Positions 1-64,000 of a stretch of DNA of 64,000 nt are shown piece by piece (the stretch's first letter is position 1; each line of letters opens with the position of its first letter). The position numbers and the translations under genes were made by a program. The stretch covers positions 32,001-96,000 of the IMG/VR virus record IMGVR_UViG_3300024999_000053, one strand, 5' to 3'. The notes beneath the pieces are model-generated. The model was not told the origin of the DNA and did not search any database. It saw nothing but the letters and a program-made list of their open reading frames with translations. Source of the DNA: a virus.

Positions 1-2
1 CT

Positions 3-3000
3 CAACAAATTACTTATGAAACTGCCGTAAAAAACATGGCTTTTTATCAGGCAGAAATAGATATGTTACAAGAACTTTGGTCTGCTCGTTCTAATAATAC
101 TGGAAGCACAGGAAATTGGAGAATAGCTGAAGATTTAGGAATGGCTCAATCTAATTTTGTAGAAACAAAAAAAGAAGTAAATTCGCTATCAGATTCTATT
201 AGTAAAATGAATGATGTTCTTAATTGGAAACCTGCTTCTGTTGCTGGTATTGGAGATAAAGACAAAAAAGATTCATCTTCAAAAAAAGATAAACCTGCTG
301 ATCCATCCTATACAGACCCAATTGATGCTTTAATCAGAGAATCAAATGCTCAAGCAGAATTATCAAAAGCTAAAAGTGAAACTATTACAAAAGAACTTGA
401 GCAAGCAAAAGCATCAAAAGACTATGGTTTAATTTTGGTTAAAAACAATGAACTTATAGAAAATCAAAAGAAAGCTATTTTGGACTTAAATGAAGCTCAT
501 AATAAGATTAATGCTTTAAAAGATTCATCAATTTTATATTCTAAATTTGGAGATACTTCTCGTTGGTTTGACTCAAATAATGAAGCTTCAACTCAATATT
601 ATTCGGAGTTAAATTCTGCATCTGCCGAAGTTCAAAAAACAATGGAAGCAGAATATACTCATATGGAAAAACTTCGTAAAGCTTGGGTAATAAACACAAA
701 CGAAATAAAATTAGCAACAGAGGCTCAAAAAGAATTCGCAAAACAATCTCACGAAGATTTGTTCAAAGGAATAGAAGAACAATCCCAAGCTTTATCCTCT
801 GCTGATGTATCCAAACTAGAATCCTCCTTTAAAAACCTAGACATCGAATCATGGATAGAATCAAACATCACAGCAACATCAGAATGGGCAGACGTAACAG
901 CCTCTCTCCAAGAAGAACTAGCAAAATTAGGTAATCCAACAACACTAGAAGGTCAGAAAAAATATAATGAACTTTTAGAAGCTTCTGCTACTAAGGCGGC
1001 AACTGCATTAAAAGCACAGCAAGAATTAGAGAAAGCTAAAGAAAAAGCTGGTCAAGATGCACTGTTTGAACAAGCCGATGAAGATATCAAAGATATTATG
1101 TCTCAAATTGATGATGTAGACCAAATGCAAAAATTAGGAGCAGGTGGATTCTCTTCTCAAGTTCCTAAGATCAAAATTAACATTATTCCTGATATAGATT
1201 TGGATAGTGTAGATGAAGCTATACAAAAAGTTGTAGATGAAACAAAAAGTGAATTTACGTTCAAAGCACCTACTACTTTTATTAATGTTATTAATAATGA
1301 GTTTACTAATGCATTGTCTAAAGCTCAAGATAATATCATTGATCTTAAACAAAATATTAAAAATTTAGGTGAAATAAAACCTGAAAATCAAGGCCAGGTT
1401 GATGGGTTTTTAGAGCAATGGCAAGAAGAACTTGATAAGTTATCTAATAAGGCGAAAGACACTAGGGAAAGTCTGAAGAAGTCATTAGACGCTAAAAGTA
1501 TTACAGAGGAAGAATTTAATTCCCAAACTCAGGCAGTCAATAATGCAGAACTAACCGTATTGGCAATTCCTAGAATTGAAATGTCAGCAGAGTATCAAAC
1601 AGAATTGGAAACTCTAAAAAAGGACTATGATAATATTCCTGTAACTGTTGATACAGTTGAAGCAAATGAAATAATTTTAGCATTAATAGCAAACGCTGAA
1701 AAGTTGATTACGGCAAACATTGATTCAGCAGTTGCTAGTCAAGTCATAGCTGATTTAACAAAATCTGAAATTAAAACCATTTATATTCAAACTGTAACTT
1801 CTTCGTCAAGTGAGGATTCAGGTGATAGTGGAACTCCTGCAAGAGCAACAGGAGATAGTAATTTTGTCGGGGGAAAGGTAATTGTTGGAGAAGAGGGAAA
1901 AGAATTAATCTCTGAACCAGATGGCACAACCTATTTATCAGGCGATAAATCAGAATTAAGAGATTTACCTAAAGGTACAGTAATCCTACCTAATAGAAAA
2001 ACTGAGAATCTTCTCAAATCTTTAGGTGTTCCTGCTTATTCCAGTGGTACAGGTGATATTAAACTTGAAACTCTTATTGACTCTCAGACAGAAGATTTAG
2101 AAAAAGTCAATAAATTAATCAAGAGTACTGGGAATGCAATAGCAAAAGTAGAAAACAGTATTAAAAAATATATTAATCCTGATGGAACTGTTAATGATAA
2201 ATATGCATCTGATACTAAAATTGTGGATAAGGTTAATATTGCCAATGCAACAATTAGTAATCAAGGTGTAAATCTTAAAACTTATCAAGACCAATCAGAC
2301 AAACTAGTTAGTTCTATTGCTGAATTAAAAACAAAAGTCGATTTATCAAGTGTCGATTCATTAGTTACTAGATTAAAGTATATCAATGAAGGTATAGATG
2401 AAAATAGCAAAGTTATTAAAACATCTACAACTGATCTTGCTAAATACGTTGATAAAGACGGCAATATCAAGAAGAAGTATTTAGATACTGAAAAATCTAC
2501 TGATAAGCAAAAAGCAAGGAATGCAGAAGTTGCTCAAATAGTAGTAGATGACAGGAAAAAGATTGAGAATGCGGCAACTAGTAAAAACACGCTAACCAAT
2601 CAAAAAGAAACTACTTCTACTGTATTAGGTAATCTTAGATTTGATCAAGCTAACGATACTAAACTTGCGCTCTATAGTGAAGCATTGGAAAAAATTGATG
2701 CTGGAATCGTAAAAGTAACTGATTCAATGGAAAAGTATAAAAACGAAGATGGTAGTTACAAAGATAATGCTACTACAAGGGCTGGAAAAGCTAAACTTCA
2801 AGAGTATTATGATCAGGAAAAATCAATTCAACTTTCAATGAAGCAAATTATTACAGATAAATTCAATGCTGAATATGAAGGTTATGACAAACTTCAGAAA
2901 AAATCTGAAACACAAGTATCTGACTTGCAAAAGATTCTAGAATATCAAAAACTTATAGGTGCAAGTGTTGAAGACCAACTTGAATCAGAGCAAAGTATTT

Positions 3001-6000
3001 TAGAAACTAAGGAAAGCGAACAAAAATCTCTATTAGCCGAACAAGCATCCTTAGAAGCAAAGAAAACTACTATTGTTGAAAAAGCAAAAGCTGATTTATC
3101 AACAGCAAAACCTGATGGTTACACGCAAGCAGATTTAGATAGTCTGTTGGAACATAATAGTGAGTATAATTTAACTATTGATAAACTTACTACAGTCCAT
3201 TCTCAAGTATTAGATTATAAAAATTCAATAATGCAAGTTTTGCAAGAAATTGGTCAAATTAGAGCAGATGCAATAATAAAACCTTTTACTGATTCTATTG
3301 CTCAATCACAACACAGTATATCTATTCTTGGAAATCTTGATACTCTTGATGAAAAGAAAAAAGCTTATGAATATACTCAAGAAATTGGTGAAACTCTTCA
3401 AGATGAAAGTGAAAAGATTGCAAAGAGAATTTCTGAGATTCAGATTAAACTTAATAATTTAGATCCTAGCAAAGCACCTGAAGAAATTGCTAAATTAAAA
3501 GCAGAACTTGATAAATTAACATCTACTCAATATCAACTTGAGATTGAAATTATTACTAATCTTGATTCTGTAATTTCACAACTCAATAATCTCGATGTAA
3601 GTGGAATTCAAGAAGCGTTTGATGCTGGAGAAGATTGGCAAAGTATTATTCCTATAACTTTAGAAGGTCAGAAGAAATATAATGAACTGTTGATACAGCA
3701 AGCAGAAAATCAACAAGCCGCAACTAAAGCACAAGAGGAATATAATAAAACCTTAGAAAAGACAAAATTAGACCAACTTTTATCAAATGCTGACGGTCAA
3801 TTAAAGGATATTAATGATGCTATTAATTTAGTTGATCATTTTGTTTCTTTGGGAAAAGATGGTACTAGTAAAGAAGTTCCTACAATTGATTATGTTAATG
3901 ATACTCCTCATATTACTCCTAAAACTCCTGAACAAGCTGGGGCAGAAGTTGAAAATCCTGCAAATAAGACAGATTATGTCCCTCCAAAAACTTTTGTTGA
4001 TTTTATAAATAAAGAATTCTCTGATGCACTTAAAACAGGAAATGCACAAATTGCTGGATTTAATGCTGAAATTGATGCTTTAGGGCCAATTACTGAAGAG
4101 AATGTTGGAAAATTTATTGCACTAACTACAAAAATTAGTGATGTTGGAAAAGGATTAAATCAGACTTATTTGGATGCCAGAAAAGCTGTTGAAAATGATA
4201 CGAGCCTTAGTGAAGATGAGCGAAATACAAAATTACAACAAATTGATGCATCTAATATTTCAATATTGTCTAAACCTCAAATACAAATTACATCTGATGC
4301 TAAGCTTGCTCTTAAAACAGCAGGGATAAATATTGCAACGGGTATTATTGAACCATATACAGATGCAATATCTAAATTAGATCCAACTGCAGATATAGCA
4401 AAAATTGCAGAACAATATGCTACTGCTAGTGGAATCACTATGGCAAAAATTGATGAACTCAATAAGGAACTTAACGACCCTGCAACAACTGAAGCCAGAA
4501 AAATTGTTATCACTGCTGAAATTGGTCAATTAAAACTAGATTTGCCTAAAATGGATGCAGGAATTCAAGAAGCAGCAACTGCAATGGCAAATAGTGTTCA
4601 TGCAGAATTTGATAAAAATGCAGAAACTATTCAAGTTGATATTCTGAAGTTAGATCCAACAAGTCAAAAAGAGGAAATCACTAAATTAAACGAAAAACTT
4701 GTTGATGAAATAACCAAAGCAAAAGCCGCAGTTGTAACAAAAATGGATGAACTCAATGATGAATTGAATAATCCTAACACAACAAAAGAGCGAAAAGTTG
4801 TCATAACTGCGGAACTAAGTGCATTAAAGCTCGACTTGAAGAAACTTAATACAGAAATGGCAACTGTCCAAGCAGAAATTGATAAGACCGCAAAAGAAAC
4901 TTCTACTACGATTAAGGTTAAGAGTGATGTAACTAGTGCTAAAAAGTCTATCAAAGAAGTTGAAAATGGAAAATATAAAGCAAGTGTAAAAGTTAATGCA
5001 GAAACAACTGAAGCACAGAAAGCTATTGATGCCTTAAAGAAAGATGCAACTGCTACTATTACTGTTAATGTTGTAGAGGGAACAACTAAATCTAGTAATA
5101 AATCTTCTAATAATGCCTTTGCAAAAGGAACTCTTTTTGCTCCTGAAGGGGAAGCCATTGTTGGTGAAAAAGGCAGAGAGATAATTTCTGAACCTGATGG
5201 AAAAACATATCTTAGTGGAGATAAAGCAGAATTAAGATATTTACCAGAAGGAACATCTGTAATTCCAAATAAAGAAACTGAAGAGTTTCTTAAATCAATG
5301 GGAATTCAAGGATTTGAAGATGGAAAAGGAAAATCTCTAGCTGATTTATTTAAAATTGCTGGACTTAGTGATGTTTCTCAGTTAGGAAATCTTTCTACAT
5401 CTGCTTTACTAACATTAAAGCAAGGTCTTTATAAATATCTGATTGAAACCGCAGGTACATCAATTACAGAATTAACTACTAAATTGAATGCTCCTGAAAA
5501 TATTGATAGTGTTAACGAAGATGGAACAGTAAATTATAAAGACAATGAAGCAACTCAAGCAATTGTTTCAGAAATTAAAACAATTCAAGCAGCAGAAGAA
5601 TCTGCACAAACAGCAATAAAAGCATTAATAGTTGAGAAATATGAAGCTGAATGGGCAGGATTTGATAAGTTACAAACAAATGCAGAGTGGGAAATCAAAA
5701 GTGCAGAAAATAATTTAGAATATAGCAAATTAATTGGTAAGAACAATGAAGATATTGTTGCACAAGAAGAAGCTATATTAGCACAACAGAAAGCAAAAGA
5801 AGCGTCTTTGCTTGCACAACAAATATCTTTAAAAGCACAAAGAGATGGGTTTGCAGTTGATTCATTAGAATATAATACCTTGGATATTAAACTCAAATCT
5901 GTAACGGACGCTCTAGGCACAGTTAGAACCGATGTTTATAATACTGCATCTGAAATCGCCAATCTAAAATTTGAAGCAATAATTTTTCCGTTTAAAGAAG

Positions 6001-7670
6001 TTGTTTCTGATTTAGAAGTTCTCTCTAATTTTTTAGATGAAGATAATTTTGCAGGCAATTTAGATAATATACGTGGTCAAATAGTTGCTGTATCTTCTGA
6101 AATTTATGAGATTAAAAGTGAACTTTCTAAAATTAGTAATGATTCATCCTTATCTCCTGAAGAAAAAGCAAAGAAAATTGGGGAATATACAACTAAACTT
6201 GAAGAAGCAGAAATTGCTCTTAATAACTTAGCAAAGTCTGAAAAAGATTGGTTAAATAAACAATTATCAGATACTTTTGACAAGCAATTAGAAGCAGTTG
6301 AGAAAGTGCTATTTAATGGTTCAACTGAAAGTGAAGCTCAAGAGGCATTGCAAGATAAAATTGATTTACAGAATAAATTTATTTCTGGTGCTGAGAAAGA
6401 TTTAGAAATTAGTAAAATCAGAAATAGAATTGTTGCTGATGAATTAACCTTAACTGCTGAACAAACTGCTTTGTTGGATAGTCAGGGAGATATTGAAAGA
6501 ACATCATTGGAGAGACTGGGTAAACAACTTGATATTCAACAAGCATTACTTAAAGTTGAAAATCTAAAAGGTCAGAAAACTATTCAGCAAATGACTAAGA
6601 ATGCTGATGGTAATTGGAATTTTGAGTATGTTGCAGATCAGGATGCTATTTTAGAAGCAGAAAATGATTTAGCTACTAAGAGAGTTGATTTAATCACATG
6701 GGAAAGAGATCAAATAAATTCCATTGATAAAGAAAAATTAGATGAAAAAGGCAAATATCTTAGTAAATTAAAGGTAATTACAGATAAGGCCCAAAATGGA
6801 GAGTATGATTCATACGAAGATTTTGCTAATGATATGAGTGCTTTAAATCAGAAATATCTTGGTGGAATGGGAACTGTAACTGCTACTGAATGGCAAGGTA
6901 TTTTTGACTCAACTCAAACCAATATATCTAGTATGCAGACTGCTTTTACAACTTATACAACTGAAATTGAAGCATTAGCAACAAGAATGAAATTAGCATA
7001 TCAGGATATATTAGATGCTCAAGAATTAGCTAAAAAAGTTGTGGAATACGATCCTCCTGCTGATGTTAAGATTGTTGGTACTCCTAAATATAGTGAACCA
7101 GAACCAAATATTGATTTTGCCGTTGGAATAAATGACCCAAATTCTCTTCATGTTGATGATTCTACTGGTATAATTGTTAATTTCACGCCAGAAGAAGCAA
7201 CAAATATGAGTAATTGGGCTTTTAACCAAGTAAGTAAGACAGGAGAAAATCCAACAGCAGAAGATTATATGGAAGAATTTGATCTTAAGAGGTTTAAAAG
7301 TGGAGGATATACAGGAAATTCTGAAGGAATGGCATATTTAGACGAACAAGAAATTGTCTTGGATAAGTCTGATACTTTTAATCTTTTAAAATCAGTTCAA
7401 ATAAATAAGTCGATATTGGATTCTCTAGAAGGATTTGATTTTAAAAGTGTAATGGGCTCTATCACTAATATTAGAGGATTGTCTGATATCTTCAAAGCAC
7501 CAATAGATATGATGAAAAGTATTGGTAGTCTTGTGAAACAGACTAGTCAGACAGTAGAAAATCATTTTCATATCAACAAACTTGAATTGCCAAATGTTAA
7601 TAATCAAAACGGAGTAGACTCGTTAATTAACGGTCTCAACAGTTATGCAATTCAGTATTCAAAGAAATAA
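3..7670 (+). CDS. Tape measure protein, 5'-truncated by the window edge
   Basis: Frame is open from base 3 (QQITYETAVKN-M). >2500 aa of coiled-coil with typical TMP motifs (VGEEGKELI, VGEKGREII, FKSGGYTG...EIVL), followed by tail genes. Confidence 0.85.
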   Translation, partial: QQITYETAVKNMAFYQAEIDMLQELWSARSNNTGSTGNWRIAEDLGMAQSNFVETKKEVNSLSDSISKMNDVLNWKPASVAGIGDKDKKDSSSKKDKPADPSYTDPIDALIRESNAQAELSKAKSETITKELEQAKASKDYGLILVKNNELIENQKKAILDLNEAHNKINALKDSSILYSKFGDTSRWFDSNNEASTQYYSELNSASAEVQKTMEAEYTHMEKLRKAWVINTNEIKLATEAQKEFAKQSHEDLFKGIEEQSQALSSADVSKLESSFKNLDIESWIESNITATSEWADVTASLQEELAKLGNPTTLEGQKKYNELLEASATKAATALKAQQELEKAKEKAGQDALFEQADEDIKDIMSQIDDVDQMQKLGAGGFSSQVPKIKINIIPDIDLDSVDEAIQKVVDETKSEFTFKAPTTFINVINNEFTNALSKAQDNIIDLKQNIKNLGEIKPENQGQVDGFLEQWQEELDKLSNKAKDTRESLKKSLDAKSITEEEFNSQTQAVNNAELTVLAIPRIEMSAEYQTELETLKKDYDNIPVTVDTVEANEIILALIANAEKLITANIDSAVASQVIADLTKSEIKTIYIQTVTSSSSEDSGDSGTPARATGDSNFVGGKVIVGEEGKELISEPDGTTYLSGDKSELRDLPKGTVILPNRKTENLLKSLGVPAYSSGTGDIKLETLIDSQTEDLEKVNKLIKSTGNAIAKVENSIKKYINPDGTVNDKYASDTKIVDKVNIANATISNQGVNLKTYQDQSDKLVSSIAELKTKVDLSSVDSLVTRLKYINEGIDENSKVIKTSTTDLAKYVDKDGNIKKKYLDTEKSTDKQKARNAEVAQIVVDDRKKIENAATSKNTLTNQKETTSTVLGNLRFDQANDTKLALYSEALEKIDAGIVKVTDSMEKYKNEDGSYKDNATTRAGKAKLQEYYDQEKSIQLSMKQIITDKFNAEYEGYDKLQKKSETQVSDLQKILEYQKLIGASVEDQLESEQSILETKESEQKSLLAEQASLEAKKTTIVEKAKADLSTAKPDGYTQADLDSLLEHNSEYNLTIDKLTTVHSQVLDYKNSIMQVLQEIGQIRADAIIKPFTDSIAQSQHSISILGNLDTLDEKKKAYEYTQEIGETLQDESEKIAKRISEIQIKLNNLDPSKAPEEIAKLKAELDKLTSTQYQLEIEIITNLDSVISQLNNLDVSGIQEAFDAGEDWQSIIPITLEGQKKYNELLIQQAENQQAATKAQEEYNKTLEKTKLDQLLSNADGQLKDINDAINLVDHFVSLGKDGTSKEVPTIDYVNDTPHITPKTPEQAGAEVENPANKTDYVPPKTFVDFINKEFSDALKTGNAQIAGFNAEIDALGPITEENVGKFIALTTKISDVGKGLNQTYLDARKAVENDTSLSEDERNTKLQQIDASNISILSKPQIQITSDAKLALKTAGINIATGIIEPYTDAISKLDPTADIAKIAEQYATASGITMAKIDELNKELNDPATTEARKIVITAEIGQLKLDLPKMDAGIQEAATAMANSVHAEFDKNAETIQVDILKLDPTSQKEEITKLNEKLVDEITKAKAAVVTKMDELNDELNNPNTTKERKVVITAELSALKLDLKKLNTEMATVQAEIDKTAKETSTTIKVKSDVTSAKKSIKEVENGKYKASVKVNAETTEAQKAIDALKKDATATITVNVVEGTTKSSNKSSNNAFAKGTLFAPEGEAIVGEKGREIISEPDGKTYLSGDKAELRYLPEGTSVIPNKETEEFLKSMGIQGFEDGKGKSLADLFKIAGLSDVSQLGNLSTSALLTLKQGLYKYLIETAGTSITELTTKLNAPENIDSVNEDGTVNYKDNEATQAIVSEIKTIQAAEESAQTAIKALIVEKYEAEWAGFDKLQTNAEWEIKSAENNLEYSKLIGKNNEDIVAQEEAILAQQKAKEASLLAQQISLKAQRDGFAVDSLEYNTLDIKLKSVTDALGTVRTDVYNTASEIANLKFEAIIFPFKEVVSDLEVLSNFLDEDNFAGNLDNIRGQIVAVSSEIYEIKSELSKISNDSSLSPEEKAKKIGEYTTKLEEAEIALNNLAKSEKDWLNKQLSDTFDKQLEAVEKVLFNGSTESEAQEALQDKIDLQNKFISGAEKDLEISKIRNRIVADELTLTAEQTALLDSQGDIERTSLERLGKQLDIQQALLKVENLKGQKTIQQMTKNADGNWNFEYVADQDAILEAENDLATKRVDLITWERDQINSIDKEKLDEKGKYLSKLKVITDKAQNGEYDSYEDFANDMSALNQKYLGGMGTVTATEWQGIFDSTQTNISSMQTAFTTYTTEIEALATRMKLAYQDILDAQELAKKVVEYDPPADVKIVGTPKYSEPEPNIDFAVGINDPNSLHVDDSTGIIVNFTPEEATNMSNWAFNQVSKTGENPTAEDYMEEFDLKRFKSGGYTGNSEGMAYLDEQEIVLDKSDTFNLLKSVQINKSILDSLEGFDFKSVMGSITNIRGLSDIFKAPIDMMKSIGSLVKQTSQTVENHFHINKLELPNVNNQNGVDSLINGLNSYAIQYSKK

Positions 7671-7699
7671 AAGTACAATTTGATATGGTTTGTGTTTTA

Positions 7700-7735
7700 A
7701 AGAGTTAGATGATTAATTTCTTCTAACTCTTTTTG
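7700..7735 (+). terminator. Intrinsic terminator
   Basis: AAGAGTTAGA...TCTAACTCTT stem followed by a T run. Confidence 0.7.
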
Positions 7736-7760
7736 ATAAATAATATAAGGGAGGTTTGTC

Positions 7761-8693
7761 ATGGCAAGAGGTCAAGGAAGAATTTCAGATAATGAATTAA
7801 ATTCAGGCATAATAAATGAATTAGATGCTAAAGCATTACAAAGTGGTTTAGATAATTTGGCAGGAACTGGACGAACAACAGAAACGGTAAAAGGTGTTAA
7901 TGATGCCCTTGTGTCGCATTTGGTAGATTATGCACATCATTACGCTTCCGATGGTGGCAGTACAGATGATTACGCAATTACGCCTAACCCTCCAATAACT
8001 GCATATGTAGCAGGGCAAACGTTTAACGTCAAGGCTAACACGGATAATACAGGGGTTGCAACGTTAAACGTTAATACCTATGGCGCGAAGACTATTAAGA
8101 AAAATCACAATGAAGATTTAGTTACAGGGGATATTGTTGCAGGGCAGATTTTTACGGTGGTTTATGATGCAGGAGACGATACTTTTCAGATTACGAGTGG
8201 AATAACAAGCAAAACATGGAAAGAAATATTTAACGGCACACTCACCGATACGCCACAATTTGATATATTAATCCCTTCAAATTTTAATAGGGTAAGGATT
8301 AAGGCCCAAACTAAGGCCTCAACAACTACTAATGCTACTTTATCATTAAGGTTTAATAATGATAGCACAGCTAATCACTATCAAGCTTGTGTCGCTACTG
8401 AACAAGGATCTATGAATAAAACTGGAATTGAATTATATTCATCAGGTTTTAGTGCTTATTCTTTACCAAAATCCGACAGAGGTTATTTAGCAATGTTAGA
8501 CTTAGAAATACAAGTTGACAATAAAGCGGAACTTGTCGGTATATGTTCTTTTATAAACACAACTGGTTCCTATGTTTGCCCAGTTAGTGGGTTGTGGGTA
8601 AACCAAACAGATAGGATAGCTACTATTAATTTAGTTGCGTCTGTAAACTCTATAGGAGCAGGAAGTAAAGTTAGTGTTTGGGGGTGTGAATAG
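7761..8693 (+). CDS. Short tail fibre / receptor-binding protein
   Basis: RBS AAGGGAGG. Segment SHLVDY...YVAGQTFNVKANTDNTGVATLNVN..GAKTIKK is typical of Firmicute phage fibres. Followed by a chaperone gene. Confidence 0.65.
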   Translation: MARGQGRISDNELNSGIINELDAKALQSGLDNLAGTGRTTETVKGVNDALVSHLVDYAHHYASDGGSTDDYAITPNPPITAYVAGQTFNVKANTDNTGVATLNVNTYGAKTIKKNHNEDLVTGDIVAGQIFTVVYDAGDDTFQITSGITSKTWKEIFNGTLTDTPQFDILIPSNFNRVRIKAQTKASTTTNATLSLRFNNDSTANHYQACVATEQGSMNKTGIELYSSGFSAYSLPKSDRGYLAMLDLEIQVDNKAELVGICSFINTTGSYVCPVSGLWVNQTDRIATINLVASVNSIGAGSKVSVWGCE

Positions 8694-9157
8694 TGCAAAT
8701 AACTGACGAAAAAGGGGTTTGGGAAGTAGGCGGTAATGTACGTTATTTAATTTCTGGAACCGAGACAGAACTGTGGAAACAGGAAAGCCAACAACTTCCT
8801 ACTCTTTCCGAAATCCAGCAACGGAAAATTCTAGAGCTAAACACAGGCTGTAATCAAGATATTTTAAATGGGTTTCCATCATCTTGCACAGGCGTAGAAC
8901 ATCAGTACAATTTTGACCTAGAATATCAAGCTAATATGAATCAAAGAGCTACGATGTTCTTACTAAAACCAACCATGACTGAAACATGGTGGCCTACTAA
9001 AGACATGGGGGTACTCACTCACACTAGAGAACAGTTTGTGCAACTGTGTGAAGACGCTGACAAAATTAAGGACGCAAAGATACTTAGGTATTTTGGCATG
9101 AAGGCACAAGTTGAAGCATGTAAAGAGATTGCTGATGTTGAAGCGATTGCGTGGTGA
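8693..9157 (+). CDS. Tail fibre assembly chaperone (DUF4376-like)
   Basis: GTG start overlaps the fibre stop. KILELN..CNQDILNGF..S motif and C-terminal 'VEAIAW' ending. Confidence 0.65.
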   Translation: MQITDEKGVWEVGGNVRYLISGTETELWKQESQQLPTLSEIQQRKILELNTGCNQDILNGFPSSCTGVEHQYNFDLEYQANMNQRATMFLLKPTMTETWWPTKDMGVLTHTREQFVQLCEDADKIKDAKILRYFGMKAQVEACKEIADVEAIAW

Positions 9158-9161
9158 GTTA

Positions 9162-9377
9162 ATGAGCAACTATCCGTATAGAATATTGTTAGCAATCGAT
9201 CAGTTATTCAACGCAATCCTTGGAGGGGATGAAGACGAAACAATCTCATCCCGAATGGGTAAGCATGTAGTGAAAAAGGATAGTAGATTGTGTAAATTTA
9301 TCTGCTCTTTACTTAATAAAATCGACCCCAACCACTGCTCAGATGCGATTGAAAAAGATGAAGGATTACCGATGTAG
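9162..9377 (+). CDS. Small conserved phage tail-region protein
   Basis: LLAIDQLFNAILGGDEDETISSRMGK...DPNHC motif. ATG 9162 follows GGTGA. Confidence 0.6.
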   Translation: MSNYPYRILLAIDQLFNAILGGDEDETISSRMGKHVVKKDSRLCKFICSLLNKIDPNHCSDAIEKDEGLPM

Positions 9378-9430
9378 TTATGTCGTAGTAGACAATCAAC
9401 TGTTCATTAAGCAAAAATAATATTTTATTA

Positions 9431-9460
9431 AAGAGAGTATAAAAACTGTACTCTCTTTAT
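9431..9460 (+). terminator. Intrinsic terminator
   Basis: AAGAGAGTA...TACTCTCTT stem. Confidence 0.55.
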
Positions 9461-9489
9461 CTATGTAAAAAAAGAAACGAGGATATTTA

Positions 9490-10254
9490 TTGGATAATTA
9501 TGGTATAATATATTCTGCAAGAAACTTAATAAACAATAAACGATATATAGGTCAAACTACTTGTTCATTAGAGAAAAGAAGAAGAGAACACATCAATTCG
9601 ATTGGTCAACAAAAATATATTTTTCAAAGAGCAATGAAAAAATACGGTGTGGAAAATTTCATATGGGAAGAACTTGACTATGCCGATTCTCCAGAAGAAC
9701 TTGATTATAAAGAAACATATTGGATTGACCACTTTGGAACATATGGCAATAATGGGTATAATATGACTGTTGGTGGTCAAAAAATTCATAAACCATCAAA
9801 AGAAGAGCATATTAAGTATTTACGCACACAGCATGATGATAGAAGTCTCTTAGTATTTGATAAACTTGGTAACTTTATTGAAGAATCTGATAATAGGTTT
9901 TTATTTTGTATAGAGAATAATATAACTACATCGGATGCTAATCAATCATTAACAAATAGGAGACCATCAGTTGGTGATTTTATTCTTATTTATAAGGATG
10001 ATTTTACAAAAGAAAATCTAGATGATAGATTAAAAAGAGTTAGAAACACAAGAGAATTTGTAGTATTTGATGAAAATAATAAATACATAGGCACTTGGTC
10101 TAATCAGACTTATTGTAGCAGAGATACAAAAGCGCATAGGGGAAATATTAGCAGATGTTTAAGTGGAACTTTAAATAAAACTCACGGATATTATTTTTAT
10201 TATTTAGATAATTGTCCAGAAGAATTAAAGCACCTGATTCCACAATCTGACTAA
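9490..10254 (+). CDS. GIY-YIG homing endonuclease with C-terminal NUMOD1-like repeats
   Basis: GIIY...YIGQT...R..EH, E..WI, GYNMTVGG. Confidence 0.85.
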   Translation: MDNYGIIYSARNLINNKRYIGQTTCSLEKRRREHINSIGQQKYIFQRAMKKYGVENFIWEELDYADSPEELDYKETYWIDHFGTYGNNGYNMTVGGQKIHKPSKEEHIKYLRTQHDDRSLLVFDKLGNFIEESDNRFLFCIENNITTSDANQSLTNRRPSVGDFILIYKDDFTKENLDDRLKRVRNTREFVVFDENNKYIGTWSNQTYCSRDTKAHRGNISRCLSGTLNKTHGYYFYYLDNCPEELKHLIPQSD

Positions 10255-10312
10255 GTTAAAAGCAATAAATAATTATTTTACTAATTCCTCCCAATTAATA
10301 TTTAATAAAGGA

Positions 10313-10588
10313 ATGATAAAAACAATGTCAAATAAACAAGAAATTTTAATGGAATCAATTGATATATTGATTGCTGAAAGATTAAAAAACTTCAAATATA
10401 ATTATTATGTTGAAGGAGTTGTCATAGAAGGTAACTTAGATGGGACATATAATATTCGCATCAATAATGAAATATCAACCTTATATGCAAGAGAAGGATT
10501 GTCATTGCAAGTAAACGATATAGTTATGATTTTAGTAATTAACAACAATTATAGTCAAAAAATAATAGATTTTGTCAGACCATATTAG
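10313..10588 (+). CDS. Small tail/baseplate protein
   Basis: OB-fold-like spike-type sequence within the tail operon. Confidence 0.5.
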   Translation: MIKTMSNKQEILMESIDILIAERLKNFKYNYYVEGVVIEGNLDGTYNIRINNEISTLYAREGLSLQVNDIVMILVINNNYSQKIIDFVRPY

Positions 10589-10606
10589 AAAGTAGGTGAA
10601 AAGTAA

Positions 10607-11647
10607 TTGGCTCTAACAAAACCCATATTAACATCTCCGATAATCCCTTTCCCTGCAACAGAAAATCACATAATAAAATTTAGTTCGTCTGGTTCACAAG
10701 TTGTTTATAATGAGATAGAAATTTACACTAGTATTACTAGTCCTCCTGATATACCAATATTTTCAGAAAAAATACAATCGTTTGTTTTTGAACATTTAAT
10801 TCCATTAAATACTCTTACAAATAACACAGAATATAAAGTTCGTATTAGAACATACGATGTGACAAATATAACTTATTCTTCATGGTCAGATTGGGTTGTA
10901 TTTTTTTGTTTTTCTATACCTGTTGTTACTATTGATAATATAATAGATGAAACAATAAATAATCAAACATTTACATTTAATGGTTCATGTACTACACAAG
11001 ACCCTTTAAATTCTTATAAGTATTTATTGTATGACGAAAATCAAACATTAATTCAAGCATTTAGTGAATTATTTGATGGATTACTTGAACAAGAAATTAC
11101 TGGATTAGACAATGGGGAAAAGAAATATTTAGAATTAAAAGTAATTACTGATAATAACATGGAAGGTACTTCTGGATTAATAGAATTTACTCCCATATAT
11201 ATTCAACCACGTTTAGCTTCCGCAATTAATTTAGAAAATTATTTAGAACAAGGAAGTATAAAAATAACTGCCAATATAATTCAAATTATTGGTCATAACA
11301 TAGGAAGTATATCTTATGAAAATGATGAATGGGTAGTAATACCTAATGGAAGTACAGTTTATTTTGATATGACAAATGGTTTTAGTTTAAGCAAAGACTT
11401 TACATTGGATATATGGTGCAAAGGATTAACAGAGGATTTAGTGTTTTTGAAACTTATGTCTGATTATGGATATATAGATTTTATATACTATGAAAATAAA
11501 ATTCATTGTTTTAAGCATCTTTATAATAATGGAATTATTCCCCATTATGCTTCAAATATATTGGAATTTATTTTAACAGATAATATATATATTCATATAG
11601 AACAAATTAATGATGCATTGAGTTTGCAAATAGGAATCATTGCATAA
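10607..11647 (+). CDS. Tail protein with Fn3/Ig-like domain
   Basis: LTNNTEYKVRIRTYD...SSWSDW Fn3 signature. TTG start with AGGTGA RBS. Confidence 0.6.
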   Translation: MALTKPILTSPIIPFPATENHIIKFSSSGSQVVYNEIEIYTSITSPPDIPIFSEKIQSFVFEHLIPLNTLTNNTEYKVRIRTYDVTNITYSSWSDWVVFFCFSIPVVTIDNIIDETINNQTFTFNGSCTTQDPLNSYKYLLYDENQTLIQAFSELFDGLLEQEITGLDNGEKKYLELKVITDNNMEGTSGLIEFTPIYIQPRLASAINLENYLEQGSIKITANIIQIIGHNIGSISYENDEWVVIPNGSTVYFDMTNGFSLSKDFTLDIWCKGLTEDLVFLKLMSDYGYIDFIYYENKIHCFKHLYNNGIIPHYASNILEFILTDNIYIHIEQINDALSLQIGIIA

Positions 11648-11663
11648 AGGTAGGTGAAAAATA

Positions 11664-12545
11664 TTGATAATTTCTTATGATTTTTTTGGATATGAAGATG
11701 GCACTCTATTCGATTCCAATGTTAGTTTAGGAACGTATAATCGTCTTGAATTAAAGAATGGTAAATTTGATGAAGTAAAAATAGATGAAGAAATATTGGC
11801 ATATGATTCTGGGAAAAAAGAATGGGGTTATTATACTGTTTTTAAGGCAGAATTTAAAAATGACCTTGAAGCAGGTAATGTGAATTTAAATGGCGTACCG
11901 ATTATAAAATTTAAACTTCAAAAAAGAAAATCAACAGAATTATTATGGCAAGATGTAAAAGAATTTGATTTTGATATTAATATACAGCAATATGTAATAA
12001 TAGATAAATTTGTAGAGTCGGGTGAAACTTATGAATATTCATTGATGCCAGTTGGCGCAGGAGAGATTTATGGAGATAGATCAACTCTTAGCGTAGATTG
12101 CGAATTTGAAAATACGTGGATTTTTGATAAAGATATAATTTATCAATTATTATATAATCTTGAATATTCAGAAATTGAGAATATACAAAAATCAGTCACA
12201 TTTGAAACATTGGGTTCACAGTATCCAATCATTGTTGATTCTGATTTAGATTATAGGCAGTCGAGTATAAAGGCAATGCTTGTTAGTAATGGAAGTATGA
12301 ATGGAAATATTGATGTTAAACAAGAAAAATTAAATAGAAAACAAATAGTAAGTTTCTTGAAAAGTCGTCAACCTAAAATATTAAAAGATGGTGGAGGTAA
12401 TTATATATTAGTTAAATTATCTAATGTTAAAGAAATGCCAAAAAATGAATTTAATCAAAGATTATATGATATTTCATTTTCATGGACAGAAATTGGTGAC
12501 GCATTAGATGATAAAACGTTAAGACAAAACAATTTGTTGGATTAA
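11664..12545 (+). CDS. Distal tail/baseplate protein
   Basis: DKFVESGETYEYSLMPV, ETLGSQYPII and KILKD motifs, plus tail-operon position. Confidence 0.55.
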   Translation: MIISYDFFGYEDGTLFDSNVSLGTYNRLELKNGKFDEVKIDEEILAYDSGKKEWGYYTVFKAEFKNDLEAGNVNLNGVPIIKFKLQKRKSTELLWQDVKEFDFDINIQQYVIIDKFVESGETYEYSLMPVGAGEIYGDRSTLSVDCEFENTWIFDKDIIYQLLYNLEYSEIENIQKSVTFETLGSQYPIIVDSDLDYRQSSIKAMLVSNGSMNGNIDVKQEKLNRKQIVSFLKSRQPKILKDGGGNYILVKLSNVKEMPKNEFNQRLYDISFSWTEIGDALDDKTLRQNNLLD

Positions 12546-12558
12546 GGAAGTGTAAAAA

Positions 12559-13815
12559 ATGTCTACACAGCAAGAATATAATTTATTGTTGCGAAATACA
12601 AGAAAATTAAAAGTAAAAATTGATTTATTCAATGAATTAGAAAAGAAAGTTGGAGGTCTTGAAGGAGTATGTACTGGTGGTTCTGTAAGTTTACAAGGAG
12701 ATAGCAATTATCGAAGAACTTGCAATATTGATTTAGTTTTAAATGATAGTAGTTTATTACCATCTCCAAGTTCAAAAATATGGTTAAACAAGAGAATGCA
12801 AATATTTATTGGTTTAACTGATTTTGACGATACTATTGTGTATTTCAATATGGGAAAATATGCAATGAATAAAGTGTCTTTAAAATATGGTATGGTAGAT
12901 AAAACAATATCTTTAAGTAATCTTGATTATATGGCATTTTTAGATGGTATATTGGATGGACACATACCAAATAAAGTTGTAATTCCAGAAGATGTGCCAA
13001 TTTCTCAAGCAATTAGAAGCGCAGTTCAAATTTTAGGTAAAGTGAGTAAAGTATTAATTGATACTTTAATAATTGATGGTTTAGAAGCAACTATACCTTA
13101 TGAATTAGAATTTAGTGCAGGAAGTACCGTATATGACATAATTAAGAAACTGGCAGAACTATATAAAGGGTGGGAATTCTATTTTGATGAAAATGGATAT
13201 TTTGTATTTAAGAAAATACCAGACAGAAAAGATGACCCAATCATATGGGATTTTAATCAAGATAAAATGAAGTTAAATATTGATTTTAATAATGATGTTG
13301 ATTTTGAGAATGTGAAAAATTCTATATACATATGGGGAAAAGTGATGTCAAATGCTTCTCAAGCAACTTGGGTATATAGAAATAGATGGGCAAGAGATAC
13401 GACAATTATAAGAGATTCTTTAACAGATAAAATTAAAGGAGATATTTGTCATGTAAATGATGAGAATAAGTCATATTTGTGGAATGGTTCTGCATGGCAA
13501 TTATTAGACTTTACTGTAATTCCTAAATTTAACATTGAAAATATTAGTGAGAAAAAATATTCAGAAACAGATGATAATTTGTTTAATGAAAATCAGTGTA
13601 AAGTTAAATCAGAATATAATTTATGGTTGTATAGTAATTTTAATGAAAGTATAAGTGGTAACTGTATTCCAGTTTACAAATTAGAGATAAATAAAATAAT
13701 TGCATTATCTGTAAATGATATTGGAATTGATGGTAATTATGTGTTGAATTCATTAAGTATACCGTTGGATGTAGGAGGTTCGATGGGATTTTCAGCATCG
13801 AAAATGTACTATTAA
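12559..13815 (+). CDS. Tail hub / Tal-like protein (DUF5048-like)
   Basis: GSVSLQGDSNYRRTC and WEFYFDENGYFVFKK hub-type motifs. Confidence 0.6.
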   Translation: MSTQQEYNLLLRNTRKLKVKIDLFNELEKKVGGLEGVCTGGSVSLQGDSNYRRTCNIDLVLNDSSLLPSPSSKIWLNKRMQIFIGLTDFDDTIVYFNMGKYAMNKVSLKYGMVDKTISLSNLDYMAFLDGILDGHIPNKVVIPEDVPISQAIRSAVQILGKVSKVLIDTLIIDGLEATIPYELEFSAGSTVYDIIKKLAELYKGWEFYFDENGYFVFKKIPDRKDDPIIWDFNQDKMKLNIDFNNDVDFENVKNSIYIWGKVMSNASQATWVYRNRWARDTTIIRDSLTDKIKGDICHVNDENKSYLWNGSAWQLLDFTVIPKFNIENISEKKYSETDDNLFNENQCKVKSEYNLWLYSNFNESISGNCIPVYKLEINKIIALSVNDIGIDGNYVLNSLSIPLDVGGSMGFSASKMYY

Positions 13816-13847
13816 TAAATAATAATTAAAAATAAGGAGGATATGTA

Positions 13848-15191
13848 GTGAGTTATAACAGAAGCACTTTTCCAGAGCAAATAGATTCACTCCCAGAATT
13901 ACTATCGCTTTCGGCAGATCAATATGTTAATGCTGAAAGATATAGAACTTTATTAGTTAAAACCAATAAAACTCCTGATGAAATAATAGAACTTAATCAG
14001 TTATCAATAACATTAAAAAATTATATTATAGATCCAGAGACTTGGAATAAGTTTTCTGATATTTGCATTGGATTAGAAACATTTTTTAGTTCTGAAGTAC
14101 AAGGATATATAGATACTAAACAAATTGCATTTGATTCAACAATTACAGAAAAAACAAATCTATTCGATGTAAAACTTAATCGTTTTACTTTTCTAGATGA
14201 ATATAATCCAATTACTCAGTATAGGATTTGGAACACTTTGTCTTACCAAGGCGAGTCGTATCTGTGCATATTAGATTCTCTTGGTAATTTACCGACTAAT
14301 ACTACATATTTTAAGAAAATAGCTCAACGTGGGGCACAGGGCGAAGTTGGTGCATCGGGGACTGGTCTTCGTTTCAAGGGTGCTTGGAGTGGATCAACAT
14401 CATATCTTGTCGATGACGGAATTCAGTACCTCGGAGCTTATTTTGGTTGCTTGCAAGACAATATTGGGCAAGAACCTAATCCTAATCAAGCTACAGCATA
14501 TTGGGCATTAGCTGTTGGTAAAGGTCAATCTACTGGAACCGTAGAATTGAAAAATGTTGTAACTGTGAGTAATATAACAAGTAATATTCCTATAGGTATT
14601 CCTGAATATAATCATTTAACAGATTCATTAACAGTGATTAAAAATACCACTGTTTTAACTGAAGGCGTAACAGAAGATTACGTAATTAATGCTAATGGAA
14701 TTTCAATTGATAATGTAGATGGATTATTGGATGGAACAGTAACACCTATTAGATTTGAATTTAAAGTATTTAAAAATTATGTTTTAGATTTAACATTTTC
14801 TGATGGGAATATGATACAAAATGATACCATTGGAGATGAAAAATTAAAACCTGATAATAAAATTGGATCAATTGCTACTTTAACAACAACAGATAAGTCT
14901 AGTGTTGTAAATGCAATAAATGAGACATCAATTAAAATCTCTGGTTTATTGGAAAATTATAACACATATTCAAGCAATATTGATAGTAATGGTATTTTTA
15001 CGATAGTAGATTACAAGAGAAGTGATACAACCTTACATCTCAATTCTACATTAAGTGGTGGGACTTCGCCAAACTATGTTACTGATACATGGACTTATTA
15101 TGAATTAGATGGCACTACAGTTAGTAGCACTTTAGTTTGGACATTGGGTTATGATTCTAATGGAAATTTAATTAGTAGAACACATCCATAA
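13848..15191 (+). CDS. Tail/baseplate fibre protein
   Basis: STFPEQIDS N-terminus, short collagen-like GAQGEVGASG, carbohydrate-binding-like W..STSY repeat, IGSIATLTTTDKSSVVNAINE. Confidence 0.6.
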   Translation: MSYNRSTFPEQIDSLPELLSLSADQYVNAERYRTLLVKTNKTPDEIIELNQLSITLKNYIIDPETWNKFSDICIGLETFFSSEVQGYIDTKQIAFDSTITEKTNLFDVKLNRFTFLDEYNPITQYRIWNTLSYQGESYLCILDSLGNLPTNTTYFKKIAQRGAQGEVGASGTGLRFKGAWSGSTSYLVDDGIQYLGAYFGCLQDNIGQEPNPNQATAYWALAVGKGQSTGTVELKNVVTVSNITSNIPIGIPEYNHLTDSLTVIKNTTVLTEGVTEDYVINANGISIDNVDGLLDGTVTPIRFEFKVFKNYVLDLTFSDGNMIQNDTIGDEKLKPDNKIGSIATLTTTDKSSVVNAINETSIKISGLLENYNTYSSNIDSNGIFTIVDYKRSDTTLHLNSTLSGGTSPNYVTDTWTYYELDGTTVSSTLVWTLGYDSNGNLISRTHP

Positions 15192-15228
15192 AAACACAAA
15201 TATATAAAAAATGAATAATTTTAAAATT

Positions 15229-15260
15229 TGAGCAGATTAATTAATCTGCTCTTTTATTTT
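15229..15260 (+). terminator. Intrinsic terminator
   Basis: GAGCAGATTAA/TTAATCTGCTC palindrome followed by TTTT. Confidence 0.65.
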
Positions 15261-15281
15261 GTCTAAAAAGGAGTGTTAAAA

Positions 15282-15449
15282 ATGAATGTATATAATTGTT
15301 TTTCTCAAAAATTAGCCGGATTTTTGTTAATGAATGGATTTTCAATTACAGGAATTAAGTCAGATTTAAAAAATACGGGAAGAACTATTTATCTATTTCA
15401 AAATAGTGAATTACTCCAAAAAGCTATTGCTAAATATAAAACTGTTTAA
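15282..15449 (+). CDS. 55-aa DUF5659-like protein, missing from the ORF track
   Basis: RBS AAGGAG. MNVYNCFSQKLAGFLLMNGF...IYLFQNSELLQKAIAKY. Confidence 0.65.
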   Translation: MNVYNCFSQKLAGFLLMNGFSITGIKSDLKNTGRTIYLFQNSELLQKAIAKYKTV

Positions 15450-15473
15450 TTAAGGAAGGAAGGTTGTTTAAAA

Positions 15474-16325
15474 ATATCTAAAATAAGATTTATTCCTATA
15501 AAAACATATGAAGAATATGTTGAAGTGTTTAAAAGCAATTGTGAAGAATTAGGAAGAACAATAAAAGTCAGTGAATTAAGAAAACATGAATTTGGTTTGC
15601 CAGATAGTAATTGGTTTGTTAGAAACTGTCCTGATTTAGATGTAAAATTTTATAGAGATTTTATTGAATATTTAGGATATAAAAATCCACATAGAAAATA
15701 TACTTTTGAGATTGCATATGAAGAATTTGCAAAAAGAGGATTAATATTATTACCCCAAGAATATAAAAGTTGTGTAATTCCTTTAGCATATATTTGTCCT
15801 AAACATCCAAATATTATTCAATACAAAACATTAAATAATTTAATATTTGGAAGTAATTTAATAACTGAAGGAGGATGTTATCTTTGTTTTCTTGATAGTC
15901 AACGAGGGTCTGGACATAATTCTTGGAAAGGCGGTTCTTCAGCATTGAATCCATATTTAAGAGACTTTATTAAAGAGTGGAAAAAAGAAAGTGCGAAAAA
16001 TTGTAATTATAAATGCATAATTACAGGGAAAATATTTGATGATATACACCACTTATATTCTTTCAATAAAATATTAAAAGAAATAATTGAAGAATCTAAT
16101 TTACCGATTTACACAACTATAAGTGACTATACAGAGGAAGAATTAAATTTATTAAAGGAGACAAATATAAAAATACATAATAAATATCCTTTGGGTGTAT
16201 GTTTGTGCAAAGAAGTACATGATTTATATCATAATTTATATGGAGATGACAATACTCCTGAGCAATTTGAGGAATTTAGAGAAAGATATAATAGCGGTGA
16301 GTTCAATGTGAAGGTTGGTGAATAA
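15474..16325 (+). CDS. HNH homing endonuclease, probable ATA start
   Basis: CIITG...DIHHLYSF...GVCLCKEVHDLYHNLYG. Frame is open upstream of GTG 15525 to ATA 15474, behind AAGGAAGG. Confidence 0.75.
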   Translation: MSKIRFIPIKTYEEYVEVFKSNCEELGRTIKVSELRKHEFGLPDSNWFVRNCPDLDVKFYRDFIEYLGYKNPHRKYTFEIAYEEFAKRGLILLPQEYKSCVIPLAYICPKHPNIIQYKTLNNLIFGSNLITEGGCYLCFLDSQRGSGHNSWKGGSSALNPYLRDFIKEWKKESAKNCNYKCIITGKIFDDIHHLYSFNKILKEIIEESNLPIYTTISDYTEEELNLLKETNIKIHNKYPLGVCLCKEVHDLYHNLYGDDNTPEQFEEFRERYNSGEFNVKVGE

Positions 16326-19300
16326 ATGATTAATATTGAAAATGTTTTAAGAGATCATGGTATTGGAGTAGGAATATCAAAACAGAAATATTTAGATATG
16401 GAACGCAGAGCAATTAATGGAGAAGCGATTGCCGATATTACTGATCGAACCATTGGAGCCAGTGGATTTTTTTATGACCTGTTTGATAATACAAATGATC
16501 ATTCTTGTGGAGTAATGGACAATCGTAAAACCACAGCATCACAAGTATTATCAGCAGGAACAACAATTCTAACTGATAAAGTCAATGATGCTACAGGTGG
16601 AGATTCTATAAATGGATTTCCTACTGGTTGCGAAATAACACTCCAGCAAAAGAATGATGATGGAGTAACCGAAACAAAAGAATATGTTACTGTTACAAAT
16701 GGTGGAGTGAGTGAAGAAAGTGTTGTAATTGATAGGAGTGTTCCTACTACTGTTGTTGCTAGTGCTTACACAACATCTAAGGATGCCCGTCCACAGATTT
16801 TGAGTAATGGGTGGATAGTTAGTGTTGTAAAGGATACTAGTGTTTATCTACAATTTTATGTAGACAAGCAAGATGGAAATGGTTTTATACCATTATGTAA
16901 TTTATCCAATGTCTCGACAGATGTATCTATAGCATCCAATGGTACATTTATTTATGTGATTAAGACTTATGGGACAGTGGTTAGAAGTTATTATTTTGAT
17001 GCAACAATAGTTAGTGGATCTATCACAGCAACTGAAATTACCATAGATACCCAATCCTCCTTCGGTACAGGTTGCTCCCTAATAATAAACCCAACAGGCA
17101 CAGAACTACACGCCACATGGTCATCCAAAAATGCCACATATCCCAATTCATTCAATATTCGCTATGCAAAAGGCACTATATCTGCTGTAGATGGTAGTGT
17201 AAGTTGGGGTAGTGTTGAGCAGGTATCGATTCAGAATAATATTAACGTTAATCTTACAAATCCTTGTATTACAATTAAAGATAATAAACCTATAATTGTA
17301 GTTCAGCAACTAGCTGGTTCTAATTATTTTATTTCATGCTTTGTGTGGAATGGATCTTCTTGGTTAGGTGGTCCTGGTTCTTATGATATTCAAGACTATA
17401 CAACCTATGCCCAATCTTCACCAGACGCAATCTGCGATGAAAACGGGATTTTATGGGTAACGTGGCAAGGAAAAGATGCTACTCATCCTGATGTGGATAA
17501 TATTCATTGTAAATATTCTTCGGATGGTGGAGTAACATGGGTCAATGCAAATGGTGCTACTGATAAATTAACAATTGGAAACGTTTATCGTATGCAGAAG
17601 CCTTCAATTACATCCGATAAAAATGCTAACGTGTATATTTTGTTTAATGAATACAAGGGAGCGAATATATTTCAAGTTAGTAAGATTGTTTATGATGGAA
17701 CTGTATGGAGTAATATTACAACTTTAACATCAATATCAACTCAGAATGCAAACTATCCTCCGAATCCATCAACATGTAGTAATTATAATGATTTTACAGA
17801 TGCTATATCTGTATATAGTAATGTCAATCAAGATACTTCAACTGGTTCAGTTCAATTCCGTGGCATCTTCTCTCAAACATCTCAAGTCCCTCACCTAGAA
17901 ATAACACCATTGCAGCACTCCTATAAAACTAATGTTTTAATTTATCGTAGTTTAGGTAATGTTGATACTGTAAATGGGAGATTAGGGTTTAGTGATGGGT
18001 TTCAATCCACAACAACTTATGATCGTTCTACACCTACAACTGTTGTAAATTCTGCTTATGATACAAGTGGTAATGGCGGTAGGAAGTTGGTTAGGTTGAG
18101 TAATGGGTGGCTGGTTTGTGCGATGTATGATAGTCCAAACAACTCTACTAAATTTTATGTGTCCAAAGACAATGGTGCTACATGGAGTCAACTATGTATG
18201 CTAAATGGTCAATTTAATGGCTTCTCTATAACTTCTTATGGAACTAAAGTACACATGATTGCTTCATATCAAGGAGCAGTAGCAACCAATAGGAGTTTGA
18301 GTTTTGATGCGACAACAGTAACAAACATAGATATGGTAGGATCAACTGTAATTATTGATAGTGGTCAGACAATGATGGGTGCAAATTCTATTACAATAGA
18401 CTCCCTCGGCAATCTCCATGCTTGTTGGTCGTCAAAAAATTCGACATATCCCAATAGCTTCAATTTAAGATTTTCAAAGTCGGTTGATGGTGGGGCTACT
18501 TGGAGTGCTGTGACTCAGGTAACTAATGCTAACACAAGTACATTAAACTGGGTAAATCCTTGCATAGTTATTAGGAATAACTTACCAATCATAATATTTG
18601 AACAACAAATGTCTGGTTCGTATGCTATAAACTGCAATTACTTTAATGGAACGACTTGGTTAACAGCAAGCAATGGTACCGGAATACAACTTGTTCAATT
18701 AGCATACACTCAATCCGATCCATCCTCAATAGTTAAAAAATACGGTTCAAATATTGGTCGTATCTGGACTGCATGGCATGGATTAGATTCCACTGATACC
18801 ACAAAACAAAACGTAAGAGTTAATTATTCAGATGATTCAGGAACAATATGGAATACAGCAACTAAAATCACTACAGGTAACACAGTTGACCGTAAAAACG
18901 TTTCTCTCACTGAAGATACAAGTGGAAATGTCTATGCTGTTTATGAGGATAATGGAACATTAGTTTATCAAGTTTGCAATAATGGAACAACTACTTTTGG
19001 AGGATTAACAACTATCGGAACAGGGACTAATGTGAGTGCATTAGATAATTCAAGTGAAGTAAGCTTTACTAAACCATTAATTGTTTATATGAGTGCTAGT
19101 ACAGTTAAATTTTATGGGTTGTGGGAGGATATTGTAATTTTGCCACTTTTAGAAGAAGATATCAGATACGCCATAACTCCACCTGAAGCAGTCCCCTCAG
19201 TAACGTCATGGATAAATTATGATCATAATGCTAATTTCTCAATTGATACAAAAATATCACTTGTTTCCTCAGCATCAAATGAGAATTATGGTACACCTAC

Positions 19301-19460
19301 AAAGACTTATACTAAAGTGGTCGATGTAAATACTGATGAAGATCAATATGCATATATGGCAAGTAGTAATGATAAAATTACCCAAAGAATAACAATGACC
19401 AGAACTAACACAGGAGATGACACTTTTGGAATTACTAAATTATTGGGAGCAATAGGATAA
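16326..19460 (+). CDS. Large receptor-binding/tail protein with two BNR/Asp-box beta-propeller units
   Basis: Asp boxes SSDGGVTW, SKDNGATW, SVDGGATW, SDDSGTIW, with an internal duplication. Confidence 0.7.
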   Translation: MINIENVLRDHGIGVGISKQKYLDMERRAINGEAIADITDRTIGASGFFYDLFDNTNDHSCGVMDNRKTTASQVLSAGTTILTDKVNDATGGDSINGFPTGCEITLQQKNDDGVTETKEYVTVTNGGVSEESVVIDRSVPTTVVASAYTTSKDARPQILSNGWIVSVVKDTSVYLQFYVDKQDGNGFIPLCNLSNVSTDVSIASNGTFIYVIKTYGTVVRSYYFDATIVSGSITATEITIDTQSSFGTGCSLIINPTGTELHATWSSKNATYPNSFNIRYAKGTISAVDGSVSWGSVEQVSIQNNINVNLTNPCITIKDNKPIIVVQQLAGSNYFISCFVWNGSSWLGGPGSYDIQDYTTYAQSSPDAICDENGILWVTWQGKDATHPDVDNIHCKYSSDGGVTWVNANGATDKLTIGNVYRMQKPSITSDKNANVYILFNEYKGANIFQVSKIVYDGTVWSNITTLTSISTQNANYPPNPSTCSNYNDFTDAISVYSNVNQDTSTGSVQFRGIFSQTSQVPHLEITPLQHSYKTNVLIYRSLGNVDTVNGRLGFSDGFQSTTTYDRSTPTTVVNSAYDTSGNGGRKLVRLSNGWLVCAMYDSPNNSTKFYVSKDNGATWSQLCMLNGQFNGFSITSYGTKVHMIASYQGAVATNRSLSFDATTVTNIDMVGSTVIIDSGQTMMGANSITIDSLGNLHACWSSKNSTYPNSFNLRFSKSVDGGATWSAVTQVTNANTSTLNWVNPCIVIRNNLPIIIFEQQMSGSYAINCNYFNGTTWLTASNGTGIQLVQLAYTQSDPSSIVKKYGSNIGRIWTAWHGLDSTDTTKQNVRVNYSDDSGTIWNTATKITTGNTVDRKNVSLTEDTSGNVYAVYEDNGTLVYQVCNNGTTTFGGLTTIGTGTNVSALDNSSEVSFTKPLIVYMSASTVKFYGLWEDIVILPLLEEDIRYAITPPEAVPSVTSWINYDHNANFSIDTKISLVSSASNENYGTPTKTYTKVVDVNTDEDQYAYMASSNDKITQRITMTRTNTGDDTFGITKLLGAIG

Positions 19461-19483
19461 ATAAAATAAAATAAATTTATTAT

Positions 19484-19512
19484 CAGAGACAGGAAATTAT
19501 TTCCTGTCTCTG
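19484..19512 (+). terminator. Hairpin, probable terminator
   Basis: CAGAGACAGGAAAT...ATTTCCTGTCTCTG. Confidence 0.5.
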
Positions 19513-19537
19513 TATATTAATGGAGGTGTTAGTCAGT

Positions 19538-21223
19538 TTGCTATTGACAAAATTTCTTGAAACCACATGGACTCCATCGAATAGAATCCATCTTGAAAAC
19601 AAAGGTTATAAATATAAATATCGAGGAAAAATATTGATAAAAATTGAAGATTTACCATTAAAAAGTAGTAAGAGGGTTGATGTGTTGTGTGATTATTGTG
19701 CGGAAGAGGGGAAAGAAACTATAACATCAATATCATATTCTGATTATACTAGAAGAAAGAATGGGAAAGTTAATAAAGATTGTTGTTTTGCGTGTCAACC
19801 CAAAAAGAATAAAGAAATTAAAAAGTATCTATTTGAAAACAATCAACTTTCTTCTTCTAATTCAGGATATTGGAGTTTTAAAGAAAATAGATTAAAAGGT
19901 GTAAAAAATTATATTGAAAAATATGGTACTATTATTATGGTTTCGTCATATCCTGAAACTATCGCACTTAAAGACGCTTGTTATAAATTTAATGAAACCC
20001 CATTACAACTTGCATTGGAATTGGGTTATGATATTAATAATATATATAAAAAGTTAATTACTAAAAACAAAAATATATCTGATGATATTAAAATTTGGTT
20101 TAATGAGCCTAATAATATAATCGAAACAATCAAACCATTACTATTAAAATATAAACGCTTTCCAACTATAAATGAAATTATTAATGAGACTAATATTACA
20201 AAGAATATAATTGAAAAACATGGTGGTTCTAAAGGGCTTAGAAAATTATTAAACTATAATGATAAAAATGATTTGATAGATGATAGGGGTTGTTATAATA
20301 AATCTACATATGAATATATAACTGCTCAATTTTTAATTCATAATGATGTATCTTATCTTAGAGAGCAACGTCCTTTTCGTAATAGAAAATACCGAAGTGA
20401 CTTTCAATTTATTTTAAATTCAGGTGAAATTATTCATGTCGAGGTATGGGGTTATTCTTTAAATAATACTTATAAAAGAGGTATTGATTATAATAAGAAG
20501 AGAAAAATTAAAGAATCTTTATATGATAAATATAATTTGAAACTTATATCTATTGAATCAGAATTATTTTTATTAAGTTATGATGAGATTCAGAAAGAAT
20601 TATATAATATTTTTAAAGATATTTTAAATCTATCCTTAAAAAATATAAAACAAGAATATATAATACCTCCAAATAAATTAACAGATTCAGAAATAATTTA
20701 TAATTTAAAATCTATCAATAATGATAATAAATTTCCTCCTATTCAGCAAATTGTTAAATTGGGATTAGGTTCTTATATAAGAGAAATACAGAAAAGATAT
20801 GGTAATATTTATTATTTTTTAAAAAAACATAATTTATTATCAAATAATTTTTATTACCCTAAAGAATATTGGAACGATGTTAATAATTTATTTGATAATA
20901 TGAGATATATGATTAAGACATATAATAGAGTATTAACTAGATGGGAAATTAATAAATTTACTAAAAATGATTATATTTTGAGTTTAGGTATTCATCAAAT
21001 TATGGTAAAACATTTTGGTTCAATTTTAAATTGTAAATTAGAATTTTTCTCATTATTTGTTTTAAAAGAATTGAATCCGTTACCTGAATATGAAATTAAT
21101 TGGTTAACTGAAATAGTTGAAAAACGAGGTAATTATAAAAATAAAGCAACTCAAGAACAAAGAGATTTTGCAAACAAAATATTGATACAATCTAAATATA
21201 ATAATATTAGAAAGGTAGGTTAA
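19538..21223 (+). CDS. Homing-endonuclease-like protein (zinc ribbon + PD-(D/E)xK/Vsr-like domain)
   Basis: VLCDYC; YLREQRPF...YRSDF...HVEVWG. TTG 19538 follows GGAGGTG. Very AT-rich and inserted between fibre and chaperone. Confidence 0.65.
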   Translation: MLLTKFLETTWTPSNRIHLENKGYKYKYRGKILIKIEDLPLKSSKRVDVLCDYCAEEGKETITSISYSDYTRRKNGKVNKDCCFACQPKKNKEIKKYLFENNQLSSSNSGYWSFKENRLKGVKNYIEKYGTIIMVSSYPETIALKDACYKFNETPLQLALELGYDINNIYKKLITKNKNISDDIKIWFNEPNNIIETIKPLLLKYKRFPTINEIINETNITKNIIEKHGGSKGLRKLLNYNDKNDLIDDRGCYNKSTYEYITAQFLIHNDVSYLREQRPFRNRKYRSDFQFILNSGEIIHVEVWGYSLNNTYKRGIDYNKKRKIKESLYDKYNLKLISIESELFLLSYDEIQKELYNIFKDILNLSLKNIKQEYIIPPNKLTDSEIIYNLKSINNDNKFPPIQQIVKLGLGSYIREIQKRYGNIYYFLKKHNLLSNNFYYPKEYWNDVNNLFDNMRYMIKTYNRVLTRWEINKFTKNDYILSLGIHQIMVKHFGSILNCKLEFFSLFVLKELNPLPEYEINWLTEIVEKRGNYKNKATQEQRDFANKILIQSKYNNIRKVG

Positions 21224-21226
21224 TTT

Positions 21227-21640
21227 ATGGAGATTAAAACAGATTTGGGATATGTGAGCGTTGAGTCGCTTTTTGTTCCAGATACATTAGAAGAGTATAA
21301 AGTTTGGAAGAAAAATAAGATTAATGAGGATTACTTGTCTACAGTTAAGTCAGGTTTTCAATCTTCGACTTCAGGAACAGAGTTAATTTATGGATATGCG
21401 GATTTAGATCAAATGAAGTGGCTTAAATTATTCACAAGTGTTAATAGTGGTATTGTTCAATATCCTGTTCCGATTTTTACAAAAGATAATACTATGGTGC
21501 TATTAGATGAAAATCAAATCAGACAATTATTGATTGATATTAATATTTGGGAGTGGGAAAATCAAACAAGATTGCATCAAAAATGGTCAGATGTTGATGC
21601 TTGTGAGACTATTGAAGATACTCAGAATATAAATTGGTAA
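21227..21640 (+). CDS. Tail fibre assembly chaperone (DUF4376-like)
   Basis: KKNKINE...GFQSS...YGYADLDQ, and C-terminal VDACETIEDTQNINW similar to ORF 8693. Confidence 0.6.
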   Translation: MEIKTDLGYVSVESLFVPDTLEEYKVWKKNKINEDYLSTVKSGFQSSTSGTELIYGYADLDQMKWLKLFTSVNSGIVQYPVPIFTKDNTMVLLDENQIRQLLIDINIWEWENQTRLHQKWSDVDACETIEDTQNINW

Positions 21641-21653
21641 GGAGATAATTTAA

Positions 21654-21854
21654 ATGATTACAATATCAGAACATAATAATTTAGAAAAATCCAAAAGATT
21701 CATAGGAACTAAAAAACATTCAATGCAAACAAATATTGAATGTCCAAAATGTCATAATGAATTAAAACTTGCTAATAATTCTACTTATTTAAGTAATCCT
21801 CCAAAAAGACAAGTAAAGTGTGTATGTGGGTATGTAGATTATATTTTAGCTTAG
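21654..21854 (+). CDS. Zinc-ribbon protein
   Basis: CPKC...C.CGY. Confidence 0.6.
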   Translation: MITISEHNNLEKSKRFIGTKKHSMQTNIECPKCHNELKLANNSTYLSNPPKRQVKCVCGYVDYILA

Positions 21855-21947
21855 AGTCAAATTGGTAAGATAAATAATAATCCCAGAAAATACGGATTTG
21901 ATGGTATATTTAGGAATTCAGAATCAAGTTATAGACTGATTACAGAT

Positions 21948-21980
21948 GGAGAGGATTTTATGAGAATTCTCTCTTTTTAT
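21948..21980 (+). terminator. Intrinsic terminator
   Basis: GAGAGGATTTT...AGAATTCTCTC followed by TTTTT. Confidence 0.55.
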
Positions 21981-22020
21981 TATGTTCAAAAATAAATAAA
22001 TTAAAAAGGAATGATGTTAG

Positions 22021-22188
22021 ATGATAATCAAATCCAAACGAGTGAAAAGATTTTTATATAATTTAGGGTTTGAATTTACTTTAACAAATATTAATGGTAA
22101 AGAAGGATATTTATTTCAAGAAAGTCCAGAATTAAAAGAATCAATAGCATTCTATTATAAAATAAGAAAGACTTTTGAAAATAAATAA
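22021..22188 (+). CDS. 55-aa DUF5659-like protein, missing from the ORF track
   Basis: MIIKSKRVKRFLYNLGF...YLFQESPELKESIAFY has the same length and pattern as 15282. Confidence 0.55.
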   Translation: MIIKSKRVKRFLYNLGFEFTLTNINGKEGYLFQESPELKESIAFYYKIRKTFENK

Positions 22189-22222
22189 CCTCTTTAATTA
22201 AAGAGGAGGTCGAAAGACTAAT

Positions 22223-22897
22223 ATGAATTATGTAAGCGATTTAATAAAATTAAAAGACATTGAACGATGGGTAGAGGGCTATATTATTGCTATAAATTCA
22301 CCAACTGGTTCAGGAAAAACTCATTTTATTAAAACCGTATTAAAGGATTATTGTAAGATTAATAAGAAAACTATACTCCTATTGACAAATAGAGATATTT
22401 TAAAAGATCAATTTATTCATGAATTAATAGAAGATGATAAAGATGGAATAATTACAGTTAAGAATTATCAAAGTATAGAAACAAAAATAATGTATGATAT
22501 ACCTATCGATGATTATGATTATATAGTATGTGACGAATATCATTATTTCTTCAATGACACCTTTAATTTTTGTACAGATATGTCTTTAAATTATATTTTA
22601 GGGCAAACTTCCAGTATCAAAATATTGCTTAGTGCTACATCTACTGTTCCTATTAAATATTTAGAAGAAGTTAAAAACATTGATATAATTAAATATTCAA
22701 TAGAACCAGATTATAGTTACATAGAAAAATTATACTTTTATAAAAACGATGACGTAATTCTTAAACTGTTGAATGAATTACCGGAAAACGAAAAAGTAAT
22801 ATATTTTACAAAAGCAAAAACGTCTTATGATTTTAGTAAACAAATTGAAGATAGTGCTTTTAAAATAAAAAAAATTTTACAACAAATAATATTTTAA
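22223..22897 (+). pseudogene. SF2 DEAD/DEAH helicase, N-terminal domain only
   Basis: SPTGSGKT, CDEYH and LLSAT present. Ends at the start of the second RecA domain, without motifs V and VI. Confidence 0.7.
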
Positions 22898-22970
22898 AAA
22901 ACTCTGCAATATGTTATAATTAAGGAAATACCACAAGAAAACAACTAAAATTAATGGGGGTATATAAAAT

Positions 22971-24377
22971 ATGGCAGACAAAGAAAGTGATGTGGAAAGT
23001 AGGAAAATATTTTTAGAAGAATTACCAAGAAGAGGTAAGACTTCTCAAATTGATTGGAAAAAATCAATAGGATCTAAAATAAAGTTTATTTTTAATGATG
23101 TTCAAGGTGAATTGCCCGTTTTAAATTATATACGAGAAAAGGGCGTTGGTTTTATAATTACTGAGTATAATGATTGTAAAGATTTTAAAATATGTACTAG
23201 TAGTTTGTCAAAATGCCTTATTGGTGAAATAATTAGAACGCAAACAAAGCAATATAGTTTTGATATTGGAGACATTGTTGAAAATGTTAATCTTGGTAAA
23301 CTAGAAATTTTAGAACAAATACGACTATTAAGATATAATGGGTATACACAGAAAGGTTACAAATATAAATGTTTAATATGTGGAAATATTGATGAAATAA
23401 GTGAATCAGATTTAAATTTAAATAAAGGTTGTAATGTTTGCTGTAAACCTTCGAAAAAAATACTTAAAGGATATAATGATTTATGGACTACTCATCCAGA
23501 TATAGCTAAATTATTAAAATTTCATGAAGTAGGGTATGAATTATCGTATGGGTCATCTAATACAGAAATATTTATATGTCCAAATTGTGGACTTGAAAAA
23601 GATATGCGTGTATCTAGTTTACTTACGCAAGGGTTATCATGCTCTAGGTGTGGAGATGGTATCCCATATCCTGAGAAGTTCCTATTTTGTACTATACAGC
23701 AATTAGATTTAGAATTTATAACACAGTTAAATAAGGTAGTATTTGATTGGTGTGAAGATTATAAATATGATTTATATACAAGTAAAAATAAATGCATTAT
23801 TGAGGTTCACGGAAGACAACATTATGAAGAACATAAAGGAAGCAGTTGGGGTTCACTAGAAGAAATTCAAGAAAATGATTTAAATAAAGAATGGTTGGCA
23901 AAAAGTAATAATATTAAAAATTACATTGTATTAGATTGTCGAAAGTCGGAGTTAGAATGGGTTAAAAACAGTATAATGAATAGTAGACTTCCTAAGTTAT
24001 TAAACTTCAGAGAATCAGACATTGATTGGATAAAATGTCATGAGTATGCTTGTAATAGTTTAGTTAAAGAATCATGTAAACTATGGAATGATGGTATTAA
24101 AAGTACAACAGAAATAGGGAAAATATTGAGATTAGATAAGTCAACAATTCGCAAATACTTAAAACAAGGCACAGAATTAGGTTGGTGTGATTATGATCCT
24201 AAATTCAAAAGAGTGGTAATATGTTTAAATACAAATGTTGTATACAATTCCATTGCAGAGATATCAAGAATATTGAATATAAATGTTAGTAATATATGTG
24301 ATTGTTGTAGTGGTAGGATAAAGTCGGCGGGAAAAGACCCTATAACTAGTGAAAAATTAGTATGGAAATATTTATAA
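22971..24377 (+). CDS. Zinc-ribbon / Vsr-like homing endonuclease with NUMOD1 tail
   Basis: Multiple CxxC, YKYDLY...IIEVHGRQHY, KRVVICLNT...SAGK. Paralogue of 39743. Confidence 0.75.
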   Translation: MADKESDVESRKIFLEELPRRGKTSQIDWKKSIGSKIKFIFNDVQGELPVLNYIREKGVGFIITEYNDCKDFKICTSSLSKCLIGEIIRTQTKQYSFDIGDIVENVNLGKLEILEQIRLLRYNGYTQKGYKYKCLICGNIDEISESDLNLNKGCNVCCKPSKKILKGYNDLWTTHPDIAKLLKFHEVGYELSYGSSNTEIFICPNCGLEKDMRVSSLLTQGLSCSRCGDGIPYPEKFLFCTIQQLDLEFITQLNKVVFDWCEDYKYDLYTSKNKCIIEVHGRQHYEEHKGSSWGSLEEIQENDLNKEWLAKSNNIKNYIVLDCRKSELEWVKNSIMNSRLPKLLNFRESDIDWIKCHEYACNSLVKESCKLWNDGIKSTTEIGKILRLDKSTIRKYLKQGTELGWCDYDPKFKRVVICLNTNVVYNSIAEISRILNINVSNICDCCSGRIKSAGKDPITSEKLVWKYL

Positions 24378-24640
24378 TGACATTAGAAGACAAACTTGAT
24401 AAATTAGTTGGAATAAAAATGTTTAAAGATGGTCAAGAAAAGCTTATTAGTTTTATGAGAGATGAATTATTCAATGGAATAACTGATAGACATGGAACTG
24501 TTAAAATTAATACTATTAATGGATATTTTAAAGACAATAATATTCCTTATGAAATTGAAAGTAAAAAAGAAACAATTAGAAAAGATGCCAATTATAATAA
24601 AAGATATTGGATTTTGTGTAAAAAGATATATGAATTATAA
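24377..24640 (+). CDS. Probable C-terminal fragment of the interrupted helicase
   Basis: ATG overlaps the endonuclease TAA. LDKLVGIKMFK..Q..LI...INTINGY...YEIESKK...RYWI resembles the tails of this phage helicase type (recalled, not searched). Confidence 0.5.
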   Translation: MTLEDKLDKLVGIKMFKDGQEKLISFMRDELFNGITDRHGTVKINTINGYFKDNNIPYEIESKKETIRKDANYNKRYWILCKKIYEL

Positions 24641-24643
24641 AAT

Positions 24644-24700
24644 TTTGCATCCAGATTGGTTGATTTACTATAAGCGTATATTTACCAATCTGGATGCAAA
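24644..24700. repeat. Perfect 17-bp inverted repeat with a 23-nt spacer
   Basis: TTTGCATCCAGATTGGT ... ACCAATCTGGATGCAAA. Confidence 0.9.
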
Positions 24701-24904
24701 TAAGAAAATTAATTATAATACAATCTCATGAAGGAATTTTGGCACAAAATTACTGAAATGACGCTCCGCAAGACTAATGTTAAATTAATTATCTCATGAC
24801 ATGTCAAAGGAACGTGCGGTCATTCACAAGTTCATTCCCTTACTAAATATTCGCTATCGCTCATATTTAGGATTTGATTATTTAATTAAATGATTTGTTT
24901 TCCT

Positions 24905-24940
24905 GAGAGAAGAAACATAAAATCTTCTCTCTTTTATTTG
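24905..24940 (+). terminator. Intrinsic terminator
   Basis: GAGAGAAGA...TCTTCTCTC followed by TTTT. Confidence 0.6.
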
Positions 24941-24971
24941 TTTTCATTTAAGTTTAGATTGGAGGTGAAAA

Positions 24972-25451
24972 ATGCAATACAAACCAGCAGATATTCTAGC
25001 GTGTCATTCGAATTCATTTATAAGCAAATTTATAAGATTTCTAACCAAATCAAAATATTCACATCTTGCAATAATTATAAATGAAAATGAAATTGTAGAA
25101 GCAGATGGTATAGTTGGACATATTCGCTACAGAAATATTAGTGATTATAAAAATTATGCAGATGTATATTCTTGTGATTTGACTGATGAGCAAATAAATA
25201 ATATATGTGAATATGCTAAGTCAAAAGTTGGTCAAAAATATGATTATTATTTGTTGTTTGTAATGTTTTGCAAATATGTGTTTGGTGTGAAAATTAAGAT
25301 TAGAGATTCTGAGTCAGATATTTGTAGTGAATTGGTCAATGATTCCTATATGGAAGGAGCTGGAATCAGATTAAGTAAAAAGAGATTCCCTATACCAGAT
25401 GAGGTTGTTGGGAATGAGAATAATTTGTTGAGATTTGTTGGGAAGGTTTGA
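24972..25451 (+). CDS. Permuted papain-like NlpC/P60 (YiiX/YaeF, C92) protein
   Basis: PADIL...SKYSHLAI...IVEA...VGQKYDY...ICSELV. Confidence 0.85.
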   Translation: MQYKPADILACHSNSFISKFIRFLTKSKYSHLAIIINENEIVEADGIVGHIRYRNISDYKNYADVYSCDLTDEQINNICEYAKSKVGQKYDYYLLFVMFCKYVFGVKIKIRDSESDICSELVNDSYMEGAGIRLSKKRFPIPDEVVGNENNLLRFVGKV

Positions 25452-25479
25452 TTAAATTACAAAGGAGGAATAAATAATA

Positions 25480-26871
25480 ATGCAAAAAGATTTTTCAAAA
25501 CGTCCATTCGGATTAATAAGTTCTCCACCTGATGATAGAGATTATTCTTTATCAAAATTAATGTCAGTTGTTGGAATGTCTACACCAATTGAACCTGAAC
25601 CAGATATATTTGAATATGAAGTGCCAGATATTAAAGATCAAGGAGATATCTGGCTTTGTGTTAGTGCGTCTGGATGTGTCCAGAGGGAGATAATTGAAAA
25701 ACAACAGACTGGTGAATATAAAAAATTATCAATAGGATTTAACTACACCTTTAGAGAAAATTGGGATCTTCAGGAAAAGGGTTTGCGTCTTAGAGAATAT
25801 TTAAAGGGGTTAGTAAAGTATGGAATACCTGAATATGAGTATTTTCAAATACAAGATAAAGAATACCCTTTCATTAAAGAGGAATTAGGTAAGGTAAATT
25901 TACCAAGTGTATTAAAAAATGCACATGAGCATCGCATCACAGCTTTTGCCAACATAAAACAAGAAGAAATTAAACTAGCTTTAAGAACTCTTGGCCCAGT
26001 TTTAGTTAGTATTAGTATATATACTTCTTTTGGATATATCTCAGCAACTAATCCAATTATTCCTATACCAGATGTAAAAAAAGAACGAGTTTTTAATGGT
26101 CATTGTTTATTAATAATTGGTTATAACAATCAAACTAAACTATTTAAAATAGCTAATTCGTATGGTAAAGGTTGGGCAGATAATGGATGTTGCTATGCAA
26201 GTTATGATTACAAATTTCAAGAATTGTGGAGTATTACAGACCTTGAAAAACCAAATTACACCCACGACTTCAAATTAAATTTCACAACAAACAAAACTCA
26301 AACTACTCCTAATAACACAATTAATCTCTCATTTTCAACATTCGATTCAATCACACCTTTAGGAACTCAAACTATTGAATGTAGAATGCAATGTGGAAAT
26401 TCATCATCTCAATATACATATACCACCAATTCAAAAGGAATAGTTAATGAGAATATAGTTCTTAATAAAGTAGGAGTAACAAAAATCACATGTTCTTGGA
26501 AATCTCCAGATAATAAAATTAATACAAAAACTATAAATGTATTAGTAGAACCAAAACAAATCAATCCTATTACTCCTATTGAACCTAAGAAAATTTATTC
26601 ATTATCTATTTCATCAGACAAAAGCAAATGTAATGTTAAATATATATTTTATATTACAATTAAAACATCAGCACCAAATCAATTAATTTCATTAAAAACT
26701 ATTAGGTCAAATGGTAAAATTCGTAATACTACTGAGAAAACAGATAATAAAGGTGAATTTGAGATGGGATTTGCTGAAGGTGTTGTAGGGATATTTAAAC
26801 AAGAAGTAAGTTGGAAAGATGGTAATAATGAAATTAGAAGTGCAAGTGTAAATGTTAATATTGTAAAGTAG
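25480..26871 (+). CDS. Papain-family (C1) cysteine protease with C-terminal Ig-like domains
   Basis: DDRDY propeptide, IKDQG..WLCV (Gln/Cys), NGHCLLIIGY (His), IANSYGKGWADNG (Asn). Confidence 0.85.
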   Translation: MQKDFSKRPFGLISSPPDDRDYSLSKLMSVVGMSTPIEPEPDIFEYEVPDIKDQGDIWLCVSASGCVQREIIEKQQTGEYKKLSIGFNYTFRENWDLQEKGLRLREYLKGLVKYGIPEYEYFQIQDKEYPFIKEELGKVNLPSVLKNAHEHRITAFANIKQEEIKLALRTLGPVLVSISIYTSFGYISATNPIIPIPDVKKERVFNGHCLLIIGYNNQTKLFKIANSYGKGWADNGCCYASYDYKFQELWSITDLEKPNYTHDFKLNFTTNKTQTTPNNTINLSFSTFDSITPLGTQTIECRMQCGNSSSQYTYTTNSKGIVNENIVLNKVGVTKITCSWKSPDNKINTKTINVLVEPKQINPITPIEPKKIYSLSISSDKSKCNVKYIFYITIKTSAPNQLISLKTIRSNGKIRNTTEKTDNKGEFEMGFAEGVVGIFKQEVSWKDGNNEIRSASVNVNIVK

Positions 26872-26908
26872 GATTAGATAAATAATATAAATAATATGAG
26901 GTGAAATA

Positions 26909-27613
26909 ATGAAAATCTGTATAAATGCCGGACATGGAGCAAAAGGAGTTAATAATTCAAGTTCAAATGGAATTGACCCTGGAGCAATTGGCCCATCAGG
27001 ATATCAAGAATATATTGAAACAAAAGAAATAGCTTATTTAGTATCTACAAAATTAAAATTCAATGGAATTGAAATATTAGTAGTTCAAGATGGAGATTTA
27101 TGGGATGTAACAGAAAAATCAAATAGTTGGAAGAGTGACTATTTTGTTAGTATTCACTGTAATTCTTTTTCAGCAGATTCTCATGGGGTAGAAACTTTTT
27201 CATTATCATCGACGGGAAAAGGTCGAGTATTAGCAGAAAAAGTGCATAAGGAATTAGTTCCTGCTACCAATTTATTTGATAGAGGTTTGAAGACTGCCAA
27301 CTATCATGTTTTACGTGAAACAGATTGTCCTGCAATATTAACAGAAATTGGATTTATTTCTAATTCTACAGAAGAAGCATTAATGAAAGATTCTACATGG
27401 GATAATAAGGTTTCGAGTGCAATAGCAAGAGGGATTTGTAATTTCTTAGGGATTATTTATAAAGAAGGAGTTGTAAATAAAGTGTCAGATATAACAACAA
27501 AAGATGATAAAGATGTATATTTATCAGTACGTGTTCTTGAAAGTAAAGCAGATGAAGTAATAAAGCAGATTATAAAATTTGGCTATGCTTGTAAAAGATT
27601 AGAACTTGCTTAA
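26909..27613 (+). CDS. N-acetylmuramoyl-L-alanine amidase (Amidase_3) endolysin
   Basis: INAGHG, DPGA, FVSIHCNS, PAILTEIGFISN. Confidence 0.92.
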   Translation: MKICINAGHGAKGVNNSSSNGIDPGAIGPSGYQEYIETKEIAYLVSTKLKFNGIEILVVQDGDLWDVTEKSNSWKSDYFVSIHCNSFSADSHGVETFSLSSTGKGRVLAEKVHKELVPATNLFDRGLKTANYHVLRETDCPAILTEIGFISNSTEEALMKDSTWDNKVSSAIARGICNFLGIIYKEGVVNKVSDITTKDDKDVYLSVRVLESKADEVIKQIIKFGYACKRLELA

Positions 27614-27769
27614 ATAATTATTTCTATATTCAGTTGTCATATGTATAGGTGGCAGATATTACTGAATTGCCCTCAGTTTTTTATCTGCCGAATCCTGATT
27701 GTAATGTTCGTAGCACTACAACCATTAATTCATTATAACATATAAAATAAAGGAGGGCAAATATTATTT

Positions 27770-28246
27770 ATGGATAATATAGCGAAAGAGGTGTTAAATG
27801 TGGACGAAAATGAAATTAAAGAAGTTTTACAGAGCCATTCTGGTAAAATCATAGACTTACAAACTAAGACAAACATACATGAAGAAAAGATTTGTGGATT
27901 AGATAATAAAATTATTAATCACGGTGAAAAACTCCATGAACTTGAGTTAAAAGACATTGCGTATGAAACTAGATTCAATTCTCTGGATAGTACCTTAGCT
28001 AGAGTTGAAAATACTACATTGCAAAATTTACAAACTTCTAACCTCTTAATAAATACAATTAGTCAAATTGCTATTGGAAATTCAACAGGTAATACAGAAA
28101 TAAAAAAACAGGAAATATTAAGTGATACAGAAATAAAAAAAATAAAATTAAACAACAATTTAAGTATGGCATTAAAAATTATAGGGATTGTAAGTTTGCT
28201 AATAACTTCATTTGTGGCTGTTAAATATGGAATTACTATTAAATAA
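27770..28246 (+). CDS. XhlA-like coiled-coil membrane protein of the lysis cassette
   Basis: Coiled coil plus one C-terminal TM helix, located between the amidase and the holin. Confidence 0.55.
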   Translation: MDNIAKEVLNVDENEIKEVLQSHSGKIIDLQTKTNIHEEKICGLDNKIINHGEKLHELELKDIAYETRFNSLDSTLARVENTTLQNLQTSNLLINTISQIAIGNSTGNTEIKKQEILSDTEIKKIKLNNNLSMALKIIGIVSLLITSFVAVKYGITIK

Positions 28247-28270
28247 ATAAAAGTAAGGGAATGATTCTAT

Positions 28271-28501
28271 GTGAACAAATTAAATAAATTCATAAATTGG
28301 ATTACATCAAAAATAACATTAAGAATTACAACCGAATTAAAAGAAGAAATTTTAAAACAGAATGAAAATATTTACATGTTACTTAAAGAAGAATTGGCAA
28401 TTATTAAAGAACAGAATCTTTCAAACACAAAACAAGTAGCAGAGATATTAAAACAATTAGATGTACTTGGAAGGATGTTAAGAGGCAAGGGATTTAATTA
28501 A
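28271..28501 (+). CDS. Hypothetical protein
   Basis: ORF with AAGGGA RBS inside the lysis block. Confidence 0.5.
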   Translation: MNKLNKFINWITSKITLRITTELKEEILKQNENIYMLLKEELAIIKEQNLSNTKQVAEILKQLDVLGRMLRGKGFN

Positions 28502-28522
28502 AGTATAAAAAAATTAAGGAGA

Positions 28523-28924
28523 ATGATTAATATGGATCAAACTATTTTATACCTTGGAATCAGTTTATTAGCACTCGTTACAATAAATATAATTCTAGGA
28601 TCAATTTCGTCCCTCTTCCAAAAGCAATTTGATAAAACAAAATTATTTCAAGGAATCATAAAGGGAATAGTGGTAACAGCGTGTTTTGTGGCAGTTATTT
28701 ATGTCGGAAAATTGACTCCTAATATAATCGTTGTCAATGTAAATGGAATTAATGTTGATTTATTTACCGCAACGCATATGCTAATGCTTTCGTCTTATAT
28801 TTTCTATGGCAAAGAGGTTTTAGTTAAATTATCTAGTTTTGTTAGTGGTAAATATAAAACAGAGGAAATTGCAACAACTGATGATACAGTAAATAAATCT
28901 ATTACAATTGAAGGAGAGAAATAA
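28523..28924 (+). CDS. Holin
   Basis: Three hydrophobic segments, FDKTKLFQGIIK motif, charged C-terminus. Confidence 0.7.
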   Translation: MINMDQTILYLGISLLALVTINIILGSISSLFQKQFDKTKLFQGIIKGIVVTACFVAVIYVGKLTPNIIVVNVNGINVDLFTATHMLMLSSYIFYGKEVLVKLSSFVSGKYKTEEIATTDDTVNKSITIEGEK

Positions 28925-29310
28925 AAATGACAATTATAAAAAATATTATTAACAAGATTGATAAATTATACACAAATTTCTGCATCGCTTTATATTTTGG
29001 TGCAAGAAGGATTTTATTGAAACTTGATTTAATTGAGTATTAACAAAACCAATAACCCATAATAATAAATTTTAAACAACCTTTAAGCGTTTCAAATACA
29101 AGAGTGGTATAATCTTATACAAAAACTATTTGCTACGCTTAGAGGTGTATTGTGGTTTCTATAACCCTTGTTACAGTAGGGTTTTATGTGGCAACAAATT
29201 AAAAAAGTAATTGAGGTAAGTTAAATATTATGACTTATATTTATTCTGTGGTGGTTGGTATTTTGATTTATAGTATTTATATTATTCATCTATCTATGAG
29301 AGAATCATAA

Positions 29311-29410
29311 ATCCGAGCAAATTCCAGTTTTAATGGATAGGTATAGACTAGGTAGTAAATCGAAGTAATCAAGAGCAAATGAAAGTATAAGAGAGGTAAA
29401 ATAGGGTATA
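29311..29410 (+). repeat. Composite site, copy 1 (AAA-N6-TTT core + three spaced direct repeats)
   Basis: TAGGTAGTAAATCGAAGTAATCAAGAGCAAATGAAAGTATAAGAGAGGTAAAATA aligns without gaps to 61651-61705. Confidence 0.8.
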
Positions 29411-29451
29411 AAACGTAATTTAGGTTAATTTGATAATATTTAGTTGGTTTT

Positions 29452-29484
29452 GGAGAGATGGTTTTATGATCATCTCTCTTTTAT
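29452..29484 (+). terminator. Intrinsic terminator
   Basis: GGAGAGATGGT...ATCATCTCTCT followed by TTT. Confidence 0.6.
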
Positions 29485-29497
29485 TATTGATAATTTT

Positions 29498-29629
29498 ACT
29501 AAATGGCTTTTATGGGTAGCTCCCATATCAAAAAGAAGGTGTCCTTTCCTTCGCCATTTAGTTTTTATATTTTTAAATTAAAGGACAAGAAAAAGTGAAT
29601 AAAAATAAAAAAGAAAAGGACGTGTTAAA
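29498..29629 (+). promoter_or_regulatory. Structured leader (three-way junction with anti-SD loop)
   Basis: P1 ACTAAATGGC/GCCATTTAGT; P2 TATGGG-TAGCT-CCCATA; P3 GAAGG-TGTCCTTT-CCTTC; downstream AAAGGACA and AAAAGGAC. Confidence 0.65.
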
Positions 29630-30751
29630 ATGGAAAATGTATTAACAAAAGTTTATGAAGAACAAGAAGTAGCATTCAGAGAAAACAATGGACAAAGTGA
29701 AGTAAGAATTGATGAAGTGGCTAGATTTTGTGGTTGGACAGAAATTGCAAAAAGCGGAAATGAATGCATTAAATGGGCAAGAGTCAATAAACATTTAGTT
29801 GATTTAGGAGCGTCGACAGTAGTGGCGACAGGTGATTTTATTCCAGAATACATTATGTATCCACTTATAGGTAAAGCAAAAAATGATAGAGCAACACAAT
29901 TTATGTTATGGGTAGGAAAGGTATTAGTAGAAATTAGACAGAATGGTGCTTATATTTCTCCAAATATAACAGAAGAGCAAGAAATCAAGTTAGATAAATT
30001 CTCGACAAATAAAAAGATGAAGAATACATTCAAAACTTGTAATATAGAATCGATAGAGAATGAATATCGTGAATGCATGATGTATCATAAAAATAAAGAT
30101 GGTAAAGAGAAAAATGGTATTCAGAATATAATAATTAATGCTTTAAGTGACAGAAAACAAACATTAATAGATAGTGGCAAAGGGTCTTTTGCTTTAGTTT
30201 TAGCAGAAGTTGTGAATACAATCTCAAAAAAGAAAACTGAAACTAGCAATAAGAGAAATGGACAAACAATTAGATATAAGAATGGAATTATAGATAAGCA
30301 GACACAAATAATCAATGAAAAGGATGAGGAGTTAAATAATTTAGAAAGTAAACTGAATTATTATGAACCAGAAGACTATGAATGGATTGAGTTAAATGTC
30401 CATCCATTTTCTCATAATTACATGACAAGCGCAGCAAAAGATTGGAATACTGGAAATCCAAAAATCGTCAAGAGTGAAGGATATTACAAATGGCAAAATA
30501 AATTTCCATATCAAGAACTTCCTACATTTGATGATTTAGGAATAGATTTTAATAAAAGAGTTTGTGCTTGGTTTAGATTTGTTGCAAAATCAACTTTTGA
30601 CCCAACTAATTGTTCAAAAACTGCATTAGATACTATATGTAAGTATTACGACGTAGATGATAATAAAATAGAAATGATGGAGTGCAAGAAAATAAATAGT
30701 TGTAAAGAATTTTGGGAAGGAAAAATCTATATAGCATTTAGGAATCAATAA
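29630..30751 (+). CDS. Antirepressor/BRO-like N-terminal domain fused to a RusA-like C-terminal domain
   Basis: FIPEY..Y.L..KAKND.A..F..W...VL.EIRQNGAY, and C-terminal FDPTNCSKTALD...DDNKI. Confidence 0.6.
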   Translation: MENVLTKVYEEQEVAFRENNGQSEVRIDEVARFCGWTEIAKSGNECIKWARVNKHLVDLGASTVVATGDFIPEYIMYPLIGKAKNDRATQFMLWVGKVLVEIRQNGAYISPNITEEQEIKLDKFSTNKKMKNTFKTCNIESIENEYRECMMYHKNKDGKEKNGIQNIIINALSDRKQTLIDSGKGSFALVLAEVVNTISKKKTETSNKRNGQTIRYKNGIIDKQTQIINEKDEELNNLESKLNYYEPEDYEWIELNVHPFSHNYMTSAAKDWNTGNPKIVKSEGYYKWQNKFPYQELPTFDDLGIDFNKRVCAWFRFVAKSTFDPTNCSKTALDTICKYYDVDDNKIEMMECKKINSCKEFWEGKIYIAFRNQ

Positions 30752-30835
30752 TACATAAATAAAATAATATTGAATAACGAGGGGTTGTCCGATCTGGACA
30801 ACTCTTTAATAATCAATAAAAGGAGAAATAAAACA

Positions 30836-31099
30836 ATGCACACCTATTTAAAATTAAATGAAGAAAAGTTAGATTTATTGATTAAAGTATTACATGATTC
30901 ACAATATGAAACTGAACATGAAAAGGTCATAGCAAATGAATTATATGAGAAATTTAGACATTTGTGTTTAGATAATTTTTATAATCTTGGTGAAGGTTGG
31001 GATGATGAAGAGGAAGATGTGGATGAGAATTGTGAAAATGATTTATCTCTTGTGAAGAAAAAGGATATAGCAGGTTATGATGATGATTTGGGTTGGTAA
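30836..31099 (+). CDS. Acidic hypothetical protein
   Basis: AAGGAG RBS before ATG 30836. Confidence 0.55.
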   Translation: MHTYLKLNEEKLDLLIKVLHDSQYETEHEKVIANELYEKFRHLCLDNFYNLGEGWDDEEEDVDENCENDLSLVKKKDIAGYDDDLGW

Positions 31100-31243
31100 T
31101 ACTTGTCCAATTTAATTATGTACAGATAGAACGCATATCCTATTAGTAAATTAATAAATAAAGTTAACAAATAAAATATTTCAATAGAAATTGAGACATT
31201 TCATTAATTTGAAGTGTCTTTTATTTGTGTTGAAATAACACAT

Positions 31244-31348
31244 AAGCAGACTAGGATAGGCCATCCGAAAGAAACACTCGCCTTAGTGTTTTTGTCTGCT
31301 TCTATTTTTTAATAATTAAGGCAAATAATAAAAGAAGGCGGTATAAAA
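31244..31348 (+). promoter_or_regulatory. Structured leader (three-way junction with anti-SD loop)
   Basis: P1 AAGCAGAC/GTCTGCTT; P2 GGAT-AGGCC-ATCC; P3 AAACACT-CGCCTT-AGTGTTT; downstream TAAGGC and AAGGCG. Confidence 0.65.
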
Positions 31349-33205
31349 ATGATTAAATGTATGTTAGACAGAAAGACTTTTGCAAAGAAACCAAATGGAT
31401 TTGAATCTAGTGGAATCCAACTAAGATTAATTAAAACAGAAATAGAAATTGAAGAATTAGCAAATTTATTGTGCAATGGAGCAACATTTAAACCTGCATA
31501 TCTTAATGGTACTAAAAGTAAAGATTGGATCAGTCAACAAATATTTGCTTTAGATTTTGATGAAGGGACTACTATTGCTAAAGAGTTAGAAAGATGTAAG
31601 GAGTTAAATATTAATCCAGTATTCGGGTATAAAACATTTTCTTATACAGAATATAAAGAGAAATTTAGACTAGTATTTTGTAATAATGAAGTAATAACTG
31701 ATGTTGAGATAAGGAATGACTTTCAAAATCTATTAATTAAATTATTCTCTAATAGTGATAGTGTTACTTTTGATCCTACTAGACTATTCTTTGGAGGTAA
31801 AGGGTTAATAGAGTGTAATTATAATAATAAAATAAATGTTAAAGAAATAATGGAAAATAATAAAGATTTATTAAATGAAATAAATAATGATAATAATAAA
31901 TCTCTTTCTTCTTCAAATAAATCATCTAAGGGTAAATTGAGCTTTCTCAATACTAATACACTAAACTCTTCTTCTATTAGTATTGCAGAAGCTCACACTC
32001 CTACCCCTATGGGCGTTACAGGTGTTTTAGGGAATATTGAGGCTATAAAATCCCTTGATATTGTTGCTATGAAGGAAATTCTTAATATTGATGAAGAATT
32101 TAAAACAATATGTACTAATAAGCAAGAAGTTTATAATTATATGAATGGAATAGACTTGTGTGAATTTACAAATATCTATGGAATGATAAATTGTATTCTA
32201 CCAGAACACGAAGATGATACACCTTCTGCTCATATCTATGAAACAGATAATGGTACTCAGATATATAAGTGTTTTGGATGTAAAGCAAAATATACAATAA
32301 TATCGTTAGTAGAGAAATTAGCAAAATGTAAAAGAGTCAAAGCTATAGAATTTATTAAACAGGTTTATAATATTGAATTGCAACAAACTGAATGGCAAAA
32401 AGAACAATTAGAAATACTCGATACGAATATAGAATTATTGTTGTCCGATGAATTTAAGGAGATTTATCCACAGTTACATTCATTAATAAGGACTAGGAAA
32501 TCTAATCTCATTGCATTAAATAATTATGCCAAGATGAATGTTAAGGACGAGGATTTTAGTCTAGATGGAAATCCATTATTCTTTGTATCTTTAAATAATT
32601 TGATGGACGTATTTGGATCAAAAGATAAAACTAGAACATCTCAAAGTATTACATTATTTACTTTACTTAGTTTACTTAATAAAATTCCTCATGATAATTT
32701 GCCAGAAGAAACTTTAAAGAAAGCAAAACATATTGCTGCAAAATATAAGCATAAGAAGTTGGTTAATTATTATAGTATTGATCAATATGGAACAGAAACT
32801 TTAGAAGAAAGTAATAAGATTGCTATTTTATTAAAGGAAAACAATATTTCTTTGAAGGGTTTGTCAAGAGAATATTTACTGAGGACTTTTGGCGTAGAAT
32901 TTACTAATAAGGTATTCCCTCAATATGAATATGAGAATAATTTAGGAACAACAGAACAATCCGATGAAAATAGTAGTAGATTAGTTGGATACATATTGAA
33001 AGGAATAGAGGTACAAGGATATGTATTAGAGAAAGATTTAAAAGTAAATGGTATGACTGAGAATCAATGGAGACGTAGTATTCAGGAAATATTGGATAGT
33101 TATGGATTGGTAAAGGTGACTGCTAATAAGGAGATTAAAGAAAAATATAATATTGATTGTCCTGTTAGAAGTTATCCTAAAATTATTATTAAGAGGGATA
33201 ACTAA
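31349..33205 (+). CDS. Primase-like replication protein (AEP-type N-terminal domain + CHC2 zinc finger)
   Basis: FALDFD, YKTFS...KFRLVF, DPTRLFFG; CILPEHEDDTPSA...YKCFGC. Confidence 0.7.
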   Translation: MIKCMLDRKTFAKKPNGFESSGIQLRLIKTEIEIEELANLLCNGATFKPAYLNGTKSKDWISQQIFALDFDEGTTIAKELERCKELNINPVFGYKTFSYTEYKEKFRLVFCNNEVITDVEIRNDFQNLLIKLFSNSDSVTFDPTRLFFGGKGLIECNYNNKINVKEIMENNKDLLNEINNDNNKSLSSSNKSSKGKLSFLNTNTLNSSSISIAEAHTPTPMGVTGVLGNIEAIKSLDIVAMKEILNIDEEFKTICTNKQEVYNYMNGIDLCEFTNIYGMINCILPEHEDDTPSAHIYETDNGTQIYKCFGCKAKYTIISLVEKLAKCKRVKAIEFIKQVYNIELQQTEWQKEQLEILDTNIELLLSDEFKEIYPQLHSLIRTRKSNLIALNNYAKMNVKDEDFSLDGNPLFFVSLNNLMDVFGSKDKTRTSQSITLFTLLSLLNKIPHDNLPEETLKKAKHIAAKYKHKKLVNYYSIDQYGTETLEESNKIAILLKENNISLKGLSREYLLRTFGVEFTNKVFPQYEYENNLGTTEQSDENSSRLVGYILKGIEVQGYVLEKDLKVNGMTENQWRRSIQEILDSYGLVKVTANKEIKEKYNIDCPVRSYPKIIIKRDN

Positions 33206-33206
33206 T

Positions 33207-33929
33207 ATGCAGAATAATTTAGTTTATAAATTCTATAATAGCAATAATGAATTACTTTATGTTGGTATCACAAATAGTATGAAACTTAGGCTAAAGCAAC
33301 ACAAGCAAGATAAAGAATGGTTTACTGAAATCAAAAAAATATGTGTTAGTGATAAAATGACTAGGAATGAAGCACATATCTATGAAATATACTATATTGC
33401 AAATGAAAATCCAAAATATAATGTAGACTATATCAATGGTGGCAAGGTAAGTTTTATGATGGGTGAATTATCATTCAAAGAATATAAAAAAGAGAAGAGA
33501 AAGAAGATAGACGTTGATGTTGTTTTGAGAATGTATAATGAAGGTAAATCAATAGATGAAATAGCCACAGAATTAAAATACTCTACTGAATACATTACTC
33601 AAAACTTGAGATCAAAATTAATAGAATTAGGGGAAGTAAAACCAAATCGTAGAAATGGGAAAAATGAAAGATTTGAAATGTTTGTTAATTGTCTTACATA
33701 CTTGTCTAATAAAAAATATTTTACAATAGAAGATATTGTATATAAGTTCATGAATGATTATGAATGTACAGAGGAAACTGCAAAAACATATTATAAAGAC
33801 GAGTTTGCAGTTTTACTTATTGAAGAGGTTAATAAAATAGGTTTGAAAAGAATTAGAGCGAATAAGATAATTAAAGAGCAATTTGGAATGATAGGGGATG
33901 GGTATCCATTTATTATTTGTGAAATTTAA
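33207..33929 (+). CDS. GIY-YIG nuclease domain + HTH protein
   Basis: VYKFYN...LLYVGIT..MKLRLKQH...E..YI...NPKYN; GKSIDEIATEL. Confidence 0.75.
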   Translation: MQNNLVYKFYNSNNELLYVGITNSMKLRLKQHKQDKEWFTEIKKICVSDKMTRNEAHIYEIYYIANENPKYNVDYINGGKVSFMMGELSFKEYKKEKRKKIDVDVVLRMYNEGKSIDEIATELKYSTEYITQNLRSKLIELGEVKPNRRNGKNERFEMFVNCLTYLSNKKYFTIEDIVYKFMNDYECTEETAKTYYKDEFAVLLIEEVNKIGLKRIRANKIIKEQFGMIGDGYPFIICEI

Positions 33930-33959
33930 TAATAAATCAATAAAAGGAGTGGATACTTA

Positions 33960-34184
33960 ATGAGTAACAATTGCAAATACTGTTCTAATAATAAATCTGA
34001 TGAGATTAATGAGATTATTATTTCAAATAAAGATAATATATGGAATGAAGATGAAGAATTTTTCATTTATATAGAAGACAATTTAATGATTATGTTGGAA
34101 GCAGACGATAATGGTTCAAGTTATCTTGGAGATAGGGTAATTAATTATTGTCCAATGTGTGGAAGGAAATTGAATGATAAGTAA
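33960..34184 (+). CDS. Zinc-binding hypothetical protein
   Basis: CKYC...INYCPMCGRKL. Confidence 0.7.
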   Translation: MSNNCKYCSNNKSDEINEIIISNKDNIWNEDEEFFIYIEDNLMIMLEADDNGSSYLGDRVINYCPMCGRKLNDK

Positions 34185-34204
34185 GTTATAAATAAATATC
34201 CCCA

Positions 34205-34234
34205 TTGACATAAATATAAAAATAATGTTACAAT
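34205..34234 (+). promoter_or_regulatory. SigA-type promoter
   Basis: TTGACA-18-TACAAT with TG extension. Confidence 0.6.
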
Positions 34235-34239
34235 ACATT

Positions 34240-34330
34240 TGTAAATGATTCATTATTATTTTCCATTTCATTTACACTCTCTTTCTTTGTGAGGGAGTTC
34301 TAATTTTATTAGGATTCCCTCTATTTTTTT
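34240..34330 (+). ncRNA. Candidate ~90-nt small RNA
   Basis: Promoter, then a hairpin, a CU-rich linker and terminator GAGGGAGTTCTAAT..ATTAGGATTCCCTC + T run, with no sense ORF. Confidence 0.45.
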
Positions 34331-34492
34331 CTTTTTATTAGTTTCTAAACATTTATTATGAATCATAATTTAAATCATGTTTCATAAATGATATTTCTAA
34401 TAATAATTAATATGATAATTATCAAGATATTATAAATGATAATAAATATAATTACATATTCAATTATTAATTAATGCAAAAATAAAATCCCT

Positions 34493-34521
34493 TGACTTCT
34501 GCACTAGATTGTGCTATGATA
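34493..34521 (+). promoter_or_regulatory. SigA-type promoter
   Basis: TTGACT-17-TATGAT, TG extension, A-rich UP element. Confidence 0.6.
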
Positions 34522-34554
34522 AGTCATCTGAAATAAGGGGAGAGTGCTAATATT

Positions 34555-34857
34555 ATGTTAAGTTCTGTTATATATGGGGTACTGAATAAAGTTTTAGACA
34601 TAACAGGAGAGGTAGATTGTAATTTAGTGGATAATTGTAGACTAGAATTAATGGTAGACAAAATATCATGTGAAGATTTTGTTCAGAAGACCAAGCATTT
34701 TATACTAGAAGAAGATATTTTGAGCTACAATGAAAAAGATTCTAAATTTGTTTTAAAAGTTACTATGAATTTAACAGAAGACTTTATAAACAAAGTAATC
34801 GCTTATGCAAAACAATATTGTTTAGAGGAATTTGAAGAAATGAAGAAAAATAAGTAA
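34555..34857 (+). CDS. Hypothetical early protein
   Basis: Has its own promoter, RBS and terminator (34872-34902). Confidence 0.6.
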   Translation: MLSSVIYGVLNKVLDITGEVDCNLVDNCRLELMVDKISCEDFVQKTKHFILEEDILSYNEKDSKFVLKVTMNLTEDFINKVIAYAKQYCLEEFEEMKKNK

Positions 34858-34934
34858 GTAATTAACTGAATAAAGGGGAATTAAATTTCCCTTTCCTCTT
34901 TTACATTTGTATAAATACAAAAATAAAATTATCC

Positions 34935-34964
34935 TTGACAATAAAATATGCTAGTGGTATAGTT
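34935..34964 (+). promoter_or_regulatory. SigA-type promoter
   Basis: TTGACA-18-TATAGT with TG extension. Confidence 0.55.
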
Positions 34965-35089
34965 AGGACAAGAGAAAGCGAGGTGAGGGAATATATGATT
35001 GTATTAGCAGATATCAATACATAAATTACAAAGTTTACAATCTCCATAAATTAAAAAATAAAATAATAAACGAAAGAGGTAATTTGTAA

Positions 35090-35332
35090 ATGAATCAAAA
35101 TATTATTAATGCAAAAGTTAAAATTGTAACAGTTGATGGAAAAGAATATATCCAATTAGAAGGTGATACAATGGTTGATGAAATGAGTGGTCGAATATTT
35201 GTTGCAAGAATGAGTTTAGAAGATGTAAAATATTCTGTTGGTATGGGAGAAGATGGTAATAGAACTGGTGATATTACATTTAAACTTTCTCCCGATGAAA
35301 GTCATCAGATGGTGAGTTATAGTTTTAGGTAA
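35090..35332 (+). CDS. Hypothetical protein
   Basis: GAAAGAGG RBS. Confidence 0.6.
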   Translation: MNQNIINAKVKIVTVDGKEYIQLEGDTMVDEMSGRIFVARMSLEDVKYSVGMGEDGNRTGDITFKLSPDESHQMVSYSFR

Positions 35333-35417
35333 GTTAGTAAATTACCCATAGCAGAGGGGTTATACTCTGCTGATTAATTACTAAATGCACAAATAAATAT
35401 ATAGGAGATGATTTATT

Positions 35418-35708
35418 ATGATGCAATTTATACATGGATCAAGACAATTAATAGATAGTTTAGTTTGTAATTATTGTGAAATAAAATCTAATAATTATAT
35501 TGAAGCAGAATATCGAGAAAATGAAGAATATGATGTAAAATGGTCTTGTGATAATTGTGGTAAAGAAAATAATATACATATGACTTCTACTATTAAGGGA
35601 GGTTTCGCACTTCCACCTAGTTATGGCAGAGAAATAATTGTAATGCCAAATTGGAAAGTTCTTAAAGAACATGTGATTGAATTACCAAAAGGTACATGTA
35701 TTATTTAA
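35418..35708 (+). CDS. Zinc-ribbon hypothetical protein
   Basis: CNYC...CDNCG, AGGAG RBS. Confidence 0.6.
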   Translation: MMQFIHGSRQLIDSLVCNYCEIKSNNYIEAEYRENEEYDVKWSCDNCGKENNIHMTSTIKGGFALPPSYGREIIVMPNWKVLKEHVIELPKGTCII

Positions 35709-35811
35709 AATATAGTTTTAATAAAAGTAAAGTTAATAAATAAAATATACGGGAGAGAACTTGCAAGTGTAATGGGTGGCCACCCTCCCTGATCAGGAGG
35801 ATGATTTAATA

Positions 35812-36810
35812 TTGGAAGAGAACGTTTTTATGGTTGAATACATAATTGAGAATGGTTTAGATAAATTAGCATATGGTTTTATTTATATAACTACTAATTT
35901 AATTAATGAGAAGAAATATATTGGTCAAAAGATTTTTGACGATTATGGAAATGGTAGATGGAGGAAATATTTAGGTAGTGGGAAATATTACAAAAGAGCA
36001 GAAAGTTTATATGGAAAAGATAATTTTTCCAGAATTATTGTTGCAATTGCTTATTCTAAAGAAGAACTTAATGAGTTAGAAATGATATTTATAAAAAAAT
36101 ATAATGCCGTAAAAAATATAAATTTTTACAATATAACCGAAGGAGGAGGTGGAATGTCAGGATATCGTCTATCAGAAGAAACTATTCAAAAAATACGTAA
36201 GAAAAATTTAAATATGTCTAAAGAGACAAAGGATAAAATGAGTAAATCAGCAAAAGGTAAAATTGTCTCAGAAGAAACAAAGCAAAGAATGAGTGCATCT
36301 CACTTTGGAAATAAACACTCAAAAGATACTATACAAAAAATGAAAAAACCAAAAACCGAAGAACATAAATTAAAAGTCGGTTTGGCGTTAAGGGGGAGAA
36401 AAAGAACAGAAGAACACAATAGAAAATTAAGTATCGCATTAAAAGGAAAGAAACACTCTTTAGAAACCATAGAGAAATTTAAATTAATACAAAAAGGTGA
36501 AAGAAACCCAATGTATGGTAAACATCATTCAAATGAAACAAAAAATAGAATTCGTAAATCAAAAATTGGACGCTGTTTAGGAGAGGATAACCCCAATGCA
36601 AAAAAAGTTATATGTATCAACACATTTAAAATATTTTCAACTCTAAAAGAAGGAGCCAGTTTTTATAATGTTTGTGAATCAAGTATATCACTATGTTGTA
36701 ACAAAAAGTTAAAATCAGCAGGTAAACATCCAATTACAAATGAAAAATTAGTCTGGCAATATTATTCAGAATACATAAAGTCAAACCCTCCACTTCCAAC
36801 TGCAATATGA
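35812..36810 (+). CDS. GIY-YIG homing endonuclease with NUMOD3 repeats and NUMOD1
   Basis: GFIYITTNLIN.KKYIGQK, repeated SEETK..MS / HS.ETK..I units. TTG 35812 follows AGGAGG. Confidence 0.88.
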   Translation: MEENVFMVEYIIENGLDKLAYGFIYITTNLINEKKYIGQKIFDDYGNGRWRKYLGSGKYYKRAESLYGKDNFSRIIVAIAYSKEELNELEMIFIKKYNAVKNINFYNITEGGGGMSGYRLSEETIQKIRKKNLNMSKETKDKMSKSAKGKIVSEETKQRMSASHFGNKHSKDTIQKMKKPKTEEHKLKVGLALRGRKRTEEHNRKLSIALKGKKHSLETIEKFKLIQKGERNPMYGKHHSNETKNRIRKSKIGRCLGEDNPNAKKVICINTFKIFSTLKEGASFYNVCESSISLCCNKKLKSAGKHPITNEKLVWQYYSEYIKSNPPLPTAI

Positions 36811-36852
36811 CCAAATACATAAATAAATTATTCTATCCATTAAAGCAAATTT

Positions 36853-36975
36853 TGAGGACTAACAATTAGATAGTGCAATATCTAATAAAAGTAAAAGAAT
36901 ACTCACTCCTCTACTTTTAAGTTAGTCCTCATTAATATAAATAATTTATTATAAATTGGATGAGGTGATATAAAA
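36853..36975 (+). promoter_or_regulatory. Structured leader (three-way junction with anti-SD loop)
   Basis: P1 TGAGGACTAAC/GTTAGTCCTCA; P2 ATTAGATA-GTGCAA-TATCTAAT; P3 AAAAGTA..TACTTTT with loop ACTCACTCC facing downstream GGATGAGGTGA. Confidence 0.6.
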
Positions 36976-37347
36976 ATAAAAATCGAAATAGGAAGCACAA
37001 GAATAGTTTTTGTATTTAATAAATTTGTGATTAAAATTCCTAATCTATTCGTTCAATATGACCATTTTCTTTATGGATTATTAGCAAATTTAAAAGAAAA
37101 GAATATGTCAGGTAAACATAAAGATTTAGCAAAAGTCTTTTATTGCAATAATCTTGGAATATTTTTAATTATGGAAAAAGCAGAAGTTGTATTAAATGAT
37201 ATAGACATTGGTGAGTTTTGTGATTTATTAACTGATAAATATAAGGATGATAAATTAAAAGAATTTATGTTGTCGGATTGGAAACCTAGTAACTGGGGTT
37301 ATATACGAGGGAGATTAGTAAAAATTGATTATGGAGATTTTAAGTAA
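36976..37347 (+). CDS. Minimal protein-kinase-like-fold protein, ATA start
   Basis: GSTRIVF..VIKIP, LIMEKA, SDWKPSNWG, LVKIDYG. ATA lies 7 nt after GAGGTGA. Confidence 0.55.
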   Translation: MKIEIGSTRIVFVFNKFVIKIPNLFVQYDHFLYGLLANLKEKNMSGKHKDLAKVFYCNNLGIFLIMEKAEVVLNDIDIGEFCDLLTDKYKDDKLKEFMLSDWKPSNWGYIRGRLVKIDYGDFK

Positions 37348-37502
37348 GTTTAAGAAGGATTAATTATATTAATTTAAGGAGGTGATATAAAATGGAAACT
37401 ATTAAATTATCTATTGAAGAAGTTATTAAAATATTGGAATCTAAGACAGATAAAGATCAAAATACTTTTAAAATAATAAATGCATTGAAAGGACTTGAAT
37501 AA

Positions 37503-37796
37503 ATGAATGAAATAAGTAAAGAAGAAAGACAAGTAATTATTGATAATTTTAATTATGAACATAATAAATTATTTTTAAGAATGGAGTACAAACCAATTAT
37601 CGATCAGATTTTAGACTTATTATCTGACAATAAAATAACTCTTGATAATGCTATTTCTATCTTAGATTGGACAAAAGATGAAATAGAGAATATGAAAATT
37701 GTTAGGGGAGGAAATGTGCCAAAATATTTCAGTTCAGCTCATTATATTAATTCTGTAAATTGTGTAGGTCAATGTGTCAAGGATGTAATGGAATAA
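37503..37796 (+). CDS. Hypothetical protein
   Basis: ORF coupled to an upstream small ORF. Confidence 0.55.
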   Translation: MNEISKEERQVIIDNFNYEHNKLFLRMEYKPIIDQILDLLSDNKITLDNAISILDWTKDEIENMKIVRGGNVPKYFSSAHYINSVNCVGQCVKDVME

Positions 37797-37838
37797 GAGA
37801 CTGTATTTAAATTATTAAGTAGTAAAAGAGGTGATATA

Positions 37839-37979
37839 ATGGAAAAGTTTTTAAATGAATTGAGTTCAGTTTGGAATGATTTTTCAGATGAGGCGAGAGA
37901 TAATTGGGCAATATTGCTTGGTGGTAAGAATGGTAAGAGTGAAGTTATGGCTATTATGAGTAAGGAAGATGATATATAA
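37839..37979 (+). CDS. 46-aa hypothetical protein
   Basis: GAGGTGA RBS. MEKFLNELSSVWNDFSDEARDNWAILLGGKNGK... Confidence 0.5.
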   Translation: MEKFLNELSSVWNDFSDEARDNWAILLGGKNGKSEVMAIMSKEDDI

Positions 37980-38070
37980 AAGAGTGCTGGTAACACTCTC
38001 TGGGAAATAATTTATGTAGTGAGAGCAAATAAAAATAAATGGGTGATGGCCGACATTAAGGAGAAAATAT

Positions 38071-38670
38071 ATGATTTATTTATTGGACGAAATTAATTTA
38101 TTAACACAATTGAATTCTTTAGGGAAAATTAAGAGCAAAATTATCAATATAGATACAGGAGAATTAATTTTAGATAGATTAGAAGTGGCATCTCAGAATA
38201 AAGAGTTAATACATACACAATGGTTAAGAGGAATTGGAAAGACACATGGATTAGTTAAATTTGCTAAGAAATATGGGTATATTGTTTTTCATCCAAATGC
38301 AACACAAATTATAGAAGAAGAGGGATATAAATATATTTATGGATGGTATGAAGTACATAATGCTAAAAGAGAAACAGATATAAGAAATGTAGTGATTGAT
38401 GAAGGTTTTAGCGATTCACAAATTATGACCATAAAAGAACATGGTTTTAAAATAATCACTGGATTTTATACTTGCTCCAAAATAAAAGACGAAAGACCAT
38501 TTAGTGAAAAAGTATTAGAAACCCTTGTAGGCGAAATAGAGGAACTTACTCCTAAATTGGAGAAACTTAGAAAAAGTGAGGACTATGGGACATATAAGAA
38601 TCTGATCAATGCTTATAAAGAAATTTTAGGTTTAATACAAAATCATATACAAAATTACGATATTAAGTAA
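38071..38670 (+). CDS. Hypothetical protein with degenerate P-loop motifs
   Basis: RGIGKT and VVIDEG, AAGGAG RBS. Confidence 0.55.
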   Translation: MIYLLDEINLLTQLNSLGKIKSKIINIDTGELILDRLEVASQNKELIHTQWLRGIGKTHGLVKFAKKYGYIVFHPNATQIIEEEGYKYIYGWYEVHNAKRETDIRNVVIDEGFSDSQIMTIKEHGFKIITGFYTCSKIKDERPFSEKVLETLVGEIEELTPKLEKLRKSEDYGTYKNLINAYKEILGLIQNHIQNYDIK

Positions 38671-38682
38671 ACTAGTAAACAA

Positions 38683-38718
38683 ATACTCCTAACTGCTTTA
38701 ATTAGTAGTTAGGAGTAT
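38683..38718. terminator. Bidirectional terminator
   Basis: ATACTCCTAACT...AGTTAGGAGTAT between convergent genes. Confidence 0.6.
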
Positions 38719-38745
38719 CAATATAAGAATTAGAGAATAATTATT

Positions 38746-39018
38746 CTATTTCCACTTTTCATTTTCTTCGGTATCTTTTAATTTTTCTTCTTCAGTTTTA
38801 ATTCTCATAAAGAACATAAGATAACCACAATCATTGCATATTTGTGTAATAGTTGGTGCATGATTTATTGTAAGCCCTGGTGATTCCATACGAATACAAG
38901 CAACCATGTTAAACGGTTTAACATTTTCACTTTTACATATTGGACAAGTTATTGGGAAATTTGGATTTCTTTGGGAATTTATGCTTGTGTCTCCAGTTGT
39001 ATACACATATTTAGACAT
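38746..39018 (-). CDS. Zinc-ribbon protein
   Basis: CPICKS...ICNDCGYLMFF, AGGAGG RBS. Confidence 0.7.
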   Translation of the reverse strand: MSKYVYTTGDTSINSQRNPNFPITCPICKSENVKPFNMVACIRMESPGLTINHAPTITQICNDCGYLMFFMRIKTEEEKLKDTEENEKWK

Positions 39019-39345
39019 TGATTTAATACCTCCTATCTTAGTTATAATCATTGGATAATATGTGCATGTATATTATACCATTATTCATCGTAATTATACT
39101 AATCTAAACTGCAGTTTAGATAGTTTTATTTATCCAATAAAAGTATGTTTTCCTGCGGTAAGTTAAATTTAATAATAGGAGTAAATAATGAAAAATAATG
39201 ATAGAGTTTTTATTGTCAGTAAAGAAAAAATCAAAGCAGTTTTTAGAAGATAGTAAAAAGAATGTTATTAGTCCTGAATTTTTGAAGAAATGTTTGTATG
39301 CTTATAAGATGTTGAATAAGGGAAGGGAATAGGAGGAAAATTATT

Positions 39346-39531
39346 ATGTCTGGTTTGACACCTAAAAAGAAAGAAGAATTGAAACAGATGATGGGTAAGT
39401 ATTCAGGGAAAGTTGGATTGAGTTTGTTGTTGAGGGAGAATAGGGATGTAGATGATATTATTCCTATTAATTGGTCTGAGGATGTTTTGAGTGGTAAGAA
39501 GAGGGTTTTGATTTGTGGGTGTGATGATTAG
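39346..39531 (+). CDS. Hypothetical protein
   Basis: AGGAGG RBS, terminator at 39568-39590. Confidence 0.5.
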   Translation: MSGLTPKKKEELKQMMGKYSGKVGLSLLLRENRDVDDIIPINWSEDVLSGKKRVLICGCDD

Positions 39532-39625
39532 AGTTAGTTTATATAATTTTATATTGATTTAGTTTTTGAGAGCTGTTTAGGCTCTTTTTTGTTTTGTTTG
39601 GGTTTTTAAGTGAAATTGAATTTAA

Positions 39626-39742
39626 TATTGGTTGGATAGGAGTCAGGCCAGACTTTTATCTGTAAAACGAGACACTTTAGTTTTCCTTAGAACTTGAGTG
39701 TCTTATTCCAATTAGTAAACCTATTAAGGAAGGGGATAAATA
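39626..39742 (+). promoter_or_regulatory. Structured leader (three-way junction with anti-SD loop)
   Basis: P1 TATTGGTTGGA/TCCAATTAGTA; P2 AGGAGTC-AGGCCA-GACTTTT; P3 GAGACACTT..GAGTGTCTT with TTCCTTA facing TAAGGAA at 39725. Confidence 0.6.
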
Positions 39743-49620: not shown

Positions 49621-49691
49621 GCTTATTTCATCCGACCCGAACACATAAACATTTTGTCAAAAAAGATATATACATGTTGATAACTTTTTAT

Positions 49692-49753
49692 GCTATAATA
49701 TTCCTGTGGATAATTTAATTTATTAGAAGGAGAATTGTATCAACCTGTCGAAT
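49692..49753 (+). promoter_or_regulatory. rep promoter region: extended -10, DnaA box, SigH-like promoter overlapping a Spo0A box
   Basis: TGCTATAAT; TGTGGATAA at 49705-49713; AGGA-N18-GAAT at 49728-49753; TGTCGAA at 49746-49752. Confidence 0.5.
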
Positions 49754-50010
49754 ATATAACTTAATCAAATTAACTCAATAAAATGCAAAAACACCTGACC
49801 TCTTGCAAAGATCAAGTGTTTTCTGGCAAAATGTTCTCACCAACATTAAGCTTTTAGTTCTTAAAGATATTGTACCCTAAGTTTAAGATAGAATCAAGTA
49901 TAAACTTAGTGAATAATTTAGTAAGATTGCTAAAGTTAGTAGTTGGTGCAGAGATGTACATGCTACTAACTTTTTTATTGAGTAAGGTTATTAAAATTTA
50001 ATAGGTAATG

Positions 50011-50091
50011 AAAAAATCTCCTAGTTAGTGCTTGAGTTGTGGCGACACATCACTAAACTAGGAGACCCCTGAAGACTCGTATTGAATTCTT
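50011..50091 (-). ncRNA. Candidate countertranscript (ctRNA) controlling rep
   Basis: Minus-strand TTTACA-17-TAAAAT (50126-50098); long hairpin at 50017-50066 followed by T6 on the minus strand. Confidence 0.55.
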
Positions 50092-50182
50092 TAAGTCATT
50101 TTATCATGATTTTAAAAATTTGTAAACAGTCTTCAGCATCGCTACGCTCATTTTTTGAAAATGCTGAAAGAAGGTTTTAATC

Positions 50183-50896
50183 ATGGATCTAATTATTCCT
50201 AACGAATTACCAATTGTTGTTCAACCTACTGTAGTTAATGTTTTTGGTCAGACCCAAGCTGAATTATTATCTCGTTTAAAATACTGGATGAATAGAGCAA
50301 CTAAATATCGTGATGGTTTTCTATGGGTTTATAAGACTGTAAATGATTGGGCCTTAGAACTCAATAAATCAGTCAAGACGATTCAAAGAGCAATTAAGGA
50401 TTTAGAGAATAAGAAAGTTCTTATCTCAGAACAATTTGAATCTAAAGATTGGTATCATGGAAAATCATATAGAATTGATTTAGATGTATTGTATAAATTA
50501 TTAGGTGTGCCTAAACCTGTGGATAAAAAAAGACAAGATGTCCAAGAAGTTGAACAAAATGTCTCAATCATTACACCTATACCATCAATATCTAATTCTG
50601 TATGTATGGATTCTAAAAATTATGATTGTCAAAAAGAAGAATTTTGGAAAGATGAAGATTGGCCTTTGGTGAAGATATTAGGTGATTGTCGAGTAGATCC
50701 AGATTCCAATTTCGGTGTAACAATAGGTAAAATCTGTAAGGAATTAAAAGTATCATCAGACCAATTGAAAGAAGCACTTTCAATATTATTTAATGCGAAA
50801 TTTCATATTAAGAATCCATTTGGTTTCGTTAAAAAAGTTCTTAGAGATTTTGTTTCAGGAGAAAGTGCCTATTTTAATTATCATTATCAATCATGA
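50183..50896 (+). CDS. HTH replication initiator (Rep)
   Basis: LLSRLKYW...DG..WVYKT..DWA.EL..SVKTIQRAIKDLE...YRID. Internal DnaA box at 50518-50526 and ACAARATGTC repeats at 50533 and 50554. Confidence 0.75.
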   Translation: MDLIIPNELPIVVQPTVVNVFGQTQAELLSRLKYWMNRATKYRDGFLWVYKTVNDWALELNKSVKTIQRAIKDLENKKVLISEQFESKDWYHGKSYRIDLDVLYKLLGVPKPVDKKRQDVQEVEQNVSIITPIPSISNSVCMDSKNYDCQKEEFWKDEDWPLVKILGDCRVDPDSNFGVTIGKICKELKVSSDQLKEALSILFNAKFHIKNPFGFVKKVLRDFVSGESAYFNYHYQS

Positions 50897-51129
50897 AAGG
50901 ATATGTTGAAATGCAAAGACAAAAAACATGGGAACTTAAAGAATGTCAAGATTCATATCAAGAATTAATTGATTCAGTCGAATCAGAAGAAATTCAAGTA
51001 AGTGAAAGAATGAAAGTTATTGCTAAAGAAATAGCAATAACTTCATATTTGAATAATTTAGAACCTAATTTAGAAAATTTCAAGAATAGAGTTGTTAGAG
51101 AAAATAGAGTTATGAATCATAATTATTAG
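50893..51129 (+). CDS. Hypothetical protein coupled to rep
   Basis: ATGA overlap. Confidence 0.55.
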   Translation: MKGYVEMQRQKTWELKECQDSYQELIDSVESEEIQVSERMKVIAKEIAITSYLNNLEPNLENFKNRVVRENRVMNHNY

Positions 51130-51144
51130 ATTTATTAATTAATA

Positions 51145-51516
51145 TCAACCCTCCACAATATCAATGAAAAATTCACCTTGACTATTACCTAATTTTCCAT
51201 CCATTCGACCAAACAGCAATTGTCCACCATTACTATATTTTACAGAACTAACATTTTCACCACAACATTCGCATTTCATATCCTTTGTCATAAATAATCC
51301 ATCATGTGTGGCATCAGGAAACATATCTTTAATAATTTCATTAAATGTTATAATTACTTCTGCTTTTGCTTTTTCAATTGATGAGTAATATTCAGGTTTT
51401 GCAAAAACTCCAGATTCATCTTCATTATTATTTAATTGCACTCCAAATCTCACTTGGTATTTGATGTTGTTAGTATTAGTGGTATTTTTACATTTGAATT
51501 GTTTAATTTTACTCAT
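51145..51516 (-). CDS. Hypothetical protein
   Basis: GAAGGA RBS. Confidence 0.6.
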   Translation of the reverse strand: MSKIKQFKCKNTTNTNNIKYQVRFGVQLNNNEDESGVFAKPEYYSSIEKAKAEVIITFNEIIKDMFPDATHDGLFMTKDMKCECCGENVSSVKYSNGGQLLFGRMDGKLGNSQGEFFIDIVEG

Positions 51517-51623
51517 TTTTTCCTTCTTTCATTGCTTTATTTTTATTATTAACATCCATTCTCACAAACTAAATACCTTTCTGATTCTCTTTTTGATCCC
51601 CCATATCTCCTCGTATTCCACCT

Positions 51624-51974
51624 TTAGAACAAGATTTCCTCTCGACATTCAGGACAAATTCCCTCTTGTTTGCAATATTTTTCATTTTCTGTTTCAAGAT
51701 AGTCATAGAATGCATTTTCATCCAGTATTTCTATAATTGGTATTTCTTTATTAATAAACTTAATCCATATGTCATTTGAAACATCGTACTCAAGGAAGTT
51801 TTCAATGTCATTATCATCATTGCTTTTATTGCGTTCAGATTTTTTAACATTATTTTTTAATGATTGATTATACATATAATCTGCATAATCATTGCATGGG
51901 AAATTACAAGAACTATTCTTTGCCCTATCGCACATATTACACATTTTATGTATTTCCTTATAATCTTCCTTCAT
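51624..51974 (-). CDS. Cys-rich hypothetical protein, 3' end probably frameshifted
   Basis: CNMC, CPEC. Alternative frames continue to LVCENGC near 51550. Confidence 0.5.
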   Translation of the reverse strand: MKEDYKEIHKMCNMCDRAKNSSCNFPCNDYADYMYNQSLKNNVKKSERNKSNDDNDIENFLEYDVSNDIWIKFINKEIPIIEILDENAFYDYLETENEKYCKQEGICPECREEILF

Positions 51975-52012
51975 TTATTTCTCCTTTATTTATTATATAG
52001 TAATTTGTTTTA

Positions 52013-52440
52013 TTAAATATTTGGCAAGTAATAATCAACGATATATCTTACTGCTTCTTCTAATGTTTCGCATCTTTTTGTAATACACAATTCCATCCAA
52101 GGATGACTTTTATTTTTACCAAATCCAATAACTGGCTTATCCCATACATCATGTGCCATACAAATTTCCATTGCAGTGCCAATACTATCAGAAAAATCAA
52201 GATTTACTATAGTTAAATCGCTTCTTTTTACCATTTGTAAGTCAAATTTTTAACTTCTGATTCGGTATATGTATTTGGATTCATTTCAAAATTATAATAT
52301 CCCACAGGATTGATTGTGTGTATTTGATTATCAGAAGATATTCTTAGTAATCTTTCTGCTTTTAATCTCCAAGAATTCATTTCTTCTAATGTTAGTCCAC
52401 TCATTTTTCCTGCTATGTAAATGGTAAATTTATTATTCAT
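52013..52440 (-). CDS. Nucleoside 2-deoxyribosyltransferase-like protein split by a 1-nt frameshift
   Basis: IYIAGKM...WR...INP joins FDLQMVKRSD...SIGTAMEI...KPVI after a -1 shift near 52250. Confidence 0.75.
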
Positions 52441-52443
52441 TTA

Positions 52444-53013
52444 TCAACATTCTCCAATCTTCTCTAAAATATATTCTACACAAAGCTCAAAATCATAGTT
52501 TTTAACCATATAATCTACTTCTTGATTGACTATTTCATATGTGAATTTTTCTTCATCATCTGATTTCCTTCTATTCCATTCCGTTTGATCAAATCCATCC
52601 CTATTAATTGCTCTTTGTTTTCTAGTTGGTTCATTTACATCAATGAAAAATGATATGATATTGTCTTTGAAATATTTCTTGAGTTCGATTAATCCTAACA
52701 AATCGAGGACTACTATGTAACTATGTTTTGATAAATCAATGCTGTTTTTGCTGACTCCATAAAACCATGTGTCTTTTTCCCCTCCAACTAAGGTATTGTA
52801 TTTTCTACATTCAATAAATTCTTCTTTCTCAATCATATCTTCAAATTGTTTTCTTGTAATGAAATGATACGGATTCCCTTCTGATTCATTGGGACGCATA
52901 CTTCTAGAAGTATGCGATACTACCATAGAATAATTGTAATTATCTGATATATATTTTGTGATTGTATCTTTACCAGCCCCACTAAAAGCACAAATTACTA
53001 CAAGGTGATTCAA
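52444..53013 (-). CDS. gmk: Guanylate kinase
   Basis: SGAGKDT, VSHTSRSMRPNESEG.PYHF, FIE, YG. Confidence 0.9.
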   Translation of the reverse strand: MNHLVVICAFSGAGKDTITKYISDNYNYSMVVSHTSRSMRPNESEGNPYHFITRKQFEDMIEKEEFIECRKYNTLVGGEKDTWFYGVSKNSIDLSKHSYIVVLDLLGLIELKKYFKDNIISFFIDVNEPTRKQRAINRDGFDQTEWNRRKSDDEEKFTYEIVNQEVDYMVKNYDFELCVEYILEKIGEC

Positions 53014-53014
53014 A

Positions 53015-53641
53015 TTACTTCACCTCGATATCATCAAAAATTACAGGTATTTTACTTTTTAATTCTTCTAATAGCATAATAGCAACTTCACGCATTTGTG
53101 GGTGTGCTACCTTTGCTGTTCTTAATCTAAAGAAGTGTCTTAATTCTCTAAGATTCATAGTAACAACAATTTCGGTCTTTAATGAATTAGGCAATACTGA
53201 ACGTGCTTCTTGAGGACTTGCTCCTAATGCTAGTAATTCAAAATATGTAATTTCTGCTTGTAAACATCCAATTCTCCAAGATTGATATAATTTAGAATCC
53301 TCATCCCAAAACAAAGGTTTAATAACTGTAATTTCTTTACCAAATTTCTCTTGATTATAATTACAATATCTGGTGCTTTCTTGAGCATAGGAAGCAATTC
53401 TATGTCTCACAATTTCATGTGTAACGCCTCTATCGCAGATGAACTTAACTGAGATATTAAAATGTTCAATCATAGCCTCATGGCCTCTTTTAATTAGGTC
53501 TGCAACGAATTTTTTAGATGAGTCTGGAGTAATTTTGTCTTCACTTTTATAACAGGTTCTTCCTACTATTTCAATATGTTTAAGAATTTCATATCCATTG
53601 ACTTGATCTAATATTTCTACACTTGCATTAATAATTTTCAT
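53015..53641 (-). CDS. thyX: FAD-dependent thymidylate synthase
   Basis: GHEAMIEH, THEIVRHRIASYAQESTRY, ARSVLP, AHPQMR. Confidence 0.95.
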   Translation of the reverse strand: MKIINASVEILDQVNGYEILKHIEIVGRTCYKSEDKITPDSSKKFVADLIKRGHEAMIEHFNISVKFICDRGVTHEIVRHRIASYAQESTRYCNYNQEKFGKEITVIKPLFWDEDSKLYQSWRIGCLQAEITYFELLALGASPQEARSVLPNSLKTEIVVTMNLRELRHFFRLRTAKVAHPQMREVAIMLLEELKSKIPVIFDDIEVK

Positions 53642-53667
53642 TTAATTATTCCTTCTTTCATTTTTAA

Positions 53668-54168
53668 TTAAAATTTAATCTTATCATATATCCCTTTAAA
53701 CCTATAAATGCATTGATGTCTATGGGTACATTCTCCACAATTTCTATGATAAAAATCTAACTGCGAGTAGCATGATAAACGGTTCTTATAAGGAACATAT
53801 CCATTTTCAATAACTTTTAATTCTTCATCTGACATTTCAACATTGTCTTCTGATTCATTTTCATTTTGTGATAATTCTAATTCATATTGTTCAGGGGTTC
53901 TTAAAAAACCATAAACAACAGATTCAATTATCTTTCCATCATCAAACTTTACAATATAATAATCTGTAGTTTTCTTTTTCATGTTTCTTTTTATAATAGT
54001 ACATTCCAGACCTCTATAGTCACTAACCAATCCTAAAAATATAACTCTATCATCTATATTAAATTCATATTCTTTTACAATAGATGATGTTTCATCATAT
54101 TTATCTTGCTTTTTAGGCTTGCTTGATGTTTGACTTAATAAACTTTTACCCTTCGCTATAACTTTCAC
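53668..54168 (-). CDS. Hypothetical protein (SH3/KOW-like + Cys cluster)
   Basis: ORF preceded by TTGACT-17-TATAAT at 54243-54215. Confidence 0.6.
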   Translation of the reverse strand: MKVIAKGKSLLSQTSSKPKKQDKYDETSSIVKEYEFNIDDRVIFLGLVSDYRGLECTIIKRNMKKKTTDYYIVKFDDGKIIESVVYGFLRTPEQYELELSQNENESEDNVEMSDEELKVIENGYVPYKNRLSCYSQLDFYHRNCGECTHRHQCIYRFKGIYDKIKF

Positions 54169-54272
54169 ATCCTTTACAATTTATTTACTTCATATGTATT
54201 CCTTCCAAAAATAATTATATCTCAATTCATTCACAAAGTCAAAATAATTATTTATGTATTTGTACTTACAAA

Positions 54273-54587
54273 TCAATACTGAGTAAAACCAATAACCCTA
54301 TCATCCACCCAATTGTCACCTTCTGGCAAATAAATATTAATCAATGCATCTTCATTGCGATGCATACTTAAACAATTATTATCAAATGCATCAATTTCAA
54401 ATTTTTCAAAATAAATTTTTATATTTTCATTAATGGTTAAAATATCAAAACAACTATTGCTTTGAATTCTAGCATCATTTATAACCAATTTAATTTTAGA
54501 TAACAAATTGCCATCTGATGCTGATTCAATTGTAATGGGTTTATTTAATGTTTTTGCCATAAAAAATTCTAAATCAAAATCTTTCAT
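54273..54587 (-). CDS. Hypothetical protein
   Basis: GGAGGA RBS. Confidence 0.6.
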   Translation of the reverse strand: MKDFDLEFFMAKTLNKPITIESASDGNLLSKIKLVINDARIQSNSCFDILTINENIKIYFEKFEIDAFDNNCLSMHRNEDALINIYLPEGDNWVDDRVIGFTQY

Positions 54588-54600
54588 TATGTAATTCCTC

Positions 54601-54822
54601 CTATTCTACTTCAGAAACCTTTTTCATCTCTAAGTCATTAGGGATAAACACAATTTTACCAGTAATATCATTTCTAATCATTTCTGCTAATTCTGCAATG
54701 TATTGAGGACGATATTTAATTTGATCATATCTGAATAATAAAAACTCATTTTCTTTTAGATTTACAGTTTGAATATTGTCAATAATATATTTAATTTTCT
54801 TTTTATTTTGTCTTTTATTCAT
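54601..54822 (-). CDS. Hypothetical protein
   Basis: GAGGAGG RBS. Confidence 0.6.
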   Translation of the reverse strand: MNKRQNKKKIKYIIDNIQTVNLKENEFLLFRYDQIKYRPQYIAELAEMIRNDITGKIVFIPNDLEMKKVSEVE

Positions 54823-54944
54823 ATTTCATTCCTCCTCAAATTTGCCATATATAAGCCTTCGTAAATCAATCCTCAACACAATCTTCTCACCCTAACAAAA
54901 TTAAAACTCATTCTACACACCATTCTGTCGCTCACAAAGCATTT

Positions 54945-55148
54945 CTACTTCAATAAGTCAGGTTCATTTAATAAATCATGAGCGACCTTAATGATTTGTC
55001 TCAAAATAATATCACACTCGTTAAAATCTTTACCTTTAAAATCTGTAATTAAAAATTCCATCATTCTGTCATAATGTTTTGCCTCAAGTTCTTTATTTGT
55101 TAAAATTTCTTTGTTTAATATATTTACATTATTTCTCATATTAATCAA
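54945..55148 (-). CDS. Hypothetical protein
   Basis: AAGGAG RBS. Confidence 0.5.
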   Translation of the reverse strand: MINMRNNVNILNKEILTNKELEAKHYDRMMEFLITDFKGKDFNECDIILRQIIKVAHDLLNEPDLLK

Positions 55149-55247
55149 TCTCCTTTAAGTTTATTTATTTATTTCATAAAATGTTGGCAAAGTGAAATAA
55201 GAATTATATTTTCTATTGCTTATTTCACTTTGCATTTTAATTCATGT

Positions 55248-55448
55248 TTATGTAACGACAATCTTTCTTATAAATAATGGTCGAGTTTCAAATCTTCTGG
55301 TGCTAGTAGGGTCGTAACAACTGCATTTATTACATGGACAATTTATACAGTCAGTAATAGAACCAAAATATTCTAAACTCATTTTTGAAAATTTCCAATT
55401 TACACAATCTGTACAGGTAATACGTTCATCTTTATCCATGATAATCAC
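55248..55448 (-). CDS. Cys-rich hypothetical protein
   Basis: CTDC, CINCPC. Confidence 0.5.
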   Translation of the reverse strand: MIIMDKDERITCTDCVNWKFSKMSLEYFGSITDCINCPCNKCSCYDPTSTRRFETRPLFIRKIVVT

Positions 55449-55485
55449 ATCCTTTCTTTAATATTATTTAGATTTTTTTACAACA

Positions 55486-55707
55486 TTATCTTAAACCTAA
55501 TTCTCTTTGCAACATACTAACTTCACCTTCTAATTCAAAGATTTGCTTTTGCAATTCTTCTCTTGTATCACCATAGTTTAACTCATTATCTAATTCCTCA
55601 AATAAATTATCTAATTCTTCACCTTTAAGATAAATTGAAGAAAACCCATCAAATTCTACAATCCTATCTCTATTGTTTTGATATGGATTAATAATTTTTA
55701 TATCCAT
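55486..55707 (-). CDS. Hypothetical protein
   Basis: GAAAGGAAG RBS before MDIKII. Confidence 0.55.
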   Translation of the reverse strand: MDIKIINPYQNNRDRIVEFDGFSSIYLKGEELDNLFEELDNELNYGDTREELQKQIFELEGEVSMLQRELGLR

Positions 55708-55935
55708 TTTATTTCTTCCTTTCATATCCGATAAATTTTATCTTCTATTTGCCGAACTCCTCATATGTTTCCCAAATCATGTCTATTACATCTCTCCGTA
55801 TTTCTTCTTCGCTATAACCAGAACTGAGTACACCTTTTCATTTATTTTTGTAATTAAAAACTCAATAAAACCTCTTATTCCTATAGACATTTTATATCCC
55901 CCTTTTCTAATTATCCTTAAAACATTTCTTTAAAG

Positions 55936-56178
55936 CTAATAATTTTTATGCTGTATGTCTTCATCTTTTATATTAAATCTGTTTTTAATTACATCTAACA
56001 TTAGAAAAGAATGTGCAAGTTCTTCAGTTAAATCGTCTATTGAGAATTTTTTACTACATCTTAGAAATCTTGTTAATACTTTTGTAACTTCACTCATTTC
56101 CTCAATTGTACAATAAATAGCATCATTTATGTCTTTTTCGGTTTCCAATCTTTTTTGAAGTGTTTTTAATTCTTTCAT
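55936..56178 (-). CDS. MazG-like nucleotide pyrophosphatase-fold protein
   Basis: IEEMSEV...LTEELAH. Confidence 0.55.
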   Translation of the reverse strand: MKELKTLQKRLETEKDINDAIYCTIEEMSEVTKVLTRFLRCSKKFSIDDLTEELAHSFLMLDVIKNRFNIKDEDIQHKNY

Positions 56179-56230
56179 TGATTTTATTCCTTTCTTTTTT
56201 AATACAACGAAATAGGTTTTTCGAGGGATA

Positions 56231-56509
56231 TTATTTTTCTGCTTTATACATATCTACTAATTCTGATCTAAATAAGTCTAATTTTTTTAAAGCATATTCT
56301 AATAATTCCCCATCTTCAAAATCTTCTTCTCTACAATATTTACAACTCCTATAAACATCGCTGTCTTTATTCTCTTCTTCGTTTCTCCATCCATCTTCTT
56401 CAGCACATTCATCTGAACACCATTTTCTACCGCAATCACAACTTACATAATAACCACATTCACAAGTTGACTCACCACATACATCGCAATCAAAGAAATC
56501 TACACTCAT
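56231..56509 (-). CDS. Cys-rich zinc-finger protein
   Basis: CDVCG..C.CG..C.CG..CS..C..CKYC. Confidence 0.65.
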   Translation of the reverse strand: MSVDFFDCDVCGESTCECGYYVSCDCGRKWCSDECAEEDGWRNEEENKDSDVYRSCKYCREEDFEDGELLEYALKKLDLFRSELVDMYKAEK

Positions 56510-56534
56510 TTTAATTTCCTTCTTTCTTTTATTT

Positions 56535-57041
56535 CTAAAACAACTTTTTAGCATCTTCAACGACTAATTTATTTTGATAAATTTTCTCAAAACCATTCTT
56601 TAATTCTGGAAGAAAATAGTGTGTTTGTGGATAAGTTGTTTTCAATTCAAAATTACCTTCTGCATAATCAATAAAGTCCAAATATTTTTTAATAAAATTA
56701 GAATCACAATTATCAAAACATGTATTTATAAAAAATTTTGTATTTACAATTTCTGCTATTGATTTTAAGAATAACATTATTGAATCAGTAAGTTCCTCAT
56801 TTGTTTCTATTCTATCTGGATTTTCTTGTTTAGTTTTATTTACGTATTCGGTTATTTCACCATATGCTTTCTGATAACCATTAATTTCTCCTTTCTCAAA
56901 ACCAATATTATATCCTTCGGTTTGACCATTTTTAAATCCTAGTTTTTGTCCAGTCTCTGCTCCTTTAGCGTACCCTTGGTCATATCCTAATTGTAATATT
57001 TTGTTGTAAAATTTAGAGATAGGATTGAATATTGTAATCAA
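56535..57041 (-). CDS. Hypothetical protein with GxxxG repeats
   Basis: GYDQGYAKGAETGQKLGFKNGQTEGY. Confidence 0.6.
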   Translation of the reverse strand: MITIFNPISKFYNKILQLGYDQGYAKGAETGQKLGFKNGQTEGYNIGFEKGEINGYQKAYGEITEYVNKTKQENPDRIETNEELTDSIMLFLKSIAEIVNTKFFINTCFDNCDSNFIKKYLDFIDYAEGNFELKTTYPQTHYFLPELKNGFEKIYQNKLVVEDAKKLF

Positions 57042-57045
57042 CTCC

Positions 57046-57510
57046 TTAATTTAATCTCATTCCCCAACACTTATATTCTTTTTTATTCATCTCGTTTCCA
57101 TTTAATAATACATTTATGTAATTATCATCTAGAATTTCTGTGACAATTCCCATTTTATGATTGTAATAAACCTCATCATCAATTTTAAAATCAAAATCAG
57201 TTAAATAGTAATTTAGATAATTATATCTCTCACAAAATTTATTTAATTCATCATATGTAATAATTTCACACTTTTTATTATATTGGTTAAAAGAAAAAGT
57301 AATTGTTGTTTGTGATAATTCGAATATATACTTTTCTAGTTTACTGTCAGTTTCTCTTTTAATATCTAAAATTTCTAAATCAAATTTCTTTCTGAAGTTT
57401 TCTATAACCGTGAAAATAGAATCAATTGATCTCATAGCATGATAATCATTATTCATTTCAATGGTTTCGTTAAACATTTCCCATCTTCCTTTCTTAGTTT
57501 GGATAATCAT
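57046..57510 (-). CDS. Hypothetical protein
   Basis: ORF in the gene array. Confidence 0.55.
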   Translation of the reverse strand: MIIQTKKGRWEMFNETIEMNNDYHAMRSIDSIFTVIENFRKKFDLEILDIKRETDSKLEKYIFELSQTTITFSFNQYNKKCEIITYDELNKFCERYNYLNYYLTDFDFKIDDEVYYNHKMGIVTEILDDNYINVLLNGNEMNKKEYKCWGMRLN

Positions 57511-57521
57511 TATTTCTTGGA

Positions 57522-57818
57522 TTATATCACATCTTTTCTTATATATTCATTAATAATACTCTTTAAATCACTCTCAATTTCATTATTCCAAAACCAAATA
57601 GGAGTATTAAATTTAACTTCACAATAATCATATCTTTCACACCACTCACAATCATGCATAGACTGAGCAGTACCTAGTGGTTCATGTTCTATATTACCTT
57701 GATTGATGTAATAATTACATCCAGACCATTTATAGTTCTTTTCTTGTGGGTGATGATTAAAATAATCGGCATTAATGGCATCTAACTCTTCTTGTGTGGT
57801 AATTTTATATAATTTCAA
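57522..57818 (-). CDS. Hypothetical protein
   Basis: AAGGAG RBS. Confidence 0.55.
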   Translation of the reverse strand: MKLYKITTQEELDAINADYFNHHPQEKNYKWSGCNYYINQGNIEHEPLGTAQSMHDCEWCERYDYCEVKFNTPIWFWNNEIESDLKSIINEYIRKDVI

Positions 57819-57845
57819 TATTAATTTTCTCCTTTTTTGATTTAT

Positions 57846-58223
57846 TTAATTTTCAAATTTTTCTTTAAGTTTTAAATATATCTCATATTCTTTATCAACT
57901 TCACTCTTTATCTCCCTATTCCAACATTCGCTACAGATTCTATATTCTTTAAGAAATTCTTTTTCAAATTGTTCTTTGCTATCATAATCTTCTAATTTAA
58001 TAGTTTCATGATTTGCTTCTTGATATTTACATTCACCTTTTTTATTCTTTGATTTGAAGGCTATTTCAAATCCTGTGCCAATTAAACAGTCAAAATACAT
58101 AGGACAATAATCATAAATTAATAATTTGTCTCCTAAATCATTTTCTCCACTTCTCCATTTTAGAAAGTCTGATTCTTTATCATTCGCAAGGACATATTCC
58201 CATAGTTTTATTTCAATCACCAT
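57846..58223 (-). CDS. Hypothetical protein
   Basis: ORF in the array, CSECWN. Confidence 0.55.
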   Translation of the reverse strand: MVIEIKLWEYVLANDKESDFLKWRSGENDLGDKLLIYDYCPMYFDCLIGTGFEIAFKSKNKKGECKYQEANHETIKLEDYDSKEQFEKEFLKEYRICSECWNREIKSEVDKEYEIYLKLKEKFEN

Positions 58224-58229
58224 TCTTTC

Positions 58230-58907
58230 CTACAATAAAATTCCAACACTAAAATCAGCATAATATGTTATTGTTCCTTGTTTATTATCTTCACACCATT
58301 TGTCTAATAATGATTGAAGTTCTTTTTGGTCTTCATCTGAGATATTGTCCATAGCATCTTCATGTAAATCACTACAAGCATCTTCAATAATATCAGAGGC
58401 ATCAATAGATAATTCCATTATATATGTGCCATAAATCCACAAATCACATTTAGATATATAATCATGCTCTTCTAAATATTCTTCTATTTCTTCAGGAGAT
58501 AAATATTTATCATAATTATCAATATAGACCATTTCATAATCTTTGCATGCTTGTTCATATGATATTTTCGTTGCTTTATTCCATACTTCTAAATCTTTTT
58601 GCCATAATTCCTCTTCTCTTTTCCATCTTGCTTCATCGCAATTACATTGTGATGTACCTCTATCAAGAATTTCTCCACAATGTAAGCATTTACTTTGCAC
58701 TCCATTATAACAATGATTACAACCTACAATAGTTTGTTGTTTATATGGAAAATGAATTTTACTATTTTCTTCTTTAAGGCCAAAAGGACTATCATCTACT
58801 TGAAGCCCTGTGCCTCCACAGTGAGAGCAGATAACTTCATGTTCTTGTAAGTCTTTTTGGAGTTTTAGGTTGAATGATACATCAATTTGTTCAGTTCTTA
58901 TTGTCAT
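58230..58907 (-). CDS. Hypothetical protein with DnaJ-type zinc motifs
   Basis: CSHCGGTG, CNHCYNG, CLHCG. Confidence 0.65.
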   Translation of the reverse strand: MTIRTEQIDVSFNLKLQKDLQEHEVICSHCGGTGLQVDDSPFGLKEENSKIHFPYKQQTIVGCNHCYNGVQSKCLHCGEILDRGTSQCNCDEARWKREEELWQKDLEVWNKATKISYEQACKDYEMVYIDNYDKYLSPEEIEEYLEEHDYISKCDLWIYGTYIMELSIDASDIIEDACSDLHEDAMDNISDEDQKELQSLLDKWCEDNKQGTITYYADFSVGILL

Positions 58908-58927
58908 TTATTTATTTTACTCCTTTA

Positions 58928-64000: not shown

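Follow-up and report, generated by a model that had tools for sequence, protein, structure and literature searches.

Three-way-junction leader RNAs ahead of phage genes, a probable AT-rich branch of the int-alpA motif with loops complementary to the ribosome-binding region

Several described systems place RNA structure directly ahead of phage or plasmid genes. In the homing-endonuclease genes of T-even phages (I-TevI and others), the ribosome-binding site (RBS) is enclosed in a local hairpin and is freed by way of a late promoter lying within that hairpin. In the repZ/repA leaders of IncI-alpha and IncB plasmids (PK-repZ in Rfam), a pseudoknot acts as an activator, and an antisense RNA prevents it from forming. 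Closest in architecture to the leaders described here is the int-alpA motif, whose family name comes from the integrase and alpA genes found as its neighbours. The motif stems from a survey of 224 motifs (PMC5737381) and is filed in Rfam (RF02996) as 'Gene; sRNA', function unknown. No study of int-alpA was found in the literature: the main text of PMC5737381 does not mention it, and two further papers containing the word give it in a table or apply it to gene names.

The window, a stretch of 64,000 nucleotides from an uncultured-virus record, contains four leaders to which an earlier note had drawn attention: A (29498), B (31244), C (36853) and D (39627), each with a closing stem P1 and two hairpins, P2 and P3. 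This observation of four recurring junction leaders is real. The closed three-way junction is both the minimum-free-energy and the centroid structure in all four, with fold z-scores of -5.30 (A), -3.12 (B), -6.19 (C) and -3.76 (D), and shuffled sequences fold equally well in 0, 2, 0 and 1 cases out of 200, respectively. The primary sequences had been called unrelated, and the four leaders indeed do not align; they nevertheless have an A-rich P2-P3 joiner in common, and A, B and D share a loop of CCUU type. A descriptor scan for compact junctions over both strands of the whole 117,963-base genome gave nine matches on the + strand, including leaders A to D, and seven on the - strand, together ten distinct loci, against 0 and 3 loci in two dinucleotide-shuffle controls. 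The self-complementary tetramers reported for the first hairpin loop (AGCT, GGCC, TGCA and GGCC) occur at exactly these four loci and at none of the other six. In a relaxed scan of the intergenic sequence (26,373 bases, both strands), which returned 40 junction candidates, a first loop that is palindromic and also has a downstream complement of at least 6 nt is seen only at 29498, 31244 and 39626, while 36853 has the palindrome only. This composite signature is found in the genome on the gene strand only, upstream of genes.

All features given below lie on the + strand. The P3 loop is matched by up to two downstream boxes, T1 just 3' of P1 and T2 overlapping the Shine-Dalgarno (SD) site. Leader A (29498-29562) follows an intrinsic-terminator-like hairpin and T run (29452-29487; 12-pair stem at 29452-29479, T-rich tail). 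Its P1 joins 29498-29507 with 29553-29562, P2 (29511-29527) carries the loop UAGCU (29517-29521), and P3 (29535-29552) the loop UGUCCUUU (29540-29547). Box T1 (AAAGGACA, 29580-29587) is an 8-nt perfect complement of this loop with a duplex energy of -10.1 kcal/mol, and box T2 (AAAGGAC, 29615-29621), a 7-nt perfect complement (-9.4 kcal/mol), is the SD region of an Ant-like gene starting at 29630. Leader B (31244-31301) is likewise preceded by a terminator-like hairpin and T run (31193-31225), whose position is kept in relatives, and by P0, a small hairpin directly 5' of the leader (31227-31241). P1 joins 31244-31251 with 31294-31301; P2 (31254-31266) has the loop AGGCC (31258-31262) and P3 (31274-31289) the loop CGCCUU (31279-31284). 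Boxes T1 (UAAGGC, 31317-31322, -8.9 kcal/mol) and T2 (AAGGCG, 31335-31340, -10.4 kcal/mol) are both 6-nt perfect complements, T2 being the SD region of a primase-like gene that starts at 31349. The doubling of the target claimed for leaders A and B is thus borne out, with perfect matches of 8/7 nt and 6/6 nt.

Leader D (39627-39712) also lies behind a terminator-like hairpin and T run (39568-39592). Its P2 loop is AGGCCA (39645-39650) and the apex of P3 UUCCUUA (39683-39689), to which a single target, UAAGGAA (39725-39731), is a 7-nt perfect complement (-7.6 kcal/mol); this target is the SD region of a homing-endonuclease-like gene starting at 39743. A homologous leader (L012, 2397-2467) has P3, its loop and the target as in leader D and a different P1. 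Leader C (36853-36931) carries UGCA in its P2 loop (GUGCAA) and a long, pyrimidine-rich P3 loop, and a long SD stretch (36958-36969) precedes the open reading frame opening at ATA 36970/36976. The loop has no perfect downstream match of at least 5 nt, only the bulged pairing already described, and its match to the SD is equalled by 616 of 2000 shuffled loops. The - strand at this locus folds better than the + strand (-32.8 vs -25.2 kcal/mol), and no relatives of leader C were found. Leader C is a weak member, and its place in the family is doubtful. The claim that every P3 loop is complementary to its own RBS region holds for A, B and D and is not supported for C.

Within the window, 83, 111 and 41 of 2000 shuffled loops pair with the target as well as the loops of A, B and D do, respectively, and these values are only modestly unusual when taken alone; the weight comes from relatives, that is, from related leaders on contigs of uncultured phages. 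Among the 17 leaders that were parsed, 14 carry both T1 and T2, two (D and L012) only the SD target, and C neither. When the complement between each P3 loop and its own downstream sequence is added up over 11 distinct loops, the total is 130, against 94 +/- 9 in permutations (0/5000 reach 130), and the mean complement is 6.6 nt for cognate and 4.7 nt for non-cognate loops; much of this complementarity is generic CCUU against AAGG. Loops with GCCUU go with AAGGC boxes (the window, L001, L002 and L121), loops with UCCUUA with UAAGGA/AAGGA boxes (L014, L037, L075 and L080), and loops of the form ACUC-A/U/G-C with G-U/A/C-GAG(U) boxes (L003, L004/L158 and L126). In this last, primase-type group both boxes change with the loop: ACUCAC is accompanied by GUGAGU and GUGAG, ACUCUC by GAGAGUA and GAGAG, and ACUCGC by GCGAGU and GCGAG. 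The co-variation of the P3 loop with the RBS region that had been proposed from the four copies thus extends to relatives. T1 is usually the better match to the loop; T2 lies at a constant SD spacing ahead of the start codon, and the T1-T2 spacing varies. In the minimum-free-energy folds, the SD boxes remain unpaired.

The junction itself is also conserved in relatives. RNAalifold recovered P0, P1, P2 and P3 from nine homologous leaders, 11 of the 18 pairs staying paired through changes on both sides. In 23 model-aligned leaders, 95.1% of the cells pair, against 75.7 +/- 1.3% after shuffling (0/500 as high), both-sided changes occur in 14 of 18 pairs, and the covariation score is 0.558 vs 0.216, slid partners pairing at 33-63%; this alignment was fitted to the model and so favours the structure, and the shuffle tests treat as independent what are in fact sequences of common descent, which inflates their weight. 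The 19 paired cells with G-U would be A-C on the opposite strand. Compensatory changes are seen in all helices. P0 is kept as well (93.5% of cells paired), with mostly one-sided, wobble changes and both-sided changes in only one of its five pairs.

A palindrome of at least 4 nt is present in the P2 loop of 15 of 17 parsed leaders and in none of their 17 P3 loops, and no second copy of it was found nearby. Of the 23 aligned leaders, 19 have a self-complementary P2 loop, with seven different palindromes. The four exceptions are L004, which is misaligned, and L097, L162 and L163b, whose loop UCGCU contains no palindrome. Self-complementarity is therefore kept as the letters change, in accordance with the tetramers noted in the four window copies. 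Neither in the main text of PMC5737381 nor in the two further papers containing the motif's name was there any description of the loop varying together with T1 and T2, or of a P2 loop complementary to itself.

The leaders had been thought possibly undescribed, which must be withdrawn for the architecture: it is that of int-alpA, although the window copies do not themselves match the family. In both, one helix encloses two hairpins and no more. The int-alpA consensus resembles leader B further in its closing P1, in CUAG at the entry to P2, which is short and has a loop of 5 nt, in an A-rich GAAAAG joiner, in CCUU in the P3 loop, in a U-rich stretch after P1 and in a 3' AAGG box. The junction letters are CUAG, GAAAAG and a UG preceding the 3' half of P1 in int-alpA and CUAG, GAAAG and UG in leader B, whereas A, C and D have the A-rich joiner only. 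The combination of CCUU loop, U-rich stretch and AAGG box is full in A and B, lacks the U run in D and has neither loop nor box in such form in C. Unlike int-alpA, the window leaders have AT-rich stems and stand directly before nuclease, Ant-like and primase-like genes rather than integrase or alpA. Searches with Rfam gave no match in the whole window at the gathering threshold, no int-alpA in 29300-39800 at E up to 5, and 17 weak matches without int-alpA in 31200-31360 alone at E up to 10; the phage's own genome gave no match to int-alpA at E up to 10. Relatives of leader B score 35.4, 35.2, 32.4, 32.4 and 30.8 bits against the int-alpA covariance model, all under its curated cut-off of 35.8 bits. 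A model built from leader B and eight relatives (R1) finds L162, L097, L150 and L163b at 52-73 bits, and these same stretches are the sub-threshold matches of int-alpA. Homology established through R1 holds for leader B only. Taken together, A, B and D are probably cis-acting 5' leader RNAs forming a divergent, AT-rich branch of the int-alpA-type three-way-junction RNA (probability about 0.6).

The genes that follow the leaders in the window encode an Ant-type anti-repressor, a primase-like protein, a homing-endonuclease-like protein and a protein without a family match. Earlier labels for the first three were appropriate, and 'kinase-like' has no family support. Ten downstream proteins in relatives comprise six homing/HNH/GIY-YIG endonucleases, one Ant anti-repressor, one primase-like protein and two unknowns. 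A co-oriented open frame begins 14-60 nt after the match in all 15 model matches examined in relatives, some of these frames being cut by the locus end and two being very short (L075, 28 aa only; L163b, 15 aa only). The whole cassette recurs before different genes. Its order is probably terminator hairpin, sometimes P0, junction and gene, and it would head free-standing genes. No convincing sigma-70-type promoter was found between upstream terminator and leader. A weak promoter-like match (TTGAAA-16-TAGGAT, 9/12) at 31230-31257 overlaps P0 and P2 of leader B, and its spacing is not kept in relatives. P0 abuts the T run of the terminator, so the leader would be read through the terminator or from an unrecognised promoter. 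A U run directly follows P1 in about half of the leaders, as in the Rfam int-alpA consensus, and is no less compatible with a small RNA ending there than with the leader of an mRNA.

From these features we infer, as part of this same main explanation, an anti-SD loop that throttles translation, a decoy in T1 and leader-leader pairing through P2. The junction would be a scaffold displaying the loops P2 and P3. The P3 loop would act as an anti-SD sequence private to each cassette, pairing with T2 and holding translation down; in most cassettes it could pair instead with the T1 decoy, nearer and usually better matched, leaving the RBS free, and the balance between loop:T1 and loop:T2 would set protein output. 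The self-complementary P2 loop would allow two copies of one leader to pair tip to tip. A more far-reaching reading, rather unlikely, is a sense-strand riboregulator that recognises itself and senses dose. As they accumulate, copies of one leader, whether on complete messages or in junction RNAs that stop at the U run, would meet through their P2 palindromes, the anti-SD loop of one shutting T2 of the other, while in lone molecules T1 would occupy the loop. A selfish gene would thereby limit its own output through a two-part code peculiar to its cassette (P2 palindrome plus P3 loop and T boxes), needing neither a protein nor an antisense gene.

A trans-acting small RNA overlaps the main explanation, the cis-acting anti-SD scaffold, rather than excluding it. 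Transcription would end at P1 and the U run, and the freed junction would accumulate, dock through P2 and cover T2 of messages with its P3 loop, the message's own loop lying on T1, giving sense-strand feedback on transcript dose. Two leader copies meeting would naturally explain two targets per loop and a self-pairing P2, and the reading agrees with the U run right after P1 in leaders A and B, several relatives and the int-alpA consensus, with the sRNA type that Rfam gives int-alpA, and with loop codes that differ among cassettes of one genome. It is rather unlikely all the same: the U run after P1 is missing from D, C, L003, L043 and L063, the presence of the run does not track that of T1, a branched terminator is unusual, and docking would not be private, as B and D have the same P2 palindrome.

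Less probable is an element for RNA stability or processing, in which a compact junction, locked by loop:T1 at the 5' side of the message, would protect it from 5'-to-3' decay or serve as a processing mark on read-through transcripts, the likeness of T2 being secondary. Flavivirus exonuclease-resistant RNAs are three-way junctions whose P3 loop pairs with sequence immediately 3' of P1, and by analogy their topology resembles that of the leaders; T1 is usually the better match, and transcripts reading through the terminators ahead of the leaders would need punctuation. Pure stability leaves unexplained why T2 tracks the loop outside the SD core in the three primase-type variants, and D and L012 have no T1. 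Highly improbable is a DNA-level element, with the inverted repeats as protein-binding or recombination sites of a mobile regulatory cassette made up of terminator and promoter, as in the PeSL cassettes of T4-type phages, or as a folded single-strand site, and the RNA fold incidental. A cassette common to different genes would suit recombinational shuffling, inverted repeats fold on both strands, and the weak promoter-like match lies over P0 and P2 of leader B. The stems stay paired as their sequences change, however, which is unlike the evolution of protein sites; the G-U pairs are strand-specific, T2 holds its SD distance from the start codon while the T1-T2 spacing varies, and the promoter-like spacing is not kept.

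Set beside the other known systems, the leaders resemble the T-even RBS hairpins in that selfish nuclease genes would be poorly translated through RNA pairing over the RBS, with the same gene classes represented, and differ in that a distant junction loop would pair with the RBS, alongside a second target copy as decoy and a P2 loop able to pair with itself. A T-even-type hairpin was rejected for the leaders themselves, given their single-stranded SD boxes and the lack of a recognised internal promoter. As in the repZ/repA pseudoknot, a hairpin loop would pair with a distant complement beside the RBS, there of a replication gene, and set translation; there the pairing activates, whereas here the target overlaps the SD and no antisense partner was seen, and PK-repZ has no Rfam match in the window. 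The dimerisation initiation site of HIV-1 is described as a loop with a self-complementary word of 4-8 nt, often flanked by purines (PMC7357161). As in such kissing loops, the word in the P2 loops varies among relatives and self-complementarity is kept; the phage element differs in belonging to a message rather than a packaged viral genome and in its 5-7 nt loops with a 4-nt palindrome, and its dimers are predicted. PeSL cassettes of T4-type phages, in which a stem-loop terminator is joined to an early promoter, are likewise described as short conserved stem-loop cassettes that flank variable genes and recur before different ones (PMC4122927). Terminator-like hairpins do precede A, B and D, with the weak match at 31230-31257 as the only promoter-like sequence, and the conserved part is here, unlike in the PeSL as described, a folded leader RNA.

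This comparative picture suggests a job for int-alpA, as a scaffold that sets before selfish or dose-sensitive phage genes an anti-RBS loop specific to each gene, together with a decoy box and a loop that pairs with itself. If true, the Rfam int-alpA model would be too narrow, as it misses AT-rich members such as the window copies. Such leaders would explain how free-standing nuclease cassettes stay harmless in Firmicute-type phages, and they would provide both a rare bacterial case of message-to-message pairing and a compact programmable part for translation tuning.

Four stretches of the window, leader A (29498-29562), leader B (31244-31301), leader C (36853-36931) and leader D (39627-39712), fold into a closing helix (P1) and two hairpins (P2 and P3). 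In each case the minimum-free-energy and centroid predictions agree on this shape, with z-scores of -5.3, -3.1, -6.2 and -3.8, respectively, against 200 dinucleotide shuffles each, and confirms the common three-way-junction fold described in the earlier note. The source virus record is 117,963 bases long with 29% G+C. A direct descriptor, requiring a closed 50-95-nt junction with two simple hairpins and a stability of no less than 0.30 kcal/mol per nt, gave nine matches on the + strand of the whole genome, including leaders A-D; matches on the - strand were mirror images plus one further locus, making ten junction-like loci overall, as against 0 and 3 in the two shuffled genomes used as control. 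Among the ten loci, only leaders A-D have a tetrameric palindrome in the loop of their first hairpin, and the other six, including that at genome 10147 outside the window, are without the signature of palindrome and loop complement. In a relaxed scan of intergenic DNA, the full signature was confined to 29498, 31244 and 39626.

Among leaders A-D, the second loop is perfectly complementary over 6-8 nt to the sequence leading up to the start codon only at 29498, 31244 and 39626. These matches (leaders A, B and D) are equalled by shuffled loops in 83, 111 and 41 of 2000 trials, respectively, and therefore the evidence from the window alone is suggestive rather than compelling. The combination of shared fold, palindrome and matching loop is comparatively well supported for these three leaders, but not for leader C (36853), in which the loop can pair with the ribosome-binding site (RBS) only with a bulge and is equalled in 616 of 2000 trials.

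Two other folded stretches lie outside the window. The stable junction at genome 10147-10222 (window -21853 to -21778; -28.5 kcal/mol) stands ahead of a second Ant-like gene, the RBS region of which is similar to that of leader A; its hairpins are in a different order and no palindrome is present in the first loop. Immediately before the window, at genome 29862-29953, a stable branched fold is found on both strands in the gap before a giant 3052-aa ORF, whose in-window part has no Pfam match. No tRNA or tmRNA was found in the window.

A near-identity search of deposited phages with the region 29000-40000 gave zero matches, and protein searches of this region against deposited phages gave distant relatives only. 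In IMG/VR and metagenome contigs, the leader is in the same place in all primase relatives at 71-92% identity, and a homologue of leader D is present at L012, a locus with an endonuclease relative; the kinase-like gene has no IMG/VR relatives by pattern scan. Further copies ahead of other genes were recovered with a 14-base P2 word and the pattern of P0, a small hairpin 5' of the leader B junction. A covariance model made from leader B and eight relatives found more leaders, including those of loci L043 and L063 from phages of about 43% G+C. The automatic parser resolved 17 of 20 regions as three-way junctions; L001, L014 and L162 failed under the filter used, yet they align to the same helices. 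Two of these phage contigs carry other catalogued RNAs. L063 (about 43% G+C) has a group I intron at 5275-5522 (RF00028, 86.4 bits), 2.3 kb upstream of the int-alpA-like leader of an HNH endonuclease gene. L162, from a related phage, has a HEARO RNA match (RF02033) at 4679-4812 that is truncated by the locus end and scores 55.8 bits against a family cut-off of 83; it lies some 1.4 kb beyond the 3' end of the primase-like gene.

All of P0, P1, P2 and P3 are recovered by RNAalifold, with double-sided changes in 11 of 18 pairs. Across 23 aligned leaders, 95.1% of cells pair, compared with 75.7% with shuffled partners and 33-63% with slid partners, and double changes are seen in 14 of the 18 pairs. 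These figures are somewhat flattering, the aligned leaders being related and their alignment having been fitted to the model; even so, the direction of the helix covariation is clear.

The P3 loop has two downstream complements in 14 of the 17 parsed leaders, as the earlier note had noticed for two of the window's copies. T1 lies 7-27 nt after P1 and is usually the stronger or longer match, and T2 overlaps the Shine-Dalgarno (SD) core, 8-12 nt ahead of the start codon; leader D and L012 have the SD copy only. Loop and boxes change together: GCCUU is found with AAGGC at both boxes, UCCUUA with UAAGGA and AAGGA, and GUCCUUU with AAAGGAC, and among three closely similar primase-type variants a single loop position varies (A, U or G), with U, A or C at the corresponding place in both boxes. 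Counted by scripts, the summed complementarity of 11 distinct loops is 130 versus 94 +/- 9 when permuted, and none of 5000 permutations reaches 130. Covariation of the loop with the SD is borne out in the relatives. Non-cognate loop and target pairs still match over 4.7 nt on average, part of the signal being generic because CCUU pairs with AAGG. A conserved leader peptide after T1 was rejected, as it is present in leader A, L001, L002 and L003 and absent in other leaders.

Of the 17 parsed leaders, 15 have a self-complementary word of 4-8 nt in the P2 loop, and none has one in the P3 loop. Among the aligned leaders, 19 of 23 have such a P2 loop, the four misses being one misaligned row and three that share a UCGCU loop. 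There are seven distinct palindromes, often differing between close homologues, and therefore self-complementarity is kept rather than sequence. No second copy of the palindrome able to pair within the molecule is found nearby. The simplest reading would be pairing between two leader copies via P2. Intramolecular kissing of the P2 loop with the P3 loop was rejected, since the L014-type loop change is unmatched in P2, and so was restriction-site avoidance, GGCC occurring an unremarkable 35 times against about 43 expected.

Terminator-like hairpins precede leaders A, B and D. The primase-type cassette has the order conserved box, terminator hairpin, T run, P0 hairpin, junction, T1, T2 and start codon, and this order is kept ahead of different genes. 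In at least nine relatives the conserved box (approximately ATATTTCAATAGA, window about 31180-31192) precedes the terminator hairpin by 7-9 nt; it does not read as a promoter, nor does it form a conserved hairpin. A promoter scan gave 83 sites against 81 +/- 9.2 in shuffles, which is no excess, and none was found for the leaders. One stretch of the window, 34205-34963, is densely punctuated, unlike its surroundings: three strong sigma-70-like promoters with TG extensions (34205, 34492, 34935) and two terminators (34291, 34872) flank very small ORFs.

The proteins downstream of the window's leaders are Ant-like, primase-like and homing-endonuclease-like, in agreement with the earlier note, but the gene called kinase-like there has no assigned family. 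In the relatives, the ten proteins comprise six endonucleases (homing, HNH or GIY-YIG), an Ant anti-repressor, a primase-like protein and two without assigned family. The 123-aa ORF after leader C (36958-37347) matches PHROG 4301 (function not assigned) and no Pfam family. It is open only from ATA at 36970/36976, with a long GAGGTGAT-type ribosome site upstream; the first canonical start, GTG at 37027, would remove the N-terminus.

Genes of nuclease or primase type do not in general come with the leader (one convincing case in 71 GIY-YIG loci; none at the distant named-Clostridia primase homologues examined). The scan of loci related to the GIY-YIG gene ahead of leader C covered 71 of 80, nine with short flanks being left out. 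The + strand gave five composite matches at four loci, with L223 alone convincing, the - strand control gave three at one locus, and the five closest loci have no junction upstream or downstream. Of 13 primase-homologue loci in named Clostridia and other genomes, the ten examined (34-48% identity) all lack the palindrome and loop-complement signature. At L223:1401-1464, on an unrelated phage contig, the first loop of the junction has a 6-nt palindrome and the second is complementary over 8 nt to the ribosome site of the GIY-YIG gene, a recurrence of the design beyond the sequence family. Within the window, GIY-YIG homing-endonuclease genes lie at 9490-10254, 33153-33929 and 35776-36810, at least three in all, and only some of the window's selfish genes carry the leader.

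The loop covaries with T2 at a fixed SD distance and on the gene strand, which points to translation initiation being controlled through an anti-SD loop, and the translational switch of the earlier note is a reasonable, unproven interpretation of these sequence features. The P3 loop would pair with T2 and so control initiation; T1, the closer and stronger match, would compete with T2 for the loop and leave the SD free, and the self-pairing P2 loop may let two leader copies meet. One less likely rival explanation regards the junction as a trans-acting small RNA. A U run follows P1 in about half of the leaders and would allow a terminated junction RNA to act on full-length messages, a step that the anti-SD-loop reading also accommodates. 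Less probably still, the junction may be a stability or processing element, against which the loop changes matched at T2 speak, or the feature may be a DNA-level cassette, a reading favoured by the recurrence of the cassette ahead of different genes and opposed by the double-sided changes in the helices. A hammerhead or other ribozyme core was rejected, with no conserved core by eye and no Rfam match.

The leader was thought possibly undescribed, and this part of the earlier note does not stand, as the architecture is that of Rfam int-alpA (RF02996). An Rfam search of the window gave no match, nor did the virus's own genome against RF02996, but relatives found by the leader B model score 30.8-35.4 bits, just under the 35.8-bit cut-off; the proposed covariance-model and Rfam check thus yielded more leaders and near-cut-off relatives and left the window copies unmatched. 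This kind of element is already catalogued and functionally unstudied. Among the papers searched, int-alpA is absent from the main text of a 224-motif survey, and two others only list the word or use it for gene names. Leaders A and D have the int-alpA architecture in common without demonstrable homology, and the membership of leader C is doubtful. The int-alpA consensus has the same P1, P2 and P3, the CCUU loop, the U-rich stretch and the AAGG box, as well as CUAG and GAAAAG junction letters; leader B has CUAG and GAAAG, and leaders A, C and D only an A-rich joiner. Leader B is thus, by transitive homology, a divergent, AT-rich relative of int-alpA.
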